IMG/VR virus record: IMGVR_UViG_3300020202_000066
Coordinates: 1-64,000 of that record
Direction: 5' to 3' (one strand)
From: a virus
Length of the DNA: 64,000 nt
Part shown: positions 1-64,000 of the stretch, one piece after another
How positions within the stretch are numbered: position 1 is the first letter of the stretch
Layout of the letters: each line of letters starts with the position of its first letter
Notes under the pieces: generated by a model
Told to the model about the DNA's origin: nothing
What the model saw: the letters and a program-made list of their open reading frames with translations, nothing else
The model's database searches: none
Program-made: the position numbers and the translations under genes

Positions 1-450
1 AACAGCTCGACGAGCTCCTGCCTCGCAGCCAGGGAACGCACCCTTCCGCCACACCATCGAGTGGCCACAGGTCAGCGACGCGACCTTGAACGCGCCCGGC
101 GGCAGCTCCTGAACGTGCACCTTAACTCCCGTCATCATTCCTCCGTGTGCTGCGCCATCAGCTCTGGCGCGCGTTGATTTGCCCGGGAACCGGTGCAGGC
201 ATGCCGTGTTCCGGTCCCGGGACTTTCATCATCCAGCCGATCCGGTCTAGGCCGGCGCCGCTGGCACGCCCTGGTTCGGGCATCGGGAATCAATTGGGGC
301 CATCGGGGTCGGCCCTTACCTCGGGTCCCGGGCGCAGCTTTTTGGGCCTCGGCTGCTCATGCACGCTCACCTCCTCGGTTGGGGCAAGGAGAGTTCCCCA
401 CCGGAACCCTAGCGGCTCGCGGCCCAGGACCGAGCGGCTAGATTCGGGAC

Positions 451-612
451 ATGGCCTCCCGCGCACTTGAGCACATCCACGTGACCCCGGTTGGTGACGT
501 GGTCGAGCACGATGAGTCGCCGCTGTGCCCATGTGTACCTGTCGAGGAACCGAGGATCATCGGCGACGCCCATCTCTGGGTTCACAAGCTGTTCCGCGAG
601 AATCTGAACTGA
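451..612 (+). CDS. small His/Cys phage protein (53 aa, not in ORF track)
   Basis: Manual translation MASRALEHIHVTPVGDVVEHDESPLCPCVP...HLWVHKLFRENLN*; HxxPxxDxxEH..CxC pattern recalled from small phage proteins. Confidence 0.5.
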   Translation: MASRALEHIHVTPVGDVVEHDESPLCPCVPVEEPRIIGDAHLWVHKLFRENLN

Positions 613-634
613 GCGCTTTCAGCCGGGGGAGTGC

Positions 635-1726
635 TCAGCTCTTCCCGTCGCTGCTCACCGGCGCATCCGGATCCACGCCGCCGGCGACGTCCTCCATCAC
701 GCGAGGCAGGAGCTCGTCGAGCTGTTCCGCCTTGAGGAAGTCCAGGCCAGTGAGCTGACCGCTACCGGTGAAGTGCTCCCCGCGGATGATCATGTAGGAG
801 AGGTCTCCCTTCCGCGCGAAGAAGAAGCTCTTACCTAGCCCGGCGAGGTTGGCCTGGACCTTGACGTTGGTGTCGATCTGGATCGATACCTTGATCGGCC
901 GGTCGTGGTTTTCCTCCGCCGCCTTGCAGCTCAGCGCGGTGACGTACGCAGCCTCAGTCGCCGGGAGTAGATCGTTCAGCGGGATGAAGCGCTCCTCGCC
1001 GAACAGCTCCCGCTTCGGCGGCGGCAGGCTTACGAGGTAATCGTCGTAGCGGTCGCTGAACCGGCTGGTGAGGGCATGGTGCAGCTCGCGCTGAAGTAGC
1101 TGCTTCGGGCCGGTCGGCGGGCGGATGTTGAGCATCTCGGCGAAATGGCTGGTCGCCGGCTGCCCGACCTTCACCCGTTCCGAGTCCTGCTGGAACCCGT
1201 CGAAGTACGGATAGGCGATGAACTTCCGCGGCTTGTTGACGATGACCTGCTGCGCGGCCGCGATGATCTCTGCGTCGGACAGCTGCCGGGCGTCTTCGAA
1301 ATCGCACTTGAACAGGAAGTAGAACGGCAGGCTCTTGCACCGGCCCGAGTCCACCGTCGCGCCCACGTGAATGAGCAATCCGGCGCGCGCGGCGGGAACC
1401 TGCGCGTACCGCTCGGACAGCAGAAGCGCCCGCGGCTCGAACTCCTCGAGGCTCACGACTGAGACCATCGATCCCAGGAGATCGCGGTCCTCATCCCCGG
1501 CCTCTGAGTTCTTGAAGTTCCAGGCCTTGCACGACGAGGTGTCGTTGATGCTCGCTTTCCGCAGCCAGGCCGAGGAGAGGAGGGAGTCGAGAAGCTCTTG
1601 GAGGAGCTCCTCTCCGACCTCGAAGTGGCGCCGGCTGCGGACGTGATCGATGATCCTGCCGGCCTTCGCGTCACCGGTGCAGCGGTGGATGACCAGGTAC
1701 AACAGTCGCCAATCGAAATCCTTCAT
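635..1726 (-). CDS. DUF3900/DUF3898-like protein (possible nucleoid-associated protein)
   Basis: Motifs ARAGLL..FLFKCDFE..KFIAYPY..PKREL recall the Bacillus DUF3900/DUF3898 family; RBS GGAGAGG. Confidence 0.55.
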   Translation of the reverse strand: MKDFDWRLLYLVIHRCTGDAKAGRIIDHVRSRRHFEVGEELLQELLDSLLSSAWLRKASINDTSSCKAWNFKNSEAGDEDRDLLGSMVSVVSLEEFEPRALLLSERYAQVPAARAGLLIHVGATVDSGRCKSLPFYFLFKCDFEDARQLSDAEIIAAAQQVIVNKPRKFIAYPYFDGFQQDSERVKVGQPATSHFAEMLNIRPPTGPKQLLQRELHHALTSRFSDRYDDYLVSLPPPKRELFGEERFIPLNDLLPATEAAYVTALSCKAAEENHDRPIKVSIQIDTNVKVQANLAGLGKSFFFARKGDLSYMIIRGEHFTGSGQLTGLDFLKAEQLDELLPRVMEDVAGGVDPDAPVSSDGKS

Positions 1727-1745
1727 CGCGATCCTCTCCCTCCCG

Positions 1746-2843
1746 TCAGCGAACGCCCGTGGATCCGAAGCCAGCTGTTCCCCGGGCGGAGGGCGTCAGC
1801 TCGTCAGACTCGATGATCTCGACCTGAGGCACCCGGTGCAGGGTGCCCTGGCAGATGCGGCTCCCCGGCTGCATTTCCGCTGCGTCCCACGCGGAGGGAT
1901 AGGGTGCTGTCATCACGACCCGGAGCGGGCCGCGATACCCCGCGTCGATCACTCCACCGATGACAGCCAGTCCATGCTTCGCGTGGCCCGAGCGCTCGCG
2001 GAGCTGGAGATACCAGCCGGGCGGGATCTCGATGGCAACCCCGAGCTCGAACACTCGGGTGAACGGCTTCAGCTTGTCGTCGGGAGTTGGGAGCCAGAAG
2101 AAGTCCAGGCCGGCGTCATCGTCGTGCGCGCGTACGGGTAGCCTCGCGTCCGGGTGGAGGCGCTTCACCCGAAGAGGGATAGACTCGGCGGTCGGCTTGA
2201 CCTTCACGGCTGGACCGCGAGTCAGCTGGATCGACTCCACCCCGATGGGCTCGTAGTACGGGAGGAGGTCGCTGCCGCCAAATCGAATGAGGTGGCTGTG
2301 CAGAGCCAGCCTCTCGGTGTACGTCATCCACTCGTCGGTGAGAACAATGCCGATGTAGATGGTGTAGTTGAGCAGATCGACAGCTGTGTCCAGCAGCTTC
2401 TCGTCGGCCACCCGGAGCTCGGCGCCAGCGAGGAGCGCATTCGAGATCCGGGAAAGCTTGTCCCCGATTCGAACGAAGAGCCCAAGTGTCGAGCCCTTCG
2501 CGATGTTCGCCGCGCCGTAGTCGTGATTCTTGTTCGTTGAGAGTGAGCGAGCGCGAGCGCATGTCTCTTCGAACAGGGTTCCGAGGTGATCCTGTTTTGT
2601 CAGCTGGCAGCAGAGGCGGAGAACGGCGAAACTCTCCGCGATCAAGTCAATCGATCGGTTCAGATTGACGGGAGTGCCCGCCTGCTTGAGAGTTCCCGCC
2701 TCCACGGATTGGAGCAGGAACCGAAGGTAGGTGACCTCGAGTCTTCCAACGAGGGCGGGGTCGGGCTGGCAGACGTCGAGGTTCATCTCGCGATGACGAT
2801 CGAGGCCCTTCTCGAAGAGGCTCTCGTAGAGCTGGATGTTCAA
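1746..2843 (-). CDS. dut: Nmad1 (DUF1599)-like domain fused to trimeric dUTPase
   Basis: C-term dUTPase motifs AGLD, RSG, GVIDAGYRG, RICQ, RGTAGFGSTG; middle KNHDYG..VRIGDKLSR..DTAVDLLNY. Confidence 0.85.
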   Translation of the reverse strand: MNIQLYESLFEKGLDRHREMNLDVCQPDPALVGRLEVTYLRFLLQSVEAGTLKQAGTPVNLNRSIDLIAESFAVLRLCCQLTKQDHLGTLFEETCARARSLSTNKNHDYGAANIAKGSTLGLFVRIGDKLSRISNALLAGAELRVADEKLLDTAVDLLNYTIYIGIVLTDEWMTYTERLALHSHLIRFGGSDLLPYYEPIGVESIQLTRGPAVKVKPTAESIPLRVKRLHPDARLPVRAHDDDAGLDFFWLPTPDDKLKPFTRVFELGVAIEIPPGWYLQLRERSGHAKHGLAVIGGVIDAGYRGPLRVVMTAPYPSAWDAAEMQPGSRICQGTLHRVPQVEIIESDELTPSARGTAGFGSTGVR

Positions 2844-2852
2844 GAAACCCTC

Positions 2853-3953
2853 CTACACGTGGGTGAGGGGCATCAGGATGGTGACGAATCCGCTATCGCC
2901 GGAGGGGCGCATCGTGCTGGGGTAGGTCTCCTTCGTGAATCCCCACGTGAAGTTGGGAGTGCCGCACGTTGCGAGGAAGTCGAGGACATACTTCGCGTTG
3001 AAGGCTAGCAGCCGGCCCGGTCCATCGAGGACGCACTCGACCTCGCGACGGGCCTCGCCGAATTCTGGTGACATCGAGCTGACGACTATCCGATCATCTC
3101 GGAAGTCGAAGAACACCTTGTTCTTCGTGTCCTTCGCGAGAGGGAGCACGCCCTTCAGGTTGTCGATCAGCTCCTGCGTCCGAATGCTCGCCGAGGTGGC
3201 CTGCGTCTTCGGGAGGATCGTGCGGAAGTTCGGGAACGTCTTGTCAGACAGACGAGCACGGATCTCCGTGGGGCCCAGGGTGAACCCCACGTGCTCCTCC
3301 GAGAGACTCACTCCGACGGTCGCCTGGCCCCTCAGCATGGGCAGCAGCTCGGCCAGAGAATGAGACGGCACGAGCGCCGTGAAGTCCGGGATCTCCACGC
3401 CCTCGACCTTGCGCGCCCACATCGCGAGTCGGACGCTGTCGGTGGCGACGATGCTCAACTCGCCGGCCACGCAGTCCAGGTGCACCTCCGCGTAGGTGGT
3501 CGACTCGCCACCGGCCACCGGCAGCACCTGGCGGAGGGCTTCGGTCAGCAGAGCTGTTGGAACATCGAACCGCTTCAGCGGATCGGTCACCGAGGTGACC
3601 ACCGATCCGAACACCTCGTAGCCGGACACGTCGTATCGCGCATCCGCGCTCGTCACGACAGCGCGCAGTCCCTGGGTGGAAACTTCCACCCTGTCCTGCC
3701 GCGACGTCAGGACGCCACGCAGGATGTCCATCCCCAGGCGGCCGACGATCGCGACGGAGCCGTTCTCGCCCTCATCCACGGGCATCGAAGTGGAGGCCGA
3801 GAGCTGGTGGTTCTCCGTCGCGAGCCGGAGAGTCCCGTCCCTCACCTCCATCTGCACGTTAAGATCGCTGTGCGTGACAGCGCTCGCCGGACAAACCTTA
3901 GCGACCGTCTCGAACGCACCCACCAGGGTTTCCTTGTGGCAGGCGAACCTCAT
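2853..3953 (-). CDS. dnaN: DNA polymerase III beta sliding clamp
   Basis: 366 aa from ATG 3953; VATDSVRLA, FPNFRTILP, AFNAKYVLD, ILMP C-terminus. Confidence 0.9.
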   Translation of the reverse strand: MRFACHKETLVGAFETVAKVCPASAVTHSDLNVQMEVRDGTLRLATENHQLSASTSMPVDEGENGSVAIVGRLGMDILRGVLTSRQDRVEVSTQGLRAVVTSADARYDVSGYEVFGSVVTSVTDPLKRFDVPTALLTEALRQVLPVAGGESTTYAEVHLDCVAGELSIVATDSVRLAMWARKVEGVEIPDFTALVPSHSLAELLPMLRGQATVGVSLSEEHVGFTLGPTEIRARLSDKTFPNFRTILPKTQATSASIRTQELIDNLKGVLPLAKDTKNKVFFDFRDDRIVVSSMSPEFGEARREVECVLDGPGRLLAFNAKYVLDFLATCGTPNFTWGFTKETYPSTMRPSGDSGFVTILMPLTHV

Positions 3954-4258
3954 TCCTCGCTCCCTTCGCAGGACGGAATCACGCCCTGCCACACTCCGCA
4001 CGATGACGGTTCCACGCCGAAGTCAGGTGGCTCCCACTCGGCGTTGGCGACGGCCGATGCCGTGGCGGCGGCGGCGCTCTCGACCGCGGCGCCACTATCG
4101 CCTGCTGGCGCGGTCGGCCCCTTCGAGATCAGGCGATCCCGCAGGCTCGCCTGAAGTCGCTCGACACACCCGGGCCGGATGAACCCGGCGCGCACCCATT
4201 CCTTGACCCACTGCCAAGCCAGCTTGTCTGCGGCTTGGAGCATCGGATCACCTTCCAT
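3950..4258 (-). CDS. hypothetical protein
   Basis: RBS-preceded ATG, stop overlaps dnaN start. Confidence 0.45.
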   Translation of the reverse strand: MEGDPMLQAADKLAWQWVKEWVRAGFIRPGCVERLQASLRDRLISKGPTAPAGDSGAAVESAAAATASAVANAEWEPPDFGVEPSSCGVWQGVIPSCEGSEE

Positions 4259-4310
4259 CTCGATCACCTCTCTCCCCCCGGCTCTGAGGCTCGCACGTCG
4301 CCCGAGAGGC

Positions 4311-4517
4311 TCAGTGTGAGCGCTCGTTGACTGACTTGATCCAGGCGCTGTGTGTCTTGACCACCTGCTCCACCACAAGCAGCCGCGCCTCGCTGTTTGC
4401 CTGAGCGCTTCCGATCAGCACGATCTCCACGGTGAGCGCGCTCAGCATCACGCCCAGCGATGCCCCCATTCCGAGCAGCAGCGCGGCCTTGAACATCCGA
4501 GTCAGCGTGTCGCACAT
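4311..4517 (-). CDS. small membrane protein
   Basis: One hydrophobic helix; RBS GAGG. Confidence 0.5.
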   Translation of the reverse strand: MCDTLTRMFKAALLLGMGASLGVMLSALTVEIVLIGSAQANSEARLLVVEQVVKTHSAWIKSVNERSH

Positions 4518-4795
4518 CTACCGGATTCCTCCTTTGCTCCCGAGGTGCGCAGGTTCGCGATCAAGAAGATCGCGATACCCATCGCGACTCTCTCGAGCCC
4601 GCCGATCAGGACCACGCACGCTCCTTCGAGAACGATGGCCAGCCAGCTCAACACCGCGAACATCAGAGCCGCGTCGACGAAGGAGTTGCGAGCCCAGACC
4701 AACCCGGCGATCGTGAGCTGGATGATCAAGGCTGATCGCGCCGTGGGGGACCGCAGGGTGATGATCGTCTCGCCGTCGCTATCGGTGTCCGCCAT
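4502..4795 (-). CDS. membrane protein
   Basis: 2-3 hydrophobic segments; coupled to upstream ORF. Confidence 0.5.
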   Translation of the reverse strand: MADTDSDGETIITLRSPTARSALIIQLTIAGLVWARNSFVDAALMFAVLSWLAIVLEGACVVLIGGLERVAMGIAIFLIANLRTSGAKEESGRCATR

Positions 4796-5106
4796 CAGAG
4801 GTCTCCCTGCTGCTCGAGCAGGCGCTCGACCTTGCCGGTGCACCCAGCGAGCGACGAGCAAGCAGGTCGGCTGCAACGGCTGGGGTGAGGTCCTCTGCAG
4901 GAGTTCCACCCGCCAGGGTGGTGGTAGAGGAAGCAGCTCCTGCAAAGGTAGATCACGCTCCTACAGTGCTGGTCATGAGCTCGGAGCGGTGGAACGCTCA
5001 CGCAGGCCGTCGCGGGACCGGTGGGCCTGAAGCGATCACACGGCTGGCATCGCTCGGGGCAGCCATCCAGGGAATCGAAGTCGCGCCCGGAACTCTGTTC
5101 GCTCAA
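4795..5106 (-). CDS. Cys/His-rich hypothetical protein
   Basis: AGGAGG RBS, TTG start, CxxC motifs. Confidence 0.45.
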   Translation of the reverse strand: MSEQSSGRDFDSLDGCPERCQPCDRFRPTGPATACVSVPPLRAHDQHCRSVIYLCRSCFLYHHPGGWNSCRGPHPSRCSRPACSSLAGCTGKVERLLEQQGDL

Positions 5107-5215
5107 GTCAGTCCTCCTGACCTGGTAGGGCCAACCTTGAGTTTCCGGAATCGCAGAGGATTCCGGAGAACCGGCGGAGGGCGGTGTGACGTGTGGCCCT
5201 GATCAGGGCCAGGTG

Positions 5216-5249
5216 GCCTTGTACAGGTCCGAGTGGACCTGTACAGGTC
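5216..5249. repeat. tandem 14-bp palindromes GACCTG-NN-CAGGTC (20-bp period), copy 1
   Basis: gccttgtacaggtc + gacctgtacaggtc; 5224-5249 matches 18448-18473 at 25/26 nt. Confidence 0.75.
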
Positions 5250-5362
5250 CACCTGGATCTGGTTGGATCCACCTGCGGCAGGTGAAAGGTCCGGCCGCTG
5301 CATGGCATGCTGGCTCGAGGTAGCCCGCCCGCGGGCGCTGCAGCCTCGAGAGAGGCGAGGGG

Positions 5363-6004
5363 ATGGCTGGGATGCGCATGCGTCAGCTTGCTCTGGGGCT
5401 TGTGACCATGTTGGTGGCGTCGCTGACGGCGCAGTCCGCGCTCGCCAGAGGCAGAGGAGGGGGTACGGGCGCAGGCCACTTCACGTACGTCAGCGGCTAC
5501 ACCAGGAGTGACGGCACATCGGTCAGCGGCTACTCCCGATGGAGTGGCGGCGGACGGTCGGCGTCGTACTCCTCGGGGAGCTACGGCTACGGCAGCTCGG
5601 GATACTACGGCGACAGCGGAGGAAACTCGATCCAGGGCTCGATCTCCCGTGGCAACTGCTGGCGCTGCAGTGGTGCGGTGACTCACCCTGGCGGAATTCT
5701 CTGCGACGCGTGCGTGATTGCGGCCAACAACGAGGCTCGCAAAGTCGTCTGGGCGCGAGAGGACGAGGAAGAGCGGAGCCGCAACTCGCGCGGCGCAGTT
5801 GGTGTCTCGTCCCAAGATGCGGGTGTTCCAGTCACCGCCACGTCCGGATCGGCTGCGCCGACTGAGCCCACCCCCGCTGTGGGGGGAACCGACACGGGCT
5901 CTAGTTCGGATAGCGGCGGTGGCCCCAGCTATAGGCCGCAGAAGAAGCGCTGGGATCCAAGCGAGCACCCGCGGGATGCGCGCGGAAGGTTCAAGAAAAA
6001 ATAG
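5363..6004 (+). CDS. secreted low-complexity protein
   Basis: Signal peptide; YVSGYTRSDGTSVSGYSR motif; CxxC..CxxC; C-terminal WDPSEHPRDARGRF. Confidence 0.7.
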   Translation: MAGMRMRQLALGLVTMLVASLTAQSALARGRGGGTGAGHFTYVSGYTRSDGTSVSGYSRWSGGGRSASYSSGSYGYGSSGYYGDSGGNSIQGSISRGNCWRCSGAVTHPGGILCDACVIAANNEARKVVWAREDEEERSRNSRGAVGVSSQDAGVPVTATSGSAAPTEPTPAVGGTDTGSSSDSGGGPSYRPQKKRWDPSEHPRDARGRFKKK

Positions 6005-6783
6005 TTTGATGATCAGAGCTGCCGGGCGCGCCATGACGCATGGCCGAACCGCGCGGCGGTCATGCCATTTCCCGCCCCGGGTGTCACTCTTCTGGCATGG
6101 CGCTGCAGATTGCATGCCATCGATCGCGCCCCGTACCCTCCCCCCATAGCCGGTTGTTGCTGTACCAGGAGGGGGAGCGCGATGAAGTCCGACCAGTTCG
6201 CCCGCAAGCGCCATGACGTTGGCCCGCCGACACGTGGTGCGCCTCCCGTCGAGCCTGCCGCCTGAACGACAAGCGCCCCGCTCGCTGACACCTGCGCCGT
6301 TCGCCCAGGTGGGCTTCGCCTTGCCGTGAACGCCTGACAGGAGCGCTGCCGCTGCGGCGGCTCCTGCCAGGTCCGCTTCCTGCCGATGGCTCCCATGGGG
6401 GCCAGCCATCCCGGACCGGCCCCGTTCGGTCTGGCGGTCGGTCGTTCTCGACGGCGGTCGCATCGCGTCCTCTCGATCCTCGGTCAACCCACCGGCCGGA
6501 GGGATTCTCCTGGGGTTCTCTCGTTCGGAACGCACCAGCCGATGGTGAGATCCGGAGAACAGCCCCCCTACCCCCCAGCCGGTAGAGACCGGCCCGGTGG
6601 CTCGAGTGACTGCTCCGGATCGCCCATCCGCGCACGACATCAGCCGCGTGGAGCCGACCCGTCGGCTGGGACTTCGATCAGCGCCCAGCTGCGTACCCCC
6701 AGGCCCTTCGATGAGGGCCATCGTTTGGATCCTAGCCGTCCACCTGCGGCGAGTCAAGGGGATCGAAAAAAGATTCGATCGAC

Positions 6784-6813
6784 TTGACGATTCGCGCCAC
6801 GACCGAATAGACT
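6784..6813 (+). promoter_or_regulatory. sigma70-like promoter
   Basis: TTGACG-N18-TAGACT just before GGAGG RBS and TTG 6827. Confidence 0.55.
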
Positions 6814-6826
6814 CCGGAGGTAGGGC

Positions 6827-7366
6827 TTGAGCACCGGCGAGAAAGTCGATCGCCCGACGAAGCCAGGGAAGACCCGGATGAAGGAAATGTTGGAGGTCAG
6901 AGGCTTGAAGCAGAGCTGGGTAGCTCGGCGCCTCGGGCTGAAGACCAGCACCCTCTCCGGCTACGTCAGCGGTCGTAACCCCCCGCCTCGAGAGGTGCTC
7001 GATGCGATGGCGGAGTTGCTGCAATGCCGGGTGGAGGAACTCGAGAACGGGGTGGCGAAGGGCCGCAAGCACGTCGCTCGGATGACCGAGGTAGACACCG
7101 CGGTTCTCGTCGAGAGAATGGCAGCCAAGGACCTCACGGTTCAGGAGCTGGCGGATCTGTTGGAGGTTTCGAAGCAGACCGTGTACCTCTGGCGCAAGAA
7201 CCAGTCCTCGCCTGAGGGCGTGCACCTTGAGAATCTCTGCAGAGTGCTGGGAGTATCCGCTGCCGAGATCGTTCGGCCGATCAAACTGACTCCAGCACGA
7301 GTCGTCGCCGCGGGCGGCGAGCCTCCTGCCGCGAAGTCCCGCTCGCCCCGAAAGGCGGGCCGCTGA
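6827..7366 (+). CDS. tandem XRE-family HTH regulator
   Basis: Two HTH_3 domains (LKQSWVARRLGLKTSTLSGY; LTVQELADLLEVSKQTVYLW). Confidence 0.85.
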   Translation: MSTGEKVDRPTKPGKTRMKEMLEVRGLKQSWVARRLGLKTSTLSGYVSGRNPPPREVLDAMAELLQCRVEELENGVAKGRKHVARMTEVDTAVLVERMAAKDLTVQELADLLEVSKQTVYLWRKNQSSPEGVHLENLCRVLGVSAAEIVRPIKLTPARVVAAGGEPPAAKSRSPRKAGR

Positions 7367-7794
7367 TGCGCGCATCTTCTCTCTCCCTTCGCTCCAGGGA
7401 TTCCCTCAGGCCGAATCCAGCTGCAGAAGGTGGGGCTCGGAGAACAGCCCCCCCTCCCCCCACAGGGAAGACCCCGTGCGCGGTAGGTAGAACGCCGTCC
7501 GCAACCCGCCGTCTGCTCCGCCCGCTCGCTGCAGCGTGGAGCCGGCCCGTCGTCCAGGAGTTCCAGCCCCTGGCTGCATGCCCCGCGGCCGTGAAGCCGC
7601 CGAAAGGAAGACTACAGGGCCCGGGGTGGGTTGTCGATAATCACACTAACTTTTTCGAGTGCCAAGGGGTTCTCGGCGGCGGTCGAGGGAGGCTGTCGGA
7701 TCCCTCATGGCCGCTAGATGTTTTGCCGTTCCTGCTCATGAGCGGCCGAGCGGGGGCCCCGCCCCAAGCACTTCGAAAAATTAGTGTAATTTCG

Positions 7795-7824
7795 TTGACG
7801 TCAGTCGACCCGGCCGGCTACCCT
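7795..7824 (+). promoter_or_regulatory. sigma70-like promoter
   Basis: TTGACG-N18-TACCCT upstream of ATG 7849, next to an AT-rich inverted repeat arm. Confidence 0.5.
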
Positions 7825-7848
7825 TTGAAAGGTGAGGCGTGCGAATCG

Positions 7849-8694
7849 ATGGCGGACGAGCCTGAGAAATCTGAGGAGCGTAGGAAGACCGAGCTGGAGA
7901 AGAGAGTTCGCCAGACAGGGCTCAAGAAGAAGCACATCGCGAATCTGTTGGGTGTCCACGTCGTAACGTTTTCCAACTGGCTGAAGTATGGGAACATCCC
8001 AGACGACAAGTTGGCGATTCTGGTGGGGATTTGTCTGAGCAACGGGGTGCGGATGACGCCGGCGGAGATTCGAGCGGCCAACGGCTTCCTTCGGCCTCGT
8101 GGTCGGCCTTCGAAGAAGGCGGTGGCGCTGGGCCATTACGCTAGCCTCACGCACCTGCCTCGGAAGGAGCTTGCGAACATCCCGATCCAGACGAACGCCG
8201 CGATGCGAGTGCTTTCTCAATCGAGCCAGACCTCTCTCCTGCCTGTTCTTGGGCGGATCCCGGCGGGTGGGGTGCGTCGCATAGAAGAACTTGCTGAAGC
8301 TTCGATTGAGTATCCGACGGCGCAGCTGAAGCGGGGAGGTGAGCACTTCGCGCTCAAGGTTCATGGCGACTCGATGGACCGCCTCTTCATTGAGGACGGC
8401 GATCTCGCGATCATCCGGAAGCAGGAGACAGCGAAGGATGGGCAGGTGGTCGTCGCTGCTCTGGACGGAGAGGTCACCCTCAAGGTGCTGCGCCTTCGCA
8501 AGGACACCGCCACGTTACTCCCTGAGAGCAACAACCCGGCGCACCAGCCAATCGAATGCGGAGATCGGCCGCCCGAAATCTACGGTGTGCTCGTTGGCTT
8601 GTTGAAAGAAGAGCTTCCCAAGATCAAGACGGAGAAGTTTGCGCGTGTCCCGATGGTGCAGCGGGGGGCGCGCAGCAAGAAGGTGAGCAAGTGA
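7849..8694 (+). CDS. LexA/CI-like repressor (HTH + S24 autopeptidase)
   Basis: N-term HTH; GRIPAG cleavage site; GDSM Ser and VTLK Lys dyad; true start likely ATG 7849. Confidence 0.9.
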   Translation: MADEPEKSEERRKTELEKRVRQTGLKKKHIANLLGVHVVTFSNWLKYGNIPDDKLAILVGICLSNGVRMTPAEIRAANGFLRPRGRPSKKAVALGHYASLTHLPRKELANIPIQTNAAMRVLSQSSQTSLLPVLGRIPAGGVRRIEELAEASIEYPTAQLKRGGEHFALKVHGDSMDRLFIEDGDLAIIRKQETAKDGQVVVAALDGEVTLKVLRLRKDTATLLPESNNPAHQPIECGDRPPEIYGVLVGLLKEELPKIKTEKFARVPMVQRGARSKKVSK

Positions 8695-9968
8695 TGTCGC
8701 CGGCTGAGTTCGCGTCGTTTGTTCCGGCGGATTGCCGTGAGCGATTTCTTTCGCTCCTGCGGGTCTCGCCGCAATGTTGGGTGTTCGGGCGTCCCGACGC
8801 CATCCCGGGAAGGTACCGCAGCTTCAGCTTCTCAGGACGACTTCATCCCGCTCACCGGATTGCCTACACGTGGGTCAAAGGCCCGGTCTCGGACGAGCTG
8901 GTCATCGACCATCTTTGCCGCAATCCGAGCTGCGTGCGACCTGACCATCTCGAAGCAGTCACGGAGCGCGAGAACATTCTCCGAGGCGAGTGTCCGACGG
9001 CGCGCCGTCATCGCCAGCTCGCGAGTTACCGGCGTGCTTCCCTGCGTCAGGCGTCCGGCGATGTTGTCGGTGGCGTCCACTTCCTGGTCTGGATGGAGAC
9101 CACGATCAGCGGGCTGCGCCGAATTCGTATCGGTGCCGCGACCGGCGGTCCGAAGCCGGACGTGATTCACCAGTTCTCGACGCGTGACGCAGCAAGAGCT
9201 CAGCTAGCGTTCGAGGCTCTCTGTCGCGCTTCTGATCCGGTCGGCCTTGCTGATTGCTGGCAGCGCCCGTGGAACTACAGCCTCGGTTTCGGCAAGACCG
9301 ATATGGACTACTGGCCGCGGAACTTGACCGGCGCGGCCGAGGGTGGATGGCCGCCTCCGGAGTGGTGCGCACGTCCGGCGCTACTCACTACATGGGTGGC
9401 TGGCATCGGATCGAAAAAACAGCGGGTTTGCGTGGGGGTGCGTTGCGGCACTGACCTGCCTTACGTGCTTCGGGAGTTGCACTCGGGGGACGCTTCGACG
9501 GCGTGGGACGTACTTGATCTACTTCGCGCCAGTCACGATCCAGTACGGATCGCGGACTCGTTGCGAGAACGGTTCCACTCCAATCGAGTTCTCGGGGAGT
9601 TGTACCTTGACTATCCACTGTCGTCTCCACCGCAACGTGCGCGGCGAGTGCGATCGGGGCGGAAGAGAATTGGATCGGAGGTAGCCGTGGGCGCGAGCAG
9701 AGTGAAACCGTACAAGGGTGCGACGGTGCTGTACCGTGAGGACGGCGGTGAGTACGTTGCGCACGTGACGAACGTGCGGGGAGGACTTCACGACACCGTC
9801 GACCTGGTGGTGTTCAACGTCGGCTCGAAGCCGTTGCCGGATCTGAATACCAACGGAAGCAGGGAGCGCGTGTGCCAACGGGACGCGGTCGTGTTCGGCG
9901 AACTCTGCCCGGAGGCGCGGGCTCTCTGGCTCTGGCCGGATGTGCAGCCAGCGGTCTGGGGAGCATGA
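8694..9968 (+). CDS. HNH endonuclease domain fused to repeated unknown domains
   Basis: AHRIAY..IDHLCRNPSCVRPDHLEAVTEREN; TGATG coupling to repressor. Confidence 0.75.
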   Translation: MSPAEFASFVPADCRERFLSLLRVSPQCWVFGRPDAIPGRYRSFSFSGRLHPAHRIAYTWVKGPVSDELVIDHLCRNPSCVRPDHLEAVTERENILRGECPTARRHRQLASYRRASLRQASGDVVGGVHFLVWMETTISGLRRIRIGAATGGPKPDVIHQFSTRDAARAQLAFEALCRASDPVGLADCWQRPWNYSLGFGKTDMDYWPRNLTGAAEGGWPPPEWCARPALLTTWVAGIGSKKQRVCVGVRCGTDLPYVLRELHSGDASTAWDVLDLLRASHDPVRIADSLRERFHSNRVLGELYLDYPLSSPPQRARRVRSGRKRIGSEVAVGASRVKPYKGATVLYREDGGEYVAHVTNVRGGLHDTVDLVVFNVGSKPLPDLNTNGSRERVCQRDAVVFGELCPEARALWLWPDVQPAVWGA

Positions 9969-10195
9969 GCGACGACGAAGCAAAGTGCAAGACAATCGCG
10001 CTGCCTGATCCGGTGGTCGCCAACGCGAAGCGGTACCTGGAGATCATCCGGGACGCCTCTGTGCCGATCGCACTGAAGGCCCTTGCTGAGAGCCGAGCGT
10101 CGGAGGCGCTCAAGATCGTGGAGGAGATCGAGTTGTTCGCCAGGAACGCTGGCAGGAACCTTCGCGATGCGATTGTGAAGGAGCAGAAGAAGTGA
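9965..10195 (+). CDS. hypothetical protein
   Basis: ATGA-coupled ORF. Confidence 0.55.
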   Translation: MSDDEAKCKTIALPDPVVANAKRYLEIIRDASVPIALKALAESRASEALKIVEEIELFARNAGRNLRDAIVKEQKK

Positions 10196-10422
10196 GCGGG
10201 CAGCCAGTGTCTCTCGTGCGGGCCGCGCTCGCACGGTGTGTTCACCGCGGGCTCCTGAAGGATGCCTCGGCGCTCCTTCGTGTCCCGTCCCATCGCCTGA
10301 CCGCGATCGCGCGTGGTGACGACGTGCCCAACAAGCTGGAGCAGCAGGCCATCGCCGCGCGGCTGCAGCTGCTGTTCTCAATGATTCGCCAGGCGCCGCC
10401 GCTGGCTCCGAGGAGTGCGTGA
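10192..10422 (+). CDS. HTH-like small protein
   Basis: LKDASALLRVPSHRLTAIARG resembles XRE HTH; GTGA coupling. Confidence 0.5.
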   Translation: MSGQPVSLVRAALARCVHRGLLKDASALLRVPSHRLTAIARGDDVPNKLEQQAIAARLQLLFSMIRQAPPLAPRSA

Positions 10423-10688
10423 GGTTGACCGGAATCCCCGAAGAGTCCGAGGGCGCGCTCGCGGAGTTGCCGGCGCCGGCGAGTGCTCGTGTCCGCGGCG
10501 TGCTCCTGGTCGAGGCGAACCTCAACACAGGGGAGATCACGTACGCGGCCCCGGGCGCGCTCGTAGGCGATCCGGCGCACCAGCGAGCGGCGTTGCTGCG
10601 GTTCGCGCTCGGTGTCGGTGGCATCAGGGATTCCATCGGCAATGGAACGACTCGCGTCCACGTGAATGCAGGGGCGGTGGAGGAGTGA
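10419..10688 (+). CDS. hypothetical protein
   Basis: GTGA-coupled at both ends. Confidence 0.55.
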   Translation: MRLTGIPEESEGALAELPAPASARVRGVLLVEANLNTGEITYAAPGALVGDPAHQRAALLRFALGVGGIRDSIGNGTTRVHVNAGAVEE

Positions 10689-11548
10689 AGCTCAAGGCGC
10701 AGTGGCTGCCGGACCTTTCCGCGGAGGACTACTACGCGGACAGGGTGCTCGACGTCCCCACCCTGAACTACAGCACGGCGGCGCTGATGGTCAACCGGTC
10801 GTCGCGGCATGCGTGGCACAGCCATCCTCGACTCGGCGGCAAGCCCTCGCCAGCGGGCGACGGGGCAATGTCTGGGATCATCCTGCACAACCTCATCCTG
10901 GAGGGCGGACGGGACGTCGTCACGCTGGACTACGACGACTTCAGGTCGAAGGCCGCCAAGGAAGAGCGGGATGAGCTGCTCGCGCTCCGCAAGATTCCAG
11001 TTCTCAAGTCGAAGCTCGAACCCTACGCGGAGGCGGCCCTCAACTTCTCGCGGAACGCTCTGGAGTTCGGCATCAACCTGGTCTCGGTGGGGCGCCGAGA
11101 GGCCACCATCCATTGGCAGGAACGGTCAAGGCATGGATTGGTCGACTGCCGCGCTCGGCTGGACGCTGTCGTGGAAGCGATCGTCTACGACATCAAGACC
11201 ACGTCGGGGTCCGCGCATCCGGATGCGTGCGCCCGCAGGATTTACGAGCGCGGGTACCACATCCAGGCGAGTGCGTACCGGCGGGCGGTCGAGCGCGTTG
11301 AGCCTGACCTCGTCGGCCGTGTGAAGTTCGTGTTCCTGTTCTTCGAGACGGAGCCGCCGTACTCGGTGGTTCCTCTCACGCCATCCGGCGCGCTGCGGGA
11401 ACTTGGCGATCGCGACTGGGAGCGAGCGGTGGAGAAGTGGGCGGAGTGCCGGAAGAACGATCGCTGGCCGGGGTACGTGAGCGGAATCGAACAGGTGGAC
11501 CCGTTGCCCTGGGCGCTGTCCCGGGATCTGGATCAGGAGGCCGCGTAG
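10685..11548 (+). CDS. RecE/exonuclease VIII-like PD-(D/E)XK nuclease (DUF3799)
   Basis: CRARLD..YDIKTT..YHIQASAY..FETEPPY..WPGY; start GTG 10685. Confidence 0.85.
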   Translation: MKLKAQWLPDLSAEDYYADRVLDVPTLNYSTAALMVNRSSRHAWHSHPRLGGKPSPAGDGAMSGIILHNLILEGGRDVVTLDYDDFRSKAAKEERDELLALRKIPVLKSKLEPYAEAALNFSRNALEFGINLVSVGRREATIHWQERSRHGLVDCRARLDAVVEAIVYDIKTTSGSAHPDACARRIYERGYHIQASAYRRAVERVEPDLVGRVKFVFLFFETEPPYSVVPLTPSGALRELGDRDWERAVEKWAECRKNDRWPGYVSGIEQVDPLPWALSRDLDQEAA

Positions 11549-12508
11549 ATGCCAGCAGCAGCAAGGAAGTTCGAGGACAAGCCTGCAGTGCGCCAGAAGA
11601 CCCCGCTGCTTCTGGGACTGATCGGTCCATCCGGAACCGGCAAAACATTCTCTGCGCTTCGACTTGCCACCGGAATTCAGAGCGTGATGAAGGGGGAGAT
11701 CTTCTTCATCGATTCCGAGGCCAGGCGAGCGCTTCACTACGCCGATCGGTTCAAGTTTCGGCACGTCGAGTTCGCCCCTCCCTTCGGGCCGCTCGACTAC
11801 CTCGACGCGATCGAGCACTGCGTTGGCAAAGGCGCGACGACCGTAATCGTCGACAGCATGTCGCACGAGCACGAAGGACCCGGAGGTGTGCTTGAGATGC
11901 ACGCTGCCGAGGTCGAGCGAATGTCCGGTGGCGATCCACGTAAGGCTGAGCGCGTCAAGCTGGGCGCGTGGAACAAGCCGAAGGTAGACCGCCGCCGGAT
12001 GATCAATCGCATCCTGCAGATGCAGTGCAACTTCCTTTTCTGCTTCCGCGCGAAAGACAAGCTCAAGATCACCACGGGGCAGGATCCTCGTCAGATGGGG
12101 TTCATGCCCATCGCTGGTGAGGAGTTTGTCTACGAGATGGTCGCGAAATTCCTCCTCCTGCCCGGAGCCAACGGCGTCCCGACGTGGCACTCGGACTACG
12201 AGGGCGAGCGGATGATGATGAAGATCCCGGAGCAGTTCCGGGAGATCTTCTCCAAGCCCGAGCAGCTGTCGGAGGATCTCGGTCGGCAGATGGCGCTCTG
12301 GGCTGCCGGTGCTCCCGCGCCTCTGTCGGCGAGCTCCAGAATCGACGATCTCCTGGCGGCGTACGCTGACTGCGGCGATTCGGTGTTCTTCTCCAGGCTC
12401 GAGCAGGATCGCAAGGATATCTGGCCGAAGATCACCGCGCCAGAGAAGGAGCGACTCAAGGCGGCGGCTGACGCCGTGCAGGCCCGCCTGAATGGGAGCC
12501 CGGCGTGA
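11549..12508 (+). CDS. Sak4-like AAA ATPase (recombination)
   Basis: Walker A GPSGTGKT, IDSE, VIVDSMSHE; adjacent to RecE-like gene. Confidence 0.8.
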   Translation: MPAAARKFEDKPAVRQKTPLLLGLIGPSGTGKTFSALRLATGIQSVMKGEIFFIDSEARRALHYADRFKFRHVEFAPPFGPLDYLDAIEHCVGKGATTVIVDSMSHEHEGPGGVLEMHAAEVERMSGGDPRKAERVKLGAWNKPKVDRRRMINRILQMQCNFLFCFRAKDKLKITTGQDPRQMGFMPIAGEEFVYEMVAKFLLLPGANGVPTWHSDYEGERMMMKIPEQFREIFSKPEQLSEDLGRQMALWAAGAPAPLSASSRIDDLLAAYADCGDSVFFSRLEQDRKDIWPKITAPEKERLKAAADAVQARLNGSPA

Positions 12509-13131
12509 GCGGCGAGATTCGGATCCTTGGCATCGACCCGTCGATGAGCTGCAGCGGCTGGGCGCTCATCGACGGGGAGGCCAACGTCATCGAGTGCGGG
12601 ACGGAACGGGATCGCGAGCACGAACGTTCGGTGCCTGAGCGAATCAATGCGATGGCGTGGCGCCTGGCAGATGTCGTGAAGCGACTAGCGCCCACGCACG
12701 TGTACGCCGGAGAGCCGCTCATACACAACGCGAGGGGAAAGAGCATCAGTCTGATCAAGCTCGCGGGAGCCGTGGGTTTCGGGGCCCACGACCGAAGCAA
12801 TCGTGCGCTCACGGTCACCGGGATCCACGACGTGTCTGCGCGCCGAATCGTTGGGTTCAAGCCGACGAAGGTCAAAGGCGAGAAGGACAACGAGCGTGAG
12901 CAGCGGCTGAAGGCGGAGGTGTTCACGTTCGCGGTCCTGAATCTCAAGGGCGCGACGTTCACTTCGGTGGACGCGGCCGAGGCCGGGATCTTCGCGCTCG
13001 CTGGACTGAAGGTCGTGAAGGGCGAAGCGACGCTCACGGTGCCGAAGAAGGCGCGCAAGAAGCGCGAGGGCGGCGAGCGGAAGTCCAAGAGGGTGAAGCT
13101 CGCCGTGAGTGCAAAGGATCCGACGGGATGA
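12505..13131 (+). CDS. RuvC-like Holliday junction resolvase
   Basis: ILGIDPSMSCSGWAL N-terminus; DAAEA C-terminal acidic motif. Confidence 0.75.
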   Translation: MSGEIRILGIDPSMSCSGWALIDGEANVIECGTERDREHERSVPERINAMAWRLADVVKRLAPTHVYAGEPLIHNARGKSISLIKLAGAVGFGAHDRSNRALTVTGIHDVSARRIVGFKPTKVKGEKDNEREQRLKAEVFTFAVLNLKGATFTSVDAAEAGIFALAGLKVVKGEATLTVPKKARKKREGGERKSKRVKLAVSAKDPTG

Positions 13132-13913
13132 GCATCGGCGGGCCGCGGCGCCCGGTGCGGTCATGCACCGGCTGCGGGTTTGGGTACCGAGGCATCGGGC
13201 TCTGCCCGGAATGCCGGTCCGGCAGTCAGGCCCGACGCGAGTTCTCGCTGCATTGGGCAGGCCCGGCGCCCACCTGTGTTGGGCCTGAATGCGGCGAGCA
13301 GGTCGAGAGACTTCGGCACGGTCAGTGGGCGCGGTACTGCAGCGCTGACTGTAAGGGTGCGTGGGAGGCCGAGAATCGGACAGTGACCGGACCGGCCCGT
13401 CCCAAGTGCGGCATCGATGGGTGCGATGAGCGAGTGCGGATCGTGAAGTTGGGCGAGGGACCCGAGGGTGGAAAGTTCGGCCGGCTGTGTAGCCGGCATC
13501 AGAAGGAGGGTGCGATGACCACGGAATCGGTGAGGCCCACAGAGGCAGCTCCTGCGCCTCTGGGGGAGGCAACGACGGCGGCTGTCCCGCCGGCGGCGGC
13601 AGCTTCCGAGGGCGACAGGCAAGCGGCCCAGGCGCCGCGGGGAAAGCGGAAGTACACCCGGCGTGTGCAGGTCCCGGCGAAGCAGCCGAAGGCGCCGCGA
13701 AAGCTGGCCCGGGCGCGGCGCCCGGCACCGGCGGAAGCGAAGCCAGCCGGGCATGGTGTTGTCTCCGAGCAGATGGGTGGCCAAGTGGTTCAGATGGTCA
13801 CCAGTCTGCACGCGTCCATGCAGATGATGGTGGGGATCAACTCCGCCACTGTCGTGCTCACCGTGAATCGGGACGGCCAGGTAACGGCCGCGGATCCCCG
13901 GTTCCAGGGGTAA
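13128..13913 (+). CDS. Cys-rich Zn-finger protein, paralogue A
   Basis: Multiple CxxC; shares N- and C-termini with next ORF. Confidence 0.6.
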   Translation: MSIGGPRRPVRSCTGCGFGYRGIGLCPECRSGSQARREFSLHWAGPAPTCVGPECGEQVERLRHGQWARYCSADCKGAWEAENRTVTGPARPKCGIDGCDERVRIVKLGEGPEGGKFGRLCSRHQKEGAMTTESVRPTEAAPAPLGEATTAAVPPAAAASEGDRQAAQAPRGKRKYTRRVQVPAKQPKAPRKLARARRPAPAEAKPAGHGVVSEQMGGQVVQMVTSLHASMQMMVGINSATVVLTVNRDGQVTAADPRFQG

Positions 13914-13916
13914 CAC

Positions 13917-14780
13917 GTGCCGCTGAAGAGCTGGCCTCGGCCGGTGAAGTGCGAGGAGTGTGGAGGCCAGTTCCGCGGCGCGGGCTCGGTGTGTGCGGTG
14001 TGCAGAGAGCAGCCGGGCCAACGGCGACAGAGCGTGCGGAGGGCGGCAATGAGCGGGCCGACCATCTGCGAAGCGGGCGACTGCGATGAGCCAGTGCGCC
14101 GGGGCATCGATGGCAAGCCAGACACGGTGTGCTCCAAGGAGTGTGCTGAGGTGGTGCGACGAATGCACGGCTCGAGAGGGGAGCAGACGCCGACCCGAGC
14201 CGTCACGAGCGTCGTGGTTCGCAAGCCCGATCCCGACAAGCGGCTCGCTGCCGCGGCGGTCGCCATCGACCAGCGCACCCCCCGGTGCTTGTCGTCCGAG
14301 TGCAAGGAACGGGCGGCGCCGAGCCTGAAAGGCGGGTTCCGCCGCTACTGCAGCGATCGCTGCATGTGGGCTCATCACGGTGAGCGGCGGGCCACGAGGC
14401 GGGCCCAGATGGGAAGTCAGACTGCGATGGTTGAGACGGAGCGCGGCGGCGCGGGAGGGATGATGAGTGAGGCCGAGGTGGACCCCGCGCCGGCGCCGGT
14501 TTCGATCCAGCCGAAGCCCGAGGCAACCGAGGTCTTCCACGAGGTAACGGATGCGCGGGAGCTCGCGGCGGAGGTGGCCGCCGGCGCCATGCACAGTCCC
14601 GACATCATCCCGGGATCTGAGCCACAGGTCGATCCGATCTGGGACGCTCACAGCCTGCTCCGGCATCTCCGCGATGCGCTGGGATTCATCCCGGGCGCGG
14701 AGAGCGTGACGGTGCAGATCACAATCACCAAGGACGGGCGGATCACGCCGGCGGCGCCGGTGTTCGGGGGTGAGCGATGA
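13917..14780 (+). CDS. Cys-rich Zn-finger protein, paralogue B
   Basis: Multiple CxxC and YCSxxC motifs. Confidence 0.6.
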   Translation: MPLKSWPRPVKCEECGGQFRGAGSVCAVCREQPGQRRQSVRRAAMSGPTICEAGDCDEPVRRGIDGKPDTVCSKECAEVVRRMHGSRGEQTPTRAVTSVVVRKPDPDKRLAAAAVAIDQRTPRCLSSECKERAAPSLKGGFRRYCSDRCMWAHHGERRATRRAQMGSQTAMVETERGGAGGMMSEAEVDPAPAPVSIQPKPEATEVFHEVTDARELAAEVAAGAMHSPDIIPGSEPQVDPIWDAHSLLRHLRDALGFIPGAESVTVQITITKDGRITPAAPVFGGER

Positions 14781-16921
14781 GCTTGTTCAGCGCAGCCGAG
14801 CTGGAAGCACAGGGAGACCTGGGCTTCCCGGAGGGGCTTCAGTCGGACGACGAGGATGGAGAGTGCGATCCGTTCGGCGACCTCGAGCCTGACTACTTTG
14901 AGGCCACGCCCGTCAGTGCAATGCCGACATGGCGACTCATCAACTCTGGCGCACTGGAAGCCCTTCGGCAGATGCCTGACGAGTCTGTCAATTGCGTGGT
15001 CACCAGCCCTCCGTATTGGAATCTCCGTGACTACGGAGTCGAGGGCCAGCTCGGACTTGAGGAAACCCCGGAGGAATGGTGTGCGAATCTCGTCGCCATC
15101 TTTCGGGAAGTCCGGCGAGTACTCCGGTCGGACGGTACGTGCTGGGTGAACCTCGGCGACTCGTGGGCGAGCGACACCGGCGGCGGTGGCGGTGGCTTCT
15201 TGGGCTCCATCAATCGCACGTTCAACAAGTCGCACTTCCGACGGGGAATCCCGCCGGGATACAAGGAGAAGGACCTGATTGGCCAGCCGTGGATGTTTGC
15301 GCTCGCCGCTCGTGCGGACGGCTGGTACCTGCGGCAGGAAATGGTCTGGTGTCTTTCCGGCGGAACACGGGTTTACGCGCGCACTCAGAAGGGCGATGGG
15401 CCGATCACCGTCAAGGATCTCGTGCGACTCAAGCCCAGCACGGTCAAGCTCTGGAATGGGTCGAAGTGGACCCAAGTTCTTGGGTGGTCGTTGTCACCGG
15501 AGCCGCGAGAGGGGGCCTTCGAAATTGAGTTCCGCAGCGGTGAGCGGGTGGGCTGCACACAGGGCCACGTTTGGCCCACTCAACGAGGCAACGCGCGCGC
15601 CGATCAACTGGAACTCGGTGATGTGGTGCAGACCTGCGGACTACCAGCTCCGGATGTCCAGTACGCGCCTGCCCATATCGACGAGGATGTGGCGTGGCTG
15701 ATTGGAGCCTTCCTTGCAGATGGCTCCTACGACTCCAAGCGGAGGATCCAGCTCGCGGGCAACACCGTGAAATCGGCCCAGAGGGTAGCTCGACTCGCTT
15801 CCACCGCTGCAGCGTTCGGTGGCACCCTTCGCAAGTACACGGACGGAAACAAGAGCGACATCGTCGTGGACAGCCCGGCCCTTTCCGCAATCATCGGCCA
15901 GTACATCTCAGGTAAGAGTGCCCGAACCAAGGGGATCAAGTCGCGAGCCTGGCGACACAGCAACGACTGGCTCGGCGCCCTCTTCTCGGGATACCTCGCG
16001 GGCGACGGGCACTATGAGGTCGAGAACGACCGTTGGCGCCTTAGCTTCTGTCGCAACGACCGACTCGCCTCTGACCTGCGGACGCTATGCGCCCGCTGCG
16101 GATTCCGCCTCTCAGTCAGGGCTGGTTTCACGACGGGCTTCGGCAGCCGCTGGGCGACATACAAGGGGGAGGTCCGTCTCTCTCCGGCAAAGGGACACCA
16201 CAACGAGCAGGATCGCGGTGAGGTGGTCGCCATTCGCCACTCGAACGCGAGGCAGTTTTGGGACATTGGTGTGGAGGACGAACCACACCTCTTCTCCCTC
16301 GCTTCTGGAGTCCTCACGCATAATTGCAAACCGAACCCGATGCCGGAGAGTGTCTTAGATCGGCCGGCGCGAAGTCACGAGCAGCTATTTCTGCTGAGCA
16401 AGCGTGCGCGCTACAGGTACGACTGTGACGCGGTCCGTGAGCCCCACGTCCACCCGGATCGTGGGAACGCAGCTGATGAGGCGCAGCGGGCGTTCGACCG
16501 GAAGAAGCTGACCGCCCGATCGATGCCCTCCGGAGGCCTCGAAACGGGGCGAGCCCAGACATTCCGGGCAATGGACCGTGGACGCGTCAGGACCTACCAC
16601 CCGCTTGGAAGGCACCGACGCAGTGTCTGGACCATTCCAACGCAGGCCACGCCCGAGGCTCACTTTGCAACATACCCGGAGAAGCTGGTGGAGCCGTGCA
16701 TCCTCGCTGGCTGCCCGGAAGGTGGGGTCGTCCTTGATCCATTCGCCGGCAGCGGCACCACTGGCGTCGTGGCTCTGAAGAGGGGCCGCTCGTTCATCGG
16801 CATCGAGCTGAAGCCAGAGTACTGCGGCATCGCACGGAAGAAGCTGGCCGGCGCAGCACCGCTCTTCGCGAGGGAGTGGTCGCCCGATCCCGCACCCAGT
16901 GATGACGGGGGTGGGGACTGA
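14777..16921 (+). CDS. N4-C/N6-A DNA methyltransferase (beta class) with intein
   Basis: VTSPPYW catalytic motif before HFATYP..LDPFAGSGTTG SAM motif. Confidence 0.9.
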   Translation: MSLFSAAELEAQGDLGFPEGLQSDDEDGECDPFGDLEPDYFEATPVSAMPTWRLINSGALEALRQMPDESVNCVVTSPPYWNLRDYGVEGQLGLEETPEEWCANLVAIFREVRRVLRSDGTCWVNLGDSWASDTGGGGGGFLGSINRTFNKSHFRRGIPPGYKEKDLIGQPWMFALAARADGWYLRQEMVWCLSGGTRVYARTQKGDGPITVKDLVRLKPSTVKLWNGSKWTQVLGWSLSPEPREGAFEIEFRSGERVGCTQGHVWPTQRGNARADQLELGDVVQTCGLPAPDVQYAPAHIDEDVAWLIGAFLADGSYDSKRRIQLAGNTVKSAQRVARLASTAAAFGGTLRKYTDGNKSDIVVDSPALSAIIGQYISGKSARTKGIKSRAWRHSNDWLGALFSGYLAGDGHYEVENDRWRLSFCRNDRLASDLRTLCARCGFRLSVRAGFTTGFGSRWATYKGEVRLSPAKGHHNEQDRGEVVAIRHSNARQFWDIGVEDEPHLFSLASGVLTHNCKPNPMPESVLDRPARSHEQLFLLSKRARYRYDCDAVREPHVHPDRGNAADEAQRAFDRKKLTARSMPSGGLETGRAQTFRAMDRGRVRTYHPLGRHRRSVWTIPTQATPEAHFATYPEKLVEPCILAGCPEGGVVLDPFAGSGTTGVVALKRGRSFIGIELKPEYCGIARKKLAGAAPLFAREWSPDPAPSDDGGGD
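15350..16324 (+). mobile_element. intein with LAGLIDADG homing endonuclease (325 aa)
   Basis: Starts CLSGGTRV, TQGH block B, WLIGAFLADG and LFSGYLAGDG, ends GVLTHN/C. Confidence 0.9.
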
Positions 16922-17199
16922 TGGCCGACCTCCTTCCGTTCGTCAGCCAGTCGGCGCCTGCTCCTGTGGATCGCGCCGTGGACGACATCCGGCTGCGCCG
17001 CGCTGGTGACTGGGAGTGGTTCACCGCGGCGGACGTTGACGCGCTGATCAAGAGGGTCGATGAGCTCGAGCGTCGGGAGCTCCGCTTGGTGGAGCTGTTG
17101 CGGCAGGGCGAGCTGGTCGCGGCTGACGTCCCAGCATCGGCGCCGGGCGCCGACGCAGCGCTGGTGTTTCTGCGGGCTGCGAGCGAGGTCACTCGATGA
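16921..17199 (+). CDS. hypothetical protein
   Basis: TGATG-coupled ORF. Confidence 0.5.
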   Translation: MADLLPFVSQSAPAPVDRAVDDIRLRRAGDWEWFTAADVDALIKRVDELERRELRLVELLRQGELVAADVPASAPGADAALVFLRAASEVTR

Positions 17200-17365
17200 A
17201 CCGAACCGATTGGTTGGCCGAGGCACTGTGGTGCTGGCTGATGGCGATCTGGCTCTTCCTGTTCGCGTGGCACCTGCAGCTATCACCGCCGGTGCTGGAG
17301 CGACCAGGGGTCTTGGACAGGTCAATGAACGAAAAGGACAACGGAGCGAAGTGAGAGGAGAGAGC

Positions 17366-17602
17366 ATGGGAAGGACGACTCAAGGGCGGCGCCCGATGGC
17401 GCAAGGTAGTAGGAGCCGACCGGCCGTCAGGCGGCGCCATTCTGACAAGGAGCGACGCGACCTGGTCCGCCAGTTCGTACGCAGCGGCGTGAGCGATGAC
17501 GAGTTCCTCGCCACGCTTCCGCCCACGCAGCGCGTGAGCTCCAAGACGCTCTACAACTGGCGGAAGGTCTTCGCGCCGAAGTCGATCAAGAGCCGGTCGT
17601 AG
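17366..17602 (+). CDS. small HTH DNA-binding protein
   Basis: RRHSDKERRDLV..VSSKTLYNWRK (HTH_Tnp_1-like); GAGGAG RBS. Confidence 0.6.
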   Translation: MGRTTQGRRPMAQGSRSRPAVRRRHSDKERRDLVRQFVRSGVSDDEFLATLPPTQRVSSKTLYNWRKVFAPKSIKSRS

Positions 17603-17671
17603 TACCCACAACCTAGTCCATCTTTCCCCGAGATCCCCGCCTGGGGTCTCCCCTGCCTTTCGGAGGTCGCG

Positions 17672-18004
17672 ATGAACGACGTGAGAGTAGCTCCTGCGGT
17701 CCTAGCGCTGGACCCGGCCGCCCGCGCCAAGCGGCGACAGGAGCGCATCGACCGCATCACGAGCTTCGTGAAGGAGCAGGCGCAGACCATCGCGAACATC
17801 GAGGCCCGCGTCGAGGCAGCTGACGCGCGAGTGAGGAACACAGAGGTTCGTCTTGAACGGGCCGCCCGGCTCCTGGGCTTCCGGGTGGCCGAGGTGGATC
17901 GACTGCAGACCGTGCTCCGCCAGCTGTTGGAGGCGAGCGCGGTGCCGGCGGACCGGATCCGAGACGTGATGGATGCGCTCGCCGTGACGCCGGCGAGCGG
18001 CTGA
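17672..18004 (+). CDS. coiled-coil protein
   Basis: GGAGG RBS, heptad pattern. Confidence 0.6.
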   Translation: MNDVRVAPAVLALDPAARAKRRQERIDRITSFVKEQAQTIANIEARVEAADARVRNTEVRLERAARLLGFRVAEVDRLQTVLRQLLEASAVPADRIRDVMDALAVTPASG

Positions 18005-18092
18005 CGCTGCCGCTCCGAGGTCCGCCTAGAGTTCGGTGCGGAGGGAGATAGAACCCCGCGCCACGGAGTCCCGGTGAAGAGAGGAGGTCCCT

Positions 18093-19016
18093 GTGGCTGG
18101 ACGGATTCTGCGCCTGAAGATGGATGAAGACCAGGTCTCGAGGACTCAGGTTTCGATGCCGGCTCCGACGGATGCGTCGCGCGCGTGGGCGCTCGCGGCC
18201 TTCGGCAAGCTGCGATGCGAGCCGCTGGCGGTGCTCTACCGGCTGGCGCTCGCAGCAGGTCCCACGCGCGTGGCACCGATCAGCGTTCGGGCGCTTGCCC
18301 AGACCCTCGGTCTCGGCCGGGACACAGTGAAGTGCTGCATCGCGCAGCTGTCGCGCATCGGTCTCGTTCGGCGCATGGGACCCCGGGCCTGGGAGCTTGT
18401 CGTGGACCCGATGCACCCGGACCCGACGGCCCTCGAACTGACCTGGGCAGGTCCGAGTGGACCTGTGCAGGTCAATTCGGACGTGGCTGGGTCAATGCCC
18501 GCGGTGGGATCCAGCTCGCAGGACCGGGTAGGTGCGACGGAGAAACCTCCGCCGGCGGAGGCCAAGACCAAGAAGCGCCGCGGCCCGAAGGCTGCCAGGG
18601 GCGAGCGGCGGCGAGAGCCCGACAAGGACGTCGCCCACTCTCCTGAGGAGCGCGAGATCATCCGGGAATTCCGGAAGGCGTACCTCACTCATGCGGACCC
18701 CGGCTACAAGGGCTTCACACCCTACATCAACAAGACGGAGGTCGAGTCGGCCGGGCGGCTCCTCAAGAAGCACGGCCGCGAACTCATTCTGAAGGTCATC
18801 GACTGGACCGTGAAGCACAAGGAGACGCCGCGGGCCGGCAGTCGGTGGACTGGGTGGAGCGGCGTGATCAAGTCGCTGTCTAACCTCCTCGAGCACTTCG
18901 CAACGCTCGAGCAGAAGATGCGCTTCGCCCAGGCGAAGCCAGAGCGGCCGACCTTCCTCGGTCATGTGATGGACCTCGATGCCCCCGGTGAAGGAGGTGA
19001 TGGCGATGGCCGCTAG
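18093..19016 (+). CDS. putative replication initiator / replisome organiser
   Basis: N-term wHTH (SVRALAQTLGLGRDTVKCCIAQLSRIGLV), C-term VIDW..WSGVIKS..L; precedes DnaB; contains iteron-like palindromes. Confidence 0.65.
   Translation: MAGRILRLKMDEDQVSRTQVSMPAPTDASRAWALAAFGKLRCEPLAVLYRLALAAGPTRVAPISVRALAQTLGLGRDTVKCCIAQLSRIGLVRRMGPRAWELVVDPMHPDPTALELTWAGPSGPVQVNSDVAGSMPAVGSSSQDRVGATEKPPPAEAKTKKRRGPKAARGERRREPDKDVAHSPEEREIIREFRKAYLTHADPGYKGFTPYINKTEVESAGRLLKKHGRELILKVIDWTVKHKETPRAGSRWTGWSGVIKSLSNLLEHFATLEQKMRFAQAKPERPTFLGHVMDLDAPGEGGDGDGR
18440..18473. repeat. tandem palindromes GACCTG-NN-CAGGTC, copy 2 (possible ori iterons)
   Basis: gacctgggcaggtc + gacctgtgcaggtc, 20-bp period, inside initiator gene. 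Confidence 0.7.
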
Positions 19017-20289
19017 GCTGCGAGCGATTGATAACGAAACCCGGATCGCATCCGGGAACCCTGCCGTGCCGGACGAGAGCGAAGAGGTCGAGGCTCTCGC
19101 CCTCTCGTGCATGATCCTCCATCGGCGGGCCTGCTACGAGGCGATGATCTACCCGCTGACGCGAGAGCACTTCACCTCGCAGAAGCACCGACTGCTGTTC
19201 GACGTAGCAACTGCGGCGTACGAGGAGGGTGAGAGTGGCGAGGTCGGCCTGATCTTCCACCGAATGGAGCAGGCTGGGAGAGCTCAGTCGTATTCCCTCG
19301 TGGACCTCCTGAGCGTGTTCGAGCTGGCTCCGACCTCCACGATGATACGTGTGTATGCGCAGCGGCTGGAGGAGCTCAGGCTACGGCGCGCACGGCGGGA
19401 ACGGTTGGTGCATGCCTACGACCTCCTCCGGAGTGGGGATGAGGACGGCGCGGAGTCGGCACTCCGGGAGGCTCTCGAAGTTCCGCGACTGGACAAGGCC
19501 ATCGAGTCGCAGGATCTCCAGGTAGAGCGCTTGGCTGAGGAGCTGAAGGCCGAGCCCGAGTCAGGGGTCGTTGGGCTGCCGACGGGATTCAGCCGCCTGA
19601 ACCGAGCGACCTGGGGCCTCACGCCCGCGACGTACTGGCTGATCTTGGGACAGACGTCGGCCGGCAAAACGACGCTGGTCCTGCAGATCCTGCTGGCCGC
19701 GGCCATGGCGGGTGGCGCGGTCTACATATGGTCCAAGGAAATGAACCGCCTGAAGCTGCAGCGCCGACTGCTGCGCATGCTCTCCGGCGTCGAGCTCCGG
19801 CCAGGCGGCTGGAACAAGCTGACCCCCGAGCAGCGGGCGCGAGTCGAGTCAGCGTTGGCGGAGCTCAAGCAGTTGCCTATCACGATCGATGACCGGGCGA
19901 GCGACCTGCCCCAAATGGTGGCACAGGCTCGCCGCCTCGCCGGGAAGATCCGGGTTTTCTGCGTCGACCACATCGGACTCGTTGACCATCCCAAGCTCAC
20001 GGGAACAGAGGCGCTCGACAAGGCATCGACGGCGATCCGCAACGTGATCTGCAACGAGGCCGAGGCGACCTGCCTGGTGATTGGCCAGTACGACAAGGCC
20101 AGTTCCACCGAAGCTCGACCGAGCATGGCCGGGGTCCGGGGGTCGGCGCGGCTGATCCAGGACCCGGACATCGTGCTCCAGCTCTCTCGCGAGGAGCTCC
20201 TTATCACCAAGGGCCGAGACACCGGGTGCGGCTCCATCAAGCTGGAGTGGGACGCGCGCCTCGTGAAGTACAACGAGGCGATGCTCTGA
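19006..20289 (+). CDS. dnaB: DnaB-like replicative helicase
   Basis: GLPTGF..L, GQTSAGKT, SKEM, VDHIGL, RGSARLIQDPDIV. Confidence 0.85.
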   Translation: MAARLRAIDNETRIASGNPAVPDESEEVEALALSCMILHRRACYEAMIYPLTREHFTSQKHRLLFDVATAAYEEGESGEVGLIFHRMEQAGRAQSYSLVDLLSVFELAPTSTMIRVYAQRLEELRLRRARRERLVHAYDLLRSGDEDGAESALREALEVPRLDKAIESQDLQVERLAEELKAEPESGVVGLPTGFSRLNRATWGLTPATYWLILGQTSAGKTTLVLQILLAAAMAGGAVYIWSKEMNRLKLQRRLLRMLSGVELRPGGWNKLTPEQRARVESALAELKQLPITIDDRASDLPQMVAQARRLAGKIRVFCVDHIGLVDHPKLTGTEALDKASTAIRNVICNEAEATCLVIGQYDKASSTEARPSMAGVRGSARLIQDPDIVLQLSREELLITKGRDTGCGSIKLEWDARLVKYNEAML

Positions 20290-20546
20290 TGGGCTACCTG
20301 GAAGACATGAAGGAGCGGCTGAAGAAACGGTTCTTCGAGATTCCAATCGTTCCCGGCCCGGAGGATGATCCGCGGGATGTGGATACTCGAGCGGATGGCT
20401 TGGTGTGGTTGATCGGCTGGATCGACGACCACCCGAAGGCGACGCGCGAAGAGTATCTGGCCGAGATGGATCGGGTGAAGAGCGAGGGGCCTGGATGGAT
20501 TCCGCGGCGACCTTGGCCTGAGGAGTCGAAGGGGGCGGGGCAGTGA
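20289..20546 (+). CDS. hypothetical protein
   Basis: Coupled ORF. Confidence 0.55.
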   Translation: MGYLEDMKERLKKRFFEIPIVPGPEDDPRDVDTRADGLVWLIGWIDDHPKATREEYLAEMDRVKSEGPGWIPRRPWPEESKGAGQ

Positions 20547-20923
20547 GATTCGATCAGAAGCGCCCGTGCGCCGAATGTCCCTTTCTCCGCACTGCCGGCG
20601 GGTATCTCCACCCGGTGCGGGCGAGAGAGATCGCCGAGAACATGCTCGACTGGAACGGTCAGACCTTCCAGTGCCACAAGACGCTCCACATCGCGGAGAA
20701 ACGATTCGGCAAGGCGGACGCTCAGCATTGCGCGGGCGCCTTGATCTTCGCGGAAAAGAACGACGTGATGACGCAGGCGATGCGGATGGCTGGGCGCCTG
20801 GGCATCTACGAGCCAGGGCTGGCCGACAATGGGCGGCAGTCCGCACGGGTTTACGACAGCGCTGCGGAGATGATCCGCGCGCACGCAGACCAAGTACGTC
20901 CTCGCATCAAGAAGCCGCGCTAG
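20543..20923 (+). CDS. Cys-rich phage protein
   Basis: PCAECPF..FQCHKT..HCAGA motif pattern. Confidence 0.65.
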   Translation: MRFDQKRPCAECPFLRTAGGYLHPVRAREIAENMLDWNGQTFQCHKTLHIAEKRFGKADAQHCAGALIFAEKNDVMTQAMRMAGRLGIYEPGLADNGRQSARVYDSAAEMIRAHADQVRPRIKKPR

Positions 20924-20976
20924 TCGAGCGCAATCTATCCAAGAACAACGAGGTGCTGACTGAGAGGGGTTCGCCC

Positions 20977-21381
20977 ATGAATTCGGACGAATTGAACGCG
21001 TTCGCAGCCCAGGTGACGGCCGCCGCTCTGACACTTCCGCACGCGGCTCGCGGCCGACAGAACGACGCGGGTGCTGTGCTGGTCTCTGCCGGCATCCTGA
21101 TCACCCCGATGTACACGGACCCCGCGCTCCCTGGGAAGGTGTTCAGCGCCGACCTGGTCGAGCTCAAGCAGGGGCGCCTCGGTGTCCATCAGGTGCTCAC
21201 GATCCGCGACGGTGAGATCGGCAACAACGCCAACGTGCGGCCGATGCCCCAGAGTATCGGCAATCCGTCGGCGATCCTCTCGCTGCTCGGCGGCCACCTC
21301 CTGCCAGGCGTTCTGGGGAATGTGCTCGCCGGCGGCGATCCGCTGTCGCTCCTGACAAGCCTCCTCCGGGATCGGAAGTAG
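20977..21381 (+). CDS. hypothetical protein
   Basis: GAGGGG RBS before ATG 20977. Confidence 0.55.
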   Translation: MNSDELNAFAAQVTAAALTLPHAARGRQNDAGAVLVSAGILITPMYTDPALPGKVFSADLVELKQGRLGVHQVLTIRDGEIGNNANVRPMPQSIGNPSAILSLLGGHLLPGVLGNVLAGGDPLSLLTSLLRDRK

Positions 21382-21386
21382 TCCCG

Positions 21387-22802
21387 ATGAAAACCATCTT
21401 GGCGGCCGACCTGTTCGCTGGTGCCGGTGGGGCGACCACCTCACTTCGGCGCGCATGTGATGAGCTGGGACTCGGCCTCTCAGCGGTTGCCGTGAACCAC
21501 TGGCCGATCGCCGTCAAGACGCACTCGCTCAACCATCCCGAAGTTCAGCACTTCTGCGAGACCGTCGAGCAGGCGAATCCGAGGGAGTGCGTGCCAGGTG
21601 GTCGACTGCACGTGCTCCTGGCCGGGCCTTCGTGCACCCATCACAGTCGGGCCCGGGGCGGCCGGCCGGTGAACGATCAGGCGAGGACCAGCGCGTGGCA
21701 CATCCTCCGCTGGTGTCAGGAGTTGTACGTCGACAACGTGATCATTGAGAACGTCGAGGAGTTCCGATCTTGGTCTCCGGTCGGACTCAACGGCAAGCCT
21801 TTGAAGCGCCGGACCGGCGAGACCTACAACGCGTTCCTCGCCGCGCTCCGCTCACTGGGCTACCGAGTCGAGGACCGAATCCTCAACGCAGCAGACTACG
21901 GGGACCCGACGACGCGGCGCCGGCTGTTCATCGTCGCTCGCCGCGGCGGCCGGCCGATTCGTTGGCCCGAGCCGACACATGCTCCGACGGGCGTCCAGTC
22001 CCTGTTCGGCGGGCTCCAGCCGTGGCGATCCGCACGCGAGATCATCGACTGGTCCATCCCCGGCAAGTCGATCTTCCGCAGGAAGAAGCCGCTCAAGCCC
22101 AAGACGATGGCGCGGATTCTTGCCGGCCTCGAGCGCTTCGGCGGGTCAGTGCTAAAGCCGTTCATCGTCGTGCTCCGCGCGAACATGGGGGCGCGTCCGC
22201 TCAACGAGCCGCTACCCACCATCGTTGCAAGCGGGCAGCACATTGGGCTTTGCGAACCATTCGTGCTGCAGCAGCAGTCTGGTGGCGCGCCGCGCTCCAC
22301 GAGGCAGCCGCTGCCGACGCTCGCCGCCAAGGGCGCCCAAGCGCTCGTGCAGCCCTTCCTCGTGCCGCTCTATGGAGAGCGGAAGGGGCAGGCGCCGCGC
22401 ACGCACTCCGTCGATGAGCCTGTCCCGACGATCCCGGCGACGGGATCCGGGAAGTTCCTCGTCGTGGAACCGCTCATCACCTCTTACTACAGCGGCAGCG
22501 CCGGCGCGTCGCGCGTGTCAGAGCCACTGCCCACCGTCACGACGAAGGATCGCTTCGGCCTCGTGCTGCCGGTCGTCGACGGCCAAGCCCTGGATATCCA
22601 CTTCCGGATGCTGCGGCCGCACGAACTCGCGCGCGCGATGTCGTTCGGGGATGAGTACCAGTTCGCCGGCAATCAGGAGCAGGTGGTTCGCCAGATCGGA
22701 AATGCTTGGCCCTGCCGGTTGGGGCAGGCGCTTGTGGAATCGATGCTGCGCGACTACGCGACAGAACGGAGGTCGGCCGAGCTCCGTGAGCTTGTCGGCT
22801 GA
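21387..22802 (+). CDS. DNA cytosine-5 methyltransferase
   Basis: DLFAGAGG, PSCTHHS, IENVEEF, RRRLFI, QIGNAW; repeated PLPT elements. Confidence 0.9.
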   Translation: MKTILAADLFAGAGGATTSLRRACDELGLGLSAVAVNHWPIAVKTHSLNHPEVQHFCETVEQANPRECVPGGRLHVLLAGPSCTHHSRARGGRPVNDQARTSAWHILRWCQELYVDNVIIENVEEFRSWSPVGLNGKPLKRRTGETYNAFLAALRSLGYRVEDRILNAADYGDPTTRRRLFIVARRGGRPIRWPEPTHAPTGVQSLFGGLQPWRSAREIIDWSIPGKSIFRRKKPLKPKTMARILAGLERFGGSVLKPFIVVLRANMGARPLNEPLPTIVASGQHIGLCEPFVLQQQSGGAPRSTRQPLPTLAAKGAQALVQPFLVPLYGERKGQAPRTHSVDEPVPTIPATGSGKFLVVEPLITSYYSGSAGASRVSEPLPTVTTKDRFGLVLPVVDGQALDIHFRMLRPHELARAMSFGDEYQFAGNQEQVVRQIGNAWPCRLGQALVESMLRDYATERRSAELRELVG

Positions 22803-22808
22803 AGGGAG

Positions 22809-23651
22809 ATGGACATGCAATTCGAGAATGAGTGTAAGCGTAAGGTCTGGACGGGAAGCGAGTACGACTACGATCGGCGCGAGGAGCGGTACCAGTTCGA
22901 CAAGCCGCCGCGGCTGCTGTTCTTCTGGTCGCGTCTCTTTCAGGCGGTGATCTCGCAGGCAGGCACATTCCTGCTGACCGGGAAGTATCACACCCAGGAC
23001 TGCGGGATTTACAAGTGCGAAGGCGGCTGCAACATGCCGGGTGCCGGCAGTCTCGTGCTCAGCAGCAGCGGGGCCTACTGGGATGGCTACTACTGCAAGG
23101 GCACCAGCAAGGAAATGGCGCAGCGGAAGATGAACGCCCTCATCTCGGAGGTCGCTCTCAGCTGGGATCCAAACAACCCGATCGAGTCGATGCTGACTTC
23201 TGCGGCGGCGCAGGTGAAGGGGCTCACAGCCGAAGAGCTCAAGAGCGCGATCGAGAAGTCCAGGTGTGGTGGTGCCTTCGGCGGGGACGCGCTGTCGGAC
23301 TTCTTCAGCTGGAACCCATTCTCGAAGGCCCCGGAGGATCGAGACTATCTGCGGTTCACCCGTGTCCAGATCGGCGGTGAAGACCCGGAGGTGGTCGAGC
23401 AGTCGTTCCGTGACAAGGACCTTGGCCACGACCTGCTGCAGCGGGTGCAGGAAGCGGTGAACAAAGCCCATGCCGGGCAGGGCTACCACTTCAACGCGAT
23501 GTGCTGCTCGCCGCGGCGGATGGATGACGGATCGCTGAAGTTCTGGATCAACACAGGCCGGCGCACTCAGATCGACGGCTGGAAGACGCAGGCCGAGATC
23601 GAGTCGTTCATTGCGTCCGGGGAGAAGCTGGTCGATTCGGCCAGGTACTGA
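22809..23651 (+). CDS. hypothetical protein
   Basis: 280 aa, RBS GGGAG. Confidence 0.7.
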   Translation: MDMQFENECKRKVWTGSEYDYDRREERYQFDKPPRLLFFWSRLFQAVISQAGTFLLTGKYHTQDCGIYKCEGGCNMPGAGSLVLSSSGAYWDGYYCKGTSKEMAQRKMNALISEVALSWDPNNPIESMLTSAAAQVKGLTAEELKSAIEKSRCGGAFGGDALSDFFSWNPFSKAPEDRDYLRFTRVQIGGEDPEVVEQSFRDKDLGHDLLQRVQEAVNKAHAGQGYHFNAMCCSPRRMDDGSLKFWINTGRRTQIDGWKTQAEIESFIASGEKLVDSARY

Positions 23652-23872
23652 TCGGCGCTGGCTGATGGATGGAGATCGATTGCGGCCATCACCGCTCGCG
23701 TGCGCCGAGTGCAGCTGCCACGTGCGCTGGGAGTACCGGGGCGGCGGGATCTACCGCGCGGAGTGCGTGTGCTCGGAATGGATGTTTCTGGAAGGGGACG
23801 TGCTCGTGACTCGGAAGCCGCCGTCGGCGCGGTTCTGGGAAAGCGTGTCGGTTCGGTGGGGAGGTCACGAAC

Positions 23873-24214
23873 GTGAACTGGGTCACTGAGACGCTGCACA
23901 TCGCGGCTGATGGGACGATCGGCGAGCACCGCATCGGACCCCGGGGGGTGATCAGTCCGGGGGCGAGCGCACAACCGGAACTGGCGCTTCGCGTGCGGTC
24001 CGATGGCTGGGTGATATGGCTGTGGAGGAGGGCGGATGACCGGCGCCTGCAGTTGGTGGATGAGATCCAGACAGCTCTGGGGATCCCACTGATGTGCGCC
24101 GATCCAGCGGCCTCGCCGACAGCACGCCGCTGCATCGTGGCGCGCGAGCTGTTCGGATGGCTCGATGGCGCGTGTCTGGCTCTCGGGCTGCCGCCTGGAG
24201 CCAGGGTCGTCTGA
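23873..24214 (+). CDS. hypothetical protein
   Basis: GGAGG RBS, GTG start. Confidence 0.5.
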   Translation: MNWVTETLHIAADGTIGEHRIGPRGVISPGASAQPELALRVRSDGWVIWLWRRADDRRLQLVDEIQTALGIPLMCADPAASPTARRCIVARELFGWLDGACLALGLPPGARVV

Positions 24215-24251
24215 CCAGCTTATTGGGGTGCAGACGGAGGAGGAGTTGGGT

Positions 24252-24587
24252 GTGGAGACGACGATCGACAGCAAGCGGAGCGGGGTGAGGGCGGTGCGCG
24301 TCACGTGGGGCGCGCTGGAGTGGCGGGATGACCGCGGTTGGGCGGGCGGGGGCTGGTACGGCGAGCCGGGCTCGATGGTACCTCTGGTCGGCGCTGTCGG
24401 CATCGCCGGCTACCTCATCGCCTGCCCCGGGTGCGGGCGCCTCGGCGGGCCGAAGGAGGGCGCGAGGTGGGAGGTGACCGCCGGAAACCCGGCGGATGTC
24501 ACGACGCTGACCGTCCGACCCAGCATCGCGAAGGACTGCTGCGGGTGGCACGGGTACCTGACGAACGGGGTGTTCACGAGCTGCTGA
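24252..24587 (+). CDS. DUF6527-like Zn-binding protein
   Basis: CPGCG..TLTVRPSI..CGWHGYLTNG. Confidence 0.6.
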   Translation: METTIDSKRSGVRAVRVTWGALEWRDDRGWAGGGWYGEPGSMVPLVGAVGIAGYLIACPGCGRLGGPKEGARWEVTAGNPADVTTLTVRPSIAKDCCGWHGYLTNGVFTSC

Positions 24588-24820
24588 GGGGATGGGCGTG
24601 GAGTGGCCGCCAGAGCTGTCGTGTGAGACCTGCCAGGACGTGGTCCGGTGGCGGAAGTCGGGCGCGATGCTCTGGTGGTTCGCCGGCCCGTGCTCCTGCT
24701 CGGCTTGGGCTGTGCGAGGAGACGGGCGGGTGTTCGTGAGGCGGCCGGGGTGGCGCAGGGAGCGCCCGGCCTGACCGGCCTGGTGGGGCCGCGGATGGTG
24801 CGGACGGAGGAGGCGGGGCG

Positions 24821-25024
24821 ATGGCCGAGATCAGCGTGGAGAGCAAGGTCGAGTTCGAGCTGGAGTGCGAGAAGTGCGACGGCGAGCTGGAGGGAGAGCT
24901 CCGGACCACCCGCTACAGCGGCAAGCAGAAGCTGCACGTCCAGCCGTGCAAGGCGTGTCTGAAGGAAGCCCAGGAAGAGGGCGTTGAGCAGGGGAAGGAA
25001 GAGGCGGGTGAGGAGTCTGCGTAG
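24821..25024 (+). CDS. small Zn-ribbon protein
   Basis: CEKC..CKAC; GGAGG RBS. Confidence 0.6.
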   Translation: MAEISVESKVEFELECEKCDGELEGELRTTRYSGKQKLHVQPCKACLKEAQEEGVEQGKEEAGEESA

Positions 25025-25772
25025 CCGGCAGAGTGGAGAGCGAAACCCGAACTGGCGCGGCGGGCGTGTGGTGACTCAGGAGGGATATGTGCTGATCCGC
25101 CTCCCCGGTCATCCGATGGCCGATTGCCGCGGCTATGTCTACGAGCACCGGCTCGTGGCAGCGCAACGGGCCGGTCGTTCGCTGCGCGAGGAGGAAGTGG
25201 TTCACCACATCAACGGTGACAAAGCGGACAACCGCCCAGAGAACCTGGAGCTCTGTCCGACGGGGGCTCACCACCGGTTCCATCACCGCACAGCGGAATC
25301 GGCAACCCTTCGCTCATCCCCCGACGAGCCGAACCAATTGGTCGCATGTGCCTGTGGGTGTGGTGCGACCTTCTTGCGCTTCGACGCGGCGGGGCGTCGG
25401 CGGGAATTCGTTTGCGGACACAACCCGTCAGCTCGACCGACTCTCGATGCCGTGCGGGATGCTGTCCTTCATGGAGCGTGTCGCGTTCCCGAAGTGGTCT
25501 CCTTGGTAAGATTGACATCCGGTGCCGTCAGGATAGCACTCTCGAAGCTTGCTCGGTCTGGCGAGGTCGAGCGACGAGCGGTAGGCGTCTACGGCCCACC
25601 GGGCTCCGGGCCGCTGCGCGTCCAGAAGACCATCGAGTGTGAGTGCGGATGCGGGGCCACACTCGAGAGGTATGACGCTGCTTGGCGTCCCCGACGGTTC
25701 ATATCGGGCCACAACGGCCGAGTCGCGAAGGCCCGTGGTGGCCGCGTGGCAGTCGATGCCACGAGGAGGTGA
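25008..25772 (+). CDS. HNH homing endonuclease
   Basis: GERNPNWRGG, YEHRLV, VHHINGDKADNRPENL; two CxCGCG..GHN repeats. Confidence 0.85.
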   Translation: MRSLRSRQSGERNPNWRGGRVVTQEGYVLIRLPGHPMADCRGYVYEHRLVAAQRAGRSLREEEVVHHINGDKADNRPENLELCPTGAHHRFHHRTAESATLRSSPDEPNQLVACACGCGATFLRFDAAGRRREFVCGHNPSARPTLDAVRDAVLHGACRVPEVVSLVRLTSGAVRIALSKLARSGEVERRAVGVYGPPGSGPLRVQKTIECECGCGATLERYDAAWRPRRFISGHNGRVAKARGGRVAVDATRR

Positions 25773-25778
25773 TGTCCA

Positions 25779-26877
25779 ATGTCTTCCAATTCGGAAATCG
25801 AATGGTGTGATTCCACGTGGAATTGTGTCCGCGGATGTTCCCGAGTTTCGGAGGGCTGCCAACGGCCGTAACTGCTATGCGGAGCGGATCGCTGCTCGCT
25901 TCTCCGGTCCGGGGATGCCCTACGCGGGACTCGCGAAGATGACGCCTGCGGGCCCTCGGTGGACCGGGGACGTGCGGCTGGTGAAAGAGCGCTTGGCAGA
26001 TCCGCTGCGCTGGCGGGAGTCGCGGCGCATCTTCGTGAACAGCATGGCGGATCTGTTCCACGAGAGGCTCAGCAACCAAGACATTGCCGAGGTCTTTGCG
26101 GTGATGGCGCTCGCCAAGCATCACACGTTCCAAGTCCTGACGAAGCGCCCGCAGCGGATGCTCGACTGGTTCACAAAATGGATATCGTTCGGGGAGACAG
26201 ACCAGGCGGCGTTCATGCGCCAGCGCAAAACGAAGGGCGGCGTTTGGGATGCCGCACATTGGAAGGCCATTCCCTGGCCCCTCCCGAACGTCTGGCTTGG
26301 CGTCAGCGTCGAGGACCAGCGCGCCGCCGACGAGCGGATCCCGCTGCTGCTGCAGACGCCCGCGGCGGTGCGGTTCCTCAGCATCGAGCCACTGCTTGGG
26401 CCGGTTGTTCTGCCGGTCGCTTCGAAGCACCAGTGGCCCGACCAGATCGTCGGGCTCGCCAACGGTGAGGAGCCGGACGACTGGAAGTACTGGGCACAGC
26501 GGGACGGCGGCATTCGGTGGGTGATCGTTGGCGGGGAGTCAGGCCCGGGTGCTCGCCCGATGCACCCCGGCTGGGCGAGATCGCTGCGGGATCAGTGCGC
26601 AGCGGGTCAAGTTCCGTTCTTCTTCAAACAGTGGGGAGAGTGGCGGCCGCAGCTGGCGTCTGTCGCCGGAGCTCCCACGCCTCTCTGCACGGCCACCAAC
26701 TGGGGAACGCTGAAGGACGACGGGCGTTTCATGCCGGGGGTTTCGCCGTGGAATGGCCGACAGCTGGAGGACTCCAGCGACGAGGCCGAGTGCGTGATGG
26801 TCCGCGTCGGCAAGAGCGCGGCCGGCGCACTGCTCGACGGGGTGCGGCATGTGGCGTTCCCGGAGGTGCCAAGATGA
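25779..26877 (+). pseudogene. Gp37Gp68/DUF5131 family gene interrupted by a frameshift
   Basis: MSSNSEIEWCDSTWN..GCSRVSEGC in one frame (TAA 25869-25871); RNCYAE..FVNSMADLFH..GGESG..FFFKQWG in another. Confidence 0.75.
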
Positions 26878-27188
26878 TGCGTCTCGACGAACTCTTCGAA
26901 GGTGTCCAGCTGGACTTCGGCAGCTGTGGCCAGCGGCGGTTCTTCACCCCTGACGGAGGGCCCATTTGCCCCATCGCTCACGCGGCGGTGGCAAAGGGAT
27001 TCAAGCTGCCGAGCGAGAGCTGTCACCGGCGAACGGATCCGGACTTCGGACAGGACCTGATCGTTGCTCACTTCGATCTGAAGAACACGGAGGTCAACCG
27101 CTTCACGAGGGAATGGGATGGCGACAGCGAGACTCCTCCCACGATTCGATTCGAGCGGGCTCTCAAGGCGGCGCCCTCGGGGCTGTGA
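26874..27188 (+). CDS. hypothetical protein
   Basis: ATGA-coupled. Confidence 0.55.
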   Translation: MMRLDELFEGVQLDFGSCGQRRFFTPDGGPICPIAHAAVAKGFKLPSESCHRRTDPDFGQDLIVAHFDLKNTEVNRFTREWDGDSETPPTIRFERALKAAPSGL

Positions 27189-27412
27189 TGAGCGGGCTCC
27201 CTGTTTACCGCCACTACAAGGGAGGCATGTACGAGGTGGTCGCGCTCGCGAAGGACTCAGAGACGCAGGAGATGATGGTCGTGTACCGCTCGCTGAAGGA
27301 TCAGGGCGTGTGGGTGCGGCCCGCGTCGATGTTCCACGGGATGGTCGAGGTGCCGGAACGCCGGATGGTTCCGCGGTTCGAGCGGATCTGGGGCTTCAAA
27401 GGAGAGGGATGA
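27188..27412 (+). CDS. DUF1653 family protein
   Basis: YRHYKGGMYEV..DSET..VVYRSL..WVRPASMF..PRF. Confidence 0.85.
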   Translation: MSGLPVYRHYKGGMYEVVALAKDSETQEMMVVYRSLKDQGVWVRPASMFHGMVEVPERRMVPRFERIWGFKGEG

Positions 27413-27702
27413 CGGACCCGCTCTACGAGATCGAGATCCCATCCGGAGATTCCGACCTCGATCGCGTCGGAGTGCTGGTCGTTTGCTACAGCGAGCGGGC
27501 CGACCTGTGGAACCCCGGGCGGCGGTGCTGCATCCGTGCGTGCCAAACGGTCACAACGGACGGATACAAATTCTTCATTCGGGCCACTGGGAAGGGCCAA
27601 CGCTTCTACATGTGCGACCGGCATCGAAAGAACAGGTACATCAGGAATGCGACGATCTCACGGTGGGCGGCGTCGCAAGGTATCGAGGTGGAGTTGAAGT
27701 GA
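27409..27702 (+). CDS. hypothetical protein
   Basis: Coupled ORF with Cys motifs. Confidence 0.5.
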   Translation: MTDPLYEIEIPSGDSDLDRVGVLVVCYSERADLWNPGRRCCIRACQTVTTDGYKFFIRATGKGQRFYMCDRHRKNRYIRNATISRWAASQGIEVELK

Positions 27703-28019
27703 GCGACGCGACGATCGGCTACATCGACAGCGGCCCGGTGCGCCCGATCCGCTATGAGCTGTTGTATTTCTGGTCGCCAACCTGTCATCCGTGCCGGGAG
27801 GTCTCGCTCCACGTCAGCTACCTGGAGCGACAGCTGGCCGGGCGTGTTGACGTCGAGCGCATCGAGGTGACGACGCAGCCCGACGTGGCGAACCGGTACC
27901 AGGTGATGTCCGTGCCCACCGTGCTTCTCCTCCGCGACGGCCGCGTGGTGCGGTCGGCGGTCGGGGCGCGGACCCTGCAGCAGCTGCGGGAGCTCGTGGA
28001 GGAGGGGATGGGGGAGTGA
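27699..28019 (+). CDS. thioredoxin
   Basis: FWSPTCHPC, VMSVPT, VGA. Confidence 0.85.
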   Translation: MSDATIGYIDSGPVRPIRYELLYFWSPTCHPCREVSLHVSYLERQLAGRVDVERIEVTTQPDVANRYQVMSVPTVLLLRDGRVVRSAVGARTLQQLRELVEEGMGE

Positions 28020-31000
28020 GGCTCGCCACCGAGGAGGAGATTGCCTACGCGCGCATCTGCAGTGACCAGATGCTCAAAGACATTCAGGATACGGCCCGTC
28101 TGGGAATCAAGCTGGTCGACGTCCTGCGCCAAGCGCTGAGAGATGATCGACTGAAACACCTGCCGCACGAGGGCAGGCTGTGGTCTGGATGTGCAGCGTG
28201 CCGGGCGATTGCATTGCTGCGTGAGGTGGTCGGATGAGCGACGAGAAAATCCAGCTGTTCGACCTGGCCTATCTGGATGAATGTAAGCGCGATGCGACAC
28301 AGCTCGAGGGCTTCGATGCGATCGCGGTCTCGATGCCCCTCTCGTACGCGATGCGGTTCGAGGCCAACGCCCGGCTGGCCCGGGAACTCGTGTCGCTGGC
28401 GAAGGACGCAATCGTCGTGCTCGAGGAGCATATGGTGAGCGACAGCACGCTCGCTGCACATGCCGCTCTGCTGCTGACGGACATCCAGCGGCTGCTTGCG
28501 AAGGTGGAAGAACCATGAGCGACCGCAAGCCCTATCTCTGCGCCGAGGCCGAGCCCTGGCATCCGCCGATAGCCACCCCTGTCTGGCACCCTGACGCCGT
28601 ACAGGTGCGCGAGTGCGATCACGAGTGCTGCGTCATCTGGCAGTGCCCGTGGTGTCACCTGGAATTCAGAGAGGAGCTGCCGCAATGAGCGACGAGAGAA
28701 TCAGCATGCCGACGGCCGACGATCTGAAGCTGGGCGACTTTGCTTTTTCGCGAGTCGCGTTCAGTGAGAGGTGGGACTGGAAAGCGAGCGTCAGCCTCGC
28801 TCGCATGATCTCCGCCGCCCGCCTGTCGGTTGAGCTCGTGCGGCTACTGCGGCTCGCTCGCGACAACGACTACCACTCAATCGTGGCCATCCAGGCGCGC
28901 GCAGCTATTGACGCGCTCCTCGCGCGGGTGGAGGGCTGAGATGGGCGATGGAGCGTGTTGTCACTACTGCCGCAAGTACGTATGCGAGTGCGAGCGTGCG
29001 CCGGAGCCTAAGGCACTGCGCTGGAATGCGCCGGACAGCAAGCGCATCGCGTACCTGGACAAGCTCGCCAAGGATTACGCTGCCCAGCTCGACGCCAACA
29101 CCGCCCGCATCGCCGCGCTCGAGCAGCAGGTGGCGTGCAGTGCGAAAGAGCGAGAGAGGCTTCAGGTGCTGCTGCGGGAGGGCGTGGCGCTGATGTCCGC
29201 CGTCGACTACTGGGGGCCCTCCGTTCCAGACGCCGTCCATGACTGGGAGGTCCGCGCCCGGCGCGAGCTGGGGGGCGAAGGCGCATGAGCGACGTGCCGG
29301 TATGCGCAGAGGGCGGGCACCGCTTTGCTGGCGAGTCCTGGGATGCCCCGTGTGAGTCCTGCGGTGTCGATCGACACGACGCTTTCGTGAGCGGGTTGCG
29401 TCACCGCATCGCCGAGCTTGAGAAGCAAATGACTGAGATGGCCGAAGCCAGGGAGCGCGCGTCGCTTGCGCTCGAGATGGATCGGATTCTGATCCAGAGG
29501 AGATTCACGCTGAAGGAGCGGTACGTGGGTCGCCTACAGGCTGACCTCGCCGCAGCCAACGAGGAGCGGAGCAGGCTGCGGGGGTTGCTGCGGAGGGGTC
29601 AGAAGCTGACGCAGTGGTCATCCTCCGGGGACATCTTGAGCTGGTCCAACGCCATCGACCGCGAGCTGGGGGAGGAGGGGCGATGAGCAGGGACACGCAC
29701 TTCCTGCTTGGCATCGTGCTGTGCTGCGTCGGCCTGCTCTGCCTGCTCGAGGCGGCCTACCCGGACGAGCAGCAGCACCGGGTCGATGCGCTCTACCGGG
29801 AGCGGGACGCCCTGCGGGCCTTGCTCCAGGAGGGGGTCCAGGCGGTCCGTACCGGATGCGATTGCCCGCAGGAGCGCTGCTCGCCGGAGCTGCGAAGGTG
29901 GGCCGACGACGCTGTCCGCGAGCTGTGGAGGTAGGGCGATGAGCGAGACGCACCAGATCAAACAGATCGCCGATCCGCATCCGGGAGGTCAGCAGTGTGG
30001 CGCGCGGCCGCTCTATGCAGCCTGTGGCCGATGCGGTCGGACGTGGGCTCTACCGGACCGTGAGATCCACAACGCCGCGGGTCGGCAGTCGCTCCGGCAG
30101 CAGTGGGAGTGGCTGCAGCTGCAGCCGTGTCCGGGCACGTCGGGTCCGCAGGAGAGCGACCATCGACGATTGGGTGCGGAGAGCGACAGGGAGGAACGAT
30201 GAGCGGGGAGAAGATCAGGATGCCGACGGCGGAACAGCTGGAGCACTGGCGCATCATGCGGCTGACGAGTGGCGGGCCGCTTAAGGGCGCCGAAGTCGTG
30301 ATGTCCACTGACGAGCATGTTTTGCTCTCGGACCTCGCGCTCCTGGCGGTGGAGCTGGTGAGGTTGCTGCGCGCGGCGGATCCAGCCACCGCTTACTGGC
30401 CATACCCGGGGTCAGATGAGCTTCGCGCGCTCCTCGCGCGGGTGGAGGGGCCATGAGCGACAAGTCGGTGATCCAAAAGGTCGTGGAGAGCGCGGCTCAG
30501 GTGCATGCCGAGCGAGTCGCGAAGGACCGGCGCATTGCCAAGCTCGAGAAGCAGGTGGAAGAGCTTCGCAGCGAGCTGACCGTCAGCCGCGCGAAGATTG
30601 CGTTCTATCGGCGACGCCTCCAGCTGATCGCTGGGGAGCGGGACCGGCTGAAGCGCGGAGAGGCGGACCTGCTGGCGGACATCGACCGGATGCAGGCGCA
30701 CGGGATCCAGCAGCAGGCGATGGTCGTCAGGCTGAGCGAGGAGCGGGGCAGGCTGCGTGGCCTTCTGCGGGTCGCGGACAGATTCATCAGGCACCGCGGG
30801 CCCTGTGACTGGAGCACGTCCAGCGAGTGTCACTGCATGTTCGTTCAGTTGCAGCACAACATCCGGTGTGAGTTCGATCCCGAGCCCCACATGGATGCTG
30901 ACGAGTTGCGCGAGCTGGGAGGGGAGGGGCGATGAGCGACGGCGCGTGCTGTCACGAGTGCCGCAGGTACCAGTGCATCTGCGGCGCGCCGGAACAGATC

Positions 31001-31513
31001 GACACCCGGCGACCGGCCTCTGATCGGGCGGCCGCGGATGGCGTCGGCTCTGGCGGCTCCCGGCGTCAGCGTCTGCTTGCTCTACTGAGGCGGGCGATCG
31101 AGCTGGTTGACCACGAGCCTCACTGTGGCTCGCGCCTCGGTGCGACTTGCCGGTGCCGCTACGGAGCATGGGCTTTGGACGTCGATCGCGAGTTCGGAGG
31201 AAATCCCGGCGAGCGCGCTCTTCACGCAACGACGTGCTGGACTGGAATGCAGTCGGGCGCGGCGTGCGACTGCGGTGGCTCGGTGATCACTCGGGGAGTG
31301 GATAGCCCGGCGGCCGCCAGCATTGTCGGCGAGTTCGGTGAGGTCTTGCGGTCGCACACCATCGTTATCTGTCAGAAGTGCTACGACCTTGAGGGCCATA
31401 TGTGCCACACGCCTGAGTGCGTCTTCTGCCGGCGCTCAATGAGCGAGGTCGCCGCCATCCTCGACACGCTGCTGATCCGTCCCCTGATCGACGGGGAAAG
31501 GCTGAAGCTATGA
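28016..31513 (+). repeat. array of 11 coupled small modular ORFs (starts 28016, 28234, 28515, 28685, 28941, 29285, 29683, 29939, 30199, 30453, 30932)
   Basis: Shared N-termini (MSDEKI.MPT; M.DGACCH.CR.Y.C.C), shared C-termini (LLARVEG; RELGGEG) and near-identical junction DNA. Confidence 0.7.
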
Positions 31514-31872
31514 GCCACGCGCCGAAGCCTCTGCGACTCAAGATGGTCGGACGTTGGGCTGAACAGTGGGTGTCGGTCGCCAAGGCGCTGCCGCCGCCAG
31601 GGTTGCTAGTTCTGGTGATGATCCGTGGTGATGACTTCCCGGCTCTCGGGCACCTCAAGTACGGAGCGGGCGATCCGCTGTCGCCCTACTTCGTGTGTCC
31701 GCAGATTGGCGCTATGGCGCCGCGCGGTTTGAAGCACCCCGAGTGGGACGACATCACGCACTGGTACGCGATGGAGAATATGCCTCCTTGGATCTCAGGG
31801 ACGGGCTGGCGTCCGCCGGGCCACGCATCCTCCGAGTGGGGATTGGGCGGGCGCGGGTGGGTGAAGAGATGA
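31510..31872 (+). CDS. DUF551-like hypothetical protein
   Basis: WVSVAKALP..VLV..ITHW pattern. Confidence 0.55.
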   Translation: MSHAPKPLRLKMVGRWAEQWVSVAKALPPPGLLVLVMIRGDDFPALGHLKYGAGDPLSPYFVCPQIGAMAPRGLKHPEWDDITHWYAMENMPPWISGTGWRPPGHASSEWGLGGRGWVKR

Positions 31873-32267
31873 TCCCGGTGAATCCCTTGACGCCCGAGGA
31901 GCCTGACGTGGCTGTCTCGTGCGCCGACATCCTGTCGGCCATTCGCCGGTGGCGATACCGGCCGGCCGGCGAGGCTGAGCTGCAGGAGGCTATCGGCCAG
32001 GCGCTCGCGGCGGCCTGCATCGCGTTCGAGCGCGAGGTCCCACTCTCCGCGGCAGACCGCATCGACTTCCTGGTGGGCAGCATCGGGCTCGAGCTCAAGG
32101 TGGACGGCGGCCCCGCGGCCGTCATGCGTCAGCTGCAGCGCTATGCCCTCAGCGAGCGAATCTCCGAGTTGGTGCTGGTGACCACGCGGAGCCAGATGGC
32201 GCGCGTACCTTCATCCCTGGCGGGCAAGGGTATTCACGTGGTGGTGCTTCGAGTGGGGTTGCAATGA
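31869..32267 (+). CDS. PD-(D/E)XK nuclease-like protein
   Basis: ERE..RIDFLV..GLELKV..QLQRY; coupled to SNF2 gene. Confidence 0.65.
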   Translation: MIPVNPLTPEEPDVAVSCADILSAIRRWRYRPAGEAELQEAIGQALAAACIAFEREVPLSAADRIDFLVGSIGLELKVDGGPAAVMRQLQRYALSERISELVLVTTRSQMARVPSSLAGKGIHVVVLRVGLQ

Positions 32268-33982
32268 GACCGGTCGGAAGCGTGGTGCTGGACCCGGAGA
32301 AGCGCGCGTGGCGGATCGAGTGCGAGCCACACGTGATGCTCCGGTTGAAGCGCGTGTTCGCGAAGGTCAACCGCGGGAGTTACAGCACGGTGGATCTCGC
32401 GGACACGACCGAGAACGCGCGGGAGCTGCTGTGGTTCCTCGATCGGTACCCGATGACGATCCTACCGAAGGGCTACCTGAAGGATAGAGCGGAGCAGCAC
32501 ATCGCCAAGCAGGCCCAGATCGCGGAGGTCTTGGCGCCGACGTACGTGCCGCGTTCGTTCGAGCTGGCGATCCCTCCTCGCGAATATCAGCGGCTCGCGG
32601 CGGACGTCGTGCTCAAGACCGGCGTGCTTCTCTTGGCGGACGATGTTGGGCTGGGAAAGACTGTGTCGTCCATCACGATGATCTCCGATCCCCGGGCTCG
32701 GCCAGCGCTCGTAGTCACGCTGACCCATCTCCCTCGACAGTGGAAGGCGGAACTCGCCCGGTTCGCGCCCAACCTGCTGGTTCACATTCTGCGCAGTGGG
32801 AAGCCGTACGAACTCGAGCGGAAGCGCGCGTGTCGAGGCCGGACACCAGACGTGATCATCACGAACTACCACAAGCTGGCCGGCTGGGCCGAGACGCTCG
32901 CCGGGCGAGTGAAGTCTGTCACGTTCGACGAGGCACAGGAGCTCCGCCACTCGGACACCGCCCGCTACGGCGCAGCGAAGCACCTTGCCGCGAAAGCGGC
33001 GTACGTCCTCGGCCTCACGGCCACGCCCATCTACAACTACGGCGGCGAGATCTACAACATCCTCTCGTGCCTGCGGGAAGACTGCCTCGGGACGCCGGAG
33101 GAGTTCGGCCGCGAGTGGACCGGCGGCGCCATCTACGACAGCACCGCCAAGGTGATCGTGAAGGACCCTCGGAGTCTCGGTGCCTACCTCCGCACGTCCG
33201 GCCTGATGCTCCGTCGAACCCGTGCTGAGGTCGGCCGCGAGATTCCTCCGATCCAGACGGTGGTCCACGAGATCGATGCGGATCCCGACGCTCTCGACAA
33301 GGTCGCCGGTAACGCCGCCGAGCTCGCGCGGATCATCCTGGACCAGGGTGGCCAGAAGGGCTTCGTCAAGATGCAGGCCTCGGAGCAGCTCAGCTACCTG
33401 CTCCGACAGGCAACGGGCATCGCCAAGGCACCCTACGTCGCGGACTTCGTTCGCCTGCTCGTCGAGAGCGGCGAGCAGGTCGTGCTCTACGGCTGGCACC
33501 GAGAGGTCTACGCACTGTGGAGGGAGCGGCTCGCCGACCTGAAACCGGCGATGTACACCGGCTCGGAAACCACGTCCCAGAAGGAGGCAGCGAAGGCTGC
33601 GTTCCTCTCCGGGGAGGCGCGAGTGTTGCTGATCTCGCTCCGCGCTGGAGCCGGCCTTGACGGGCTGCAGCGCAAGTGCCGCATCGTCGTCTTCGGGGAG
33701 CTGGATTGGAGCCCCGGGGTGCTTGAGCAGTGCATCGGGCGGGTCGCGCGTGACGGTCAGGAGGGGCAGGTTCTTGCGTACTACTTGGTCGCAGATTCGG
33801 GCTCCGATCCCGTCGTGTCCGACGTTCTCGGGCTGAAGAGCTCACAGTCTCATGCGATCCGCGATCCGGATGCCAAGCTGATTGAAGCCCAGACGGTCGA
33901 TCCGGATCGTGTGAAGCGCCTGGCTCAGGCGTATCTCGAGCAGATCTCGAAGGCATCCGGCATGGAGGTGGATAGGTCGTGA
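32264..33982 (+). CDS. SNF2-family helicase
   Basis: LADDVGLGKT, FDEAQ, LTATP, GAGLDGLQ, QCIGRVAR. Confidence 0.9.
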   Translation: MRPVGSVVLDPEKRAWRIECEPHVMLRLKRVFAKVNRGSYSTVDLADTTENARELLWFLDRYPMTILPKGYLKDRAEQHIAKQAQIAEVLAPTYVPRSFELAIPPREYQRLAADVVLKTGVLLLADDVGLGKTVSSITMISDPRARPALVVTLTHLPRQWKAELARFAPNLLVHILRSGKPYELERKRACRGRTPDVIITNYHKLAGWAETLAGRVKSVTFDEAQELRHSDTARYGAAKHLAAKAAYVLGLTATPIYNYGGEIYNILSCLREDCLGTPEEFGREWTGGAIYDSTAKVIVKDPRSLGAYLRTSGLMLRRTRAEVGREIPPIQTVVHEIDADPDALDKVAGNAAELARIILDQGGQKGFVKMQASEQLSYLLRQATGIAKAPYVADFVRLLVESGEQVVLYGWHREVYALWRERLADLKPAMYTGSETTSQKEAAKAAFLSGEARVLLISLRAGAGLDGLQRKCRIVVFGELDWSPGVLEQCIGRVARDGQEGQVLAYYLVADSGSDPVVSDVLGLKSSQSHAIRDPDAKLIEAQTVDPDRVKRLAQAYLEQISKASGMEVDRS

Positions 33983-34278
33983 CGTCTCAGGTAGCGGTGA
34001 CCCAAGACGAAGGCTGCGCTCTTCCAGGTCATCTGACCCTGGAGCAGGCCATCGCGTACATCGGGTGCTCGAAGACCTGGTTCTTTGCCAACGCCCGTAA
34101 GCATCTTCCGATCGTCCGACTCCACCGGGTGTTCTACCTCCGCTCCGATCTGGACGCGTTCATCGCGGCCCAGCGCAAGGAGCCGACGGTGGTCCCGATC
34201 AAGACCGGCCGCTCCCGGCGGGCCAGACGTCACGCAGACGCGAGTTGGCAGGACCTCGCGAAGAAGCACCGGCTGTAG
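33979..34278 (+). CDS. excisionase-like HTH protein
   Basis: LTLEQAIAYIGCS..YLRSDLDAFI; directly upstream of integrase. Confidence 0.75.
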   Translation: MTSQVAVTQDEGCALPGHLTLEQAIAYIGCSKTWFFANARKHLPIVRLHRVFYLRSDLDAFIAAQRKEPTVVPIKTGRSRRARRHADASWQDLAKKHRL

Positions 34279-34323
34279 CAGGGAGCCGCTCACCGGCGAG
34301 GTGACGGAGATCGGAGTGGACAC

Positions 34324-35577
34324 GTGGGCGAGAAGTGGAAGAAGCAGCCGTACCGCATCACAGCGCGGGGCGAGTCCTGGGAAGTGAGCCTCTACGTAGA
34401 CGGACACCGGGAGCGGAAGTCCTTCAGATGGGAGACTCCCAACGACCCGGTTGCGCGTAAGAAGGCCGAGGAGTGGGCGATTTCCTTCAAGGCCGACGCC
34501 TTCCGCGGACTCATCGGCGCCAAGAAGAAGCATCCACCGCTGCCGTTCCGGGGGCTGGCGGCGCTCTTCCTCGACGACCTGGAGTCCTCCACGAAGAACG
34601 CGAAGGGGGCGGAGAGTAGGTCTCGTCGGACCTACGTCTACTACCGCGACCGGCTCGCCCTGTACATCAGCCCGGAGCTCGGGGACATCGAGGCTCGCGA
34701 GGTGCGACGGGCTGACATCCGCCGCTACTTGAAGAAGATGAGTGACGCTGGCCTCGGGCAGGACGAGCTGAACAAGCACGTCCAGATCATCAAGCGGGTG
34801 TTCAACTGGGGGATCGAGCAGGAGAAGGTCGACGCCAACCCGGCGGCCCTACTCAAGAAGGAGAAGGCTCCCCGCAAGGTGCCGATCCGGTTCTACACGC
34901 TGGCGGAGCAGGCGGTGATCCTCGAGAAGTTGAAGGGGCCCGCGTACGGGCTGATGCTGGTGGCCTTCAAGGCCGGACTCCGGCGGCGCGAGCTGATGGG
35001 GATGCAGCTCTCCTGGATCCACTGGGACGCGAACCTCATCGAAGTGCCCTTCACGCAGCAGTTTCGGGACAAGAGCAAGGAGGGCCGGTTCGTCCCGCTG
35101 GACCCAGCCATCCGCGACTGGCTGGAGACACTCGGGCGGAAGGCCGGCCCGGTGTTCTTGACCCGGCGCTCCTACAAGTCATCGAAGGGCTTGGTCCGTC
35201 CGCTCCGCGATCCGCGGAAGCTGCTCGCTGAGATCGAGCGAGCCGTCGGCTTCCACGTGAAGCTTCACGACTGCCGGCATAGCTTCGCGTCGGTGCTCTT
35301 GGGCCAAGGGGTTGACATGCGCGATGTGCAGATAGTCCTCGGCCACGCGAGCATCACGACCACAGAGATCTACAGCCACCACGAGCCCGAGTATCTGGAA
35401 CCGGTTCGGAAGGCGATGGAGGCCGCTCGGCAGAAGGTGGCCAACCGCCACAAAACCGCCACAAGCGGGGAGGGGCCGCCGGAAGCGGCAACGGGATCAG
35501 CGGTCCAGAAGCCAGACCAGGAGCGAGAAGGAGAGGAGCGCCCTCGACTGGGATCGAACCAGCGACCCACGGATTAG
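34324..35577 (+). CDS. int: tyrosine integrase
   Basis: GLRRRE, HDCRHS, LGHASITTTEIY. Confidence 0.92.
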   Translation: MGEKWKKQPYRITARGESWEVSLYVDGHRERKSFRWETPNDPVARKKAEEWAISFKADAFRGLIGAKKKHPPLPFRGLAALFLDDLESSTKNAKGAESRSRRTYVYYRDRLALYISPELGDIEAREVRRADIRRYLKKMSDAGLGQDELNKHVQIIKRVFNWGIEQEKVDANPAALLKKEKAPRKVPIRFYTLAEQAVILEKLKGPAYGLMLVAFKAGLRRRELMGMQLSWIHWDANLIEVPFTQQFRDKSKEGRFVPLDPAIRDWLETLGRKAGPVFLTRRSYKSSKGLVRPLRDPRKLLAEIERAVGFHVKLHDCRHSFASVLLGQGVDMRDVQIVLGHASITTTEIYSHHEPEYLEPVRKAMEAARQKVANRHKTATSGEGPPEAATGSAVQKPDQEREGEERPRLGSNQRPTD

Positions 35578-35704
35578 AAGTCCGTGAATAAGCTATGTCA
35601 TTCTGGCTCGATGCTGATCTGGAGCGGCCTCGCCGGTGTCAATCTGTCGCAATCGGTCCCGATCTCTCCGCTTGAAGGCTGGGCAACCGCCACAAAACCG
35701 CCAC
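35442..35704. other. attP: 3' half of tRNA-Arg(UCU) (minus strand, 35536-35586) flanked by arm-type direct repeats
   Basis: rc CACGGA-CTTCTAA-TCCGTG..GGTTCGATCCC..GGGCGC with no 5' half; CAACCGCCACAAAACCGCCAC at 35442-35462 and 35684-35704. Confidence 0.85.
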
Positions 35705-35737
35705 GAGCGCCTCCGCTGACTGGTGGTCTTTTTACAT

Positions 35738-36502
35738 TCACAAGTCAGGGCGGCGAGGGCCGGGCCGTCTGCCTGCGCCGCGCACCGGCCGGCGCGGACC
35801 GGTCTGCTGGCGGCCGCGGCCGCTGGTATTGGCCCGCGGCGGCAGCCCGAGAGACCGCATCCGGCCGCGCACCGATCGTTCCGATCGACGCAGGCGCGCC
35901 CCTATTTCCCTCAGAGTGAGGGACTTGTCCCGGAGCATGGCATCTTCCTCCCGCGTCCACGTCCTCCGCCCAGTCCCGACGTGAGGGTCACGCGCTCGCC
36001 GTGCGCGCGCGTACTGCGTGCTCGAGTGCGGATGACGCCGGCGCCACGCAGCGTTGCTCCACCGGCTCTGACACGGACGACACGATTTGAGTCCCCGGGC
36101 TGGCCGGCGGCGGCCGCACACCGGACAGAGGCCGGCGGCTGTCCTCTCGGCCCTCCGCCGATCGAGGGCCTCTCGCGCGCGCTGGCGCGACTCGTCCGGG
36201 GGGAGCGCCTGGCGGAGTCGGATTATCCCAAGCAGGTGGGCACGCATGGCGCATGCTTGTTCGCTCCGGCCGATCGTCTCGGCCACCTGCGCAAGCGTCA
36301 AGCGCGTGTCCGCCAGCGTGCGGTCCTCCGCCGCGGACCACGGACGCGGCGGCGGTCGTAGGAGCGGCAGGCCGAGCTTGTAGCGTCGCTGGATGCAGGC
36401 GACGCGGCTGCGCCCGATCCGAGCAGCCAGCGCGTTGATGTCGCGCGCGCGCCTGAGCGCGGCGTCCTCCGTTGCGGTCCATGGTCTACTCGATGATGTC
36501 AT
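35738..36502 (-). CDS. Myb/SANT-like repeat DNA-binding protein
   Basis: Three W[TS]xxED..L..A..[IL]xRS repeats plus CxxC. Confidence 0.65.
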   Translation of the reverse strand: MTSSSRPWTATEDAALRRARDINALAARIGRSRVACIQRRYKLGLPLLRPPPRPWSAAEDRTLADTRLTLAQVAETIGRSEQACAMRAHLLGIIRLRQALPPDESRQRAREALDRRRAERTAAGLCPVCGRRRPARGLKSCRPCQSRWSNAAWRRRHPHSSTQYARARRARDPHVGTGRRTWTREEDAMLRDKSLTLREIGARLRRSERSVRGRMRSLGLPPRANTSGRGRQQTGPRRPVRGAGRRPGPRRPDL

Positions 36503-36752
36503 TCCCTCACTCCGACCTTCGCCGGGCTGCGTGCCCCGCCGCCCCCCCCATCATCTTCGCGGGGTGCGCGCCCGCGGCCACCCCCGAGCCAAGGAGGACC
36601 GCATGCCCGGCGACACCCGCGCCCTCCGCGGGGTCGCCCGCCTCACCGGGAAGGACCCCGCCGCGCTGCTGCCCGCGCTCGTGCGGAACGGGCTGCTGAG
36701 GCAGGCGAGGGGCCGGTTTGGACGTATCGGGAGCGAGCCGGGCGCGCCGGGC

Positions 36753-37016
36753 TCAACGAGCCGGGCGTCCGCTGTCAATCTCGCCCCTGACCTCGATGCC
36801 GGGGGATTCGATCACGGTGAACACGCCAGAACACCGCTTGGCGTACTCGACCGCCTCTTCTCGGCTCGGGAACGCCAAGCTGTGGCCAGGGTCGTAGGGA
36901 AGTCCGCCGACGTGCACCGCGATTCGCCATGTACCGTTCTGCTGCACGCCGCTATCGTCATGGATCAGCGGCATCTCGAAGATGAAGAGCCGCACCTGAT
37001 CCTGCCCTCGCTTCAT
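36753..37016 (-). CDS. hypothetical protein
   Basis: AGGAGG RBS, coupled. Confidence 0.5.
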   Translation of the reverse strand: MKRGQDQVRLFIFEMPLIHDDSGVQQNGTWRIAVHVGGLPYDPGHSLAFPSREEAVEYAKRCSGVFTVIESPGIEVRGEIDSGRPAR

Positions 37017-37255
37017 CGCTCCTCCTTGTTCGTCGCGCACCCACACTCGACCGCGGGCACCAGCGAGCAGCACGGCGGCAGCCGTCGGGCGTTCTGCTGG
37101 TCGCGGCACCACAGCACGTCGTCTGCCACCTCGGCGCGGGTGCCTACGAGCTGGTGCTCCGCCGGGTGCCGACCGGTGCAGCGCAGGCACCACCGCTCGA
37201 GGGTCGACTCGTCCTCGATCCGGGGAATCTTGCCGCCGACGCCGGTCCAGGTCAT
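37013..37255 (-). CDS. Cys-rich hypothetical protein
   Basis: GAGGAG RBS; CxxC..CC..CxC. Confidence 0.55.
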   Translation of the reverse strand: MTWTGVGGKIPRIEDESTLERWCLRCTGRHPAEHQLVGTRAEVADDVLWCRDQQNARRLPPCCSLVPAVECGCATNKEER

Positions 37256-37371
37256 GTTGCTCCTCTCGCCCGGGTCTCCGCCCGCGCTTCGCCTACTTCT
37301 TCTCCCACGCCCCTCGGAGAGGGGCCCGCGCCTGGCTGGCGCGGGCTGTGGACTGGGCTAGTCAGGCCCTG

Positions 37372-37452
37372 CTACACTCGGACTGTCACCCTCCAGGTGA
37401 TCGCGATCTGGCCGACCTTCACCGTCAGCTGGATCGTGTAGGTGCGCCGCAT
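37372..37452 (-). CDS. 26-aa peptide MRRTYTIQLTVKVGQIAITWRVTVRV
   Basis: Strong RBS AAGGAGG; first ORF after promoter; not in ORF track. Confidence 0.55.
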   Translation of the reverse strand: MRRTYTIQLTVKVGQIAITWRVTVRV

Positions 37453-37545
37453 AGGCTCCCTCCTTTCAGGGGCCCCAGTGGCTGCTGGGGCTTCTGTGAC
37501 CCGGGTGTCGGGTCAACGGGATGGGGCCTTTTCCTTTTCTCCTGC

Positions 37546-37607
37546 CCGGGGCCGCGTCGCGCGTCCCTCACACTCTTAACTGTAACGCGAGAGTTACTGA
37601 TGCGCAA
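37546..37607 (-). promoter_or_regulatory. duplicated early promoter/leader, copy 1
   Basis: TTGCGC-N17-TACAGT; 37546-37587 matches 38348-38389 at 41/42 nt. Confidence 0.75.
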
Positions 37608-37610
37608 GCG

Positions 37611-37946
37611 TCATCGCGAACTTTTTTCGCGCGGCCTTCGGGCGACCGGCTGCGCCCTGATCTCCGCCGACCGCTGACGCTCGCCTGGCGTCAGATCCTC
37701 CTCGTCGACTGGGACCTCCACCCGGCCGGGCTCCTCCAGGTCGAGCGCGAGGGTGAGCGTCCCGCCGAGGGCTCGCACGTACCGGTCCAGCGCTGCGACG
37801 CCCGCGCGCCAGTCCCGCTCCAGGCGTAACACCGCCTGCGGCGTCACGCCCAGCCGCTCGGCGACCTCCACCCGGTTGAGTCCCGCCAGATGCCGGGCGG
37901 CGTCCAACCCGTCGACACGCTGCGCGCCGCTTCGTCTCGTCGCCAT
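37611..37946 (-). CDS. XRE-family HTH protein
   Basis: GLNRVEVAERLGVTPQAVLRLE..YVRALGG. Confidence 0.8.
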   Translation of the reverse strand: MATRRSGAQRVDGLDAARHLAGLNRVEVAERLGVTPQAVLRLERDWRAGVAALDRYVRALGGTLTLALDLEEPGRVEVPVDEEDLTPGERQRSAEIRAQPVARRPREKSSR

Positions 37947-37980
37947 TGTCTCCTCCTCTGGGCAGCGCCCGGGCCTCCCG

Positions 37981-38148
37981 CTACTTTGCCGGCGCCAGCT
38001 CAATCGCGGCCTTCCCGGCCGGCCCGTCTGTAGCCAGTGCCTCTAGCAGCTCGTCGAGTTCTGCGTCCCGCGGCGCGGGCGACGGCGCTACCAGCCCAGC
38101 GATCGCCGCCATCACCGCGTCAATTCCATCCCCGTCCAACTCGTCCAT
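37981..38148 (-). CDS. small acidic protein
   Basis: GGAGG RBS; SPAPRDAELDELLE motif shared with next ORF. Confidence 0.5.
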   Translation of the reverse strand: MDELDGDGIDAVMAAIAGLVAPSPAPRDAELDELLEALATDGPAGKAAIELAPAK

Positions 38149-38216
38149 GTTGCCCTCCCTCCCTGCACGCCACCACGACCCAAGCGCACCGGGCCCCCTC
38201 TCGGGGGCCCCTCCGG

Positions 38217-38330
38217 CTACTTCGCCCGCTCCCTCTCCATCACCTCGATCAGGTGGTCCAGCGCTGCGTCCCTCTCCGGGCTGGCTTCGGTCGCCATCAG
38301 GGCCTCGAGCACTTCCTGCATCTCGTTCAT
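38217..38330 (-). CDS. 37-aa acidic peptide
   Basis: GGAGG RBS; MNEMQEVLEALMATEASPERDAALDHLIEVMERERAK; not in ORF track. Confidence 0.55.
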   Translation of the reverse strand: MNEMQEVLEALMATEASPERDAALDHLIEVMERERAK

Positions 38331-38347
38331 CTTGTCCTCCCTCACCG

Positions 38348-38409
38348 CCGGGGCCGCGTCGCGCGTCCCTCACACTCTCAACTGTAACGTGTGAGTTGTA
38401 GTTACGCAA
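38348..38409 (-). promoter_or_regulatory. duplicated early promoter/leader, copy 2
   Basis: TTGCGT-N17-TACAGT. Confidence 0.75.
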
Positions 38410-38801
38410 GAGATTTCGCGAATATTTTTCGGAAGCCCGCCGGCCCCGCCTGGAACGCTGTCTCGCTGCCGCTGCTGCTCCCGCTTCGCGACCGACGTGA
38501 GCCCCCCGACGCAGCGTCGGAACAGCGCGTCACCGCACACCGACGGACATGCTTCTCACCTGGAGCGCCGCATCCGCTTCGTCCGCTGGACGGCCTCTCC
38601 TACAGGTAGCCGTGCCGCTGGACCAGCGGCCGCCGGGACTCGCGGGGCCACTGCCGGCCGTACCACTTCCGCTTACCACGTACCCATGCCTCGCTCCCGC
38701 CCTCGTTCTGGGCCGTCCTCGCGTTGTGCGCGGCTACGGTGAGTCCAAGGGTCGCGCATCAAGACTTGGCGCGATCTTCGGCTGACACGTGGAGGTCGCG
38801 C

Positions 38802-39131
38802 GTGGGGAACCTGACGGATAGCGGCATGGTGCGGGCGGCGACGTGGATGTGTATCGCGTGCGCCTTGGTCACAGCGTGCCTGGTGGGGTGGCTGGAGTAT
38901 CGCGTCCGAGGGGGACGGCTCGACGCACCAGCGCGCGACGTGGAGTCCGTCCCGCACGATGGACAGGGCGGCGCCGTGCCAGTCCTCCACCGGCCGGAGG
39001 ACTGCCCGGCGAGCTTTCGTCTGCTCTCCCCGTCGATCGCCGCGCCGAGCGACTCGGACGCCTTGGTCTGCTACGGCCTGACGGTCGGCGCGGCGACCTT
39101 CAGCGGCAGCACGGGGATGACGGGGCTGTGA
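38802..39131 (+). CDS. membrane-anchored protein
   Basis: N-terminal TM; coupled to endolysin. Confidence 0.45.
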   Translation: MGNLTDSGMVRAATWMCIACALVTACLVGWLEYRVRGGRLDAPARDVESVPHDGQGGAVPVLHRPEDCPASFRLLSPSIAAPSDSDALVCYGLTVGAATFSGSTGMTGL

Positions 39132-39622
39132 GGGTCGAGGAGCTCCTCAAGAGGGCCCGTTCCCAGATCGGACGGAAGACCATCTACCGCCTCGGGTCCG
39201 GCGGCATGTGCCCCGGGGCCGACCGGCCGACCGGCGATGACGGCGCCTGCGACTGCTCCGGCTTCGTGTGCTGGGCGCTGAGGCTCTGCCGAAACACGAA
39301 CCATCCGTTCTACATGAAGCAGACGGGCGGGTGGATCAACACCAACGCGATGGCGGCTGACATCAAGGCAACCGCCGGGTTCTTCGAGAAGTTGTCGAAG
39401 GCGAAGCCGGGCTGCATTGTGGTGTACCCGGGCGGTATCCCTGGTCACAAGATCGGGCATGTCGGCATCGTCGCGTCTGTCTCCGGCGGCCGGCCAGGCA
39501 CCGTGATCCACTGCAGCTCCGGCAACTTCCGGACTCACGGTGACGCGATACGGGAGACCGGGCCCGAGGTCTTCGACACCCCGCACTCTCTGTTCGGCTG
39601 GTACTCCGGTCTCGAGGGGTGA
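39128..39622 (+). CDS. NlpC/P60-CHAP family peptidoglycan hydrolase (endolysin)
   Basis: CDCSGFVCW..GHVGIV..VIHCS; start GTG 39128. Confidence 0.8.
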   Translation: MRVEELLKRARSQIGRKTIYRLGSGGMCPGADRPTGDDGACDCSGFVCWALRLCRNTNHPFYMKQTGGWINTNAMAADIKATAGFFEKLSKAKPGCIVVYPGGIPGHKIGHVGIVASVSGGRPGTVIHCSSGNFRTHGDAIRETGPEVFDTPHSLFGWYSGLEG

Positions 39623-39688
39623 CCGTGCCCCGACTCGCTGCCGCGGCCGTGCAGGTGAACGCGGACTGCGGCAGCGCGGCGCGCTGAG

Positions 39689-39877
39689 ATGTTGATGCCC
39701 CGAGGACTTCCGCCCCGCCCGATCACAGTCCGATCCCTCGTCCGGCTCAAGGGCGGTGGCCCGCTGATGGTGGTCCACGTGCTGATCCACAAGCGGGCGC
39801 ACTGCCTCTGGCTCGCGGACGGTCGTACGCACGCTCGGTGGTTCCCGCTCGTCGCGCTCGAGCTCGAACGTGACTGA
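39689..39877 (+). CDS. YodC/DUF2158-like small protein
   Basis: VRLKGGGPLMVV..CLW..WFP..L. Confidence 0.6.
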   Translation: MLMPRGLPPRPITVRSLVRLKGGGPLMVVHVLIHKRAHCLWLADGRTHARWFPLVALELERD

Positions 39878-40775
39878 CGCTAGCGTCAGAGCGGCTATGC
39901 TCTCCCGCATGAAGTTCCCCGCCATCCACTCTCAGGTGCATCACACCGCTGCCGGGACGCCGTACCTCCGCGAGCCCGGTATTGTGCTGATCGCGCAGCC
40001 GCAGGTCGACCTCTCAGGGCTCCGCGGATTCCTGGAGGGCTTCGATCCGGAGCTCGAGTTCCCCGCCTACCTGGACGACCCCGTGCAGCTGCCGCCGGCG
40101 GAGCAGCTCGTGAAGGTCGCTGGCCAGCTGTGCTATGCGTCCTTCGGGCCGAAGCGCACTCTGAACGAGCGGGCGCAGGCTTACCTGGACCACATCAAAG
40201 AGTCAGGTCACGGTTCCGTGTGCGAGCACGCGAACTTCACCTTCCTTCTGTACGGAGTTGATCGGGCTCTGACGCACGAGCTGGTCCGGCATCGAGCTGG
40301 CGTCGCGATCTCGCAGCTGAGCCAGCGATTCGTGGATGGGAAGGTTCTGCGTTTCGTGGAGCGGCCGGAGTACCAGGGCCATCCGCATCTGCACGAGCGC
40401 TTCGAGCTCTGGATCGATCTGGCCGCCGAGGAGTACCGGATCCGCACCGAGATCCTGCTCGAGCTCCAAGGCGACGGAGTCGAGCTTCTGTCGGACGAGG
40501 ACCGCACGGGGCGACGGAAGAAGGTTCAGCAGGCGTCGCGATCCTGTCTGCCGAACGAGACGGAAGCCCCCATCATCATCACGCCGAACGCGCGAGCGCT
40601 TCGCCACATCATCGAGATGAGAGGGGCGGGCGCGGCCGACATCCCGATCCGGCTCGCGGCAATGGGGATGCTGGAGGTCATGCAGCAGTTGGCCCCGATG
40701 CTGTTCTCCGACTACGACGTTGTGCAGCACACGGACGGCACGCAGGTCGCATCGACCAAGTGGCGCAAGGTCTAG
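39870..40775 (+). CDS. thyX: FAD-dependent thymidylate synthase
   Basis: GHGSVCEH, THELVRHR-x7-SQRF, RSCLPN, NARALRH. Confidence 0.92.
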   Translation: MTDASVRAAMLSRMKFPAIHSQVHHTAAGTPYLREPGIVLIAQPQVDLSGLRGFLEGFDPELEFPAYLDDPVQLPPAEQLVKVAGQLCYASFGPKRTLNERAQAYLDHIKESGHGSVCEHANFTFLLYGVDRALTHELVRHRAGVAISQLSQRFVDGKVLRFVERPEYQGHPHLHERFELWIDLAAEEYRIRTEILLELQGDGVELLSDEDRTGRRKKVQQASRSCLPNETEAPIIITPNARALRHIIEMRGAGAADIPIRLAAMGMLEVMQQLAPMLFSDYDVVQHTDGTQVASTKWRKV

Positions 40776-40792
40776 GGCCCCGATCGAGGCCA

Positions 40793-41107
40793 TCACCAGT
40801 GCGGGTGCTTTCTCTTGGCTCGTCGGCGTCGGCGAGCGCGCGCTTCGGGCGACTGAGACGCCGGCGGCGCGCCAGAAGGGAAGGGGGGCAGCCTGCGAGG
40901 CTCGGGCTCTCGGGGTGCGCCGACGAGCGAAGGAGGCAGGACGCCAAGTGCGATCGCGGCCAGGATCAGCTGCGTAGATGGCGGAAGCGGCGGCGAAGGC
41001 CTGATCAAGGTCGTCTGGCCGGGGATGCTTTCGGCGACGAGCTGGCAGTCGCACGGAGACACCACGTGGCCGCAGACGAGCACCATGTTCTCCGCTTCGT
41101 CGTTCAT
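40793..41107 (-). CDS. hypothetical protein
   Basis: Coupled ORF. Confidence 0.4.
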   Translation of the reverse strand: MNDEAENMVLVCGHVVSPCDCQLVAESIPGQTTLIRPSPPLPPSTQLILAAIALGVLPPSLVGAPREPEPRRLPPFPSGAPPASQSPEARARRRRRAKRKHPHW

Positions 41108-41472
41108 TCTGCACTCCCGCTCTCGATGTCCAGCCGGCGCGCGATCGCCTCAGCCTTCTCCTCCTCGCGCTCGTAGCGGTAGTCGATCCAGCGGAGGCGG
41201 ATGGACGCAAGCGCCGACGGGATCATCGAGACGAACAGCAGCGCAAACACGAGCGGCTGCGACACGCCGAGGAAGACCAGTCCGAGCGCCGCTCCTGCCA
41301 GCCAGCGTTCCGCCTTCTCCCTCAGTGACCGCCGCTGCTCACGGTGGCGGTCACGGCGCCGCACTTGGGCGACGGCCAACTTCACCAGGGCCGAGCCGCT
41401 TCGGTCGACATTCAGATCTTGGCTCGGGGGCGCGGGGATCACGCCGTGCTCGAAGCTCACCGGCCCCACCAC
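41104..41472 (-). CDS. membrane protein
   Basis: Two hydrophobic segments. Confidence 0.5.
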   Translation of the reverse strand: MVGPVSFEHGVIPAPPSQDLNVDRSGSALVKLAVAQVRRRDRHREQRRSLREKAERWLAGAALGLVFLGVSQPLVFALLFVSMIPSALASIRLRWIDYRYEREEEKAEAIARRLDIESGSAE

Positions 41473-41639
41473 CCGTCATCGGAGGGGATCTCCGGCAGGG
41501 CGGTAGCGATGAACAGTCCCGCTGCCGCGGCGCCCGCTACAGCGCAGGCGAGCTCCCTGGCAGGGCCGGCCTCAAGAAGCGCGTAGCTGCAGGTGGCCGC
41601 GCACAGGATGCACCCGAGGAGAAAGCTGATCGGGTTCAT
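41457..41639 (-). CDS. small 2-TM protein
   Basis: GGAGG RBS, hydrophobic. Confidence 0.55.
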   Translation of the reverse strand: MNPISFLLGCILCAATCSYALLEAGPARELACAVAGAAAAGLFIATALPEIPSDDGWWGR

Positions 41640-41685
41640 GGGTCCTCCCTTCTCGGGAGAACCCTAGCCGCGATCGAGAGGAGTT

Positions 41686-42150
41686 CTAGGGCTCGGGCGC
41701 GATCTCACTCCGGGCAGGTTCGCGCTCCGCCCCGGTCTCGGTCGAGCCGTCGGGGAACACCACGATGCAGGGAACGCCGCTTTTCCGGGCGAAATCGATC
41801 GTGTACCACGTACCGCCGCGAGCCTGGTGCGTGGACTCGCGCGGGCAGCCGATGATGAGGTCGACACTCCGCACGATCGCCCGATTCCGAGCGAAGTGAG
41901 TGGCTGGAGGGGCGACCTCATCGTTGAAGGAGAAGCAACCCTGCCATGGGTCGCCGTCGGGACCGGGCATGGAGTGGATCCGCGGGCGCGGCTGCATCTT
42001 GTCCGCGATGGCGGCTACCTCGACGTCGACGCCGCTGCACTGCCCGTGGACGAACAGTGCCGGGCGGTGCTCCTGAAGGAGGTCGAGCACGCGCTCGCGC
42101 TGCGCAGGCGTCATCCCGTAGCGGGTTCCGGTGATTCCGATTCGGGTCAT
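41686..42150 (-). CDS. SLOG/YspA-like nucleotide-binding protein
   Basis: IGITGTR..HGQCSGVD..RNRAIV..GGTWYTI. Confidence 0.75.
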   Translation of the reverse strand: MTRIGITGTRYGMTPAQRERVLDLLQEHRPALFVHGQCSGVDVEVAAIADKMQPRPRIHSMPGPDGDPWQGCFSFNDEVAPPATHFARNRAIVRSVDLIIGCPRESTHQARGGTWYTIDFARKSGVPCIVVFPDGSTETGAEREPARSEIAPEP

Positions 42151-42199
42151 CGCTGCTACCTCGCGATCTTGGTTTCGAGAGATCACGATAGCATGTCGT

Positions 42200-42409
42200 T
42201 CAGGTGGCGGTCGCTGGCCTTGGACGGCCGACGCGCTTGCACGTCACCTTGAACTTCCGGAACTCCTGGATGCTCAGCAGCTCTGGCGCGGCCGCGGAGA
42301 GGTACACGATCAGCACGTCTCCGGCGCCGACACCCACCGAGACCAGCCCACGAGTGCCGGACTTGTCCAGGCTGGCGTAGAGTTCACGTGCGGCGGTGGC
42401 GGCCGTCAT
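42200..42409 (-). CDS. hypothetical protein
   Basis: Short ORF after last tRNA; GLVSVGVG..LIVYL. Confidence 0.4.
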   Translation of the reverse strand: MTAATAARELYASLDKSGTRGLVSVGVGAGDVLIVYLSAAAPELLSIQEFRKFKVTCKRVGRPRPATAT

Positions 42410-42448
42410 AGCTCGAAGCGTACCAGCTCTGGCGGCAAGCGAACGCGA

Positions 42449-42530
42449 TGGGGCCGTGCCGAATCGAACGGCCAAGCGCGGCGGCATCTGCTCTACAGGC
42501 AGACGGTGGATCCCACTCCCCAGCAGCCCC
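42449..42530 (-). tRNA. tRNA-Tyr(GUA)
   Basis: TCTGC-CTGTAGA-GCAGA, long variable arm, GTTCGA. Confidence 0.85.
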
Positions 42531-42541
42531 GGGAACCGAAG

Positions 42542-42616
42542 TACCGCCAGCGGGATTCGAACCCGCACTGTCACGACTCTCGATCGTGTGCCTCTGCCAG
42601 GTTGGGCTACGGCGGC
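42542..42616 (-). tRNA. tRNA-Leu(GAG), short variable arm, C33
   Basis: CACGA-TCGAGAG-TCGTG. Confidence 0.8.
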
Positions 42617-42623
42617 AAGAAAG

Positions 42624-42707
42624 TACCCGGGGTGGGAGTCGAACCCACAAATGGACTCGCGTCCGCTGGGTCTGAGCCAGCTGGCTATCCCGTTCGCCTA
42701 CCCGGGC
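42624..42707 (-). tRNA. tRNA-Leu(CAG)
   Basis: GCTGG-CTCAGAC-CCAGC, long variable arm. Confidence 0.9.
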
Positions 42708-42723
42708 AAGATGAACCGCACCA

Positions 42724-42796
42724 TGCCGACCCGCGGGATCGCACCGCGTTCTCCCGCTCTTCAGGCGGGCGTGAGGACTACCTTCACCAGATCGGC
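42724..42796 (-). tRNA. tRNA-Phe(GAA)
   Basis: CCCGC-CTGAAGA-GCGGG; T-loop TGCGA. Confidence 0.85.
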
Positions 42797-42807
42797 GAGA
42801 GATCGCG

Positions 42808-42881
42808 TGCCCGCCCCGGGATTCGAACCCGGAACCTTCCGCTTTTGAGACGGATGCCTCTACCGGTTGGACCAGGCGGGC
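42808..42881 (-). tRNA. tRNA-Leu(CAA), short variable arm
   Basis: TCCGT-CTCAAAA-GCGGA. Confidence 0.85.
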
Positions 42882-42886
42882 GAGAG

Positions 42887-42957
42887 CAGGCCCTGACGGA
42901 TTCGAACCGCCACCCGACGGGTTGGAGCCGTCGATGCTGCCGTTACACCAAGGACCT
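42887..42957 (-). tRNA. tRNA-Trp(CCA)
   Basis: GACGG-CTCCAAC-CCGTC. Confidence 0.9.
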
Positions 42958-42973
42958 GAGTGGGGAGTGCAGC

Positions 42974-43049
42974 TGGCTCCGGGAGCAGGGATCGAACCTG
43001 CGGCGGACCGGTTAACAGCCGGCTGCTCTGCCAACTGAGCTATCCCGGA
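42974..43049 (-). tRNA. tRNA-Asn(GUU)
   Basis: Loop CTGTTAA; encoded CCA. Confidence 0.92.
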
Positions 43050-43055
43050 GCGAGC

Positions 43056-43127
43056 TGGTTGCGGGCCCGGGTGTCGATCCCGGCATTCCAGGCTTATGAG
43101 GCCCGGCTGATCGCCGAATCGCCCGCA
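43056..43127 (-). tRNA. tRNA-Met(CAU), initiator-like, reduced D-arm
   Basis: CGGGC-CTCATAA-GCCTG; ends CCCGCAACCA. Confidence 0.75.
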
Positions 43128-43129
43128 AC

Positions 43130-43390
43130 GAGTTAGGGCTGGGCCGTCAGGCCCCGGGATTGAGAAGGCGCAGAAGGCACCAGGCCCATGCGGGCCCGGT
43201 AAAGAGGGGGAGCCGCCACAAGTGCGGCCGTGCAGCGGGATAACGCCGAGGGACGGACGTGGTGGTCGGGAGCGCAGCACCGACCGCGGGCGCTGCCGGG
43301 CGGATCGAATGCTGTCCAGTCATCGGTGGCTCCTCGGGGCACGTCAGGCCCTCGGGGTCGACGTAGGATCCGACGGCGGCGGTGGGTGCA
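43130..43390 (-). ncRNA. unidentified structured RNA spacer (~260 nt)
   Basis: Long-range helices CCGAGGG/CCCTCGG and GACGTG/CACGTC, several hairpins, no RBS-led ORF. Confidence 0.5.
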
Positions 43391-43394
43391 ATAA

Positions 43395-43465
43395 AGGCCC
43401 CAGAGAGAATCGAACTCTCGCCACCGGGTTACAAAGCCGGCGCTCGACCTTCGAGCTATGAGGCC
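43395..43465 (-). tRNA. tRNA-Thr(UGU)
   Basis: Loop TTTGTAA with C-C mismatch at stem base. Confidence 0.8.
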
Positions 43466-43469
43466 GAAG

Positions 43470-43541
43470 AGCCCTGACGGCGGATCGAACGCCGGTCTGC
43501 TGCTTACGAAACAGCCATCCTACCAACTGGACGATCAGGGC
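43470..43541 (-). tRNA. tRNA-Thr(CGU)
   Basis: GCTGT-TTCGTAA-GCAGC. Confidence 0.9.
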
Positions 43542-43544
43542 TGA

Positions 43545-43616
43545 AGCTCTCGCCGGGGGTCGAACCCGGGTTTCGGTCTTACCAAGACCGCGTGCTACCA
43601 GCTGCACCACGGGAGC
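43545..43616 (-). tRNA. tRNA-Thr(GGU)
   Basis: CGGTC-TTGGTAA-GACCG. Confidence 0.9.
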
Positions 43617-43620
43617 GGAG

Positions 43621-43692
43621 TGCGGGTCGAGCGAGTCGAACGCTCTCATCCAGTTTGGAAGACTGGCATGCAACCACCAACATCTGGCCCGC
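43621..43692 (-). tRNA. tRNA-Gly(UCC)
   Basis: CCAGT-CTTCCAA-ACTGG. Confidence 0.88.
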
Positions 43693-43702
43693 ATGAAACT
43701 GA

Positions 43703-43775
43703 AGTGCCCGGCGGGGCTCGAACCCGCGACCTCCTCGTTGGCAACGAGGCGTTCCGCCAACCGAACTCCGAGCAC
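43703..43775 (-). tRNA. tRNA-Gly(GCC)
   Basis: CCTCG-TTGCCAA-CGAGG. Confidence 0.88.
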
Positions 43776-43779
43776 AGGA

Positions 43780-43852
43780 TGTGGCGAGAGGGAGTCGAAC
43801 CCTCGTGACCGGATTCACAGCCCGGCGCCTGTACCGCTCGGCCATCGCCACC
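43780..43852 (-). tRNA. tRNA-His(GUG)
   Basis: CCGGG-CTGTGAA-TCCGG; G-1 encoded, A73. Confidence 0.88.
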
Positions 43853-43870
43853 ACGATCAGCACTCGAACC

Positions 43871-43947
43871 TGGCGAACATGATGGGACTCGCACCCACTT
43901 TCTCCGGCGTGACGGGCCGGCGTCTCGACTGCTTCGACCTCATGTCC
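43871..43947 (-). tRNA. tRNA-Asp(GUC), C33
   Basis: CCGGC-CCGTCAC-GCCGG; T-loop TGCGA; CCA encoded. Confidence 0.82.
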
Positions 43948-43951
43948 GTAG

Positions 43952-44025
43952 TTCGCCCGGAGGGACTCGAACCCCCGAAATGGCTGGGTGTAGGCCAGCT
44001 GCCTTTGCCGCTTGGCGACGGGCGA
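43952..44025 (-). tRNA. tRNA-Val(UAC), C33
   Basis: GCTGG-CCTACAC-CCAGC. Confidence 0.82.
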
Positions 44026-44030
44026 ATGGA

Positions 44031-44101
44031 TGGAGCTCCAGGGAATCGAACCCTGATCTGCCGGGTGCAAGCCGACCGTCCTCCCGTTGAACGAGAGCCC
44101 C
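44031..44101 (-). tRNA. tRNA-Ala(UGC)
   Basis: GTCGG-CTTGCAC-CCGGC; G3-U70. Confidence 0.92.
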
Positions 44102-44140
44102 AGAAAGAGAAACCCCCGGGCCAGGTGAGTGGTCCGGGGG
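44102..44140 (-). terminator. intrinsic terminator of attenuator 1
   Basis: CCCCCGGACCA-ctcacc-TGGCCCGGGGG-TTTCTCTTTCT directly before tRNA-Ala. Confidence 0.85.
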
Positions 44141-44165
44141 CCTTGAGCGCGCTCTTCAGTTCGCG

Positions 44166-44243
44166 CTACAGGGCGGACCACCCGCCGGCATCGACGCCGG
44201 CCGCGTGTGCGGTCGTCCCTGTGTGCACAGTGAAGAGCAGCAT
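44166..44243 (-). CDS. leader peptide 1 MLLFTVHTGTTAHAAGVDAGGWSAL
   Basis: ATAGGAG-N6-ATG; 25 codons; followed by terminator; not in ORF track. Confidence 0.8.
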   Translation of the reverse strand: MLLFTVHTGTTAHAAGVDAGGWSAL

Positions 44244-44282
44244 GGTCGTCTCCTATCACGGTCGTGGCTATCGCGGTGCAAG

Positions 44283-44354
44283 TCCTCGCGGAGAGATTCG
44301 AACTCCCAGCCGTCTGGTTCGAAGCCAGCCGCTCTTCCGCTGAGCTACGCGAGG
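44283..44354 (-). tRNA. tRNA-Arg(UCG)
   Basis: Loop CTTCGAA. Confidence 0.88.
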
Positions 44355-44358
44355 ATGA

Positions 44359-44431
44359 TGTACCCGGCAAGGCTCGAACTTGCGGCCGCCCTGGTAGGAA
44401 CAGGGTGCTCCTCCGACTGAGCTACGGATGC
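44359..44431 (-). tRNA. tRNA-Arg(CCU)
   Basis: CCCTG-TTCCTAC-CAGGG. Confidence 0.85.
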
Positions 44432-44450
44432 AGGAGCCACACACGGGAAC

Positions 44451-44528
44451 TGGTCTGCGCGGAGGGACTCGAACCCCCGGTCTCCTGCTCCCAAGGCAGG
44501 CGCTTTCGCCAGGCTAAGCTACGCGCAG
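44451..44528 (-). tRNA. tRNA-Pro(UGG)
   Basis: CCTGC-CTTGGGA-GCAGG; CCA encoded. Confidence 0.9.
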
Positions 44529-44531
44529 AGA

Positions 44532-44602
44532 TGCACCCACGTGGAATCGAACCACGGGCTCGGTCTTCGGAGGACCGCATCCTTCCTCTGGACGATGGGT
44601 GC
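44532..44602 (-). tRNA. tRNA-Arg(CCG)
   Basis: CGGTC-CTCCGAA-GACCG. Confidence 0.88.
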
Positions 44603-44606
44603 TGCT

Positions 44607-44677
44607 TGGTGCCTCTGTCGGGAGTCGAACCCGATGGGCAGCCTTCGCAGGGCTGCCTCCAATCCCCTGGCAGAAGC
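44607..44677 (-). tRNA. tRNA-Arg(GCG), reduced D-arm
   Basis: CAGCC-CTGCGAA-GGCTG; CCA encoded. Confidence 0.75.
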
Positions 44678-44684
44678 ACGGAAG

Positions 44685-44756
44685 TAGGCCGTCGTGGTGC
44701 TGCCCCACGCTCCTCCGACTTATAAGGTCGGCGCTCTGCTGATGAGCTAACGGCCC
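44685..44756 (-). tRNA. tRNA-Ile(UAU)
   Basis: CCGAC-CTTATAA-GTCGG; atypical T-loop GGCAGCA. Confidence 0.8.
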
Positions 44757-44759
44757 AGA

Positions 44760-44900
44760 TGGCCGGGAAGCGTGGAGCTATATACGCCGTCGGGGAGACG
44801 GCACCGGGGGTGGGCAGAATGGTCGCCTCGGGGCGAAGCTGGTGAGTGCGATGTGGGCGACCATGGTCCAGCGTAGCGCGCACGCGCGGTGGCTGGTGCA
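44760..44900 (-). ncRNA. unidentified structured spacer (~140 nt)
   Basis: 9-bp helix ATGGTCGCC/GGCGACCAT and hairpin GCCGTC/GACGGC. Confidence 0.35.
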
Positions 44901-44905
44901 GATGA

Positions 44906-44992
44906 CGGAGAGCCAGAGACTCGAACTCTGACGCGGTGAACCGCCCGCCGGGTAGCAACCGGGGCCCGATACCAGTTACGGGATAGCTCTCC
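44906..44992 (-). tRNA. tRNA-Ser(GCU)
   Basis: Loop TTGCTAC, long variable arm, G73. Confidence 0.88.
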
Positions 44993-45000
44993 AGGAACAG

Positions 45001-45081
45001 AGGAGGGCGGAGGTGTCGATCCCCGAGCCCGAAGGCCCCACCGTTTTCAAGACGGCTTGCCGCGCCGGCGGCGCGCCCTCC
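45001..45081 (-). tRNA. tRNA-Ser(UGA)
   Basis: GCCGT-CTTGAAA-ACGGT, long variable arm. Confidence 0.82.
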
Positions 45082-45095
45082 AGGAACAACACCAG

Positions 45096-45165
45096 AACGC
45101 TGGCCGGGAATCGAACCCGGGCCGGTACCTTTGCAGGGCACCTCCGCGCCACGCGAATCCAGCGC
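45096..45165 (-). tRNA. tRNA-Cys(GCA)
   Basis: GTGCC-CTGCAAA-GGTAC; U73; reduced D-arm. Confidence 0.8.
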
Positions 45166-45205
45166 AAAGAGAAAGCCCCCGGCGGTCCTGTGACTGCCGG
45201 GGGCT
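45166..45205 (-). terminator. intrinsic terminator of attenuator 2
   Basis: AGCCCCCGGCAGTC-acag-GACCGCCGGGGGCT-TTCTCTTT directly before tRNA-Cys. Confidence 0.88.
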
Positions 45206-45223
45206 CTCGATCCTGCGTCGTCG

Positions 45224-45292
45224 TCAGGGCGTCGAGACTCCCGGCCAGCCGGCGCCGCGGGAACTCGACGAACAGGTGACGATGCGGATCAT
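45224..45292 (-). CDS. leader peptide 2 MIRIVTCSSSSRGAGWPGVSTP
   Basis: ATAGGAG-N6-ATG; 22 codons; followed by terminator; not in ORF track. Confidence 0.8.
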   Translation of the reverse strand: MIRIVTCSSSSRGAGWPGVSTP

Positions 45293-45368
45293 GGTCTGCT
45301 CCTATCCGCGTCGGGACGCGGTGGGTGCACGCTCGGGCGATCGAAGGAGGTTCACGGGGGGGAAGAGG

Positions 45369-45671
45369 CTAGACGCCGACGGAGACGACCTTTCCCAGGA
45401 TCGCGGTCCGCTTGACCCAACCGTTGATGCGGCCGATGTTGTTCCCGATGAGAGCTCGGTCTCCCTGCAGCTGCTTGACCAGATGCAAGAGGAATCCTCC
45501 ACGCCAGCGGACGAACACCGCGTCTCCGACCGCTACGGCCATGGGATCGACCGGCGCGATGGTCACGAGCTCGCCGCTCTCGATCCGGCCGCGCATCGAC
45601 CCCCCGAGCGGACGAACCTTCGCGACTCGACCAGCAGAGATCTCCCGCAGCGCATCCGATGCCCAGCCCAT
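45369..45671 (-). CDS. small S24/S26 peptidase-fold protein inside the tRNA array
   Basis: GGSMRGRIESG..GDAVFV..HLV..IGNN.GRINGW; GGAGGAG RBS. Confidence 0.75.
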   Translation of the reverse strand: MGWASDALREISAGRVAKVRPLGGSMRGRIESGELVTIAPVDPMAVAVGDAVFVRWRGGFLLHLVKQLQGDRALIGNNIGRINGWVKRTAILGKVVSVGV

Positions 45672-45760
45672 CGCCTGACTCCTCCGGCGACCTTCGTGCG
45701 GCCGCCACCGATGCCGGGCGAGTAGGTCGCGCGCTGCGATTCGGGTGCGCGGATCTCGAG

Positions 45761-45846
45761 AGGACCGGAAGGGGATCGAACCCTTCGTGCGCCTCGCGGC
45801 GCGACGGCTTAAAAGGCCGCTGCCGACACCAGTCGGCCACCGGTCC
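45761..45846 (-). tRNA. tRNA with Lys(UUU) anticodon and long variable arm
   Basis: GCGGC-CTTTTAA-GCCGT then GCGCC-GCGA-GGCGC arm; GGACCGG/CCGGTCC acceptor. Confidence 0.85.
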
Positions 45847-45848
45847 GA

Positions 45849-45919
45849 TACCCCCGCCAGGAATTGCACCTGGGTCTCCACGTCATCAGCGTGGCATCCT
45901 GCTGTTGAACGACGGGGAT
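45849..45919 (-). tRNA. tRNA-Ile(GAU)
   Basis: CCACG-CTGATGA-CGTGG; T-loop TGCAA. Confidence 0.82.
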
Positions 45920-45924
45920 GCGGA

Positions 45925-45996
45925 TGAACCCGCCGGGATTCGCACCCGGATGCCCGGATTAAGAGTCCGGTCCGTTGCTGTTACGGTCACGGGTCC
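45925..45996 (-). tRNA. tRNA-Lys(CUU)
   Basis: CCGGA-CTCTTAA-TCCGG; T-loop TGCGA. Confidence 0.85.
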
Positions 45997-46008
45997 AGAG
46001 GAGGGGAG

Positions 46009-46081
46009 CAGCTCCTGATCGTGTCGAGCGATCACCTTCCGGGTCAAAGCCGGACGTGCAGAGCCGCTACACCAAGCAGCC
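46009..46081 (-). tRNA. tRNA-Gln(UUG)
   Basis: TCCGG-CTTTGAC-CCGGA; acceptor mismatch; T-loop CTCGACA. Confidence 0.72.
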
Positions 46082-46090
46082 GGGGGAGAG

Positions 46091-46161
46091 CAGCCGCCCA
46101 GGGAATCGAACCCCGACCCTCTCGGTCAGAACGAGGTGTGCTGCCACTACACCCGGCGGCT
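46091..46161 (-). tRNA. tRNA-Gln(CUG)
   Basis: Loop TTCTGAC. Confidence 0.87.
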
Positions 46162-46164
46162 TCG

Positions 46165-46355
46165 GAATTGATCCAGCTGGTTGACGGTGGGGCGGTGAAG
46201 CGAGAGCAGCGCCTCACTCTTACCCGCCGAGCGCCCTCGGCAGACCCCTCCGCCGACCAGCTACGCCTGGCGTTGCTGGATGGGTTTGGCCCGTCCGGGC
46301 CCGGGAATGCCGGCACCCGCGACGGGCCGACGCTTGAGCAGGAAGGAGCGGAGGA
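46165..46355 (-). ncRNA. unidentified structured spacer (~190 nt)
   Basis: 13-bp closing helix 46250-46262/46175-46187 enclosing two hairpins, plus an upstream long hairpin. Confidence 0.45.
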
Positions 46356-46356
46356 G

Positions 46357-46429
46357 TAGCCCGCCAGGGACTCGAACCCTGCTTTCCTGGCTGAGAACCA
46401 GGTGTCCTGGCCGGATAGACGAGCGGGCC
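46357..46429 (-). tRNA. tRNA-Glu(CUC)
   Basis: CCTGG-TTCTCAG-CCAGG. Confidence 0.9.
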
Positions 46430-46435
46430 ATGAGA

Positions 46436-46507
46436 TAGCCCGCCGGAGACTCGAACTCCGCTTCCCCGTTTGAAGGACGGGGGACTTCACCCATAGTCGA
46501 GCGGGCC
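46436..46507 (-). tRNA. tRNA-Glu(UUC), C33
   Basis: CCCGT-CCTTCAA-ACGGG. Confidence 0.85.
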
Positions 46508-46633
46508 GCGAGGAACGCGAGAAGGGCCCCGAGGGGCCGGCGTTCGAGCGGACCGGTGAGCGAGGGTGAGGAGTGCATGCGCCGGCATAGCGCTGCCCGG
46601 CCGGCGCGGGTGCATGTCGAGGACGACTGCGAG

Positions 46634-46900
46634 CTACTGGCCCGTCGACGTCGGATGCGGAGGCGGGTTGGTTTCGAGGTGCTCGAGCAGCGCGCGTACT
46701 GCGCAATCCTTCGACTCGATCAGCTTCCTGAGCGCCACGGTGCGCTCCGCGCTGCCGGGGAGCATCTGGACGAGCTGGTGAGCTAGCACGCAGTACGGCT
46801 CGCTGGCCTTCTGCAAGAAGAACGGCAGGTGCGCGAAGCGGAAGAACTTCAGCAGGGGCTCGGGGGGCGGTGCCGCGGGGACTTCGGTCGTGTCGGTCAT
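46634..46900 (-). CDS. conserved phage helical-hairpin protein
   Basis: FFRFAHLP..ERTVALRKLIESKDCAVRA; GAGGAG RBS. Confidence 0.75.
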   Translation of the reverse strand: MTDTTEVPAAPPPEPLLKFFRFAHLPFFLQKASEPYCVLAHQLVQMLPGSAERTVALRKLIESKDCAVRALLEHLETNPPPHPTSTGQ

Positions 46901-47056
46901 AGGCAGACTCTCCTCGTGGTCGGAGCCAGAATGACTTGGGCGTCGGTGTGAGCCGCTGGAAGCTCCCCGGCGTCAGGGCCCCGCGTGCGATGGAACCGGG
47001 TCTTGTCCCCACGGGCCTGTGCTTCGGCCAACCTCGACCGTCAGCAGCTCGGGCGA

Positions 47057-47085
47057 ACCGTAGGCGCGCCGGGGCGCGGGCGCAA
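47057..47085 (-). promoter_or_regulatory. sigma70-like promoter upstream of the tRNA operon
   Basis: TTGCGC-N17-TACGGT, same style as the 37.6 and 38.4 kb promoters. Confidence 0.6.
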
Positions 47086-47241
47086 GCACTGTCAGCCGGG
47101 GATAGCGAGGGCCACCAGGCTGACGACCGCGACCGACTCCAGGATCGCGACGAAGTCGAACAGCAGGATGGCTCGCTCCGTCGGCTCGAACGACCTTCCG
47201 TCGAGCCAACGGGCGATCAGGTACGTCACGGATACCTCCCT

Positions 47242-47415
47242 TCAGCGCGGCAGCACGACCTCCGTCGGCGTGTGTCCGTTCACCAGGTAGTAGATCAGCC
47301 CGTGCCAGCCGTAGCAGTGAACGATCCACGCGAGGATCGGGATCCCGATGAGGATGAAGAGGATGAGCACGGCGGCTTCATCGGATGATTCGCCGCGTCG
47401 GTTGAGGCGGGTCAC
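47242..47415 (-). CDS. small membrane protein
   Basis: GTG coupled to upstream stop; one TM. Confidence 0.45.
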   Translation of the reverse strand: MTRLNRRGESSDEAAVLILFILIGIPILAWIVHCYGWHGLIYYLVNGHTPTEVVLPR

Positions 47416-47687
47416 TTCGCATCGTCTCCCACACCGGTGAACTTCACCGAGCAGCGGAGGTGCTTGCCGGGCGTGCTGGCCCACCAGTCGTAGAGCCACG
47501 CGACGAGGGCGAACGGGGTCACGAGGAGGGCGCACACGCCGGCGACCAGCAGAGGTCCGCCGATCAGAAGGATGACCAAGAGCCACGGGAAGGCCAGCGG
47601 CGTGCAGCCGAGCGCAGCAACCCACCCCGGCCAGATCTGAAAGCCCCATCCGATCAGGGACACGATCGCGAGCGCATATGGCATCAC
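47412..47687 (-). CDS. membrane protein
   Basis: Very hydrophobic; GAGGAGG RBS. Confidence 0.55.
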   Translation of the reverse strand: MMPYALAIVSLIGWGFQIWPGWVAALGCTPLAFPWLLVILLIGGPLLVAGVCALLVTPFALVAWLYDWWASTPGKHLRCSVKFTGVGDDAK

Positions 47688-47895
47688 GTGCCTCCTCAGC
47701 AGCTACTCGTCCCCGGCCTGCGGCCAGTTGGGCAACAAGGCACTGGCCAGTGCAGTGGTTTCACCGTAGCCGAGGTACGGCCCAGCGGGGGACGGTCAGT
47801 CTCGGCGGAGGGGACCGCGACCAACTCCTTAAGGAATTGCAAATTCAGCTGGGATCATGGTTCCATGTCCGCACGGGGGGGCATTGGAGGTTCGC

Positions 47896-48852
47896 ATGAC
47901 GGATCCGGGAACAACGAAAAGATCCATCTACTTCTTTCGGGTGAGGGTAGCTCCGGACACGAACGGACGAGCACAGGAGTTCAATCCGGACGAGGCTGTG
48001 CGACGCATCGCAGAACTCTCATTCGCGCGGAACATCACCGGTGCCAGCAGCGCCTACCACACTTACCAAGACGGTTCTGCGGTCGCTGTATGGCCCCTGC
48101 CGCAGACCCCGGCCCCGCGGGTTGGTTTGAAACTCGGGGGGCTGCGGAGGCAGAACCTACCTCACCTTGAGGACGGTGGAAATCTTGACGCGCTGAATCT
48201 GCAGGTCGGAAAGAACTTGGCGGAGTTGACTCACATGGTCTTCTTCAAGGAAAAGAAGCAACTAATCGTGGCTTCGGAGGCCAACTTTTTTGGTCCAAGG
48301 CCAACCAGATTTCCGTATTATCTTCAGGCGAAGTTTTCGGATATGCCCCAGATCTTCCTGGAGCTGCTCGTCAATGAACACATGGCCAAGAAGTTGAACA
48401 CGCTCGAGGATATCCGCCTGCTTCGCCTCAAGCTGCGACGGAGCAACGCCGATGTTCTGAAAGAGGCCAGCCCGAGCCTGGCTAAAGCCCTCCAAGCGGC
48501 ATGCGAAGATGCAGACGCGCCCGTGTTCGAACTCACTCTGCGCGCCGATGAGCGCTCGCGCCAGGCGCTGAACCCTTCCTTGATCGACATGGTTAAGAAC
48601 ATCATCGGCTTGGGTCTTGTCGATAGAGGTAGGGAGGAGATTGTTGTCCGAGGCTATAGCAACGAAACTTCCCGAGTGGAGGAGTTCGACCTCCTAAAGG
48701 ACCGCGCTGTGGTGAAGACTGTGGTCATGAAGGAGTCCGAGAAGTCTCGGAATGTTGACTCTGAGGACATGATCTCTAAGATGATCGAGTCCTACGAGGG
48801 AGAGAAGTCATGGCTGCTGAAGGCCCCGTCGCTCGCATCACTTCGGCAGTAG
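47896..48852 (+). CDS. DUF6731-like soluble protein (accessory cassette gene 1)
   Basis: GGAGG RBS; lower GC; AELTHMVFF..NFFGPR..FDLLKDR. Confidence 0.65.
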   Translation: MTDPGTTKRSIYFFRVRVAPDTNGRAQEFNPDEAVRRIAELSFARNITGASSAYHTYQDGSAVAVWPLPQTPAPRVGLKLGGLRRQNLPHLEDGGNLDALNLQVGKNLAELTHMVFFKEKKQLIVASEANFFGPRPTRFPYYLQAKFSDMPQIFLELLVNEHMAKKLNTLEDIRLLRLKLRRSNADVLKEASPSLAKALQAACEDADAPVFELTLRADERSRQALNPSLIDMVKNIIGLGLVDRGREEIVVRGYSNETSRVEEFDLLKDRAVVKTVVMKESEKSRNVDSEDMISKMIESYEGEKSWLLKAPSLASLRQ

Positions 48853-49361
48853 ATCTCTTCCTCCAACGCTGGTTCCTGGCGATTGATTTTTGCGTCTCTT
48901 CGGGCGCTTTCCTGATCCTGCTCGGAATCAATGCCTGCAGACCGTTCGTCTCAGTCCCGGCCGGGATGAGGTCGATGCTCTACAGCACCACCGTTTCGCT
49001 CTGTGGCTCGCTTCTTGGGTTTCTCATATCAGCTGTCTCTATCATCATTGCCTTGGCCTCGCTGCCACAGTTCCAGATTCTGAAGGACAGCGGTGCGCTG
49101 CCACAGCTGTACCAAGTCTACTTCCAGGCCATATTTTGGCTTGGCGCAGCCACCGCTTGGGCCTTTGCGGCGATGCTCATCGACACGGATGCGAGCCCGC
49201 ATCCCTGGGTTGGATGGGTGCAATTCTGGCTGTTGCTCGTGGCTGCGATCCGGACGTATCGATCGGTCCGGTATCTTCGAAAGATGACTGTGGCGGCCGC
49301 CGCAGCACCGGCCGATGCTGACCGCGCTAGAGCACCGGAGCCGGAGTCGGCCTTCGGCTAG
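48810..49361 (+). CDS. 4-TM membrane protein (accessory cassette gene 2)
   Basis: Four hydrophobic helices; SLLGFLISAVSII. Confidence 0.7.
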   Translation: MAAEGPVARITSAVDLFLQRWFLAIDFCVSSGAFLILLGINACRPFVSVPAGMRSMLYSTTVSLCGSLLGFLISAVSIIIALASLPQFQILKDSGALPQLYQVYFQAIFWLGAATAWAFAAMLIDTDASPHPWVGWVQFWLLLVAAIRTYRSVRYLRKMTVAAAAAPADADRARAPEPESAFG

Positions 49362-49804
49362 CCGATCGGTGCCCGCTTCGTAGGGCAGGAAGAGTGGTCA
49401 GCAACTCTGGTTGACCCGATGGAACATCGCCGGATCGGCCGGCAAGCGCGCTAGGAGGAGTGGACGTCGCGACGGTGGCGGGTCTCACTTCCTCCGGATC
49501 GGGATCGTGCGCCATCCGCTCTCAGGCTTCGAGTCGACCCACACGACCTCGCCCTCGACGCCGCAGCGGAGGCACTCCCAGCCATCGAGCACCAACGGCC
49601 CGGCGGTCGTCGAGTGCCGTGCGGCCTCCTTCAAGCGCTCCGCATCGCGGTGGATCCACAGGTGATCCCAGAGCCAGCACCACACGGCCGTCACCTCGCT
49701 GTTCTCACTTCGGCCCGGTGCTGAGAACACCGGGCTCGCCGTTCTCAGCGCGGCAAGTACGGGTGGAGCGTGGGGAGGCGAGGCGTTCGGCCGGCTGCGG
49801 GATG

Positions 49805-50128
49805 TCAGTCCACGAACTCCGCCGGCCGGTCATCGACCTCGACGGGCTCCCGCTCCGCCATCGCCGCGGTCCGATCGATCTTGAACCGGTCGCCGTTGCC
49901 CCATGGCGTGGCGGTCACGAGCCAGTTCCGGTGCTCGCAGCCGGCGCAGTCCAGGTACCGTCGGCCGTCGACCTCCCCGGCGGTGAAGTGGCGATCGAGC
50001 GTGGGCTCCCCGCCGCGCTTCTTCGGCACGTGGTCGACGAAGAGAGGACCGCCGCACCCGCCGCACTCGGGCGAGCCGACCAAGGTGAGCGTGGAGTCGG
50101 GGGTCAGGGTTCGCGGGAGCGCGGGCAT
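49805..50128 (-). CDS. Zn-ribbon hypothetical protein
   Basis: CGGC..CAGC; AGGAGG RBS. Confidence 0.55.
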   Translation of the reverse strand: MPALPRTLTPDSTLTLVGSPECGGCGGPLFVDHVPKKRGGEPTLDRHFTAGEVDGRRYLDCAGCEHRNWLVTATPWGNGDRFKIDRTAAMAEREPVEVDDRPAEFVD

Positions 50129-50219
50129 GGGGATCCTCCTTGGGGTTGCGGTGTAGGTGGTGCGGTACACCCGTGAGTGTAATTTGGGTGTGCGCCGCTG
50201 TCCACCATGATCGGAGGGA

Positions 50220-51167
50220 TCACCCGGACCGGAGCCCCGGCAGCCGGCACCGGGGGCAGACCTCGTACAAGCGGGCGTCTTTGCACACTGCGCAGGGCAG
50301 CTTGAGCGTGTCGCACTCCTGCCGGTACCGCAGCGCACAGGGATCGCAGAGCTCGAATTCGTCGGGCACCGAGGTCCTGAGGTCCATCGATGCGCAGGCG
50401 GCACAGAGGTGACTCGTGCATGCCTCCACCGCGAGCGCTTCCTCCGCACGGTTCGGCCGCGGCCGGGGGACCTCCCACCCCTTGCCGCACTTCTCGCAGC
50501 CGACCTGCCTGCGCTGGAAGCCGATGGAGGGTCCGTCGACGAGCTTGTGGCGGATCACGGCCGCCGCGGCGGTGGGTGGATCGTTCGGCTGCGCGGACTC
50601 CTCGACAGGGGGCAACGGATCGGTGGAGCTCCGAGGAATTTTGGGGGAGTCCTCCGCCGCGGGCGGACAGCGAGGGGGGCGACCGGCCTGGTCGAGGGGC
50701 TCGTACACGACCACCCGGACGTCGGGGAGCCCGGCGAAGGCGCGCTCGATCAGGGGGCGGACGTCGGACCAGGCGAGCCCGCCCAAGCCGCAGCCCAGTG
50801 CGGGGATGGCGATCGATGGGATGCTCCGCTCCTTCACCTCACGGACCAGCGCGGCCAGCCCGGTCTCGATGTAAGCCAGAGTGCTCTTGCCGGTCCAGCG
50901 CCGCTTCGTCGGGAAGTTGATGATGAGGGAGCGGGGCCCGAGTCGACCCAGGTCGAACACGAACAGGCGGCCCGGGTAAACGTCGCCGCGGTCGCACGCT
51001 GCGACGTAAGCCTTGAAGTTCTCTGGATACGCGGCTTTGAACTTGGCGGCGAGGCCCGCTCCCATCACGCCGAGGCAGTTCACGGGGTTGACCAAGGCCA
51101 CGACGTCGGCCCAGAGAATGTCGCCTGTGTTGAACTCGATGTGGGACGGGCTGGGCTGGATGTTCAA
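50220..51167 (-). CDS. DarG-like macrodomain with C-terminal Cys-rich region
   Basis: GDI..LVNPVNCLGVMGAGLA..IINFPTK..IPALGCGLGGLAW. Confidence 0.85.
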   Translation of the reverse strand: MNIQPSPSHIEFNTGDILWADVVALVNPVNCLGVMGAGLAAKFKAAYPENFKAYVAACDRGDVYPGRLFVFDLGRLGPRSLIINFPTKRRWTGKSTLAYIETGLAALVREVKERSIPSIAIPALGCGLGGLAWSDVRPLIERAFAGLPDVRVVVYEPLDQAGRPPRCPPAAEDSPKIPRSSTDPLPPVEESAQPNDPPTAAAAVIRHKLVDGPSIGFQRRQVGCEKCGKGWEVPRPRPNRAEEALAVEACTSHLCAACASMDLRTSVPDEFELCDPCALRYRQECDTLKLPCAVCKDARLYEVCPRCRLPGLRSG

Positions 51168-51236
51168 GCGGCACGACCTTTCGGGACGGGACTGGAGCCA
51201 GGGAGACCACCCGGCACCGTAGCCGCTCCGTGAAGT

Positions 51237-51803
51237 TCAGTCGACCTCGATCGCGGCGCGCAGCGTCACCCGCGCCCGACGCAGGGCCGACCGGTGCGCC
51301 CCCGAGTGAACTCCCGTCGCCGCGGTGATCTCCCGTTCCTGGTGGCGCTGGATCGGCCCGAGAATGACGGCGGTCCGCTGCTTCTTCGGCAGCATGTTGA
51401 TCTTCGCCACCAACCGGGAGAGCACGTCCCGTACCTCGACGGCGATCTCCGGTCCCCGCTCCGGCCGGTCCGGCGGCTGCACACCCACAGCATCCAGGCT
51501 CTCGCACGTGGTCTGCGCAAGGCGCCGGGCCTGCCGCCGGTACCGCATCGACCGGATCATCGCGGTGTTCAGCGCCACGCGGTAGAGCCAGGATGAGAAG
51601 AGGCTCCGGTGCTGGAACGAGGGGAGAGAGCGGTGGACCTGCAGCCACACGTCCTGCACGGCGTCCTCGAGCTCGAACTCAACCACGTACCGTGTGCAGG
51701 CTCGCCGGACGAGCGCGACGTGACGGCGGTACAGGGACGCGAAGGCGTCGTGGTCTCCGGCTGCGGCGAGAGCGACGGCATCGTGGTCCGGGTCGGGCGT
51801 CAC
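51237..51803 (-). CDS. ECF sigma factor
   Basis: AFASLYRRH..EDAVQDVWL..FSSWLYRVALN..LP..QR..L.RAR. Confidence 0.85.
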   Translation of the reverse strand: MTPDPDHDAVALAAAGDHDAFASLYRRHVALVRRACTRYVVEFELEDAVQDVWLQVHRSLPSFQHRSLFSSWLYRVALNTAMIRSMRYRRQARRLAQTTCESLDAVGVQPPDRPERGPEIAVEVRDVLSRLVAKINMLPKKQRTAVILGPIQRHQEREITAATGVHSGAHRSALRRARVTLRAAIEVD

Positions 51804-52117
51804 TGCTGGACCACTTCCTGAGAATTCCGGAAAATTTTGGGGAGGAGAGAGGGGGACCGATTTTGGAAAAATGGGATGTTACGAGGGGGGGCTACCGGGA
51901 CCCCCTCCGAGGCGGTAATAATTCCCCACCCTGCCGCGGTGGCCCGCGCCGCCGAGGCACGCCCGCCGGACCGAGCTGTCGGCTGCTGCCGACACCGAGC
52001 CGCGCTCGGCGCGGTCGACTCGGCTGGCCTGTCGAGGTCGAAACCTGTTGCGCACACCCCGAGAATCGGGTATGAGAATGGTACTTCTGGTTTGAAGTCG
52101 ACGAGAGGAGTGCGGCG

Positions 52118-53071
52118 ATGGAGACCCGACCTGTCCCTTCCGAGCTCGTGGTCACCCACGAGATCCCCGCCGACCGGAACCCGGCGCTGGTCTATCTGGG
52201 CAGCCTTGGGGCCGGCAGTCTCCACTCCCAGACCGGCGCGCTCGAGCAGATGGCCCGCCTCCTCAGCGGCGGACTCGTCGGCCTGCGGGAACTCAACTGG
52301 TCCGCCGTCCGATACCCGCACGTCGCGCGCCTCAGGACATTGCTGGTCGACCAAGGCAAGGCGCCCGCGACGGTGAACCGATTCCTGGCAGCCATCAAGG
52401 GAACTGCCCGGGAATCCTGGCGACTCGGGTACATCGATGCCGAAGAGCTGCGGCGTGTCGAAGACGTGAAGTCCGTGCGAGGCTCGACCCTCCCCGCAGG
52501 CCGGGCACTTTCCATCGCCGAGGTTCAGGCGCTCGGCAATGCGTGCGACCGGACCACCCCCGGCGGGGCGCGCGATGCTGCGATGATCGCAGTCCTGTTC
52601 GGCGGGGGCCTGCGCCGGCAGGAGCTGGTCTCGCTTGACCTCAGCGACTACACGCCCGTGACCGGCGAGCTCCGCATCCGCGCTGGCAAGGGGCACAAGG
52701 AGCGGCTCGTGTACGCGACCAACGGCAGCGCGACCCTCCTGGCCGCCTGGCTTGCGCATCGCGGCGGCGAGCCGGGGCCGCTGTTCGTCCCCGTGAACAA
52801 GGGCGGTCGGGTGACGATCGCTCGCTTGAACCCACAAGCGGTGTACATGATGCTGCGAGCTCGTGGCGCCGAGGCGGGCCTCGCCCCCTTCAGCCCGCAC
52901 GACCTGCGCCGGACCTTCATCGGCGAGCTGCTGGACCGTGGGGCCGACCTCGCTGCAGTGCAGCAGCTCGCCGGTCACGCGAACATCACCACGACCGCCC
53001 GGTACGACCGCCGCGGAGAGCGCGCCAAGCGCAAGGCCGCCGAGCTCCTGCACATCCCGTTCGGCCAGTAG
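52118..53071 (+). CDS. XerC/D-like tyrosine recombinase
   Basis: GLRRQE, GKGHKER, PHDLRRT, AGHANITTTARY. Confidence 0.9.
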   Translation: METRPVPSELVVTHEIPADRNPALVYLGSLGAGSLHSQTGALEQMARLLSGGLVGLRELNWSAVRYPHVARLRTLLVDQGKAPATVNRFLAAIKGTARESWRLGYIDAEELRRVEDVKSVRGSTLPAGRALSIAEVQALGNACDRTTPGGARDAAMIAVLFGGGLRRQELVSLDLSDYTPVTGELRIRAGKGHKERLVYATNGSATLLAAWLAHRGGEPGPLFVPVNKGGRVTIARLNPQAVYMMLRARGAEAGLAPFSPHDLRRTFIGELLDRGADLAAVQQLAGHANITTTARYDRRGERAKRKAAELLHIPFGQ

Positions 53072-53073
53072 CA

Positions 53074-53682
53074 TCACGCCGCCTTCGTGCCGGCAGCCGC
53101 GGCGGCCGCCTTGGCAGCTTCCTTCGCCCGGGCCGCGGCCTTGCGCGCCTGGCGCTTCTCCTCGCGGGTGAGCTTCCTCGCGCGATGCTTCGGCTTCTTC
53201 GGCCGACCGTGCGGAACAGAAGCAACGCCCCGCAGCACGCCGAGGCGCTTGGCGTTGTCCCCGAGTTCGCGGTCGATCTGCTCGTCCGTGAGCTTGTCGG
53301 GGTCCGCGTCCTGGTCCACGACCTGGATCTTGCCGGTGTCGATGCGCAGCTTGATGCGCGACTGCCGCGCCTCGCGCGCCTGCTTGATCAGCGCCGCCTG
53401 CTGGGTCGCGGTGATGGGCCGGGGCTTGCCGTCTGCGTCCTTCGCGTCGAGCTCCGCGAGGGCTCGCTCCTCCAGCGACACGAAGAACGCCTCACAGCCC
53501 GCGAGGAACTCGGCGGGCTTCTGGTTCCAGCTGTCGCGGTGCCGCGCGCGCAGGCGCTTCTTCCAGACGCGAACACTGTCGGCGTCGGCCTGGAAGTGGT
53601 CCTCGATCTGGGAGTTGCGCCAGCCGGCGAGGACCATGCGCTCGAGGTCGCGCATCTCGACGTCGGTCAGTCTGCGGGCCAC
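53074..53682 (-). CDS. HTH protein, possibly terminase small subunit
   Basis: N-term HTH, helical core, DKLTDEQI tail; GGAGG-GTG start; no terL adjacent. Confidence 0.45.
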   Translation of the reverse strand: MARRLTDVEMRDLERMVLAGWRNSQIEDHFQADADSVRVWKKRLRARHRDSWNQKPAEFLAGCEAFFVSLEERALAELDAKDADGKPRPITATQQAALIKQAREARQSRIKLRIDTGKIQVVDQDADPDKLTDEQIDRELGDNAKRLGVLRGVASVPHGRPKKPKHRARKLTREEKRQARKAAARAKEAAKAAAAAAGTKAA

Positions 53683-54629
53683 GGAGACCTCCCGGTCGAC
53701 CGGCGGCGCGGCACCTGGGGGTTGCAGGTGTTCCAGCCTCGGGTCGATCCGAGGGGCACTGTACACGCTTCGACGTCGAGTCAAGCGGACCCGCGAGAAA
53801 CCACCGGGCGAGGTATGACTCGGTGAGTCAAGACGACCCGCGCGCAGGCGCGCGCGCACGTGGGGAGGGGGGAATTCCAAGATGTTGCCCGCAACTTCAC
53901 ATGAAGCGGCCGGTCGTTTCCTCCCCTCTCTTCTCCACGCGCGCGCGAGTACTACTAGCGAGCTGAGTCCCCACTCGGCCGAAGAGAATCCGAGGGCCCG
54001 GTCGGGCTCGTGGCGTGCCCTCCCTCTTGGGCTTCCCGCTTCCTGCGCCGCTCTCCGCCCCTCCCGGCCGGCTTTCTCCCGCTCCTGCCCTCGCCCGCCC
54101 CTCCCGCTCCGCTCGGCTTCGCCCTCGCTCCTGGCCGTCGTTTCAGCTCCGCCCGACGGACCCGGTACGGGGGATCGGACCCCCTCCGGGTCCCTTGCCC
54201 TTCCGCTTCCCATCTAGGTTTCCGCGGGTTTCATAGCGCCACTTTGTGCACGCTGAAACCAAGTGCTCTCACGGTGCTCCTGTTCTGCCCGGCCGGCCGG
54301 TCTCCGGATGCACCTCTGCCTGGTCTGTCTTGCGCGGGTGGTTGTCGTTCCCTCTCCGACCGGAAACGCGCAGTTGAGGGACGGGGATGGGGGCGAGAAA
54401 AGTGCGCGCATGGGTTGCGAGGGGGGTCAGAGCTGCTAGGGTCCGGGATGTGGGCGGTCTGGCCGGGACCGCCGCTGGTGGGGGGAGCGGACCGCGGTTG
54501 CTTGGCCGCGGAGGGCAGGGGATGCGCGCAGTGGGGCTTTCGCGGGGTGGGGTTCCTCGCGGAGTCGTTCGCTGTGTGCCGCTGGTCCCGATGCCCTTGA
54601 GCCCGGCTGTCGTCCTGACGGGAGGCCCT

Positions 54630-54989
54630 GTGACTGAGCCTGTGGTGATCGCGCAGCAGAGTGATCGATCCGCGGAGGAGTACAACGACCCCGACACGAA
54701 GCGCTACGTCGTCGGAGTCGTGCGCGAGGTCCTGTGTCAGGCCGGGTCCATCCTCGGTGAGGTGGCGCTCGCGGCTGACCGGCTCGATGTCGTGGTGGAC
54801 GGCATCGCCTGTGGGAACAGCCTCCTCGACGACCTGAAGAAGCTCGGGGACGGGGCGGCGGACATGACGGCCGCGGGGGCTGCTGCGAGGGACCACGCGG
54901 CGACCATCGTCGCCCAGATCGTGGCGTTCTTCCACATGACGAAGCGGGACTTCGCTCCCGTGACCCCCGCGCCGCTGAGGAGCCTCTGA
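54630..54989 (+). CDS. hypothetical protein
   Basis: GGAGG RBS, GTG. Confidence 0.55.
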   Translation: MTEPVVIAQQSDRSAEEYNDPDTKRYVVGVVREVLCQAGSILGEVALAADRLDVVVDGIACGNSLLDDLKKLGDGAADMTAAGAAARDHAATIVAQIVAFFHMTKRDFAPVTPAPLRSL

Positions 54990-55411
54990 TGTCGGAGGTC
55001 GTCGACCTCGCCCGGGTGCGCTCTGTGACGCGGCTCCGCTACGAGCTCGCGATCGCCGCGGGGCGTGTGCTCGGAGCTGTGCTCGCGCTCCGGTGGGACC
55101 GCCTCGACCTGTACGAGGCATGCGAGGCGGGCATCGTCCGGGTGAAGGTCACCAGCGGCGACGCGATGGTCACGCTGCAGACCTTTCGGCCGACGCGGAT
55201 GCACATCCTCGCGGAGAGCACCGACATCGGAGGACCTACCGGGAACGAGGTGGACAGCGTGCCAGCCGACAGCCTCGAGGTGGGCATCGGTCTGGTGATG
55301 CTTACCCAGCTGGCCGTGCTCCGGAAGTCCGCGATGGAGCCACGGAGGAGTGCGCTGGGGGATGAGCTCAGGCGGATCATCCGGCGCGGGAAGGTGGCTG
55401 TCGGTGGGTAA
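54989..55411 (+). CDS. hypothetical protein
   Basis: TGATG-coupled. Confidence 0.55.
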   Translation: MSEVVDLARVRSVTRLRYELAIAAGRVLGAVLALRWDRLDLYEACEAGIVRVKVTSGDAMVTLQTFRPTRMHILAESTDIGGPTGNEVDSVPADSLEVGIGLVMLTQLAVLRKSAMEPRRSALGDELRRIIRRGKVAVGG

Positions 55412-55805
55412 GAGTCCCTACTGGCTCAGGAGCGGGTCACTGCGTCACGGGTCGGCTCGCCTTGATGCTGAGGGGTTGCCGCCTGAACCGATCGGTGCCG
55501 GCGCCGACGAGTGGCCGAAGTGTCGCAAGTGCTCCCGGCGGATGCCGGAGGGACGCTTCGGTTTCTGCTCCAACCGCTGCTCGATGCTCTACCACCAGTG
55601 TGGCTTCAACGCCTCCCACAAGCGGCCGATGGTGCGGGCCTTCTTCGAGAAGGTGGCGAGCCTGATCGAGTCGGATATGCCGCCGGCGGTCCGAGCTGCT
55701 CTCGAAGAGTTCCTCGCGGAGCACAAGGGCGCTGCATGGTCGGGGTTCGAGAGCTGGTTCACTGAAGAGCTGTGCCGCCGCATCACCGGCCGTAGGAGGG
55801 TCTGA
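55404..55805 (+). CDS. Zn-finger hypothetical protein
   Basis: CRKC..FCSNRC. Confidence 0.55.
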   Translation: MGKSPYWLRSGSLRHGSARLDAEGLPPEPIGAGADEWPKCRKCSRRMPEGRFGFCSNRCSMLYHQCGFNASHKRPMVRAFFEKVASLIESDMPPAVRAALEEFLAEHKGAAWSGFESWFTEELCRRITGRRRV

Positions 55806-55808
55806 GCT

Positions 55809-56216
55809 GTGGAGATCGTCAATGCCCGGCGCGGGCAGAACCCGTTCGCCGGCTACGCTGGCCAGTGGATCCTCCTCTACCAGGATCCGGGGTTCCGGCT
55901 CCCGTTCTGCTTCTGGGACGAGACGCGGCAGCGCATCCCCACCTTCAAGTCGAAGGACGACGGCATTCGTGCGATGCAGTACCACGCCGTCTCTCGCGGC
56001 TTCTGGGCTATCTACGGCCGGTACGAACCCAAGTTGGTTCAGTACGAGAGCATGAAGGAGTTCGCGGACTACTACCACCAGATGCACTACACGCTGGAGA
56101 TCCCCGTGGTCTGGTTCGGCTCCGTCGCCGAGATGGACGAGGTCGCCGAGTGCCGCCGGCTGATCACGCCCGGTGTGGTCCCGACGATGACAGGACTCAT
56201 GGCGGTGGGCGAGTGA
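55809..56216 (+). CDS. hypothetical protein
   Basis: AGGAGG RBS. Confidence 0.6.
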   Translation: MEIVNARRGQNPFAGYAGQWILLYQDPGFRLPFCFWDETRQRIPTFKSKDDGIRAMQYHAVSRGFWAIYGRYEPKLVQYESMKEFADYYHQMHYTLEIPVVWFGSVAEMDEVAECRRLITPGVVPTMTGLMAVGE

Positions 56217-56345
56217 CCCGCCACGAGGGTGATCCGGAGCTTGTGCGTGACGCCCGAGCCCTAGCCCTGTCCTTCGTCGCACTCATCCTGACCATCCTGA
56301 CCGTGGCGCTGTGGTGCGCAGCGTTGCCTATCCCGGCGGTCTGAC

Positions 56346-56972
56346 GTGGGACGCCCGCGCACCCGCAAGCCCAAGACCTGCACGGCCTGCGGCCAGGTGT
56401 TCGAGGACAGGACGAAGGCCGGCGACCGCCGGCGGTGCCGCCTGCCCGGGTGCGGCTGGAAGTGCACCTGCTACTACTGCAAGGCGCCCTTCGTGAGCCA
56501 CGGTCCTCGTCCGCCGACGATCTGTCGCGCGGAGGAGTGCCAGCTGAAGTACAAGCGCAACCGGCAGCGCGCCTACTACCGGCGGCCGGAGAACGTCGAG
56601 AAGGTCAAGGGCTGGTGGGCGAACGCCCGCGCCAAGGCGCTGGCGGCCGCGAAGGCGAAGCAGGCAGAGCTCGCGAAGAAGGGGATCAAGAAGTGCCTGA
56701 CTGCGATCCGTGACCCGAGCTACCCCTACGTCGACAAGCGCAAGAAGCGGCGCCGGGACCGGGTCTGCGAGAACTACAAGATGGGCTGGTGCTACGCCGT
56801 GAAGCCCGAAGCCCGGTGCCCGCTCCGCCAGGCGGACCGGCCGGGATGTTCGATGTTCAAGCCGACGTCTGAGTGGCTCGCGAAACAGAAGCCCGCGCCG
56901 GACGTACCGCCGAAGAAGGCTAGAACGCCAGACGAGCCTGGTACTGGATCAGCTCCGGCATCGGATACGTGA
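56346..56972 (+). CDS. basic Cys-rich protein
   Basis: Multiple CxxC, K/R-rich. Confidence 0.6.
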   Translation: MGRPRTRKPKTCTACGQVFEDRTKAGDRRRCRLPGCGWKCTCYYCKAPFVSHGPRPPTICRAEECQLKYKRNRQRAYYRRPENVEKVKGWWANARAKALAAAKAKQAELAKKGIKKCLTAIRDPSYPYVDKRKKRRRDRVCENYKMGWCYAVKPEARCPLRQADRPGCSMFKPTSEWLAKQKPAPDVPPKKARTPDEPGTGSAPASDT

Positions 56973-57303
56973 TCCCGCTGCCGTAGTCCAAGACGATCTC
57001 TGCCTCGTACAGGCCGGGGTCGACCAGATCGGTGGCGGCCCAGTCGTAGTGGGCGAGCCCGCCGACCGCGTTGTCCACGTCCATCTCGGTGTCGTCGGCG
57101 TTGATCACCGTTGTGTCGCCGGCGCGGCGGAGCTTGAAATGCGGCGTGATGCTGGTGAGGTTCAGCGCTGTCCCGTCCGGGTTCGTGAACGCGAACTCCT
57201 GTCGCGGGCGCCTGGCTCCGGTGACGATCGGGATGACCACACTGCGGAAGTCTGCGCCCACGGTCAGGACCTTCGTGGTGAGCCGGATCTCGATCGCGCT
57301 CAT
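56920..57303 (-). CDS. BppU N-terminal-like Ig-fold virion protein
   Basis: DGTALNLT..F..G..YDW..D..G.YEAE..TYP. Confidence 0.65.
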   Translation of the reverse strand: MSAIEIRLTTKVLTVGADFRSVVIPIVTGARRPRQEFAFTNPDGTALNLTSITPHFKLRRAGDTTVINADDTEMDVDNAVGGLAHYDWAATDLVDPGLYEAEIVLDYGSGITYPMPELIQYQARLAF

Positions 57304-58112
57304 TGAGGCCTCCGGTCCAGCCGGTCAAGGATCCGCTGGACGTCCCGTCCCATCCGCTCGACCTTCGCCTTGATCTCGGGCACACCTTGGACGACGGCAA
57401 CGCGCTCGATGATCTGATCGCGGCACGTCGAGCCGAGCCACATTAGCGATGCGCCCAGCACGGTCACGAGGCTCCAGAGCAGGAAGTCCCGACCTGCCCA
57501 CCATGCCTTCGCGAGCGCCGGAAGGGTCATCCCTGCGATCTGCTGCTTCGCCGTGCTCACTGACTTGGCCAGCTGGAGAACCTCTTGATCTCGGACTGCT
57601 GCGCCGTTGTTGACCTGCCTCACGGTGCTGGAGATCAGCTCACTCAGGCTCTCGATGCCGCCGGAGACGTCGGCGAATCCCTTGCGAGTTTCCTCGACAA
57701 ACGCGTCGAGCCCCTTCTGGATGCTGTCGATCCGGTAGGCGGTGTCCGCGTCCATCATCGCCTTGCGCACGATGCCGACGAAGCTGTAGCTGTCCCCAAC
57801 CAGCTGAGGCTTGTAGAACACCGGCAGATGACGCGGCGCGCGGAAGTGTTGGTCCGCAGTGAGGAAGATCACACGGATGGACGGGTGGTGCTCGATGATC
57901 CAGGCCGCGAGCGCCTCCCCATTCATCCCTGGGAGGGTTACGTCGGCGACCACGACGCTGATGGAGTTGCGCTTCAGCCGCTCAATGGCCGCCGCGGCCG
58001 TCGGGACACCCTCAGGATGCAGACCGGCCTCAGTGAGGATGTGTTGCATCAGGTCGAGCACGTCCTGATCGTCGTCGACTACCAACACTGTGCGCGGGCC
58101 GGTGCTGGACAT
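57300..58112 (-). CDS. response-regulator receiver domain fused to coiled coil and TM segment
   Basis: VLVVDDD, DVTLPGMNG, FLTA, KP; C-term LLWSLVTVLGASLMWLG. Confidence 0.8.
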   Translation of the reverse strand: MSSTGPRTVLVVDDDQDVLDLMQHILTEAGLHPEGVPTAAAAIERLKRNSISVVVADVTLPGMNGEALAAWIIEHHPSIRVIFLTADQHFRAPRHLPVFYKPQLVGDSYSFVGIVRKAMMDADTAYRIDSIQKGLDAFVEETRKGFADVSGGIESLSELISSTVRQVNNGAAVRDQEVLQLAKSVSTAKQQIAGMTLPALAKAWWAGRDFLLWSLVTVLGASLMWLGSTCRDQIIERVAVVQGVPEIKAKVERMGRDVQRILDRLDRRPQ

Positions 58113-58137
58113 GGTCTAGGCCCTCCGGGGATGCGCG

Positions 58138-58569
58138 CTACTGGTTCATACCGCGGCCCGTGAACACAGCCGCCGCGGCGTCGTTGTTCGTGATCCGGTA
58201 CTTGCCCCACCCGGATGGAAGGAGCTGGAGGTCTGACCCGCCCTGTGCGGTGTTGATGGTGATGGTGTTGACGGCAGTGGTGCCAGCGGCGCTGGTCGCG
58301 GCCCACTTCGTGAAAGGGCCCGCCTGCGAGTTTGACTGCAGCACCTCGATCGTTACGTTGACGCTCCCCACGGTCGTGACGACCCAGTCCACGCCGTGGA
58401 TCGTCGAGTCGCCGATGTAGAACGGCTGCGTGGTCGTGGCTGACGTGCCGGCCGCGACATACTGGCTAGTGAAGAGCCGGTCGATAGACGGGGCGTAGAC
58501 CTTCGAGTGAGCGCTGCTGACGGCCGGCAGCGCGCAGAGCAGGAGTGCAATCAGCAGCCACCGCGTCAT
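58138..58569 (-). CDS. beta-rich protein with signal peptide
   Basis: MTRWLLIALLLCALPAVSSA; T/V/G-rich. Confidence 0.65.
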   Translation of the reverse strand: MTRWLLIALLLCALPAVSSAHSKVYAPSIDRLFTSQYVAAGTSATTTQPFYIGDSTIHGVDWVVTTVGSVNVTIEVLQSNSQAGPFTKWAATSAAGTTAVNTITINTAQGGSDLQLLPSGWGKYRITNNDAAAAVFTGRGMNQ

Positions 58570-58634
58570 CGCACCCTCCCTTTCGATGGTGTAGCACTGG
58601 GCGAACTTCTTGGACTTCATCGCTCAACCTCTCT

Positions 58635-59846
58635 TCAGTGCAACGGCCGGATGACGATCCGCTCGCGTACCAGAGTGTTGCCTGCCGCGGCATCGCCCCA
58701 CTGCACCGCTACGCCGAGGTTCTTGGCGGTGGTGGTGTCCGCGGCGGTGCTTCCGCGCTTGGATCGGCCCGCGTCGCCTGTCCCATTGGTGATCGAGCCT
58801 GAGAGGCTGCCCGCTACCGTGCCGCTCGCACCTACCGCTCGAAACTCAACGAGCCCCTTCACCGACCACGCCGCATCGGTCAAACTTGCGTCCACATCGA
58901 AGGCGGGGGTTCGCGCAACGACGGTGCTCCCGTACATCAGCGCAAATGTGATGCTCGTTGGCGATGCGCTCGTAGAGAGCTTTCCGGATGCGAGGATCTC
59001 CCACGCTTGGCCCAACACTGCCGACGATGCTGCCAGCGAGAGCGTCGGGGTCAGCATCGTCTCCGTGGTAGTGTTGGCGATCGGGCTCGTGTCGTCGGTG
59101 CTGACGTACTTGTCGGCCCGGAGGGCAAGGATCCCGCTCCATGCGGAGTAGCTCCCAGTGCCGGTGAGTGCGCTGATCGTCGGCGCATCGGCGTCGACCT
59201 CGATCGTGATGATCAAGTCTGTCGGCGATCCTGGTGTCGTGCGTCGCACCAACAAGATTGCGTCGTGAGAGGCGTTCGACTTAAGAACGAGGGCGAAGTC
59301 ACCTGCGCCATTGTAGTCGTTGAAGCCAGCGTCAGAGATCGGCGGGATGGTGCGGTACTCGTCTGCCGTGAGATCCATCCGCACTGAGAAGACGTAGGAC
59401 TTCGCAGCCGCCAGTGCGCTTCCGCCGGCGGGGGGCGCGATAGACACTCGAAGCGTCTGTCCACCGAAATTGTGGACGAAGTTGGCTACGAACGCATAGT
59501 CGTCGGTGTTGCCTCCGAGCGTTCTGCTGTACTTCACGATGCGCTTCGTGCCCACGATGGTGACCACACCGTCGGAATTTGTGATGTCAGCATAGGCGCC
59601 AGCCGGCCCGGTTGATCCGGTTGATCCGGTTGCACCCGTCGCGCCCGTGGCTCCGGCAGAGCCAGCGGGGCCTGCTGAACCTGCCGCGCCGGTGCTTCCG
59701 GTTGCGCCTGTGGATCCCGTCGCGCCCGTGGCTCCCGTAGCACCGGTAGCTCCGGTCGCGCCGATACCACCGCCGGCCCCAGCTCCCGCCCAGCCGAATG
59801 CGGAGGAGTGAAGGACGAGGAGCAGAACTGCCGTGCGGATTCTCAT
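58635..59846 (-). CDS. collagen-like (GXY) fibre protein with signal peptide
   Basis: GAT/GST repeats after hydrophobic leader. Confidence 0.75.
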
Positions 59847-59873
59847 AGCGCCTCCATCCCCCCGGGGTTCCAA

Positions 59874-60272
59874 CTACTGGTCCACTCGGTTTTCGGTGAT
59901 GTCAATCTGAACCGTCGTGTCCGCGCCGTTGCCCGCATCGTCCGTGACTCGCACTCGGATCAATGGGAGCCACGTGTCCGGGATGTTGACTGCGTGCGGA
60001 CTAGAGTCCGAGATCGTGATGAGAGCTCCTTGGACTTCCAGCTCCGGGGTCAGTGCTGTGTACTTTGTATCCGTGTCGGCGGTCGCACCCTCGACGAAGA
60101 CCTTCAGGGCGGGGCTCGATCCGGCAGCCTTGATCCAGAGGGACATCTTCCCGATGCCCCGCTTGTGCCGGAAAGGAGTGCTTTTGATGTTCTGGCTGGC
60201 GCCCGGCACAGCAGTGCCGGCGGGCAGCAGCGTCTTGACGTTGTACTCAAGGTCGAGCAGGTCAACGGCCAT
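59874..60272 (-). CDS. beta-rich hypothetical (virion?) protein
   Basis: GGAGGAG RBS; pattern resembles 58138-58569. Confidence 0.6.
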   Translation of the reverse strand: MAVDLLDLEYNVKTLLPAGTAVPGASQNIKSTPFRHKRGIGKMSLWIKAAGSSPALKVFVEGATADTDTKYTALTPELEVQGALITISDSSPHAVNIPDTWLPLIRVRVTDDAGNGADTTVQIDITENRVDQ

Positions 60273-60285
60273 GGCTCCTCCGTGA

Positions 60286-61092
60286 CTAGCGGTTCTGGCC
60301 CGCGTCCCGCACCGTGCCGGCGTATGGAATCGTGACCGCGAGCATCGTGGTGTCCCGCACGACGGTCTCCGCGTAGCCTCCGACGATGCCGTGACCCCAG
60401 CGGGCGAAGCTGCAGTCCTTGAACAACGCGGAGGTCTCGCCAGCGCCGCCTGCATTGACCCACGCGCCGTACGTCCCGGATCTGGTGACAGCCAGCGAGA
60501 ACGAGCAGTCGGAGACCACGGTGCCGCCGGCACGATCCAGATGCAGGCCGACAACCTCGCCGCCCGCCGGTACCGTCATGCCCACCACGGAGCAGTGCTC
60601 GACCCGCATTCCGGGGCCAATCGCCTTGAACCCCATCGGGCGCGTCGAGCTGGCGAGTGTGGATCCGCCGGCGTCACTCACGGTGCAGTCACGGATGCGC
60701 CCGGCGCGACCATCGATCCAGAGACCGAGGTACGTTGGGGTGACCGAGAGGTTCGCCATCTCGTGACCTGATCCGCCGAGATACCCGCAGCAGTAGAAGC
60801 CGCGAATCGAGCCATTGCGGACGCGCACGTTGGTGCGGCCGGAACACCACACGCCGAAAGCGATCGTGCCGGTACCGGCGTTGCCGACGAGCGCGTGGCC
60901 GCCGAGATCCAGCGTCACGTCGTTGGCGGCAATGACAACCGCATGTCCGGTGGCGTGCGGATAGGAGAGTGTGGAGGCAAGGCGGTACTCGCCCGGAGCC
61001 GAGATGCTGACGGGGAGGCTCGCGATCTGGATGGGCGCGGCGATGGCGCCTGCCGAGAGCAGCGCGATCAGCGCCAGGTGGAGCAGCCGCAT
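60286..61092 (-). CDS. right-handed beta-helix (pectate-lyase-like) protein with signal peptide
   Basis: ISAPGEYRL..I.ANDVTLDLGGH.L.G..NVRVRNGSIRGF. Confidence 0.8.
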   Translation of the reverse strand: MRLLHLALIALLSAGAIAAPIQIASLPVSISAPGEYRLASTLSYPHATGHAVVIAANDVTLDLGGHALVGNAGTGTIAFGVWCSGRTNVRVRNGSIRGFYCCGYLGGSGHEMANLSVTPTYLGLWIDGRAGRIRDCTVSDAGGSTLASSTRPMGFKAIGPGMRVEHCSVVGMTVPAGGEVVGLHLDRAGGTVVSDCSFSLAVTRSGTYGAWVNAGGAGETSALFKDCSFARWGHGIVGGYAETVVRDTTMLAVTIPYAGTVRDAGQNR

Positions 61093-61104
61093 AGCGCCGC
61101 CTCC

Positions 61105-61227
61105 TCAGTAGTCGATCACCACCGTGGTGAGGATGACTTCCTGAGTGACCTCGGTGACGATGGACTCAACTGTAGCCGCGGACACGACGACTTCCTGAGT
61201 CACCGTCGTCTCGATGATCGCTGACAT
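61105..61227 (-). CDS. 40-aa Val/Thr-rich peptide
   Basis: MSAIIETTVTQEVVV..VTQEVILTTVVIDY; internal repeat; not in ORF track. Confidence 0.45.
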   Translation of the reverse strand: MSAIIETTVTQEVVVSAATVESIVTEVTQEVILTTVVIDY

Positions 61228-61236
61228 TCAGATTCA

Positions 61237-61722
61237 CTACGCAGCTGGTGAGGGTGGCTTGGGTACCCCGATGCCGGGGCTCTGCGGTTGGGCGGCTTTG
61301 AGCCGAGCGTGGATCGCCAGCGCTAGGCTATCCAGCATCTCCTGGCTGAAGGCCGGTACCGCTGGAGTCGACTGCGTTGCAGGCAGCGAGGCCTTCTCCA
61401 TCTCCCGTCGATGCGTCCATTCTGCGAGAGCCTTGACGTCGAAGCTGGGAGGGCGAGCCTTGCCGAGGGCTCGCCAGAGGTCGTCGGCGTACTTGAGTCC
61501 CTTCTCCAGCCAGTCGTGGTCATCCTCCGGATTCTGGCGTCGGTACTTCGCGACCATGGCGTAGGCGCCAGCAAGGATGGTCTGGACGTCCTCCTGGAGC
61601 TCCTTGTTCTGCAGGTACTTGCCGAGACCCCAGTAGCCGAGGATCGCCAGGACGACGAACGCGACGGCGTCCACATGCGCATGTAGAAACGCAAGTACCT
61701 GATCGAGAGACACTTGGATCAC
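61237..61722 (-). CDS. putative holin (single N-terminal TM)
   Basis: TM then amphipathic helices, LL-H-like layout; follows fibre gene. Confidence 0.45.
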   Translation of the reverse strand: MIQVSLDQVLAFLHAHVDAVAFVVLAILGYWGLGKYLQNKELQEDVQTILAGAYAMVAKYRRQNPEDDHDWLEKGLKYADDLWRALGKARPPSFDVKALAEWTHRREMEKASLPATQSTPAVPAFSQEMLDSLALAIHARLKAAQPQSPGIGVPKPPSPAA

Positions 61723-61814
61723 CTCCGGTCGAGGACAAGCGTTCGGGGGGCGAACTCTATCTCATCGCGCCGCTGAGGACGAGGCGCTGTCGATGTAGTC
61801 ATCGTAGCCGAGAC

Positions 61815-64000
61815 TCAGTTCAGTAGATGAACCTCGAACTGCTCGATGATGAGGGTTGAGAAGATGTTGGTGAGTACTCCGACGCTCCCACCGATCGTTG
61901 TGGAGCCAGAAGTATTGCCATTCGGGACGGAGCTACGTCCGGAGAAGTTGGGCGATGAAGTAGACCCGCCGAATTCTCCTCTTATCCATCCTGTCAGGTC
62001 TGCAGTTCCGGCACCCGATGAGCGGACCCATACGTCGAACTGGAGGTACCACGGTTTATCGGTTTGATTGACCGGAACTGATACCGAGGAAGAAGACACG
62101 GTCATCGTACTGAACGTCGCATTGAAGGACGCCGTGGGCGCCGAGCCGGTCGATGTGTACCTCCCGTACCATGTCGCTCTAAAGTGACGGCCGGTGAGAT
62201 TAAAGGCTGCGCTTGGTGCGGCGAAAGTATTCGGGCTCGCGAATACATTCGTTCCGAGCGAATTGCCAAGGTTGCCGCTGTCCGAGTTGTTCTGGTACAG
62301 CAACGTGGGCACCACACCAGCGAACGACGTCCCTGTGCCCGGAATGACGGCACACCATGCCTGCTTGGCAGTGTCGTACCAGAGGTCACCATTCGCGGCG
62401 GTGGCGAAGGGACCAGTCCCGCCTGTCGAGTGGAGGCAGGTGTCCGCCGCGAGGTTCACGGCTCGAGCGCATTCGAGGTTAATGTCCCCGCCAGATGCGA
62501 TCAGGTTGATAGTCTTGATCGCCCCCGAGGAGCTCGCGCCTCCAGTGAGGAGGTCGATTCGTCCACCGGTTGCTCCGGTCCCGCCAGTTCCGGCGATCAG
62601 CTTGACCCGTCCCGAAACGCCCGTGCCTACTGCATTTCCGCCAGAGATCGTATTGTCGCCGCCATTGGCGTTGTTGCCTTGGCCGGAACCGCCAGAGACT
62701 GAAGCCGGTCCACCGTTGCCTGCGCTTGACCCGCCGTTGCCTGCGGCCGCAGAGAATGCCCCCCCGGCGCCAGTGACGCCGGGGGCGCCGCCGACCGCGT
62801 TGAGGGCGCCTCCCGTCGATCCGCTGTTGCTGGTGGCGCCGCCCTTGATGTTCGAGGAGTAGCCAGTCCCGCCGGTGTTCGTGGGGGGCTCGAGCGTGAA
62901 GTTGGCGGCAGACATCGTGGGCGAAGTGGCGAGCAGTGGGGCGGGAAGGGTGCCTGCAAGCGCGGCGCTCAGTGATCCCGAGTAGGATCCCGTGGCTCCG
63001 GTGGCGCCTGTCGAGCCTGTGGCGCCCGTGGCCCCGAGGTCGCCGGTGCGTGAGAATACGAGGGCGATCGGGTCTCCGTTCGTGAACGGCGAACTCGCCG
63101 AGGCGCTCACATACACGAGCGTGATCTTGCGGTAACCGGTCCCGCTGGCAATGGATCCGGAGATTGTGAACAGGGCCCACTTCGATGGGTCGGTTCGATG
63201 CACAGCTCGGAGGTGGCCACGCACGGCGGATGTCGAGTCGGCAAGGGTGTCGACGATCCCGCTGATGGTCGTGCTGAAGGCGTCCGCGTTGTTGGCGTAG
63301 CTCTTGGTAACCGACGACATCGTGCCGTGGTCGAATCGTGCCTTGCCGGCCCCCGGATCGGCGTCGGTTGTGCCGTTGTCGAACGCGAACGCGAGCGTGA
63401 CAGCGCCGCCAACGGCGCCAGTACTTCCGGTCGCCCCGGTCGCGCCCGTACTTCCGGTCGCGCCCCCAGCACCTGCGGAGCCTGCGGCTCCTGTGGATCC
63501 TGTGGATCCTGTTGCGCCAGTGGCGCCTGTTGATCCGGTCGCTCCAGTCGAGCCAAGGTCACCGGTGCGGCTGAAGGCGAGTGCAGTCAGGTCGCCGGGA
63601 CCAAAGCTGGTGTCGCCACCTACCCAAGCGAGGGGGACCTTGACGTAGGTCGTCGCGTCGGTCACCGAGCCTGTGATGCGGTACTCTGCCCAGGAATCAT
63701 AGTCCTCAAGATCGATCAGCCGGAGGGTCCCTTTCACAGCGCTCGAGCTGTCGTCGAGTGCGAGGAGGACGGACTCTAGATTTGTTCCGACGAAAGCGTT
63801 CTTGTTGATGTAGAGGAAAGTCGCGCTGTCCACGGCCGCATTGTTGAAACGAAATAGTCCCGCGCCGGGATTGCTATCCGCGGTGGAGCCGCTGTCGAAC
63901 ACGTACCGTCCGAGCTCTCCTCCGAAGGCGCCGGTCGCGCCCGCTGGGCCGACGAAGCCTGGACCGATAGGGCCGGTGGCTCCAGTGGATCCAGTTGCGC
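61815..64000 (-). CDS. collagen-like tail-fibre protein (5'-truncated by window)
   Basis: GXY blocks separating two copies of an FD.G.T...PGAG..RF domain; Gly-rich C-terminal region. Confidence 0.8.
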   Translation of the reverse strand, partial: ATGSTGATGPIGPGFVGPAGATGAFGGELGRYVFDSGSTADSNPGAGLFRFNNAAVDSATFLYINKNAFVGTNLESVLLALDDSSSAVKGTLRLIDLEDYDSWAEYRITGSVTDATTYVKVPLAWVGGDTSFGPGDLTALAFSRTGDLGSTGATGSTGATGATGSTGSTGAAGSAGAGGATGSTGATGATGSTGAVGGAVTLAFAFDNGTTDADPGAGKARFDHGTMSSVTKSYANNADAFSTTISGIVDTLADSTSAVRGHLRAVHRTDPSKWALFTISGSIASGTGYRKITLVYVSASASSPFTNGDPIALVFSRTGDLGATGATGSTGATGATGSYSGSLSAALAGTLPAPLLATSPTMSAANFTLEPPTNTGGTGYSSNIKGGATSNSGSTGGALNAVGGAPGVTGAGGAFSAAAGNGGSSAGNGGPASVSGGSGQGNNANGGDNTISGGNAVGTGVSGRVKLIAGTGGTGATGGRIDLLTGGASSSGAIKTINLIASGGDINLECARAVNLAADTCLHSTGGTGPFATAANGDLWYDTAKQAWCAVIPGTGTSFAGVVPTLLYQNNSDSGNLGNSLGTNVFASPNTFAAPSAAFNLTGRHFRATWYGRYTSTGSAPTASFNATFSTMTVSSSSVSVPVNQTDKPWYLQFDVWVRSSGAGTADLTGWIRGEFGGSTSSPNFSGRSSVPNGNTSGSTTIGGSVGVLTNIFSTLIIEQFEVHLLN

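Follow-up and report, generated by a model that had tools for sequence, protein, structure and literature searches.

The 90-kb soil phage genome IMGVR_UViG_3300020202_000066 carries a large array of tRNA genes on the minus strand within the 64,000-nt window analysed here (positions 1-64000, to which all coordinates refer unless stated otherwise). ARAGORN detects 29 minus-strand tRNAs between 42449 and 46507, and Rfam RF00005 adds four more. This bears out the original prediction of 33 tRNAs in three blocks with the contents listed below, one of the four added genes being weak.

42449-46507, minus strand: tRNA array, 33 genes in three blocks (29 from ARAGORN, 4 from Rfam RF00005)
about 45760-46507, minus strand: block A, with Glu x2, Gln x2, Lys x2 and Ile
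45925-45996, minus strand: tRNA-Lys(CUU), added by Rfam RF00005
45369-45671, minus strand: 100-aa S24-peptidase-like gene between block A and module 1 (weak Pfam S24 match)
about 44282-45165, minus strand: block B, with Cys, Ser x2, Ile, Arg x4 and Pro
44685-44756, minus strand: tRNA-Ile(UAU), added by Rfam RF00005
44610-44677, minus strand: tRNA-Arg(GCG), a weak Rfam RF00005 candidate (21.5 bits, below the 29-bit gathering score)
42449 to about 44102, minus strand: block C, with Ala, Val, Asp, His, Gly x2, Thr x3, Met, Asn, Trp, Leu x3, Phe and Tyr
43874-43947, minus strand: tRNA-Asp(GUC), added by Rfam RF00005

Homologues of the 100-aa gene, 60-74% identical to it, occur in Frigoriglobus, Gemmata and other Planctomycetota, and the same gene is embedded in other tRNA arrays (L032, L160, L162 and L171). 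It is a marker both of homologous arrays and of the likely host, and the host group is likely to be Gemmataceae.

Blocks B and C are each preceded by a module of one shared type, as had been predicted and as direct reading of the sequence confirms. Each module consists of ATAGGAG-N6-ATG, an ORF of 22 or 25 codons, and a terminator-like hairpin that ends 0-1 nt before the first tRNA of the block.

45299-45305, minus strand: Shine-Dalgarno element ATAGGAG of leader 1, 6 nt ahead of the ATG (direct reading)
45224-45292, minus strand: leader ORF 1, MIRIVTCSSSSRGAGWPGVSTP, 22 codons plus TGA (ATG at 45292, stop at 45226-45224)
45234-45246, minus strand: region 2 of module 1, GGCCGGGAGUCUC, codons 16-20, the antiterminator strand predicted to pair with the 5' arm of T1
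45166-45208, minus strand: terminator T1, hairpin and U-rich tail, GAGAGCCCCCGGC...GCCGGGGGCUUUCUCUUU, with a 0-nt gap to tRNA-Cys (45165)
44250-44256, minus strand: Shine-Dalgarno element ATAGGAG of leader 2 (direct reading)
44166-44243, minus strand: leader ORF 2, MLLFTVHTGTTAHAAGVDAGGWSAL, 25 codons plus TAG (ATG at 44243, stop at 44168-44166)
44170-44183, minus strand: region 2 of module 2, GGGUGGUCCGCCCU, in the last ORF codons, predicted to pair with the 5' arm and loop of T2
44102-44144, minus strand: terminator T2, hairpin and U-rich tail, AAGGCCCCCGG...CCCGGGGGUUUCUCUUUCU, with a 0-1 nt gap to tRNA-Ala (44101/44102)

The two modules are paralogous; they have the string GATAGGAG..GACCATG in common, and their terminators resemble each other. 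The only stretch common to their peptides is a short G-x-G-W, which is imposed by RNA pairing. The GC3 of both ORFs is coding-like, being 19/22 (86%, direct count) in leader 1 and 21/25 (84%) in leader 2, and both are presumably translated. The Shine-Dalgarno element of leader 2 lies only 25 nt past the end of tRNA-Arg(UCG) at 44282, and no sigma70-like promoter is detectable for blocks B and C. The two blocks thus appear to be reachable only by readthrough.

T1 and T2 lie 15 and 21 nt past the leader stop codons, respectively. A fold scan of the whole 90-kb genome gives no terminator-like hairpin stronger than these two (-27.6 and -22.9 kcal/mol over 45 nt), in agreement with the prediction of a strong intrinsic terminator abutting the first tRNA; a simple terminator scan detected neither of them. 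The ORF regions alone fold as a long hairpin in module 1 (z = -3.1) and in module 2 (z = -3.9). Pairing of region 2 with the terminator produces an antiterminator. Its stabilisation in module 1 is -18.5 kcal/mol, as against -8.4 ± 3.3 for dinucleotide shuffles (p = 0.011) and -7.9 ± 3.0 for natural genomic segments (p = 0.0027), and in module 2 it is -14.8 kcal/mol, as against -5.7 ± 2.6 for the shuffles (p = 0.004) and with p = 0.0093 relative to natural segments. When a ribosome is placed along the ORF in the folding calculations, the antiterminator is kept only with the A site at codons 2-13 of module 1 or codons 2-16 of module 2, and it is lost in both modules with the ribosome at later codons and at the stop, a dependence on ribosome position of the kind that the trp/his model calls for. 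The truncated fold of module 2 retains the antiterminator even without a ribosome, so the default state of this module would depend on folding kinetics. A permissive cmscan of 42000-47500 gives no match to the Rfam leader families (Thr, Leu, Trp, His) or to the T-box.

The modelled sensing windows are I R I V T C S S S S R G in leader 1 (codons 2-13) and L L F T V H T G T T A H A A G in leader 2 (codons 2-16). Because the pattern was first picked out by a reader of the sequence, all p-values given here are post hoc. The match of leader 2 to block C is strong: block C tRNAs decode 14 of its 15 sensing codons (p = 8.5e-5), these codons sample 11 tRNA species (p = 0.0014), and no codon of the leader is decodable by block A or block B tRNAs. 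Permutation of the tRNA order gives p = 1e-5 for this match, or 4e-4 when isoacceptor families are kept together. The match of leader 1 to block B is marginal, with 6 of 12 sensing codons (p = 0.03) and a tRNA-order permutation p of 0.08, and 16.5% of spurious small ORFs are equal to leader 1 in their richness in Cys, Ser, Ile, Arg and Pro. Both of its Ile codons (ATC) are read by Ile(GAU) of the ungated block A, not by Ile(UAU) of block B. For the two leaders jointly, tRNA-order permutation gives p = 3e-5 and a proteome-window null gives about 1e-5. Five codons per leader (GCC, GTC, TCC, CCC) have no phage tRNA under standard wobble, and codon rarity is ordinary in both. The proposal that each leader is composed of amino acids carried by the downstream tRNAs therefore holds for leader 2, where 23 of 24 residues belong to the block C set, but only in part for leader 1, where 12 of 21 residues belong to the block B set; the absence of Lys, Gln and Glu from both leaders is upheld.

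A similar arrangement occurs in the Caulobacter phage phiCbK, in which a 32-codon ORF (MSKTYRQFVRQIQVVRNI...) and a terminator lie ahead of the tRNA series Phe-Val-Ile-Ile-Val-Gln-Gln. Five diverged relatives retain this ORF, and in them its residues are reshuffled but stay inside the amino-acid set of the downstream tRNAs. As in the modules described here, phiCbK and other Dolichocephalovirinae have an ORF of about 30 codons whose N-terminal half is made of downstream tRNA amino acids and which contains a copy of the terminator 3' arm, followed by a strong terminator and then the tRNA block. However, the phage lineage and the host phylum are unrelated, there is zero sequence similarity, and the phiCbK module is served by a sigma70-like promoter of its own and lacks a clear Shine-Dalgarno element. 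Two further terminator-preceded blocks of phiCbK (Glu/Asp and Pro/Pro) show no clear leader match. The phiCbK genome paper mentions neither attenuation nor leaders (PMC3556154), and we found no published description of codon-matched leaders gating phage tRNA genes, those of phiCbK included.

The phiCbK module is conserved across its subfamily, whereas the modules described here are without known relatives. Searches of INPHARED and IMG/VR gave no relative that carries the modules, nor did scans of GTDB genomes and metagenomes made via the embedded 100-aa gene only. The leader peptides are too short to search; at the DNA level, neither the SD-ATG string nor the terminator strings revealed a homologous module in IMG/VR. 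Homologous arrays lacking the uORFs had been named in advance as evidence against the proposal, and this applies in part: seven distantly homologous arrays containing the 100-aa gene are devoid of uORF/terminator modules. Across six other arrays, none of about 50 internal gaps contains a hairpin with a U-rich tail abutting a tRNA. Conservation of the modules in related genomes was thus not found; what is conserved, in phiCbK-like phages, is an analogous but unrelated module.

A fairly probable reading of this architecture is that both modules act as transcription attenuators of the ribosome-mediated (leader-peptide) type, one after the other in a single tRNA operon, and the phage probably makes the gated tRNAs only when ribosomes run short of them. 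Transcription would come in from upstream and first traverse block A and the 100-aa gene. In each of the two modules, ribosome loading on ATAGGAG-N6-AUG would be followed by translation of the leader as RNA polymerase nears the terminator. If decoding is smooth, the ribosome at the last codons or the stop would cover region 2 and let the terminator form, and transcription would end at the exact 5' edge of the next tRNA. If no ribosome is loaded, the ORF would fold on itself (1:2 hairpin) and the terminator would form as well. When a cognate charged tRNA is scarce, an early stall within codons 2-13 of module 1 or codons 2-16 of module 2 would leave region 2 free to pair with the terminator 5' arm, thereby allowing readthrough, which would extend into block B from module 1 and into block C and the genes after it from module 2. 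The tRNAs encoded behind the terminator read the sensing codons of leader 2 and part of those of leader 1, so the newly made tRNAs would relieve the stall and close the loop. We infer that the trigger is a loss or short supply of tRNA, not amino-acid starvation. Transcription and translation are presumably coupled in the host, and regulation presumably runs in the direction described. Such coupling has been questioned in Gemmata. The predicted readthrough might conceivably serve as a sensor of anticodon nucleases or of tRNA depletion. As for the original prediction of attenuation, the in silico architecture, the antiterminator pairing and the leader 2 match speak for it, but the leader 1 match is marginal.

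It is rather unlikely, though worth serious consideration, that the hairpins are simple intrinsic terminators, or structures that stabilise 3' ends after RNase P cleavage, and that they divide the array into tiers of expression. Blocks B and C would then be reached by leaky readthrough or through a phage processive antiterminator, with the ORFs incidental or non-regulatory and the codon match due to chance. The missing relatives, the module-free homologous arrays and the weak leader 1 match all fit this explanation, and so does the abundance of GGAG-N5-8-ATG/GTG strings (194 in the phage genome, 113 of them away from called genes). It leaves unexplained why the last codons of both ORFs pair as antiterminators, why the ORF hairpins are significant, why leader 2 is associated with block C (p = 1e-5 to 4e-4), and why codon-matched leaders recur in phiCbK-like phages. 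A third similar terminator lies about 55 nt past a sigma70-like promoter upstream of the terminase, at about 86.5-86.6 kb of the genome. This pair resembles lambda PR'-tR', and the phage may therefore use antitermination. The pair belongs to a transcription unit separate from the array and is the only hint of lambda-type antitermination. A Q-type factor, however, works only on polymerase that started at the factor's own promoter, and plus-strand genes separate the late operon from the array.

The same helices could instead form a translation-independent RNA switch, T-box-like or protein-mediated, in which uncharged tRNA, a protein or a small RNA is the signal and translation of the ORF is unnecessary. 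The supported terminator/antiterminator alternatives, and the ribosome-free antiterminator of module 2, would suit such a switch. We regard it as improbable, since neither module matches Rfam, T-box included, even at permissive thresholds, since a strong Shine-Dalgarno element at ideal spacing, an ATG, a high GC3 and an in-frame stop just past region 2 would all be needless, and since the amino-acid and codon match is frame-dependent. It is highly improbable that the ORFs encode functional micropeptides with their own terminators, which sense nothing and lie among tRNA genes by coincidence. The Shine-Dalgarno elements, the ATG and the coding-like GC3 would suit such a role, and a small gene followed by a terminator is common in phages (e.g. 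L281), but the two peptides resemble each other only where RNA pairing dictates it, the DNA-string searches of IMG/VR revealed no homologous module, and, with no promoter following the terminator, the 26 tRNA genes downstream would stay silent.

Attenuation of this kind has well-known cellular counterparts. Leader-peptide transcription attenuators control amino-acid operons (trpL, hisL, leuL and pheL, and the multivalent thrL and ilvGMEDA leaders). Like the trp/his type, the phage modules have a short SD-led ORF, a predicted set of alternative helices (1:2 hairpin, 2:3 antiterminator and 3:4 intrinsic terminator), a region 2 within or beside the last leader codons, and, strongly in leader 2 but marginally in leader 1, a leader rich in codons cognate to what the operon supplies; like the thrL/ilvGMEDA type, they would sense several amino acids together. 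However, the amino-acid operon attenuators regulate biosynthetic enzymes rather than tRNA genes, and their leaders contain runs of one codon, whereas the phage leaders mostly sample each species singly (11 species in 15 codons). In the phage, moreover, two modules stand in series inside a tRNA precursor, the terminator U-tract abuts the tRNA 5' end, and the sequence matches none of the Rfam leader families.

The trn operon of Anabaena sp. PCC 7120 is an inducible tRNA array (PMC8421152) with the repressor TrcR (PMC10272220). It, too, is a supernumerary array, silent by default and switched on when translation is impaired, and so provides a reserve set on demand. In contrast to the phage array, it is chromosomal or plasmid-borne and is controlled by a protein repressor at the promoter, without codon-specific sensing; the words attenuator, leader and terminator are absent from PMC8421152. 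In mycobacteria, Cys-responsive small-ORF attenuators are triggered by VapC4 cleavage of tRNA-Cys (PMC13096801; bioRxiv 10.1101/834739). They control Cys and stress genes, not replacement tRNAs, each responds to one amino acid, their ORFs are leaderless, and they are cellular rather than phage-borne. As proposed for the phage modules, when a tRNase removes one tRNA, ribosomes stall on its cognate codons in a short uORF and the downstream genes are turned on, and these attenuators are thus a precedent for the sensing of tRNA depletion by attenuation.

The phage contig is 89,959 bp long with 65% GC and is present in soil metagenomes; no RNA run containing this DNA was identified. The window is the first 64 kb of the contig. 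The phage is a temperate soil phage and encodes an integrase. ARAGORN finds 29 tRNA genes on the minus strand from 46507 to 42449, and a further four come from Rfam: Lys(CUU), Asp(GUC), Ile(UAU) and, as a weak candidate, Arg(GCG) (21.5 bits). Together they reproduce the earlier count of 33 tRNA genes in three blocks (A, B and C), one of them being weak. A Shine-Dalgarno element (ATAGGAG), a 6-nt spacer, an ATG, a leader ORF of 22-25 codons and a terminator are seen directly in the sequence before both block B (module 1) and block C (module 2), as had been described. The features are as follows.

34324-35574: integrase gene
45305-45299, minus strand: ATAGGAG of module 1, followed by N6, ATG at 45292 and the 22-codon leader ORF 1, MIRIVTCSSSSRGAGWPGVSTP
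Up to 45166 (last base), minus strand: terminator T1 of module 1, GAGAGCCCCCGGC...GCCGGGGGCUUUCUCUUU; tRNA-Cys of block B starts at 45165
44256-44250, minus strand: ATAGGAG of module 2, followed by N6, ATG at 44243 and the 25-codon leader ORF 2, MLLFTVHTGTTAHAAGVDAGGWSAL
Up to 44102 (last base), minus strand: terminator T2 of module 2, AAGGCCCCCGG...CCCGGGGGUUUCUCUUUCU, adjoining tRNA-Ala of block C

The exact arrangement ATAGGAG-N6-ATG occurs at two places in the whole window, namely the two modules. Alignment of the modules reveals that GATAGGAG..GACCATG, a GCCGGC-GG stretch and the terminators are common to both and that the bodies of the ORFs are unlike. The T1 and T2 hairpins are not picked up by a simple terminator scan, and a fold scan ranks them as the strongest terminator-like sites of the whole genome.

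In each leader, the stretch between the ATG and the terminator folds as a single, long and imperfect hairpin, with the terminator directly behind it. The energies of these hairpins are -43.0 kcal/mol in module 1 and -55.1 kcal/mol in module 2 (z = -3.1 and -3.9, respectively), and only 2 of 200 and 1 of 200 shuffles fold as well. The effect of a ribosome was modelled on transcripts cut before the 3' arm of the terminator, with a 28-nt footprint forced to be single-stranded at each codon. When the A site is at codons 2-13 of module 1, GGCCGGGAGUCUC (codons 16-20) is predicted to pair with 11 of 13 bases of the terminator 5' arm, and this antiterminator pairing is gone when the A site is anywhere from codon 14 to the stop. 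Module 2 behaves alike: GGGUGGUCCGCCCU, formed by the last codons, is predicted to pair with the loop and 5' arm of the terminator for A-site positions at codons 2-16, and no longer does so once the A site is at codon 17 or beyond, up to the stop. The energy gain of the antiterminator pairing is -18.5 kcal/mol in module 1 and -14.8 kcal/mol in module 2, compared to -8.4 ± 3.3 and -5.7 ± 2.6 kcal/mol for dinucleotide shuffles of the intervening sequence (p = 0.011 and 0.004). When 1,500 natural segments from this genome serve as the null instead, p is 0.0027 for module 1 and 0.0093 for module 2. Thus, the modelled folding geometry of both modules is that of a trp/his-type attenuator. A caveat is that the antiterminator of module 2 is also present in the ribosome-free fold, so that the untranslated default depends on folding kinetics.

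The array lies within a string of minus-strand genes from about 47.7 kb to 40.8 kb, and PHROG and Pfam searches of the neighbouring genes revealed nothing related to tRNA. tRNA-Arg(UCG) ends at 44282, only 25 nt before the second Shine-Dalgarno element. Because the U-tracts of T1 and T2 touch the tRNAs behind them, there is no room for an independent promoter between either terminator and its block, an arrangement that the original prediction had named as contrary to the model. A relaxed sigma70-type scan of the array strand over 42.3-48 kb gave no useful match; since such matches are not enriched in the genome (9 against 12 in shuffles), the scan is uninformative here and the absence of a promoter at the array is weak evidence. 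The lack of promoter space, the 25-nt gap and the gene string imply that blocks B and C and the later genes can be reached only by readthrough of T1 and T2.

The leaders had been claimed to be built from the amino acids of the downstream tRNAs. This holds for leader 2, in which 23 of 24 residues belong to the block C set, but only in part for leader 1, in which 12 of 21 belong to the block B set and the remainder to that of block C. Lys, Gln and Glu are indeed absent from both leaders. With random windows taken from the proteins predicted for the phage as the null, the joint probability is ~1e-5; crude, GC3-based gene calls underlie the null tests. Of the 170 spurious small ORFs with an ATG start in the genome, 16.5% are as rich in C/S/I/R/P as leader 1, which does not stand out, whereas leader 2 is rare (0.6%, itself included).

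By standard wobble, every one of codons 2-14 of leader 2 is read by block C tRNAs. Within the codons at which a stalled ribosome is predicted to leave the antiterminator free (the sensing window), block C reads 14 of 15 in leader 2 (p = 8.5e-5), sampling 11 tRNA species (p = 0.0014), and no codon of leader 2 is read by a tRNA of block A or B. Block B reads 6 of 12 in leader 1 (CGC twice, TGT, TCG twice and AGT; p = 0.03); the two ATC codons are read by Ile(GAU) of block A, and no phage tRNA reads GTC or TCC. When the 33 tRNAs are permuted in order, the match of leader 2 with block C has p = 1e-5 (4e-4 with isoacceptor families as units), that of leader 1 with block B has p = 0.08, and the joint value is 3e-5. 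All four Thr codons are used once each, with p = 0.035 given four Thr. These leader-content tests are post hoc, on a pattern picked by a reader; the match of leader 2 with block C is strong, and that of leader 1 with block B is only suggestive. The idea that the leaders consist of rare codons was rejected, as their codon usage and rarity are ordinary.

The most probable reading, and a fairly likely one, is that the two modules are ribosome-mediated attenuators in series. A ribosome at the end of the leader would cover region 2, the antiterminator strand in the 3' part of the ORF (45234-45246 in module 1, 44170-44183 in module 2), so that the terminator forms. An early-stalled ribosome would leave region 2 free, thereby blocking the terminator. 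More tentatively, stalling on Cys/Ser/Arg-type codons would open block B, and stalling on codons of any of about 11 further tRNA species would open block C. On the same tentative view, replacement tRNAs would be supplied by the phage or prophage only after host tRNAs have run short, for instance through anticodon nucleases or host shutoff, and the supply would stop once decoding has recovered. As additional tRNA genes could do nothing against amino-acid starvation, a scarcity of usable tRNA would be the more plausible trigger.

It is unlikely that T1 and T2 are plain terminators or stabilisers of RNA ends, passed by leak or by a phage antiterminator, with the ORFs being incidental. Such control may exist in this phage: beyond the window, at ~86,600-86,500 on the minus strand of the contig, a sigma70-like TTGACC-18-TATGCT has, ~55 nt behind it, a strong terminator similar in style to T1 and T2, AGCCCGCCGG...CCGGCGGGCUUUCUCUU, directly upstream of the terminase and structural genes. 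The pair resembles lambda PR'-tR' in layout and hints at late-gene antitermination. However, this third terminator belongs to another transcription unit, and the promoter call is weak because promoter-like matches are not enriched genome-wide. A switch in the RNA that works independently of translation is very improbable. The array region contains no match to the T-box or known Rfam leader families. That the ORFs are micropeptide genes with a function of their own is hardly plausible.

When the array was compared with 50,697 phage records by megablast and by distant blastn, only scattered tRNA matches emerged; tblastn with a methyltransferase, the 88-aa protein and a 412-aa protein identified no close phage relative, and a terminase search of IMG/VR found nothing. 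Neither the phage collection nor IMG/VR thus yielded a close relative or one carrying the modules. Three DNA-pattern scans of IMG/VR (terminator; Shine-Dalgarno...terminator; GATAGGAGNNGACCATG) returned chance matches only, except one locus of an 84-kb viral contig (L012, 9927-10348; IMGVR_UViG_3300034065_000170). Its terminator, GCCCCCGG...CCGGGGGCUUCUCUUU, is almost identical to T1 and lies 2 nt before tRNA Met-Ile-Phe. An ORF ends 26 nt upstream of it with ...SISMEFAM, Met, Ile and Phe accounting for 4 of the 8 last codons; the fold is not clearly attenuator-like.

Scans of genomes and metagenomes with the 100-aa S24-like protein encoded inside the array (45369-45671, minus strand) gave 160 loci, seven of which have tRNA arrays enclosing the gene (L032, L151, L160, L162, L171, L193 and L194) and none of which has the modules. 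In these seven arrays, the next tRNA lies within ~25 nt of the 100-aa gene or no hairpin with a U-tail precedes any tRNA. Homologous arrays without the short ORFs had been regarded as evidence against the original prediction, and these seven count in part against it; accordingly, the modules are an innovation of this phage lineage and no trait of the wider array family. Likewise, about 50 gaps of at least 40 nt in six arrays of other phages or elements contain no terminator-like hairpin with a U-rich tail abutting a tRNA, indicating that the arrangement here is unusual. Homologues of the 100-aa protein with 60-74% identity are found in Frigoriglobus, Gemmata, Zavarzinella and other Planctomycetota, and prophage copies of the terminase, only 30-40% identical, occur in 102 of 267 Gemmatales genomes. 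These similarities point to a likely planctomycete host, probably of the Gemmataceae. Transcription and translation have been reported to be partly separated in Gemmata, which would bear on their coupling at the modules if the host is a cell of this kind. Three of the seven arrays (L032, at 2598-3773, L162 and L171) are planctomycete-associated, and L032 has a full EF-Tu gene within the array. In Gemmata and Frigoriglobus genomes (L019, L020 and L024), the 100-aa gene directly follows tRNA-Ser and tRNA-Arg.

An analogous element is present in the Caulobacter phage phiCbK.

NC_019405, 51341-51439 (4342-4440 of locus L318): phiCbK leader module, an unannotated ORF and a terminator before a tRNA block

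A promoter, TTGACA-17-TAGGGT, precedes a 32-codon ORF, MSKTYRQFVRQIQVVRNIRAGRSRMADEGFRD, which holds CGGGCGGGCC, a near copy of the terminator 3' arm. Next come a strong terminator and a block of tRNAs for Phe, Val, Ile, Ile, Val, Gln and Gln. The module is found in 40 records with 71-100% DNA identity and is conserved across Dolichocephalovirinae. The ORF is open, with 30-32 codons, in CcrRogue, CcrSC, CcrBL9, CcrPW and Brevundimonas phage Kikimora (L319-L323); the residues of its first half change in order but stay within the set Y, R, Q, N, V, I and F (e.g. MTYRNNVQQIRVRQFN and MTYRQNVQNIRVVRFYR), and the blocks behind carry Val, Ile, Gln, Asn, Arg, Phe and Tyr tRNAs. Retention of composition while the sequence changes is what would be predicted for a sensing leader. 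For two further phiCbK blocks that also follow terminators, Glu/Asp and Pro/Pro, a clear match was not seen. The phiCbK result raises the prior for functional modules in the window and is not evidence on the window itself, which is from a far removed temperate soil phage with two putative gauges in series.

The carriage and control of tRNAs by phages have been debated for decades, with codon compensation, degradation of host tRNAs and escape from tRNA-targeting defences as the main proposals. Codon-matched leader attenuators could be a general, repeatedly evolved phage tRNA supply gauge, with two in series here triggered by depletion, although we put this forward only tentatively. A leader switch that gauges how well the codons of the tRNAs behind it are decoded would mean that at least some phage tRNA sets are made on demand, tied directly to tRNA shortage, and attenuation, known for amino-acid and synthetase genes, would extend to tRNA genes themselves. 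The modules would also represent a natural, compact, multi-codon sensor of translation capacity, with the phiCbK module as a tractable system for the mechanism.

No description of leader-peptide attenuation ahead of tRNA genes, whether of phages or of cells, came up in full-text literature searches, and the words attenuation and leader are absent from the phiCbK genome paper (PMC3556154). The closest work in print is a silent tRNA array of Anabaena, which is induced by translational stress (PMC8421152) via the repressor TrcR (PMC10272220). Also close are the mycobacterial Cys-responsive small-ORF attenuators, which are triggered by VapC4 cleavage of tRNA-Cys (PMC13096801; bioRxiv 10.1101/834739). 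Phage tRNAs have been hypothesised to replace host tRNAs lost to anticodon nucleases (PMC10264068).

Contigs of three soil runs represent the same phage only, with one variant. This plus-strand G>A at 44205 is a synonymous CAC>CAT change in codon 13 (His) of leader 2; it was observed once, in a low-depth contig of a third run, and may be an error. Upstream of block A, at 46508-46560 on the minus strand, a GC hairpin (GGCCC-CUCG-GGGCC, followed by a CUUCUC-type tail) resembles T1 and T2 but is weaker and lacks a Shine-Dalgarno-led short ORF; it may have degenerated from a third module or be a weak terminator. Within block C, the 267-nt gap between Thr(UGU) and Met (43128-43394, minus strand) contains a 58-codon ORF (43323..43147) behind GAGGAG-N6-ATG, which has no family match and is followed by a GC hairpin without a U-tract directly before tRNA-Met. 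Beyond the window, a lone ARAGORN tRNA with anticodon UCA ('SeC') at 87187-87258 on the plus strand of the contig may be a false prediction or a suppressor tRNA that reads UGA. The tRNA-Lys(UUU) gene at 45760-45846 (minus strand) has a length of 87 nt that includes a long variable arm, and its 51.3 bits with the Rfam tRNA-Sec model exceed the gathering threshold of 47. Because the two tRNA-Lys genes of phiCbK are likewise 87-91 nt long (L318, 3140-3324), long-arm Lys tRNAs recur in unrelated phages.

Follow-up and report, generated by a model that had tools for sequence, protein, structure and literature searches.

The tRNA genes of phages are usually regarded as constitutively expressed cargo. 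The trpL, hisL, leuL and pheL leaders, together with the multivalent thr and ilvGMEDA leaders, are transcription attenuators of amino-acid operons. T-box riboswitches bind one uncharged tRNA directly and without translation, and they control synthetase and amino-acid genes. The bar minigenes of phage lambda deplete tRNA by peptidyl-tRNA drop-off and are unlinked to a terminator or to tRNA genes. In one report, pheL is treated as a leader-peptide attenuator (PMC3082878). According to two further papers, the long tRNA operon of Anabaena PCC 7120 is silent and induced by translational stress (PMC8421152; PMC10272220), and it is controlled by the protein repressor TrcR (PMC10272220); the terms “leader peptide”, “attenuat” and “terminator” have 0 occurrences in the searched text of PMC8421152. 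Leader-peptide control of tRNA genes was not found in the literature that we searched.

Here we analyze an element at 44256-44104 on the minus strand of the window (the whole stretch of 64,000 nt of phage DNA under analysis), flanked by tRNA-Arg(tcg) and tRNA-Ala. From its codon content and its computed folds we favour, with some reserve, the view that it is a leader-peptide transcription attenuator gating a block of phage tRNA genes. The soil phage probably makes these tRNAs only when ribosomes are short of them. The element consists, in order, of ATAGGAG-N6-ATG, a 25-codon ORF, a GC hairpin and a UUUCUCUUU tail, and tRNA-Ala follows after 2 nt. Its parts, with the genes behind it, are as follows.

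44275..44280, minus strand: TGCACC box, first half of a promoter-like TGCACC-N19-TA, with the TA at 44255-44254
44250..44256, minus strand: Shine-Dalgarno-like box ATAGGAG, 6 nt upstream of the leader ATG
44166..44243, minus strand: leader ORF, 25 codons plus TAG, MLLFTVHTGTTAHAAGVDAGGWSAL, covering 9/9 tRNAs of the next sub-block
44209..44221, minus strand: region 1, CAGGGACGACCGC, codons 8-12, pairing with region 2 in minimum-energy folds without a ribosome
44172..44183, minus strand: region 2, GGGTGGTCCGCC, codons 21-24, with region 1 or the terminator 5' arm plus loop as partner
44113..44140, minus strand: putative terminator hairpin CCCCCGG-ACCACTCACCTGG-CCCGGGGG (regions 3 and 4), -18.8 kcal/mol
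44104..44112, minus strand: tail TTTCTCTTT, a 9-mer with two genome copies only, here and in the paralogous module
43395..44102, minus strand: sub-block C1, tRNA-Ala(tgc), Val(tac), Asp(gtc), His(gtg), Gly(gcc), Gly(tcc), Thr(ggt), Thr(cgt) and Thr(tgt), with spacers of 1-22 nt

The ORF runs from an ATG at 44243-44241 to a TAG at 44168-44166. As in leader-peptide attenuators, it is short, carries translation start signals and is co-directional with all 33 tRNAs of the array, and a hairpin that resembles an intrinsic terminator, judged from its sequence, lies between it and the first gene that would be regulated. The ATAGGAG box is complementary to the UUUCUCUUU tail, and the pairing of box and tail is present in the folds. 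The tail ends 2 nt ahead of tRNA-Ala, which leaves no space for a promoter behind it. The C5GG...CCG5 hairpin is unique in 90 kb to this element and the paralogous module described below, and the fold of the whole element has z = -2.99. A simple terminator scan listed neither of the two hairpins, that of the leader element being missed because its loop is longer than 8 nt. A simple promoter scan gave 0 sites, and none of the 43 Rfam matches listed over 42000-47200 (E up to 1) places a family in the leader gap.

The minus strand reads exactly as the codon list in the preliminary description had it: each of the four Thr codons occurs once, CTG and CTC are present, and Arg, Pro and Glu are absent. 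It is also correct that 24 of 25 leader residues (23/24 if the start Met is left out) have a corresponding tRNA downstream, a count that depends on including tRNA-Asp at 43947-43874, which was missed by ARAGORN and found by Rfam at 44.7 bits, its GTC anticodon being read by eye. The broader claim that the leader samples nearly all of the downstream “block C” has to be divided, as block C is two sub-blocks: the first (Ala to Thr) is fully covered, whereas the second, which has a leader-like ORF of its own, is covered only to 5/8. Among the sORFs of 20-40 codons in the genome, 1 of 411 is as rich in block-C amino acids, and this is the leader itself; its richness is reached by 62 of 119,105 six-frame windows, and 525 of 125,970 random sets of 12 amino acids do as well as block C. 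For the sub-block alone, 18 of the 24 leader residues come from its 6 amino acids, and 39 of 38,760 random six-member sets are as good. U-ending codons make up 11/21 of the cognate NNY codons, compared with 12-35% in crude genes, a post hoc observation that we give no weight.

The array of 33 tRNAs has exactly five long gaps (147-594 nt), and the other 27 spacers are all at most 22 nt. Each gap contains one frame on the tRNA strand in which every tRNA of the sub-block that follows has a codon of its own. Apart from the leader, the frames and the units around them are these.

46261..46353, minus strand: stop-terminated frame ending ...GRAKPIQQRQA*, before Gln, Gln, Lys, Ile, Lys; coverage 5/5, p = 0.0018
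45166..45329, minus strand: paralogous module, with TGCACC at 45329-45324, ATAGGAG at 45305-45299 and a 22-codon ORF at 45292-45224 (MIRIVTCSSSSRGAGWPGVSTP); coverage 3/3, p = 0.10
45175..45204, minus strand: putative terminator of the paralogous module (-25.8 kcal/mol), with its tail at 45174-45166, followed by tRNA-Cys, Ser, Ser
44778..44900, minus strand: third leader-like unit, with TGCACC at 44900-44895 and a 28-codon ORF at 44864-44778 (MVAHIALTSFAPRRPFCPPPVPSPRRRI, ending CGA CGG CGT ATA TAG), before Ile(tat), Arg(gcg), Arg(ccg), Pro(tgg), Arg(cct), Arg(tcg); coverage 6/6, p = 0.003
43147..43390, minus strand: fourth leader-like unit, with TGCACC at 43390-43385, GAGGAG-N7-ATG and a 58-codon ORF at 43323-43147, before Met, Asn, Trp, Leu, Phe, Leu, Leu, Tyr; coverage 8/8, p = 0.023

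With the 9/9 of the leader at 44243 (p = 0.00056 against 50,000 random stop-free windows), which comes fourth in this order, before the 8/8 unit, the coverage amounts to 31/31 tRNAs. The control codons of the leader match what the operon supplies, as they do in attenuators, and the 9/9 has p = 0.0016 in an unbiased pipeline that takes the best of three frames. No mismatched pair of gap and block gave full coverage in the codon test, and the true pairing of gaps to blocks was the single best of 120 permutations, both by codon coverage and by amino-acid windows of 10, 15 and 20 residues. The same pipeline found nothing in 22 gaps of four other tRNA arrays (minimum p = 0.046). Frame 1 of the leader gap also reaches 9/9, showing that local base composition contributes. 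A terminator was found in only two of the five gaps; the other three have codon-matched frames with no recognisable terminator, and these gaps lack a U-tract or are no more stably folded than shuffles (z = -1.2, -0.4 and -2.6). The third unit has neither an AGGAG box nor a U-tract terminator, and the fourth is without a terminator. The frame at 46261..46353 has no ATG, GTG or TTG within its gap and is the tail of a 105-codon frame opening at an ATG at 46578.

Computation gives the RNA of the element two mutually exclusive folds. The 10-bp pairing between GGGTGGTCCG (44183-44174) and CGGACCACTC (44136-44127) that had been proposed as an antiterminator is real, with one G-U included, and in constrained folds it belongs to a longer alternative helix in which four C of the terminator arm stay unpaired. 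The proposed sequestration of region 2 by region 1 is likewise seen, the 1:2 pairing being part of the minimum-energy fold. The calculated terminator probability is 0.95 without a ribosome; placing the A site at codon 11, 12, 13 or 14 lowers it to 0.49, 0.50, 0.13 and 0.09, respectively, and at codons 15-26 it is 0.92-0.96. Folding constrained by a ribosome footprint, the check suggested in the preliminary description, thus brings the probability to 0.09-0.13 when region 1 is covered. Inability of the 2:3 pairing to compete with the terminator, which had been named as the result that would count against attenuation, was not found, and 3 of 213 shuffles dip as low. All three switch conditions together were satisfied by 2 of 213 dinucleotide shuffles, and the energy of the 2:3 duplex (-23.9 kcal/mol) was matched by 11 of 1000. 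In transcripts that do not yet include region 4, a ribosome at any of codons 1-16 leaves the 2:3 helix as the minimum-energy fold, and from codon 17 onward this helix disappears; with the ribosome at codon 17 to the stop, region 2 is masked and the terminator is back. For stalls at codons 17-21, the sole Asp codon included, the same folds predict no antitermination. The “arm paired” measure did not discriminate between the states, and only its minimum-energy structures were used. In these models the element has a 2:3 antiterminator that excludes the terminator and appears able to compete with it, a region 1 placed over the control codons, and a region 2 that a ribosome at the stop would mask, as is characteristic of attenuators.

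The paralogous module has the same parts as the leader element and differs in ORF, region 2 and region 3; the SD-ATG is common to both modules, and the peptides share only a few residues. Its calculated terminator probability dips to 0.78 at the Cys codon, a dip equalled by 1 of 124 shuffles, and is at least 0.78 throughout at equilibrium. In a simple duplex test its 2:3 pairing was not better than shuffles (92 and 393 of 1000). The 3/3 coverage of this module does not single out one frame and by itself falls short of significance (p = 0.10-0.14); an equal richness in block-B residues is reached by 60 of 411 sORFs.

In the 89,959-bp genome there are 49 TGCACC sites, five of which have a TA at N19 spacing. 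All five are on the tRNA strand of the array (binomial p = 5e-4), where they mark the array head (46614) and the start of four of the five gaps (45329, 44900, 44280 and 43390), a distribution that suggests a role of TGCACC-N19-TA as promoter. In the leader element the TA half overlaps the AGGAG box, so that transcripts started from such a promoter would be nearly leaderless; an ATG lies 7-8 nt past the TA hexamer at 4/5 sites.

We propose the following mechanism. RNA polymerase would enter either from the upstream tRNAs or from the TGCACC-N19-TA motif at the start of the gap, and a ribosome would then translate the leader. With an ample, charged supply of each of the nine tRNA species, the ribosome would reach codons 17-26 and cover region 2, the CCCCCGG/CCGGGGG hairpin would form, and transcription would stop before tRNA-Ala. 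A ribosome stalled at about codons 5-16 (T V H T G T T A H A A G) would instead hold region 1, allowing region 2 to pair with the terminator 5' arm and loop, and the polymerase would continue into the tRNA block. Without translation, 1:2 and 3:4 would form and transcription would stop. The outcome would be a feedback on tRNA supply, block by block, the paralogous module presumably playing the same role for Cys-Ser-Ser. Every computed test (coverage, footprint folds and masking of region 2) came out as the attenuator model predicts.

A wider proposal, which we offer tentatively and hold to be somewhat less probable than its opposite, is that the whole 33-gene array comprises five or six independent sensing units, each with its own TGCACC-N19-TA box and leader frame and with one test codon per downstream tRNA. 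Such an array would measure, block by block, the tRNA species lost during infection and replace exactly those, acting as a homeostat of decoding capacity, a regulatory class that would not be in print and would also occur in cultured phages such as phiCbK. As part of the same tentative proposal, the leader frames would prefer rare or wobble-read codons (AUA, AAA, CAA, UGU, AGU, AAU, UAU and UUU). The loss of tRNA could be due to host anticodon nucleases or to host tRNA degradation.

Other readings of the element have to be weighed against attenuation. It might be a plain structural spacer, whose hairpin divides the array as an ordinary leaky terminator or by acting in RNA processing or stability, and whose ORF and composition are by-products of local base composition. 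This seems unlikely to us: the 9/9 of frame 1, the many alternative pairings of GC-rich RNA, the non-significant duplex test of the paralogue and the hairpin-filled spacers without ORFs in other phage arrays all agree with it, but it does not account for a codon match to the next block in 5/5 gaps with the true pairing best of 120 permutations, for control arrays that give nothing, for a stall-dependent switch reproduced by only 2/213 and 1/124 shuffles, or for an SD-ATG kept in both paralogues despite differing ORF sequences. We find it improbable that the module is a self-contained mini-gene in which TGCACC-N19-TA is the promoter, the micropeptide serves some separate function and the hairpin terminates the gene, the tRNAs being expressed by passive readthrough or from upstream transcription. 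Small proteins are numerous in phages, the promoter-like motif heads 4/5 gaps and the array, and the position of the ATG 7-8 nt after the TA hexamer at 4/5 sites is what a mini-gene would have; yet the two paralogous peptides are nearly without common sequence while each fits the tRNAs behind it, only 2 nt separate the terminator from the tRNA and leave no space for a promoter, and the stall-dependent alternative fold is left unexplained.

The leaders could also be translated and sense decoding with an output other than intrinsic termination, such as Rho-dependent termination, RNase processing of the pre-tRNA or transcript stability. Such an output would serve the three gaps without terminator as well, where the codon-matched frames lack a U-tract hairpin, and it would suit a paralogue terminator that is too stable for displacement at equilibrium; against it, the two best modules have a canonical hairpin with a U-tract and a 2:3 alternative that is better than chance, and we give it a slim chance. 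Still harder to sustain, and in our judgement very improbable, is an RNA-only tRNA sensor of the T-box kind, in which region 2 would bind the 3' end of an uncharged tRNA and stabilise the antiterminator. Region 2 (GGGUGGUCCGC), which we take to resemble the T-box sequence, is like the motif by eye and is the 5' strand of the antiterminator, but no T-box covariance model is among the 43 matches listed (E up to 1, 42000-47200), the approximately 140 nt show no Stem I or specifier architecture, one specifier cannot account for the codons of nine tRNAs in one frame, and the motif is not kept in the paralogue.

No close relatives of the phage were found in IMG/VR, a phage collection or metagenome and genome contigs. 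Searches of IMG/VR with a 101-aa protein gave one distant locus (L200), which is without the module, an alignment (A2) search returned the same locus, and neither the 88-aa upstream protein nor the large terminase had relatives there. The phage collection contained no similar DNA, and helicase relatives were at most 57% identical. Against metagenome and genome contigs, alignment A2 gave 160 loci, five of which have the 101-aa protein inside tRNA arrays, and in none of these five distant arrays was an SD-sORF-terminator module found. The protein occurs in Gemmataceae genomes downstream of tRNA-Ser and tRNA-Arg, with nothing module-like behind it, and a DNA search of three of these genomes gave only chance matches inside coding regions. 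Contigs of two runs (X1 and X2) are identical to the window, and both are possibly its own source; low-depth pieces of a third (X3) contain one leader difference, at 44205, which is synonymous and was seen in a single contig of depth 2.7. Motif scans of IMG/VR gave 199 loci, which we regard as chance matches since only one has at least three tRNAs.

If the leaders do gate tRNAs through the codons that those tRNAs decode, phages would monitor the decoding capacity of the infected cell and top up only the scarce tRNA species. This would bear on phage responses to tRNA-cleaving defences and to mismatched codon usage, and on the reasons for the grouping of tRNAs within arrays. It would also extend trp-type attenuation to a new class of targets, RNA genes that feed back directly on the sensor.

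As in the attenuators of amino-acid operons, the element combines a short ORF enriched in control codons with pairings 1:2, 2:3 and 3:4, a putative terminator that immediately precedes the genes to be regulated, and a stop codon positioned so that a finishing ribosome would mask region 2, and as in the thr and ilv leaders several amino acids would be sensed together. It differs from them in that the genes to be regulated are tRNA genes and not biosynthetic enzymes, in that each downstream tRNA is sampled by one codon (9 species, 6 amino acids) in place of a run of one codon, and in that it lies inside a phage tRNA array where the design is repeated before each sub-block. With T-box riboswitches (RF00230) it would share a terminator/antiterminator switch that reports on the tRNA pool; unlike them it would rely on a translated ORF, and there is no T-box among the matches listed. 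With lambda bar minigenes it has in common a tiny phage ORF whose translation would interact with a specific tRNA pool, and one leader of the array, in the third unit, ends in the rare AUA codon. The Anabaena PCC 7120 operon, as described in those papers, is likewise an extra tRNA array that is off and is switched on when translation is impaired, but that system is cellular and appears there without codon-matched leaders for each block. The same ORF-terminator-tRNA design is present in the cultured Caulobacter phage phiCbK, although it has no sequence similarity to the element and host and phage family differ. In its tRNA region (NC_019405.1, 47.7-52.6 kb), with the leader at 51341-51502, the promoter-like sequence is TTGACA-N17-TAGGGT, the ORF has 32 codons (MSKTYRQFVRQIQVVRNIRAGRSRMADEGFRD) and the terminator, annotated as rho-independent, is at 51465-51502, followed by Phe, Val, Ile, Ile, Val, Gln and Gln; the record annotates the terminator alone and neither the ORF nor a regulatory role. 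The ORF covers 7/7 of the downstream tRNAs (p = 0.004), and since phiCbK grows on Caulobacter the idea can be tested at the bench now.

Of five codon-matched leaders in a tRNA gene array, two form canonical modules, and the leader element belongs to this pair. The two modules are:

44256-44104, minus strand: the leader element, a 25-codon reading frame followed by a terminator hairpin, before tRNA-Ala
45329-45166, minus strand: the paralogue, the second such module, preceding tRNA-Cys, Ser, Ser

The leader occupies the 179-nt gap from tRNA-Arg(tcg) to tRNA-Ala(tgc), where ATAGGAG is followed by N6, ATG, 24 more sense codons and TAG. A hairpin (CCCCCGG...CCCGGGGG), followed by the tail TTTCTCTTT, is found 25 nt past TAG, and 2 nt separate this tail from tRNA-Ala. 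The codons listed in the preliminary description match the minus-strand reading exactly and its codon counts are right, including four distinct Thr codons and the absence of Arg, Pro and Glu; the 10-bp complementarity between 44183-44174 and 44136-44127 is likewise correct. Compared with shuffled sequences the element folds with z = -2.99 (1 of 200 shuffles equally good), and an Rfam search of the leader gap gave no family at E up to 1.

When the start Met is excluded, 23 of the 24 leader residues are of types whose tRNAs lie downstream, and the six amino acids served by the nine directly following tRNAs account for 18 of 24. Random amino-acid sets of equal size match the leader in 525 of 125,970 cases (23/24) and in 39 of 38,760 cases (18/24). 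Among 411 small reading frames of 20-40 codons in the genome the only one as rich is the leader itself, and 62 of 119,105 six-frame windows reach its level.

Between 46507 and 42449 ARAGORN finds 29 minus-strand tRNA genes, and Rfam adds four that default ARAGORN missed, giving an array of 33 in which all 20 amino acids are served and isoacceptor genes are clustered:

43874-43947, minus strand: tRNA-Asp(gtc), from Rfam, anticodon read by eye
44685-44756, minus strand: tRNA-Ile(tat), from Rfam, anticodon read by eye
44610-44684, minus strand: tRNA-Arg(gcg), from Rfam and relaxed ARAGORN, with an Rfam score of just 21.5 bits, under the gathering score
45922-45997, minus strand: tRNA-Lys(ctt), from Rfam and relaxed ARAGORN

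The 87-nt tRNA-Lys(ttt) gene (45760-45846, minus strand) has tRNA-Sec as its top Rfam model (51.3 bits), which suggests a long variable arm, unusual for tRNA-Lys. Spacers within the array are bimodal, with five gaps of 194, 594, 147, 179 and 267 nt and 27 others of at most 22 nt, and the five long gaps (g1 to g5, the leader being in g4) divide the genes into six sub-blocks, of which the first, at the head of the array on the minus strand, is Glu Glu.

For quantification of the codon match, each tRNA was assigned its own codons as follows: G34 reads C and U, C34 reads G, UAU reads AUA, CAU reads AUG, and U34 reads A, plus G when the array holds no C34 partner. Coverage of the next sub-block was compared with 50,000 random stop-free windows of equal length, and in a second pipeline with the best of three frames.

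Coverage of each sub-block by the gap preceding it (gap; sub-block; tRNAs covered; p, random windows; p, best of three frames)
g1; 2, Gln Gln Lys Ile Lys; 5/5; 0.0018; 0.002
g2; 3, Cys Ser Ser; 3/3; 0.10; 0.14
g3; 4, Ile Arg Arg Pro Arg Arg; 6/6; 0.0030; 0.011
g4 (leader); 5, Ala Val Asp His Gly Gly Thr Thr Thr; 9/9; 0.00056; 0.0016
g5; 6, Met Asn Trp Leu Phe Leu Leu Tyr; 8/8; 0.023; 0.05

Every gap has a tRNA-strand frame that covers the whole of the next sub-block, 31 of 31 tRNAs in total. Mismatched gap-block pairs never gave full coverage in the random-window analysis; in the best-of-three-frames pipeline they mostly had p > 0.1, with one at 0.026. The true assignment of gaps to blocks is the single best of 120 permutations for codon coverage, and again the single best for amino-acid enrichment scored blind over three frames in windows of 10, 15 and 20 residues. 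With the best-of-three-frames pipeline the region before the first sub-block gave p = 0.78, and 22 gaps from four other tRNA arrays, serving as negative control, had 0.046 as their lowest p. Some leader codons are rare in the genome (AUA 1.45, AAA 3.8 and CAA 5.9 per 1000, from a crude gene set).

Against this pattern, frame 1 of g4 likewise covers 9/9, and several frames give the 3/3 of the paralogue. The matched frame of g1 has no ATG, GTG or TTG within the gap; it forms the 3' end of a longer frame of 105 codons, which opens at 46578 and passes through both tRNA-Glu genes. Should the weakly scoring Arg(gcg) gene be spurious, the third leader (g3) would become 5/5. We are fairly confident that selection has shaped the codon match.

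The preliminary description had further proposed that region 2 of the leader RNA can pair with region 3, the terminator 5' arm, as an antiterminator. In equilibrium calculations, the nascent RNA up to and including the terminator stem was folded while 28 nt around each A-site codon were masked.

Predicted terminator probability of the leader by ribosome position
No ribosome: 0.95
Codons 6-7: 0.65
Codons 11-12: 0.49-0.50
Codon 13: 0.13
Codon 14: 0.09
Codons 15 to stop: 0.92-0.96

In this model the 2:3 pairing does compete with the terminator, whose probability falls from 0.95 to 0.09 at codon 14. In RNA ending before region 4 (the terminator 3' arm) the 2:3 helix, whose 9 + 3 bp enclose an inner hairpin, is in the minimum-energy fold for all footprints at codons 1-16 and is gone from codon 17 on. 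Dinucleotide shuffles of the reading frame dip as low in 3 of 213 cases, and 2 of 213 show three properties together: the terminator forms when no ribosome is present, it forms when one sits at the stop codon, and stalling relieves it.

ATAGGAG-N6-ATG, a C5GG...CCG5 hairpin and the 9-mer TTTCTCTTT are found together at just two sites in the genome, the leader and the paralogue. The two share the 5' flank, start region and terminator tail; stems and reading frames (25 vs 22 codons) differ. Both fold into one long hairpin enclosing the reading frame, then a terminator hairpin (z = -4.62 for the paralogue). The paralogue terminator is stronger (-25.8 kcal/mol), its predicted probability being at least 0.78 throughout with the minimum at the Cys codon, a dip equalled by 1 of 124 shuffles; before region 4 its 2:3 helix (6 + 7 bp) is the minimum-energy fold at codons 5-12 (V T C S S S S R). 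In a duplex-only shuffle test the leader gave 11/1000 and the paralogue 92/1000 and 393/1000, and the richness of the paralogue in residues of its own block is not unusual taken alone (60 of 411 small reading frames equal it). Each module's AGGAG box has complementarity to its unusual UUUCUCUUU tail and pairs with it in the minimum-energy folds (minus strand, 44250-44256 with 44104-44112 and 45299-45305 with 45166-45174); this pairing could shut off re-initiation on finished leader RNA.

Collectively, we lean towards the element being a leader-peptide attenuator that gates nine tRNA genes by the decoding of their own codons, the most likely reading of the full mechanism. The sequence and the calculations show the parts of the element, the codon match and the alternative folds; we infer that the leader would be translated, that transcription would terminate at the hairpin and that the element would respond to tRNA shortage.

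A promoter-like motif is also associated with the array:

46614, 45329, 44900, 44280 and 43390, minus strand: TGCACC-N19-TA, at the array head and the start of four of the five gaps

These are 5 among the 49 TGCACC sites of the genome and all lie on the tRNA strand of the array (binomial p = 5e-4), and in 4 of 5 an ATG follows 7-8 nt past the TA hexamer. The motif may be an array-specific promoter, in which case every sub-block would be its own promoter-leader-tRNA unit, with leaders translated from nearly leaderless RNA or, on transcripts derived from upstream, via the AGGAG box.

The virus is a tailed phage with a record of 89,959 bp (about 65% G+C), the window being its first 64 kb; it encodes tape-measure, major tail and head proteins, portal, large terminase, a DnaB-like helicase, a second helicase and DNA methyltransferases. 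A stretch of about 30 nt at window position 116, near the start of the record, recurs at its very end (genome position 89929), a pattern compatible with overlapping ends of a complete genome assembled as a circle. The phage is present in three soil metagenome runs, two with contigs without any difference from the window, either of which may be where it came from, and one (X3) with low-depth pieces of a variant strain. The single leader difference in X3, on one contig of depth 2.7, is a synonymous CAC to CAT (His) at 44205. Over tRNA-Thr, Gly and His (43547-43826), one contig of the variant departs from the window by 8 differences and one gap. Close relatives were found neither in the phage collection nor in IMG/VR. 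One protein gene lies inside the array:

45369-45672, minus strand: gene for a 101-aa protein

It has 151 homologues with E <= 0.001, and since the nearest (64-74% identity) are from Gemmataceae genomes, a planctomycete host is tentatively suggested. The gene occurs within five further tRNA arrays (L251, L263, L296, L244, L248), which are distant and lack the module, and directly 3' of tRNA-Ser and tRNA-Arg (cct or tct) in Gemmataceae genomes and related metagenome contigs (L283, L284, L288, L208, L213, L205). Pfam gave sub-cut-off Peptidase_S24 and TOBE_2 alone (E about 0.008); the protein is tRNA-linked and gives a hint of the host.

A full-text literature search found no account of leader-peptide or attenuator control over tRNA genes. 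The closest published case, from Anabaena, is a long tRNA operon that stays silent until translational stress induces it (PMC8421152, in whose text "leader peptide", "attenuat" and "terminator" have 0 occurrences) and that is controlled by the repressor TrcR (PMC10272220). In phage phiCbK (NC_019405.1, 46500-53500), annotated rho-independent terminators stand immediately 5' of tRNA blocks with short reading frames ahead, among them a 20-codon frame with Glu and Asp codons ahead of Glu-Asp, and gp335 (45 aa, rich in S, A, T, L, P and K) ahead of Pro-Pro...Lys-Lys-Leu-Leu-Leu-Ala-Ser-Ser. A 32-codon phiCbK frame at 51341, with TTGACA-N17-TAGGGT upstream and an annotated rho-independent terminator downstream, precedes a Phe, Val, Ile, Ile, Val, Gln, Gln block that it covers 7/7 (p = 0.004 against phiCbK's own sequence).

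Follow-up and report, generated by a model that had tools for sequence, protein, structure and literature searches.

Why a phage should place a strong transcription stop directly before its tRNA genes is the question raised by this soil-phage locus, which lies in a window of 64,000 nt (the whole stretch analysed, positions 1 to 64,000 of the IMG/VR virus record IMGVR_UViG_3300020202_000066). Both ARAGORN and Rfam start tRNA-Cys at 45165/45166, 0–1 nt past the T-tract of a predicted intrinsic terminator, and the tRNA block behind the terminator therefore has no promoter room. The best supported reading of our computations on this one genome is that the terminator and the short open reading frame (ORF) before it form a transcription attenuator that senses translation and guards the tRNA genes, a reading that we regard as reasonably probable; transcription of the tRNAs would then probably be raised when ribosomes stall for lack of those tRNAs. 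The features of the locus are listed in Table 1.

Table 1. Positions of the features discussed, numbered as in the window; all lie on the minus strand
Feature	Position	Description	Basis
P0001	45671..45369	100-aa S24-peptidase-like protein	352 homologues at E <= 0.001
Conserved 5' motif	45299..45329	TGCAC-N18-GATAGGAG, includes AGGAG	two genome copies
Shine-Dalgarno-like AGGAG	45303..45299	AGGAG-N6-ATG	
Leader ORF	45292..45224	22 codons + TGA, MIRIVTCSSSSRGAGWPGVSTP and stop	predicted from sequence
Candidate control codons	45257..45274	codons 7-12, TGT TCG TCG AGT TCC CGC (Cys-Ser-Ser-Ser-Ser-Arg)	rarity of run
Predicted hairpin 1:2 (anti-antiterminator)	45290..45209		MFE structures
Region 2	45245..45232	pairs with 45210..45196 (predicted antiterminator)	constrained folds, stalled-ribosome mask
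Predicted intrinsic terminator	45208..45166	GAGAGCCCCCGGC / inner stem / GCCGGGGGC, then TTTCTCTTT (45174..45166)	-26.9 kcal/mol, genome hairpin census
tRNA-Cys(GCA)	45165..45095		ARAGORN
tRNA-Ser(UGA)	45081..45000		ARAGORN
tRNA-Ser(GCU)	44993..44904		ARAGORN
Rest of block	down to 44282	Ile(UAU), Arg(GCG), Arg(CCG), Pro(UGG), Arg(CCU), Arg(UCG)	ARAGORN; Rfam
Paralogous twin module ("attenuator 1")	44280..44102		motif, ORF, terminator

The leader ORF begins 76 nt past the end of P0001 and has a GC3 of 0.86. A previous, sequence-only reading had given its codons as ATG ATC CGC ATC GTC ACC TGT TCG TCG AGT TCC CGC GGC GCC GGC TGG CCG GGA GTC TCG ACG CCC TGA, which match the minus strand, and had assigned 12 of the 21 non-Met residues to Ile, Arg, Cys, Ser and Pro and the other nine to amino acids of the later block. 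Both counts were reproduced, as were the run of four serines spelled with three different codons (TCG, TCG, AGT, TCC) and the order Cys(GCA), Ser(UGA), Ser(GCU) of the tRNAs directly after the terminator by ARAGORN. The enrichment that the first count was taken to show was lost on comparison, since 33 of 206 small ATG ORFs of the genome equal or exceed the Ile/Arg/Cys/Ser/Pro fraction of the whole leader. The fraction of leader codons decoded by the tRNAs of the block is also within chance (64/206 small ATG ORFs equal or exceed it). By standard wobble, the anticodons of the block decode just 8 of the 21 leader codons; both ATC codons fall to Ile(GAU), which belongs to the upstream block, and not to the block's own Ile(UAU), and TCC, CCC, GTC and GCC are decoded by none of the tRNAs of the array.

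The Cys-Ser4-Arg run is the unusual part of the leader. Among the 124,905 stop-free 21-codon windows in this genome, 242 (0.19%) contain five or more consecutive Cys/Ser residues, and at least four consecutive codons decoded by Cys(GCA), Ser(UGA) or Ser(GCU), the next three tRNAs, occur in 0.56% of windows, percentages that apply to a run picked post hoc. Two of its codons are rare, TGT making up 19% of the Cys codons and AGT 6% of the Ser codons in 37 phage ORFs. In the fold model described below, the run occupies the 3'-terminal part of the range of stall positions yielding antitermination.

The RNA of this region is strongly structured, its folding beating 200 of 200 dinucleotide shuffles (z = -3.70). 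In the MFE structures, the 5' half of the leader is paired with the 3' half and 15 nt past the stop codon, forming hairpin 1:2. Region 2 (GCCGGG-AG-TCTC) repeats the terminator 3' arm (GCCGGGGGC-TT-TCTC) in degenerate form, and masking of the 5' half of the leader caused region 2 to pair with the terminator 5' arm in constrained folds. These are the alternative pairings that had been proposed for the Gly-Trp-Pro-Gly-Val-Ser codons, and both were recovered: the two halves of the leader pair in the MFE, and masking of the 5' half lets the 3' half bind the terminator 5' arm.

The dependence of this switch on ribosome position was modelled as the probability that upstream sequence is paired with the terminator 5' arm while the 3' arm is still to be made, using a shortened transcript and a ribosome mask; base pairs spanning the ribosome were disallowed in the main variant. 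In this variant, sequestration of the 5' arm was 0.09 without a ribosome, 0.63–0.79 with a ribosome stalled at codons 2–12, 0.52 at codon 13, 0.00–0.01 at codons 14–15, and 0.01 with the ribosome at the stop codon. The same model recovered the known behaviour of two Escherichia coli K-12 attenuators, thrL (0.34 without a ribosome, 1.00 at the control codons, 0.00 at the stop) and trpL (0.00, 0.71 at Trp-Trp and 0.01, respectively). The switch score of the leader module was 0.69, which was matched by 4 of 300 dinucleotide shuffles, and the controls scored 0.66 (thrL) and 0.70 (trpL), each with 0/300 shuffles; in shape and score, the ribosome-mask profile of the phage module agrees with those of the controls. 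With an earlier variant of the model, 3 of 120 shuffles reached the score of the leader module. When pairs across the ribosome were allowed, the stop-codon state likewise sequestered the 5' arm (0.88). In the full-length RNA the terminator dominates thermodynamically (P = 1.00 in every state), and the equilibrium terminator probability was given up for the shortened-transcript measure because it is close to 1 for thrL and trpL as well. The latter measure had a misleading baseline of 0.77 when the 5' flank was long and arbitrarily chosen.

A second module of the same architecture and different sequence precedes the next tRNA block. Its 5' motif, TGCAC-N18-GATAGGAG-N2-GACCATG, is that of the leader module, and TGCAC-N17-19-GATAG occurs at only two sites in the 89,959-bp genome, namely the leader module and its twin. 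The twin ORF comprises 25 codons (MLLFTVHTGTTAHAAGVDAGGWSAL and stop), and its terminator, a CCCCCGG..CCGGGGG hairpin followed by TTTCTCTTT, adjoins tRNA-Ala. The anticodons of the following block decode 19 of the 24 codons of this leader (0.27% of 119,105 windows), and 23 of the 24 residues are amino acids of that block (0.05% of windows). The switch score of the twin module was not significant, 29 of 300 shuffles being as high.

These findings bear on a rival explanation, in which an ordinary terminator ends the P0001 transcript, the 22-codon frame is open by chance, and the tRNAs are supplied by leaky read-through. P0001, whose Peptidase_S24 match is weak (E = 0.0084, under the cut-off), is a real gene; the composition of the whole leader is within chance; and AGGAG-N4-8-ATG is present at ordinary gene starts too. 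The only locus matched when IMG/VR was searched with the 5' motif pattern is likewise the start of an ordinary gene, with no tRNA there. Among the matches listed in the searches described below, moreover, homologous arrays lack the module. However, a strong stop adjoining at least nine tRNA genes that have no promoter space would silence them, and the same module stands before the next block, where its upstream neighbour is a tRNA rather than a protein gene. The few shuffles that match the switch score and the rarity of the Cys-Ser4 run also argue against this explanation, and we consider it unlikely.

The repetition of the module would also fit a scheme of temporal gates. Processive antitermination is well established in phages, and the two terminators could be opened by a modified RNA polymerase or by a factor resembling lambda N/Q or put, so that one part of the array would be expressed early and another later while the ORFs stay idle. 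A census of hairpins in the genome returned 25 loose matches, three of which are, on our reading, clean GC hairpins followed by TTTCTCTT; two of these three are the array modules, which favours this scheme, and the conserved 5' motif could serve as a factor-loading site instead of a promoter or start signal. Such gates would leave unexplained the ORF within hairpin 1:2, the 2:3 alternative, and the codon match of the twin leader. Furthermore, no antiterminator gene or RNA was identified, the Rfam search of positions 42000–47500 giving only tRNAs above the gathering score. We judge temporal gating to be quite improbable.

The census bears as well on the suggestion that the hairpin and U-tract are a processing or stability element in the 5' leader of a tRNA precursor, in an RNase P/E context, and do not terminate transcription in the natural host. 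The U-tract adjoins the mature 5' end of tRNA-Cys, and the host may be a planctomycete, as homologues of P0001 include Gemmataceae proteins; the function of the terminator in such a host is a prediction. The canonical terminator geometry is confined to just three genome sites, and 31 of the 33 tRNAs of the array have no such leader, which makes a processing element very improbable.

We give equally little credence to the view that the ORF is a functional micro-protein gene with its own terminator, inserted in the array without a regulatory role. Its start signal is good, its GC3 is like that of a gene, and (A/G)GW near the C-terminus is common to both paralogous peptides. The peptides are otherwise unrelated, while the RNA architecture is kept, and the shared GW falls in the apical GCCGGC hairpin and region 2, that is, in features of the RNA.

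The attenuator reading is supported by the architecture of the module, by a switch that resembles those of thrL and trpL, and by the position of the Cys-Ser4-Arg run. The 12/21 composition argument brought forward for it in the sequence-only reading did not hold, and at codon level the leader is little decoded by the block, whose Ile(UAU) does not read the ATC codons.

In the mechanism that we infer, the leader transcript would come from upstream read-through or from a promoter just 5' of the ORF. TGCAC-N18-GATAGG may be such a promoter, judging from its geometry, with a -35-like TGCAC and a -10-like GATAGG 8 nt before the ATG. A consensus sigma-70/terminator scan detected no promoter; it also missed both array terminators because of its loop limit. 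Without a ribosome, the halves of the leader would pair with each other, and a ribosome at the stop codon would cover region 2; in either case the GC hairpin and U-tract would form, and RNA polymerase would halt 0–1 nt before tRNA-Cys. A ribosome translating the ORF and stalled in codons 2–12 would leave region 2 free. Stalling would be likeliest in the rare or clustered codons TGT TCG TCG AGT TCC CGC, under scarcity of Cys-, Ser- or Arg-tRNA, and the free region 2 would then pair with the terminator 5' arm before the 3' arm is made. Antitermination in the host would allow transcription through Cys-Ser-Ser-Ile-Arg-Arg-Pro-Arg-Arg, up to the second, paralogous attenuator guarding the next block. 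The net effect would be a feedback of decoding speed on the supply of phage tRNAs.

Leader-peptide attenuation is a textbook mechanism described for amino-acid operons, and the multivalent attenuators of enterobacteria include thrL, which senses Thr/Ile, and ilvL, which senses Ile/Leu/Val. The phage module, as predicted, shares with thrL, ilvL and trpL a short ORF, the 1:2 / 2:3 / 3:4 hairpin layout, and an intrinsic terminator, and its Cys-Ser4-Arg run is a candidate counterpart of their clustered control codons. In contrast to them, it is phage-borne, has no sequence homology to them, occurs as two modules in series in one tRNA array, samples several amino acids instead of a long run of one, and would regulate tRNA genes rather than biosynthetic genes. 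Since the genes downstream are tRNAs and not genes of amino-acid biosynthesis or transport, the module would be a variant outside any described leader family, and the Rfam cmscan of positions 42000–47500 found no leader family there. T-box riboswitches, which control aminoacyl-tRNA synthetase and amino-acid genes, likewise sense tRNA charging and choose between terminator and antiterminator; they bind uncharged tRNA directly, without leader translation. The same cmscan gave no T-box covariance match at E <= 1 in this region.

A full-text literature search turned up no paper in which tRNA genes are controlled by leader-peptide attenuation. The nearest case among the papers searched is the long tRNA array (trn operon) of Anabaena PCC 7120, which is reported to be silent until translation stress and to be repressed by TrcR (PMC8421152, PMC10272220). 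The Anabaena array resembles the phage array in being an accessory tRNA array that responds to impaired translation; it differs in its control by a ribbon-helix-helix repressor protein and in its location on a cellular megaplasmid and not in a phage. PMC8421152 makes no mention of attenuation, leader or terminator.

Counterparts were found among the phiCbK-like phages of Caulobacter and Brevundimonas (Dolichocephalovirinae). The phiCbK record annotates rho-independent terminators right before its tRNA blocks. Their layout is comparable to that of the soil phage: a promoter-like hexamer pair 7–8 nt before an ATG, an ORF, some 30 codons long in these phages, whose residues are the amino acids of the tRNAs behind it, then a terminator and then the tRNAs. 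They also share with the soil-phage module the near-copy of the terminator 3' arm in the leader: in each of the five Dolichocephalovirinae examined, part of the leader agrees with the terminator 3' arm at 10–11 of 11 bases, and in CcrSC and CcrColossus the leader copy tracks changes in that arm. The phiCbK leader MSKTYRQFVRQIQVVRNI... stands before Phe-Val-Ile-Ile-Val-Gln-Gln, and its profile in the fold model is as in the soil-phage module; the model, which is crude here, showed no switch in two of the three phiCbK modules. In phiCbK, about 130 nt separate the terminator from tRNA-Phe, whereas the soil-phage terminator adjoins its tRNA. There is no detectable sequence similarity between the two, the soil-phage module being an analogue and not a homologue, and the host phyla probably differ. 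Comparative support amounts to 5 of 5 phages in the phiCbK family and to none at the soil-phage locus.

Relatives carrying either module were found in none of the phage records, IMG/VR, metagenomes and genome contigs searched. None of 50,697 phage records matched positions 44900–45800 by blastn, and tblastn with the neighbouring proteins gave distant phages only. IMG/VR scans with the terminator, P0001, the 88-aa upstream protein and ThyX yielded no syntenic relative; the ThyX search returned three loci with one tRNA in all, at a locus edge, and no array. The terminator pattern occurred at 120 or more IMG/VR loci, and among the matches listed nine had any tRNA and none stood just before a same-strand tRNA. 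The whole-module pattern had no match in genome contigs. A metagenome scan with the P0001 alignment confirmed 146 loci, 80 of them among the matches listed. We examined 84 P0001-homologue loci from the matches listed; a tRNA was present in 16, the homologue lay beside or within tRNA genes in 10, and neither leader nor terminator was found at these 10 scanned loci. In five tRNA arrays with a P0001 homologue (L050, L052, L061, L083, L084), the next tRNA follows at 22–33 nt with no leader or terminator. The sequencing runs found to contain the locus were three DNA runs and no RNA run, and the contigs from these, two other soil runs included, were identical or fragmentary. One low-depth contig carries a G>A change at 44205.

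We further propose that the array as a whole is a sensor of the tRNA pool, in which two serial paralogous attenuators would divide the 33 tRNAs, each block being transcribed only during stalls on codons that its tRNAs read, and which would form with the phiCbK-like modules a convergent and so far unpublished class; our confidence in this wider proposal is evenly balanced. If it is true, phage tRNA arrays would be regulated organs that read the decoding capacity of the cell, rather than passive codon-usage patches, which would bear on why phages carry tRNAs and how tRNA-targeting defences are met. The locus would add a second, sequence-unrelated lineage beside the phiCbK-like phages, a soil phage possibly of Gemmataceae, and would display a two-tier design within one tRNA array. 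The module would be a compact and portable sensor of specific tRNA shortage, providing a self-limiting, on-demand supply of tRNAs, for example, late in infection, once host tRNAs run low, or after their cleavage by anticodon-nuclease defences.

The module in front of tRNA-Cys is best explained as a leader-peptide attenuator that would gate the Cys-Ser-Ser-Ile-Arg-Arg-Pro-Arg-Arg tRNA block, a reading that we hold to be probable. The module lies in the 594-nt gap between a Lys(UUU)-like tRNA and tRNA-Cys, and its T-tract ends 0-1 nt before tRNA-Cys begins; that this abutting stretch is instead a processing element is highly improbable. The sequence-only reading, which had described the leader, its Cys-Ser4-Arg run and the terminator, was correct in all its sequence statements on this module. 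The 211-nt region folds better than 200 of 200 dinucleotide shuffles (z = -3.70). Among 25 loose terminator-like matches in 90 kb, only three are clean by our own reading, with a GC hairpin and TTTCTCTT, and two of these are the main module and its twin. The third, of the same type, lies outside the window (86480-86530 of the whole record, minus strand; GCCCGCCGG..CCGGCGGGC TTTCTCTTG), with neither a tRNA nor a small leader ORF close by.

Features of the tRNA array and its attenuator-like modules
Feature	Coordinates	Strand	Description
tRNA array	46507 to 42449	(-)	33 tRNAs in total (ARAGORN and Rfam)
Glu/Gln spacer	46162-46355	(-)	194 nt
Lys(UUU)-like tRNA	45846..45760	(-)	anticodon UUU, long variable arm
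P0001, gene upstream of leader	45671..45369	(-)	100 aa; 352 homologues (E <= 0.001) among 360 candidates
5' motif	just 5' of leader ATG	(-)	TGCAC-N18-GATAGGAG-N2-GACC
Leader ORF	45292..45224	(-)	22 codons, ATG start; peptide MIRIVTCSSSSRGAGWPGVSTP, then stop
Terminator	45208..45166	(-)	hairpin GAGAGCCCCCGGC...GCCGGGGGC, then TTTCTCTTT; 15 nt past ORF
tRNA-Cys	45165..45095	(-)	
Twin module	44280..44102	(-)	before tRNA-Ala
Thr(UGU)/Met gap	43128-43394	(-)	267 nt
AGGAG-N7-ATG	43334..43321	(-)	third such start signal
ORF in Thr(UGU)/Met gap	43323..43147	(-)	58 codons

The unusual property of the leader is its Cys/Ser run, not its overall composition. The sequence-only reading had rightly counted 12 of 21 non-Met residues as I/R/C/S/P, but its enrichment argument fails, as 33 of the 206 small ORFs with an ATG start in this GC-rich virus genome reach that fraction. 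Under standard wobble, the anticodons of the block behind the terminator read 8 of the 21 leader codons, a fraction equalled or exceeded in 64 of the 206 ORFs; both ATC codons are decoded by Ile(GAU), a tRNA of the upstream block. In post hoc tests, at least five consecutive Cys/Ser residues occurred in 242 of 124,905 stop-free 21-codon windows (0.19%), and four successive codons decoded by precisely the three tRNAs that come next (Cys GCA, Ser UGA, Ser GCU) in 0.56%. The phage itself seldom uses TGT and AGT, which make up 19% of the Cys codons and 6% of the Ser codons, respectively, in 37 of its ORFs. We regard a plain terminator preceded by a chance ORF as unlikely.

For the attenuator reading, a stalled ribosome was modelled as 28 unpaired nt, and the kinetic measure was whether the terminator 5' arm is already paired upstream just before the 3' arm is transcribed. 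This version reproduced both E. coli controls (sequences from NC_000913.3): thrL gave 0.34 without a ribosome, rising to 1.00 at the Thr/Ile codons and dropping to 0.00 at the stop codon, and for trpL the three values were 0.00, 0.71 (at Trp-Trp) and 0.01. An equilibrium version was uninformative, since thrL and trpL fail in it too. For the main module, the value was 0.09 without a ribosome and rose to 0.63-0.79 when the ribosome stalled within codons 2-12; it was 0.52 for codon 13, 0.00-0.01 for codons 14-15 and 0.01 for the stop codon. The Cys-Ser4-Arg run takes up the final six positions of the permissive stretch (codons 2-12). In the modelled folds, the predicted antiterminator pairs 45245..45232 with 45210..45196 (6 + 7 base pairs). 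The switch score was 0.69 and was equalled or exceeded by 4 of 300 leader shuffles; thrL scored 0.66 and trpL 0.70 (0 of 300 shuffles each). When pairs across the ribosome were allowed, 3 of 120 shuffles reached the score of the module, and the value of 0.88 at the stop codon counts against the model.

The twin shares with the main module TGCAC-N18-GATAGGAG-N2-GACCATG, a central GCCGGC..TGG and CCGGGGG(N)TTTCTCTTT, and the 5' motif occurs genome-wide only at these two sites. For this paired arrangement, temporal gating through processive antitermination appears quite improbable. The following block's anticodons decode 19 of 24 codons of the 25-codon twin leader MLLFTVHTGTTAHAAGVDAGGWSAL (0.27% of 119,105 windows), and 23 of 24 residues are amino acids carried by tRNAs of that block (0.05% of windows). 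Each of the four Thr codons is used once. The twin switch score was weak (0.32; 29 of 300 shuffles), but in the equilibrium model its terminator probability falls to 0.38-0.56 at some stalls.

The virus record comprises 89,959 bp (65% GC), and the window covers its first 64 kb. ARAGORN called 29 array tRNAs; Rfam added three above the gathering score (45925-45996, 43874-43947 and 44685-44756) and one below it (44610-44677), and relaxed ARAGORN and the anticodon loops identified these four as Lys(CUU), Asp(GUC), Ile(UAU) and Arg(GCG). In Rfam, the Lys(UUU)-like tRNA scores highest against tRNA-Sec, at 51.3 bits, which exceeds the gathering score for that family (47). The spacer between Glu/Gln tRNAs is highly structured (MFE -98 kcal/mol), with a sub-threshold DUF3085 RNA motif match at 46252-46319 (28.6 bits; gathering score, 40.6). 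The Thr(UGU)/Met gap, whose ORF starts at the AGGAG-N7-ATG, has strong predicted structure (-108 kcal/mol) without a canonical terminator.

P0001 is a real gene; that the leader is itself a micro-protein gene is very doubtful. The P0001 protein carries a GGSMRGRIE motif, a near-invariant Lys66 and a weak Peptidase_S24 match. Its homologues are common, and the many from Gemmataceae hint at a planctomycete host. At 10 of 84 loci examined (L001, L007, L010, L015, L041, L050, L052, L061, L083 and L084), a homologue lies inside or beside a tRNA array, and P0001 is therefore a recurrent passenger of such arrays. Homologues are often located within other phage-like tRNA arrays, but in five such loci the next tRNA comes 22-33 nt after the homologue, without leader or terminator. 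No close kin of the phage was found in 50,697 phage records or in IMG/VR searches, a pattern scan of genome contigs for the module gave no match, and none of the three yielded a relative with the main module. Contigs from two further soil runs at the locus were identical or fragmentary, and the sequencing runs listed for it include no RNA run.

In the phiCbK GenBank record, rho-independent terminators are annotated just 5' of tRNA blocks. The leader MSKTYRQFVRQIQVVRNIRAGRSRMADEGFRD, upstream of Phe-Val-Ile-Ile-Val-Gln-Gln, gave 0.05 without a ribosome in the kinetic model, 0.88 with the ribosome stalled at codons 2-15 and 0.02-0.19 thereafter; two other phiCbK modules showed no switch in this crude model. 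The leader region has blastn matches in 46 phage records. In all five phages examined (phiCbK, CcrRogue, CcrSC, CcrColossus and Brevundimonas phage Gurke), the leader ORF is kept and a leader segment matches the terminator 3' arm at 10-11 of 11 bases; segment and arm change together in CcrSC (TCGGACGGGCC) and CcrColossus. Where tRNA-Asn or tRNA-Tyr belongs to the block, the leader has additional codons for Asn or Tyr. These comparisons therefore support a leader-encoded antiterminator in the phiCbK-like family. Gaps of the phiCbK array (2951-3139 and 3601-3758 of L208, phiCbK 47000-53000) hold unannotated cloverleaf pieces with T-arm-like GGTTCAATTCC, GGGTGCGATCCCCAC and GGGTTCGAGTCCCAC. Possibly these are tRNAs that the annotation overlooked, in which case the leader-to-tRNA match counts there would change.

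Among the full-text matches listed, judged by title and abstract, we found no account of leader-peptide attenuation of phage tRNA genes. In the phiCbK genome paper (PMC3556154), "attenuat" does not occur, and its authors state that Rfam gave tRNAs and no other RNA elements. In the literature searched, the closest published case is the Anabaena trn array, which is induced by translational stress; "attenuat", "leader" and "terminator" are absent from that paper (PMC8421152), and the repressor is the protein TrcR, according to a second paper (PMC10272220). The present module is an analogue of the phiCbK-like modules, without sequence similarity to them. In the model, it works in the same mode as multivalent attenuators of the thrL/ilvL type. 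It falls outside every described family, since the genes that it would control are tRNAs and it has no sequence homologue.
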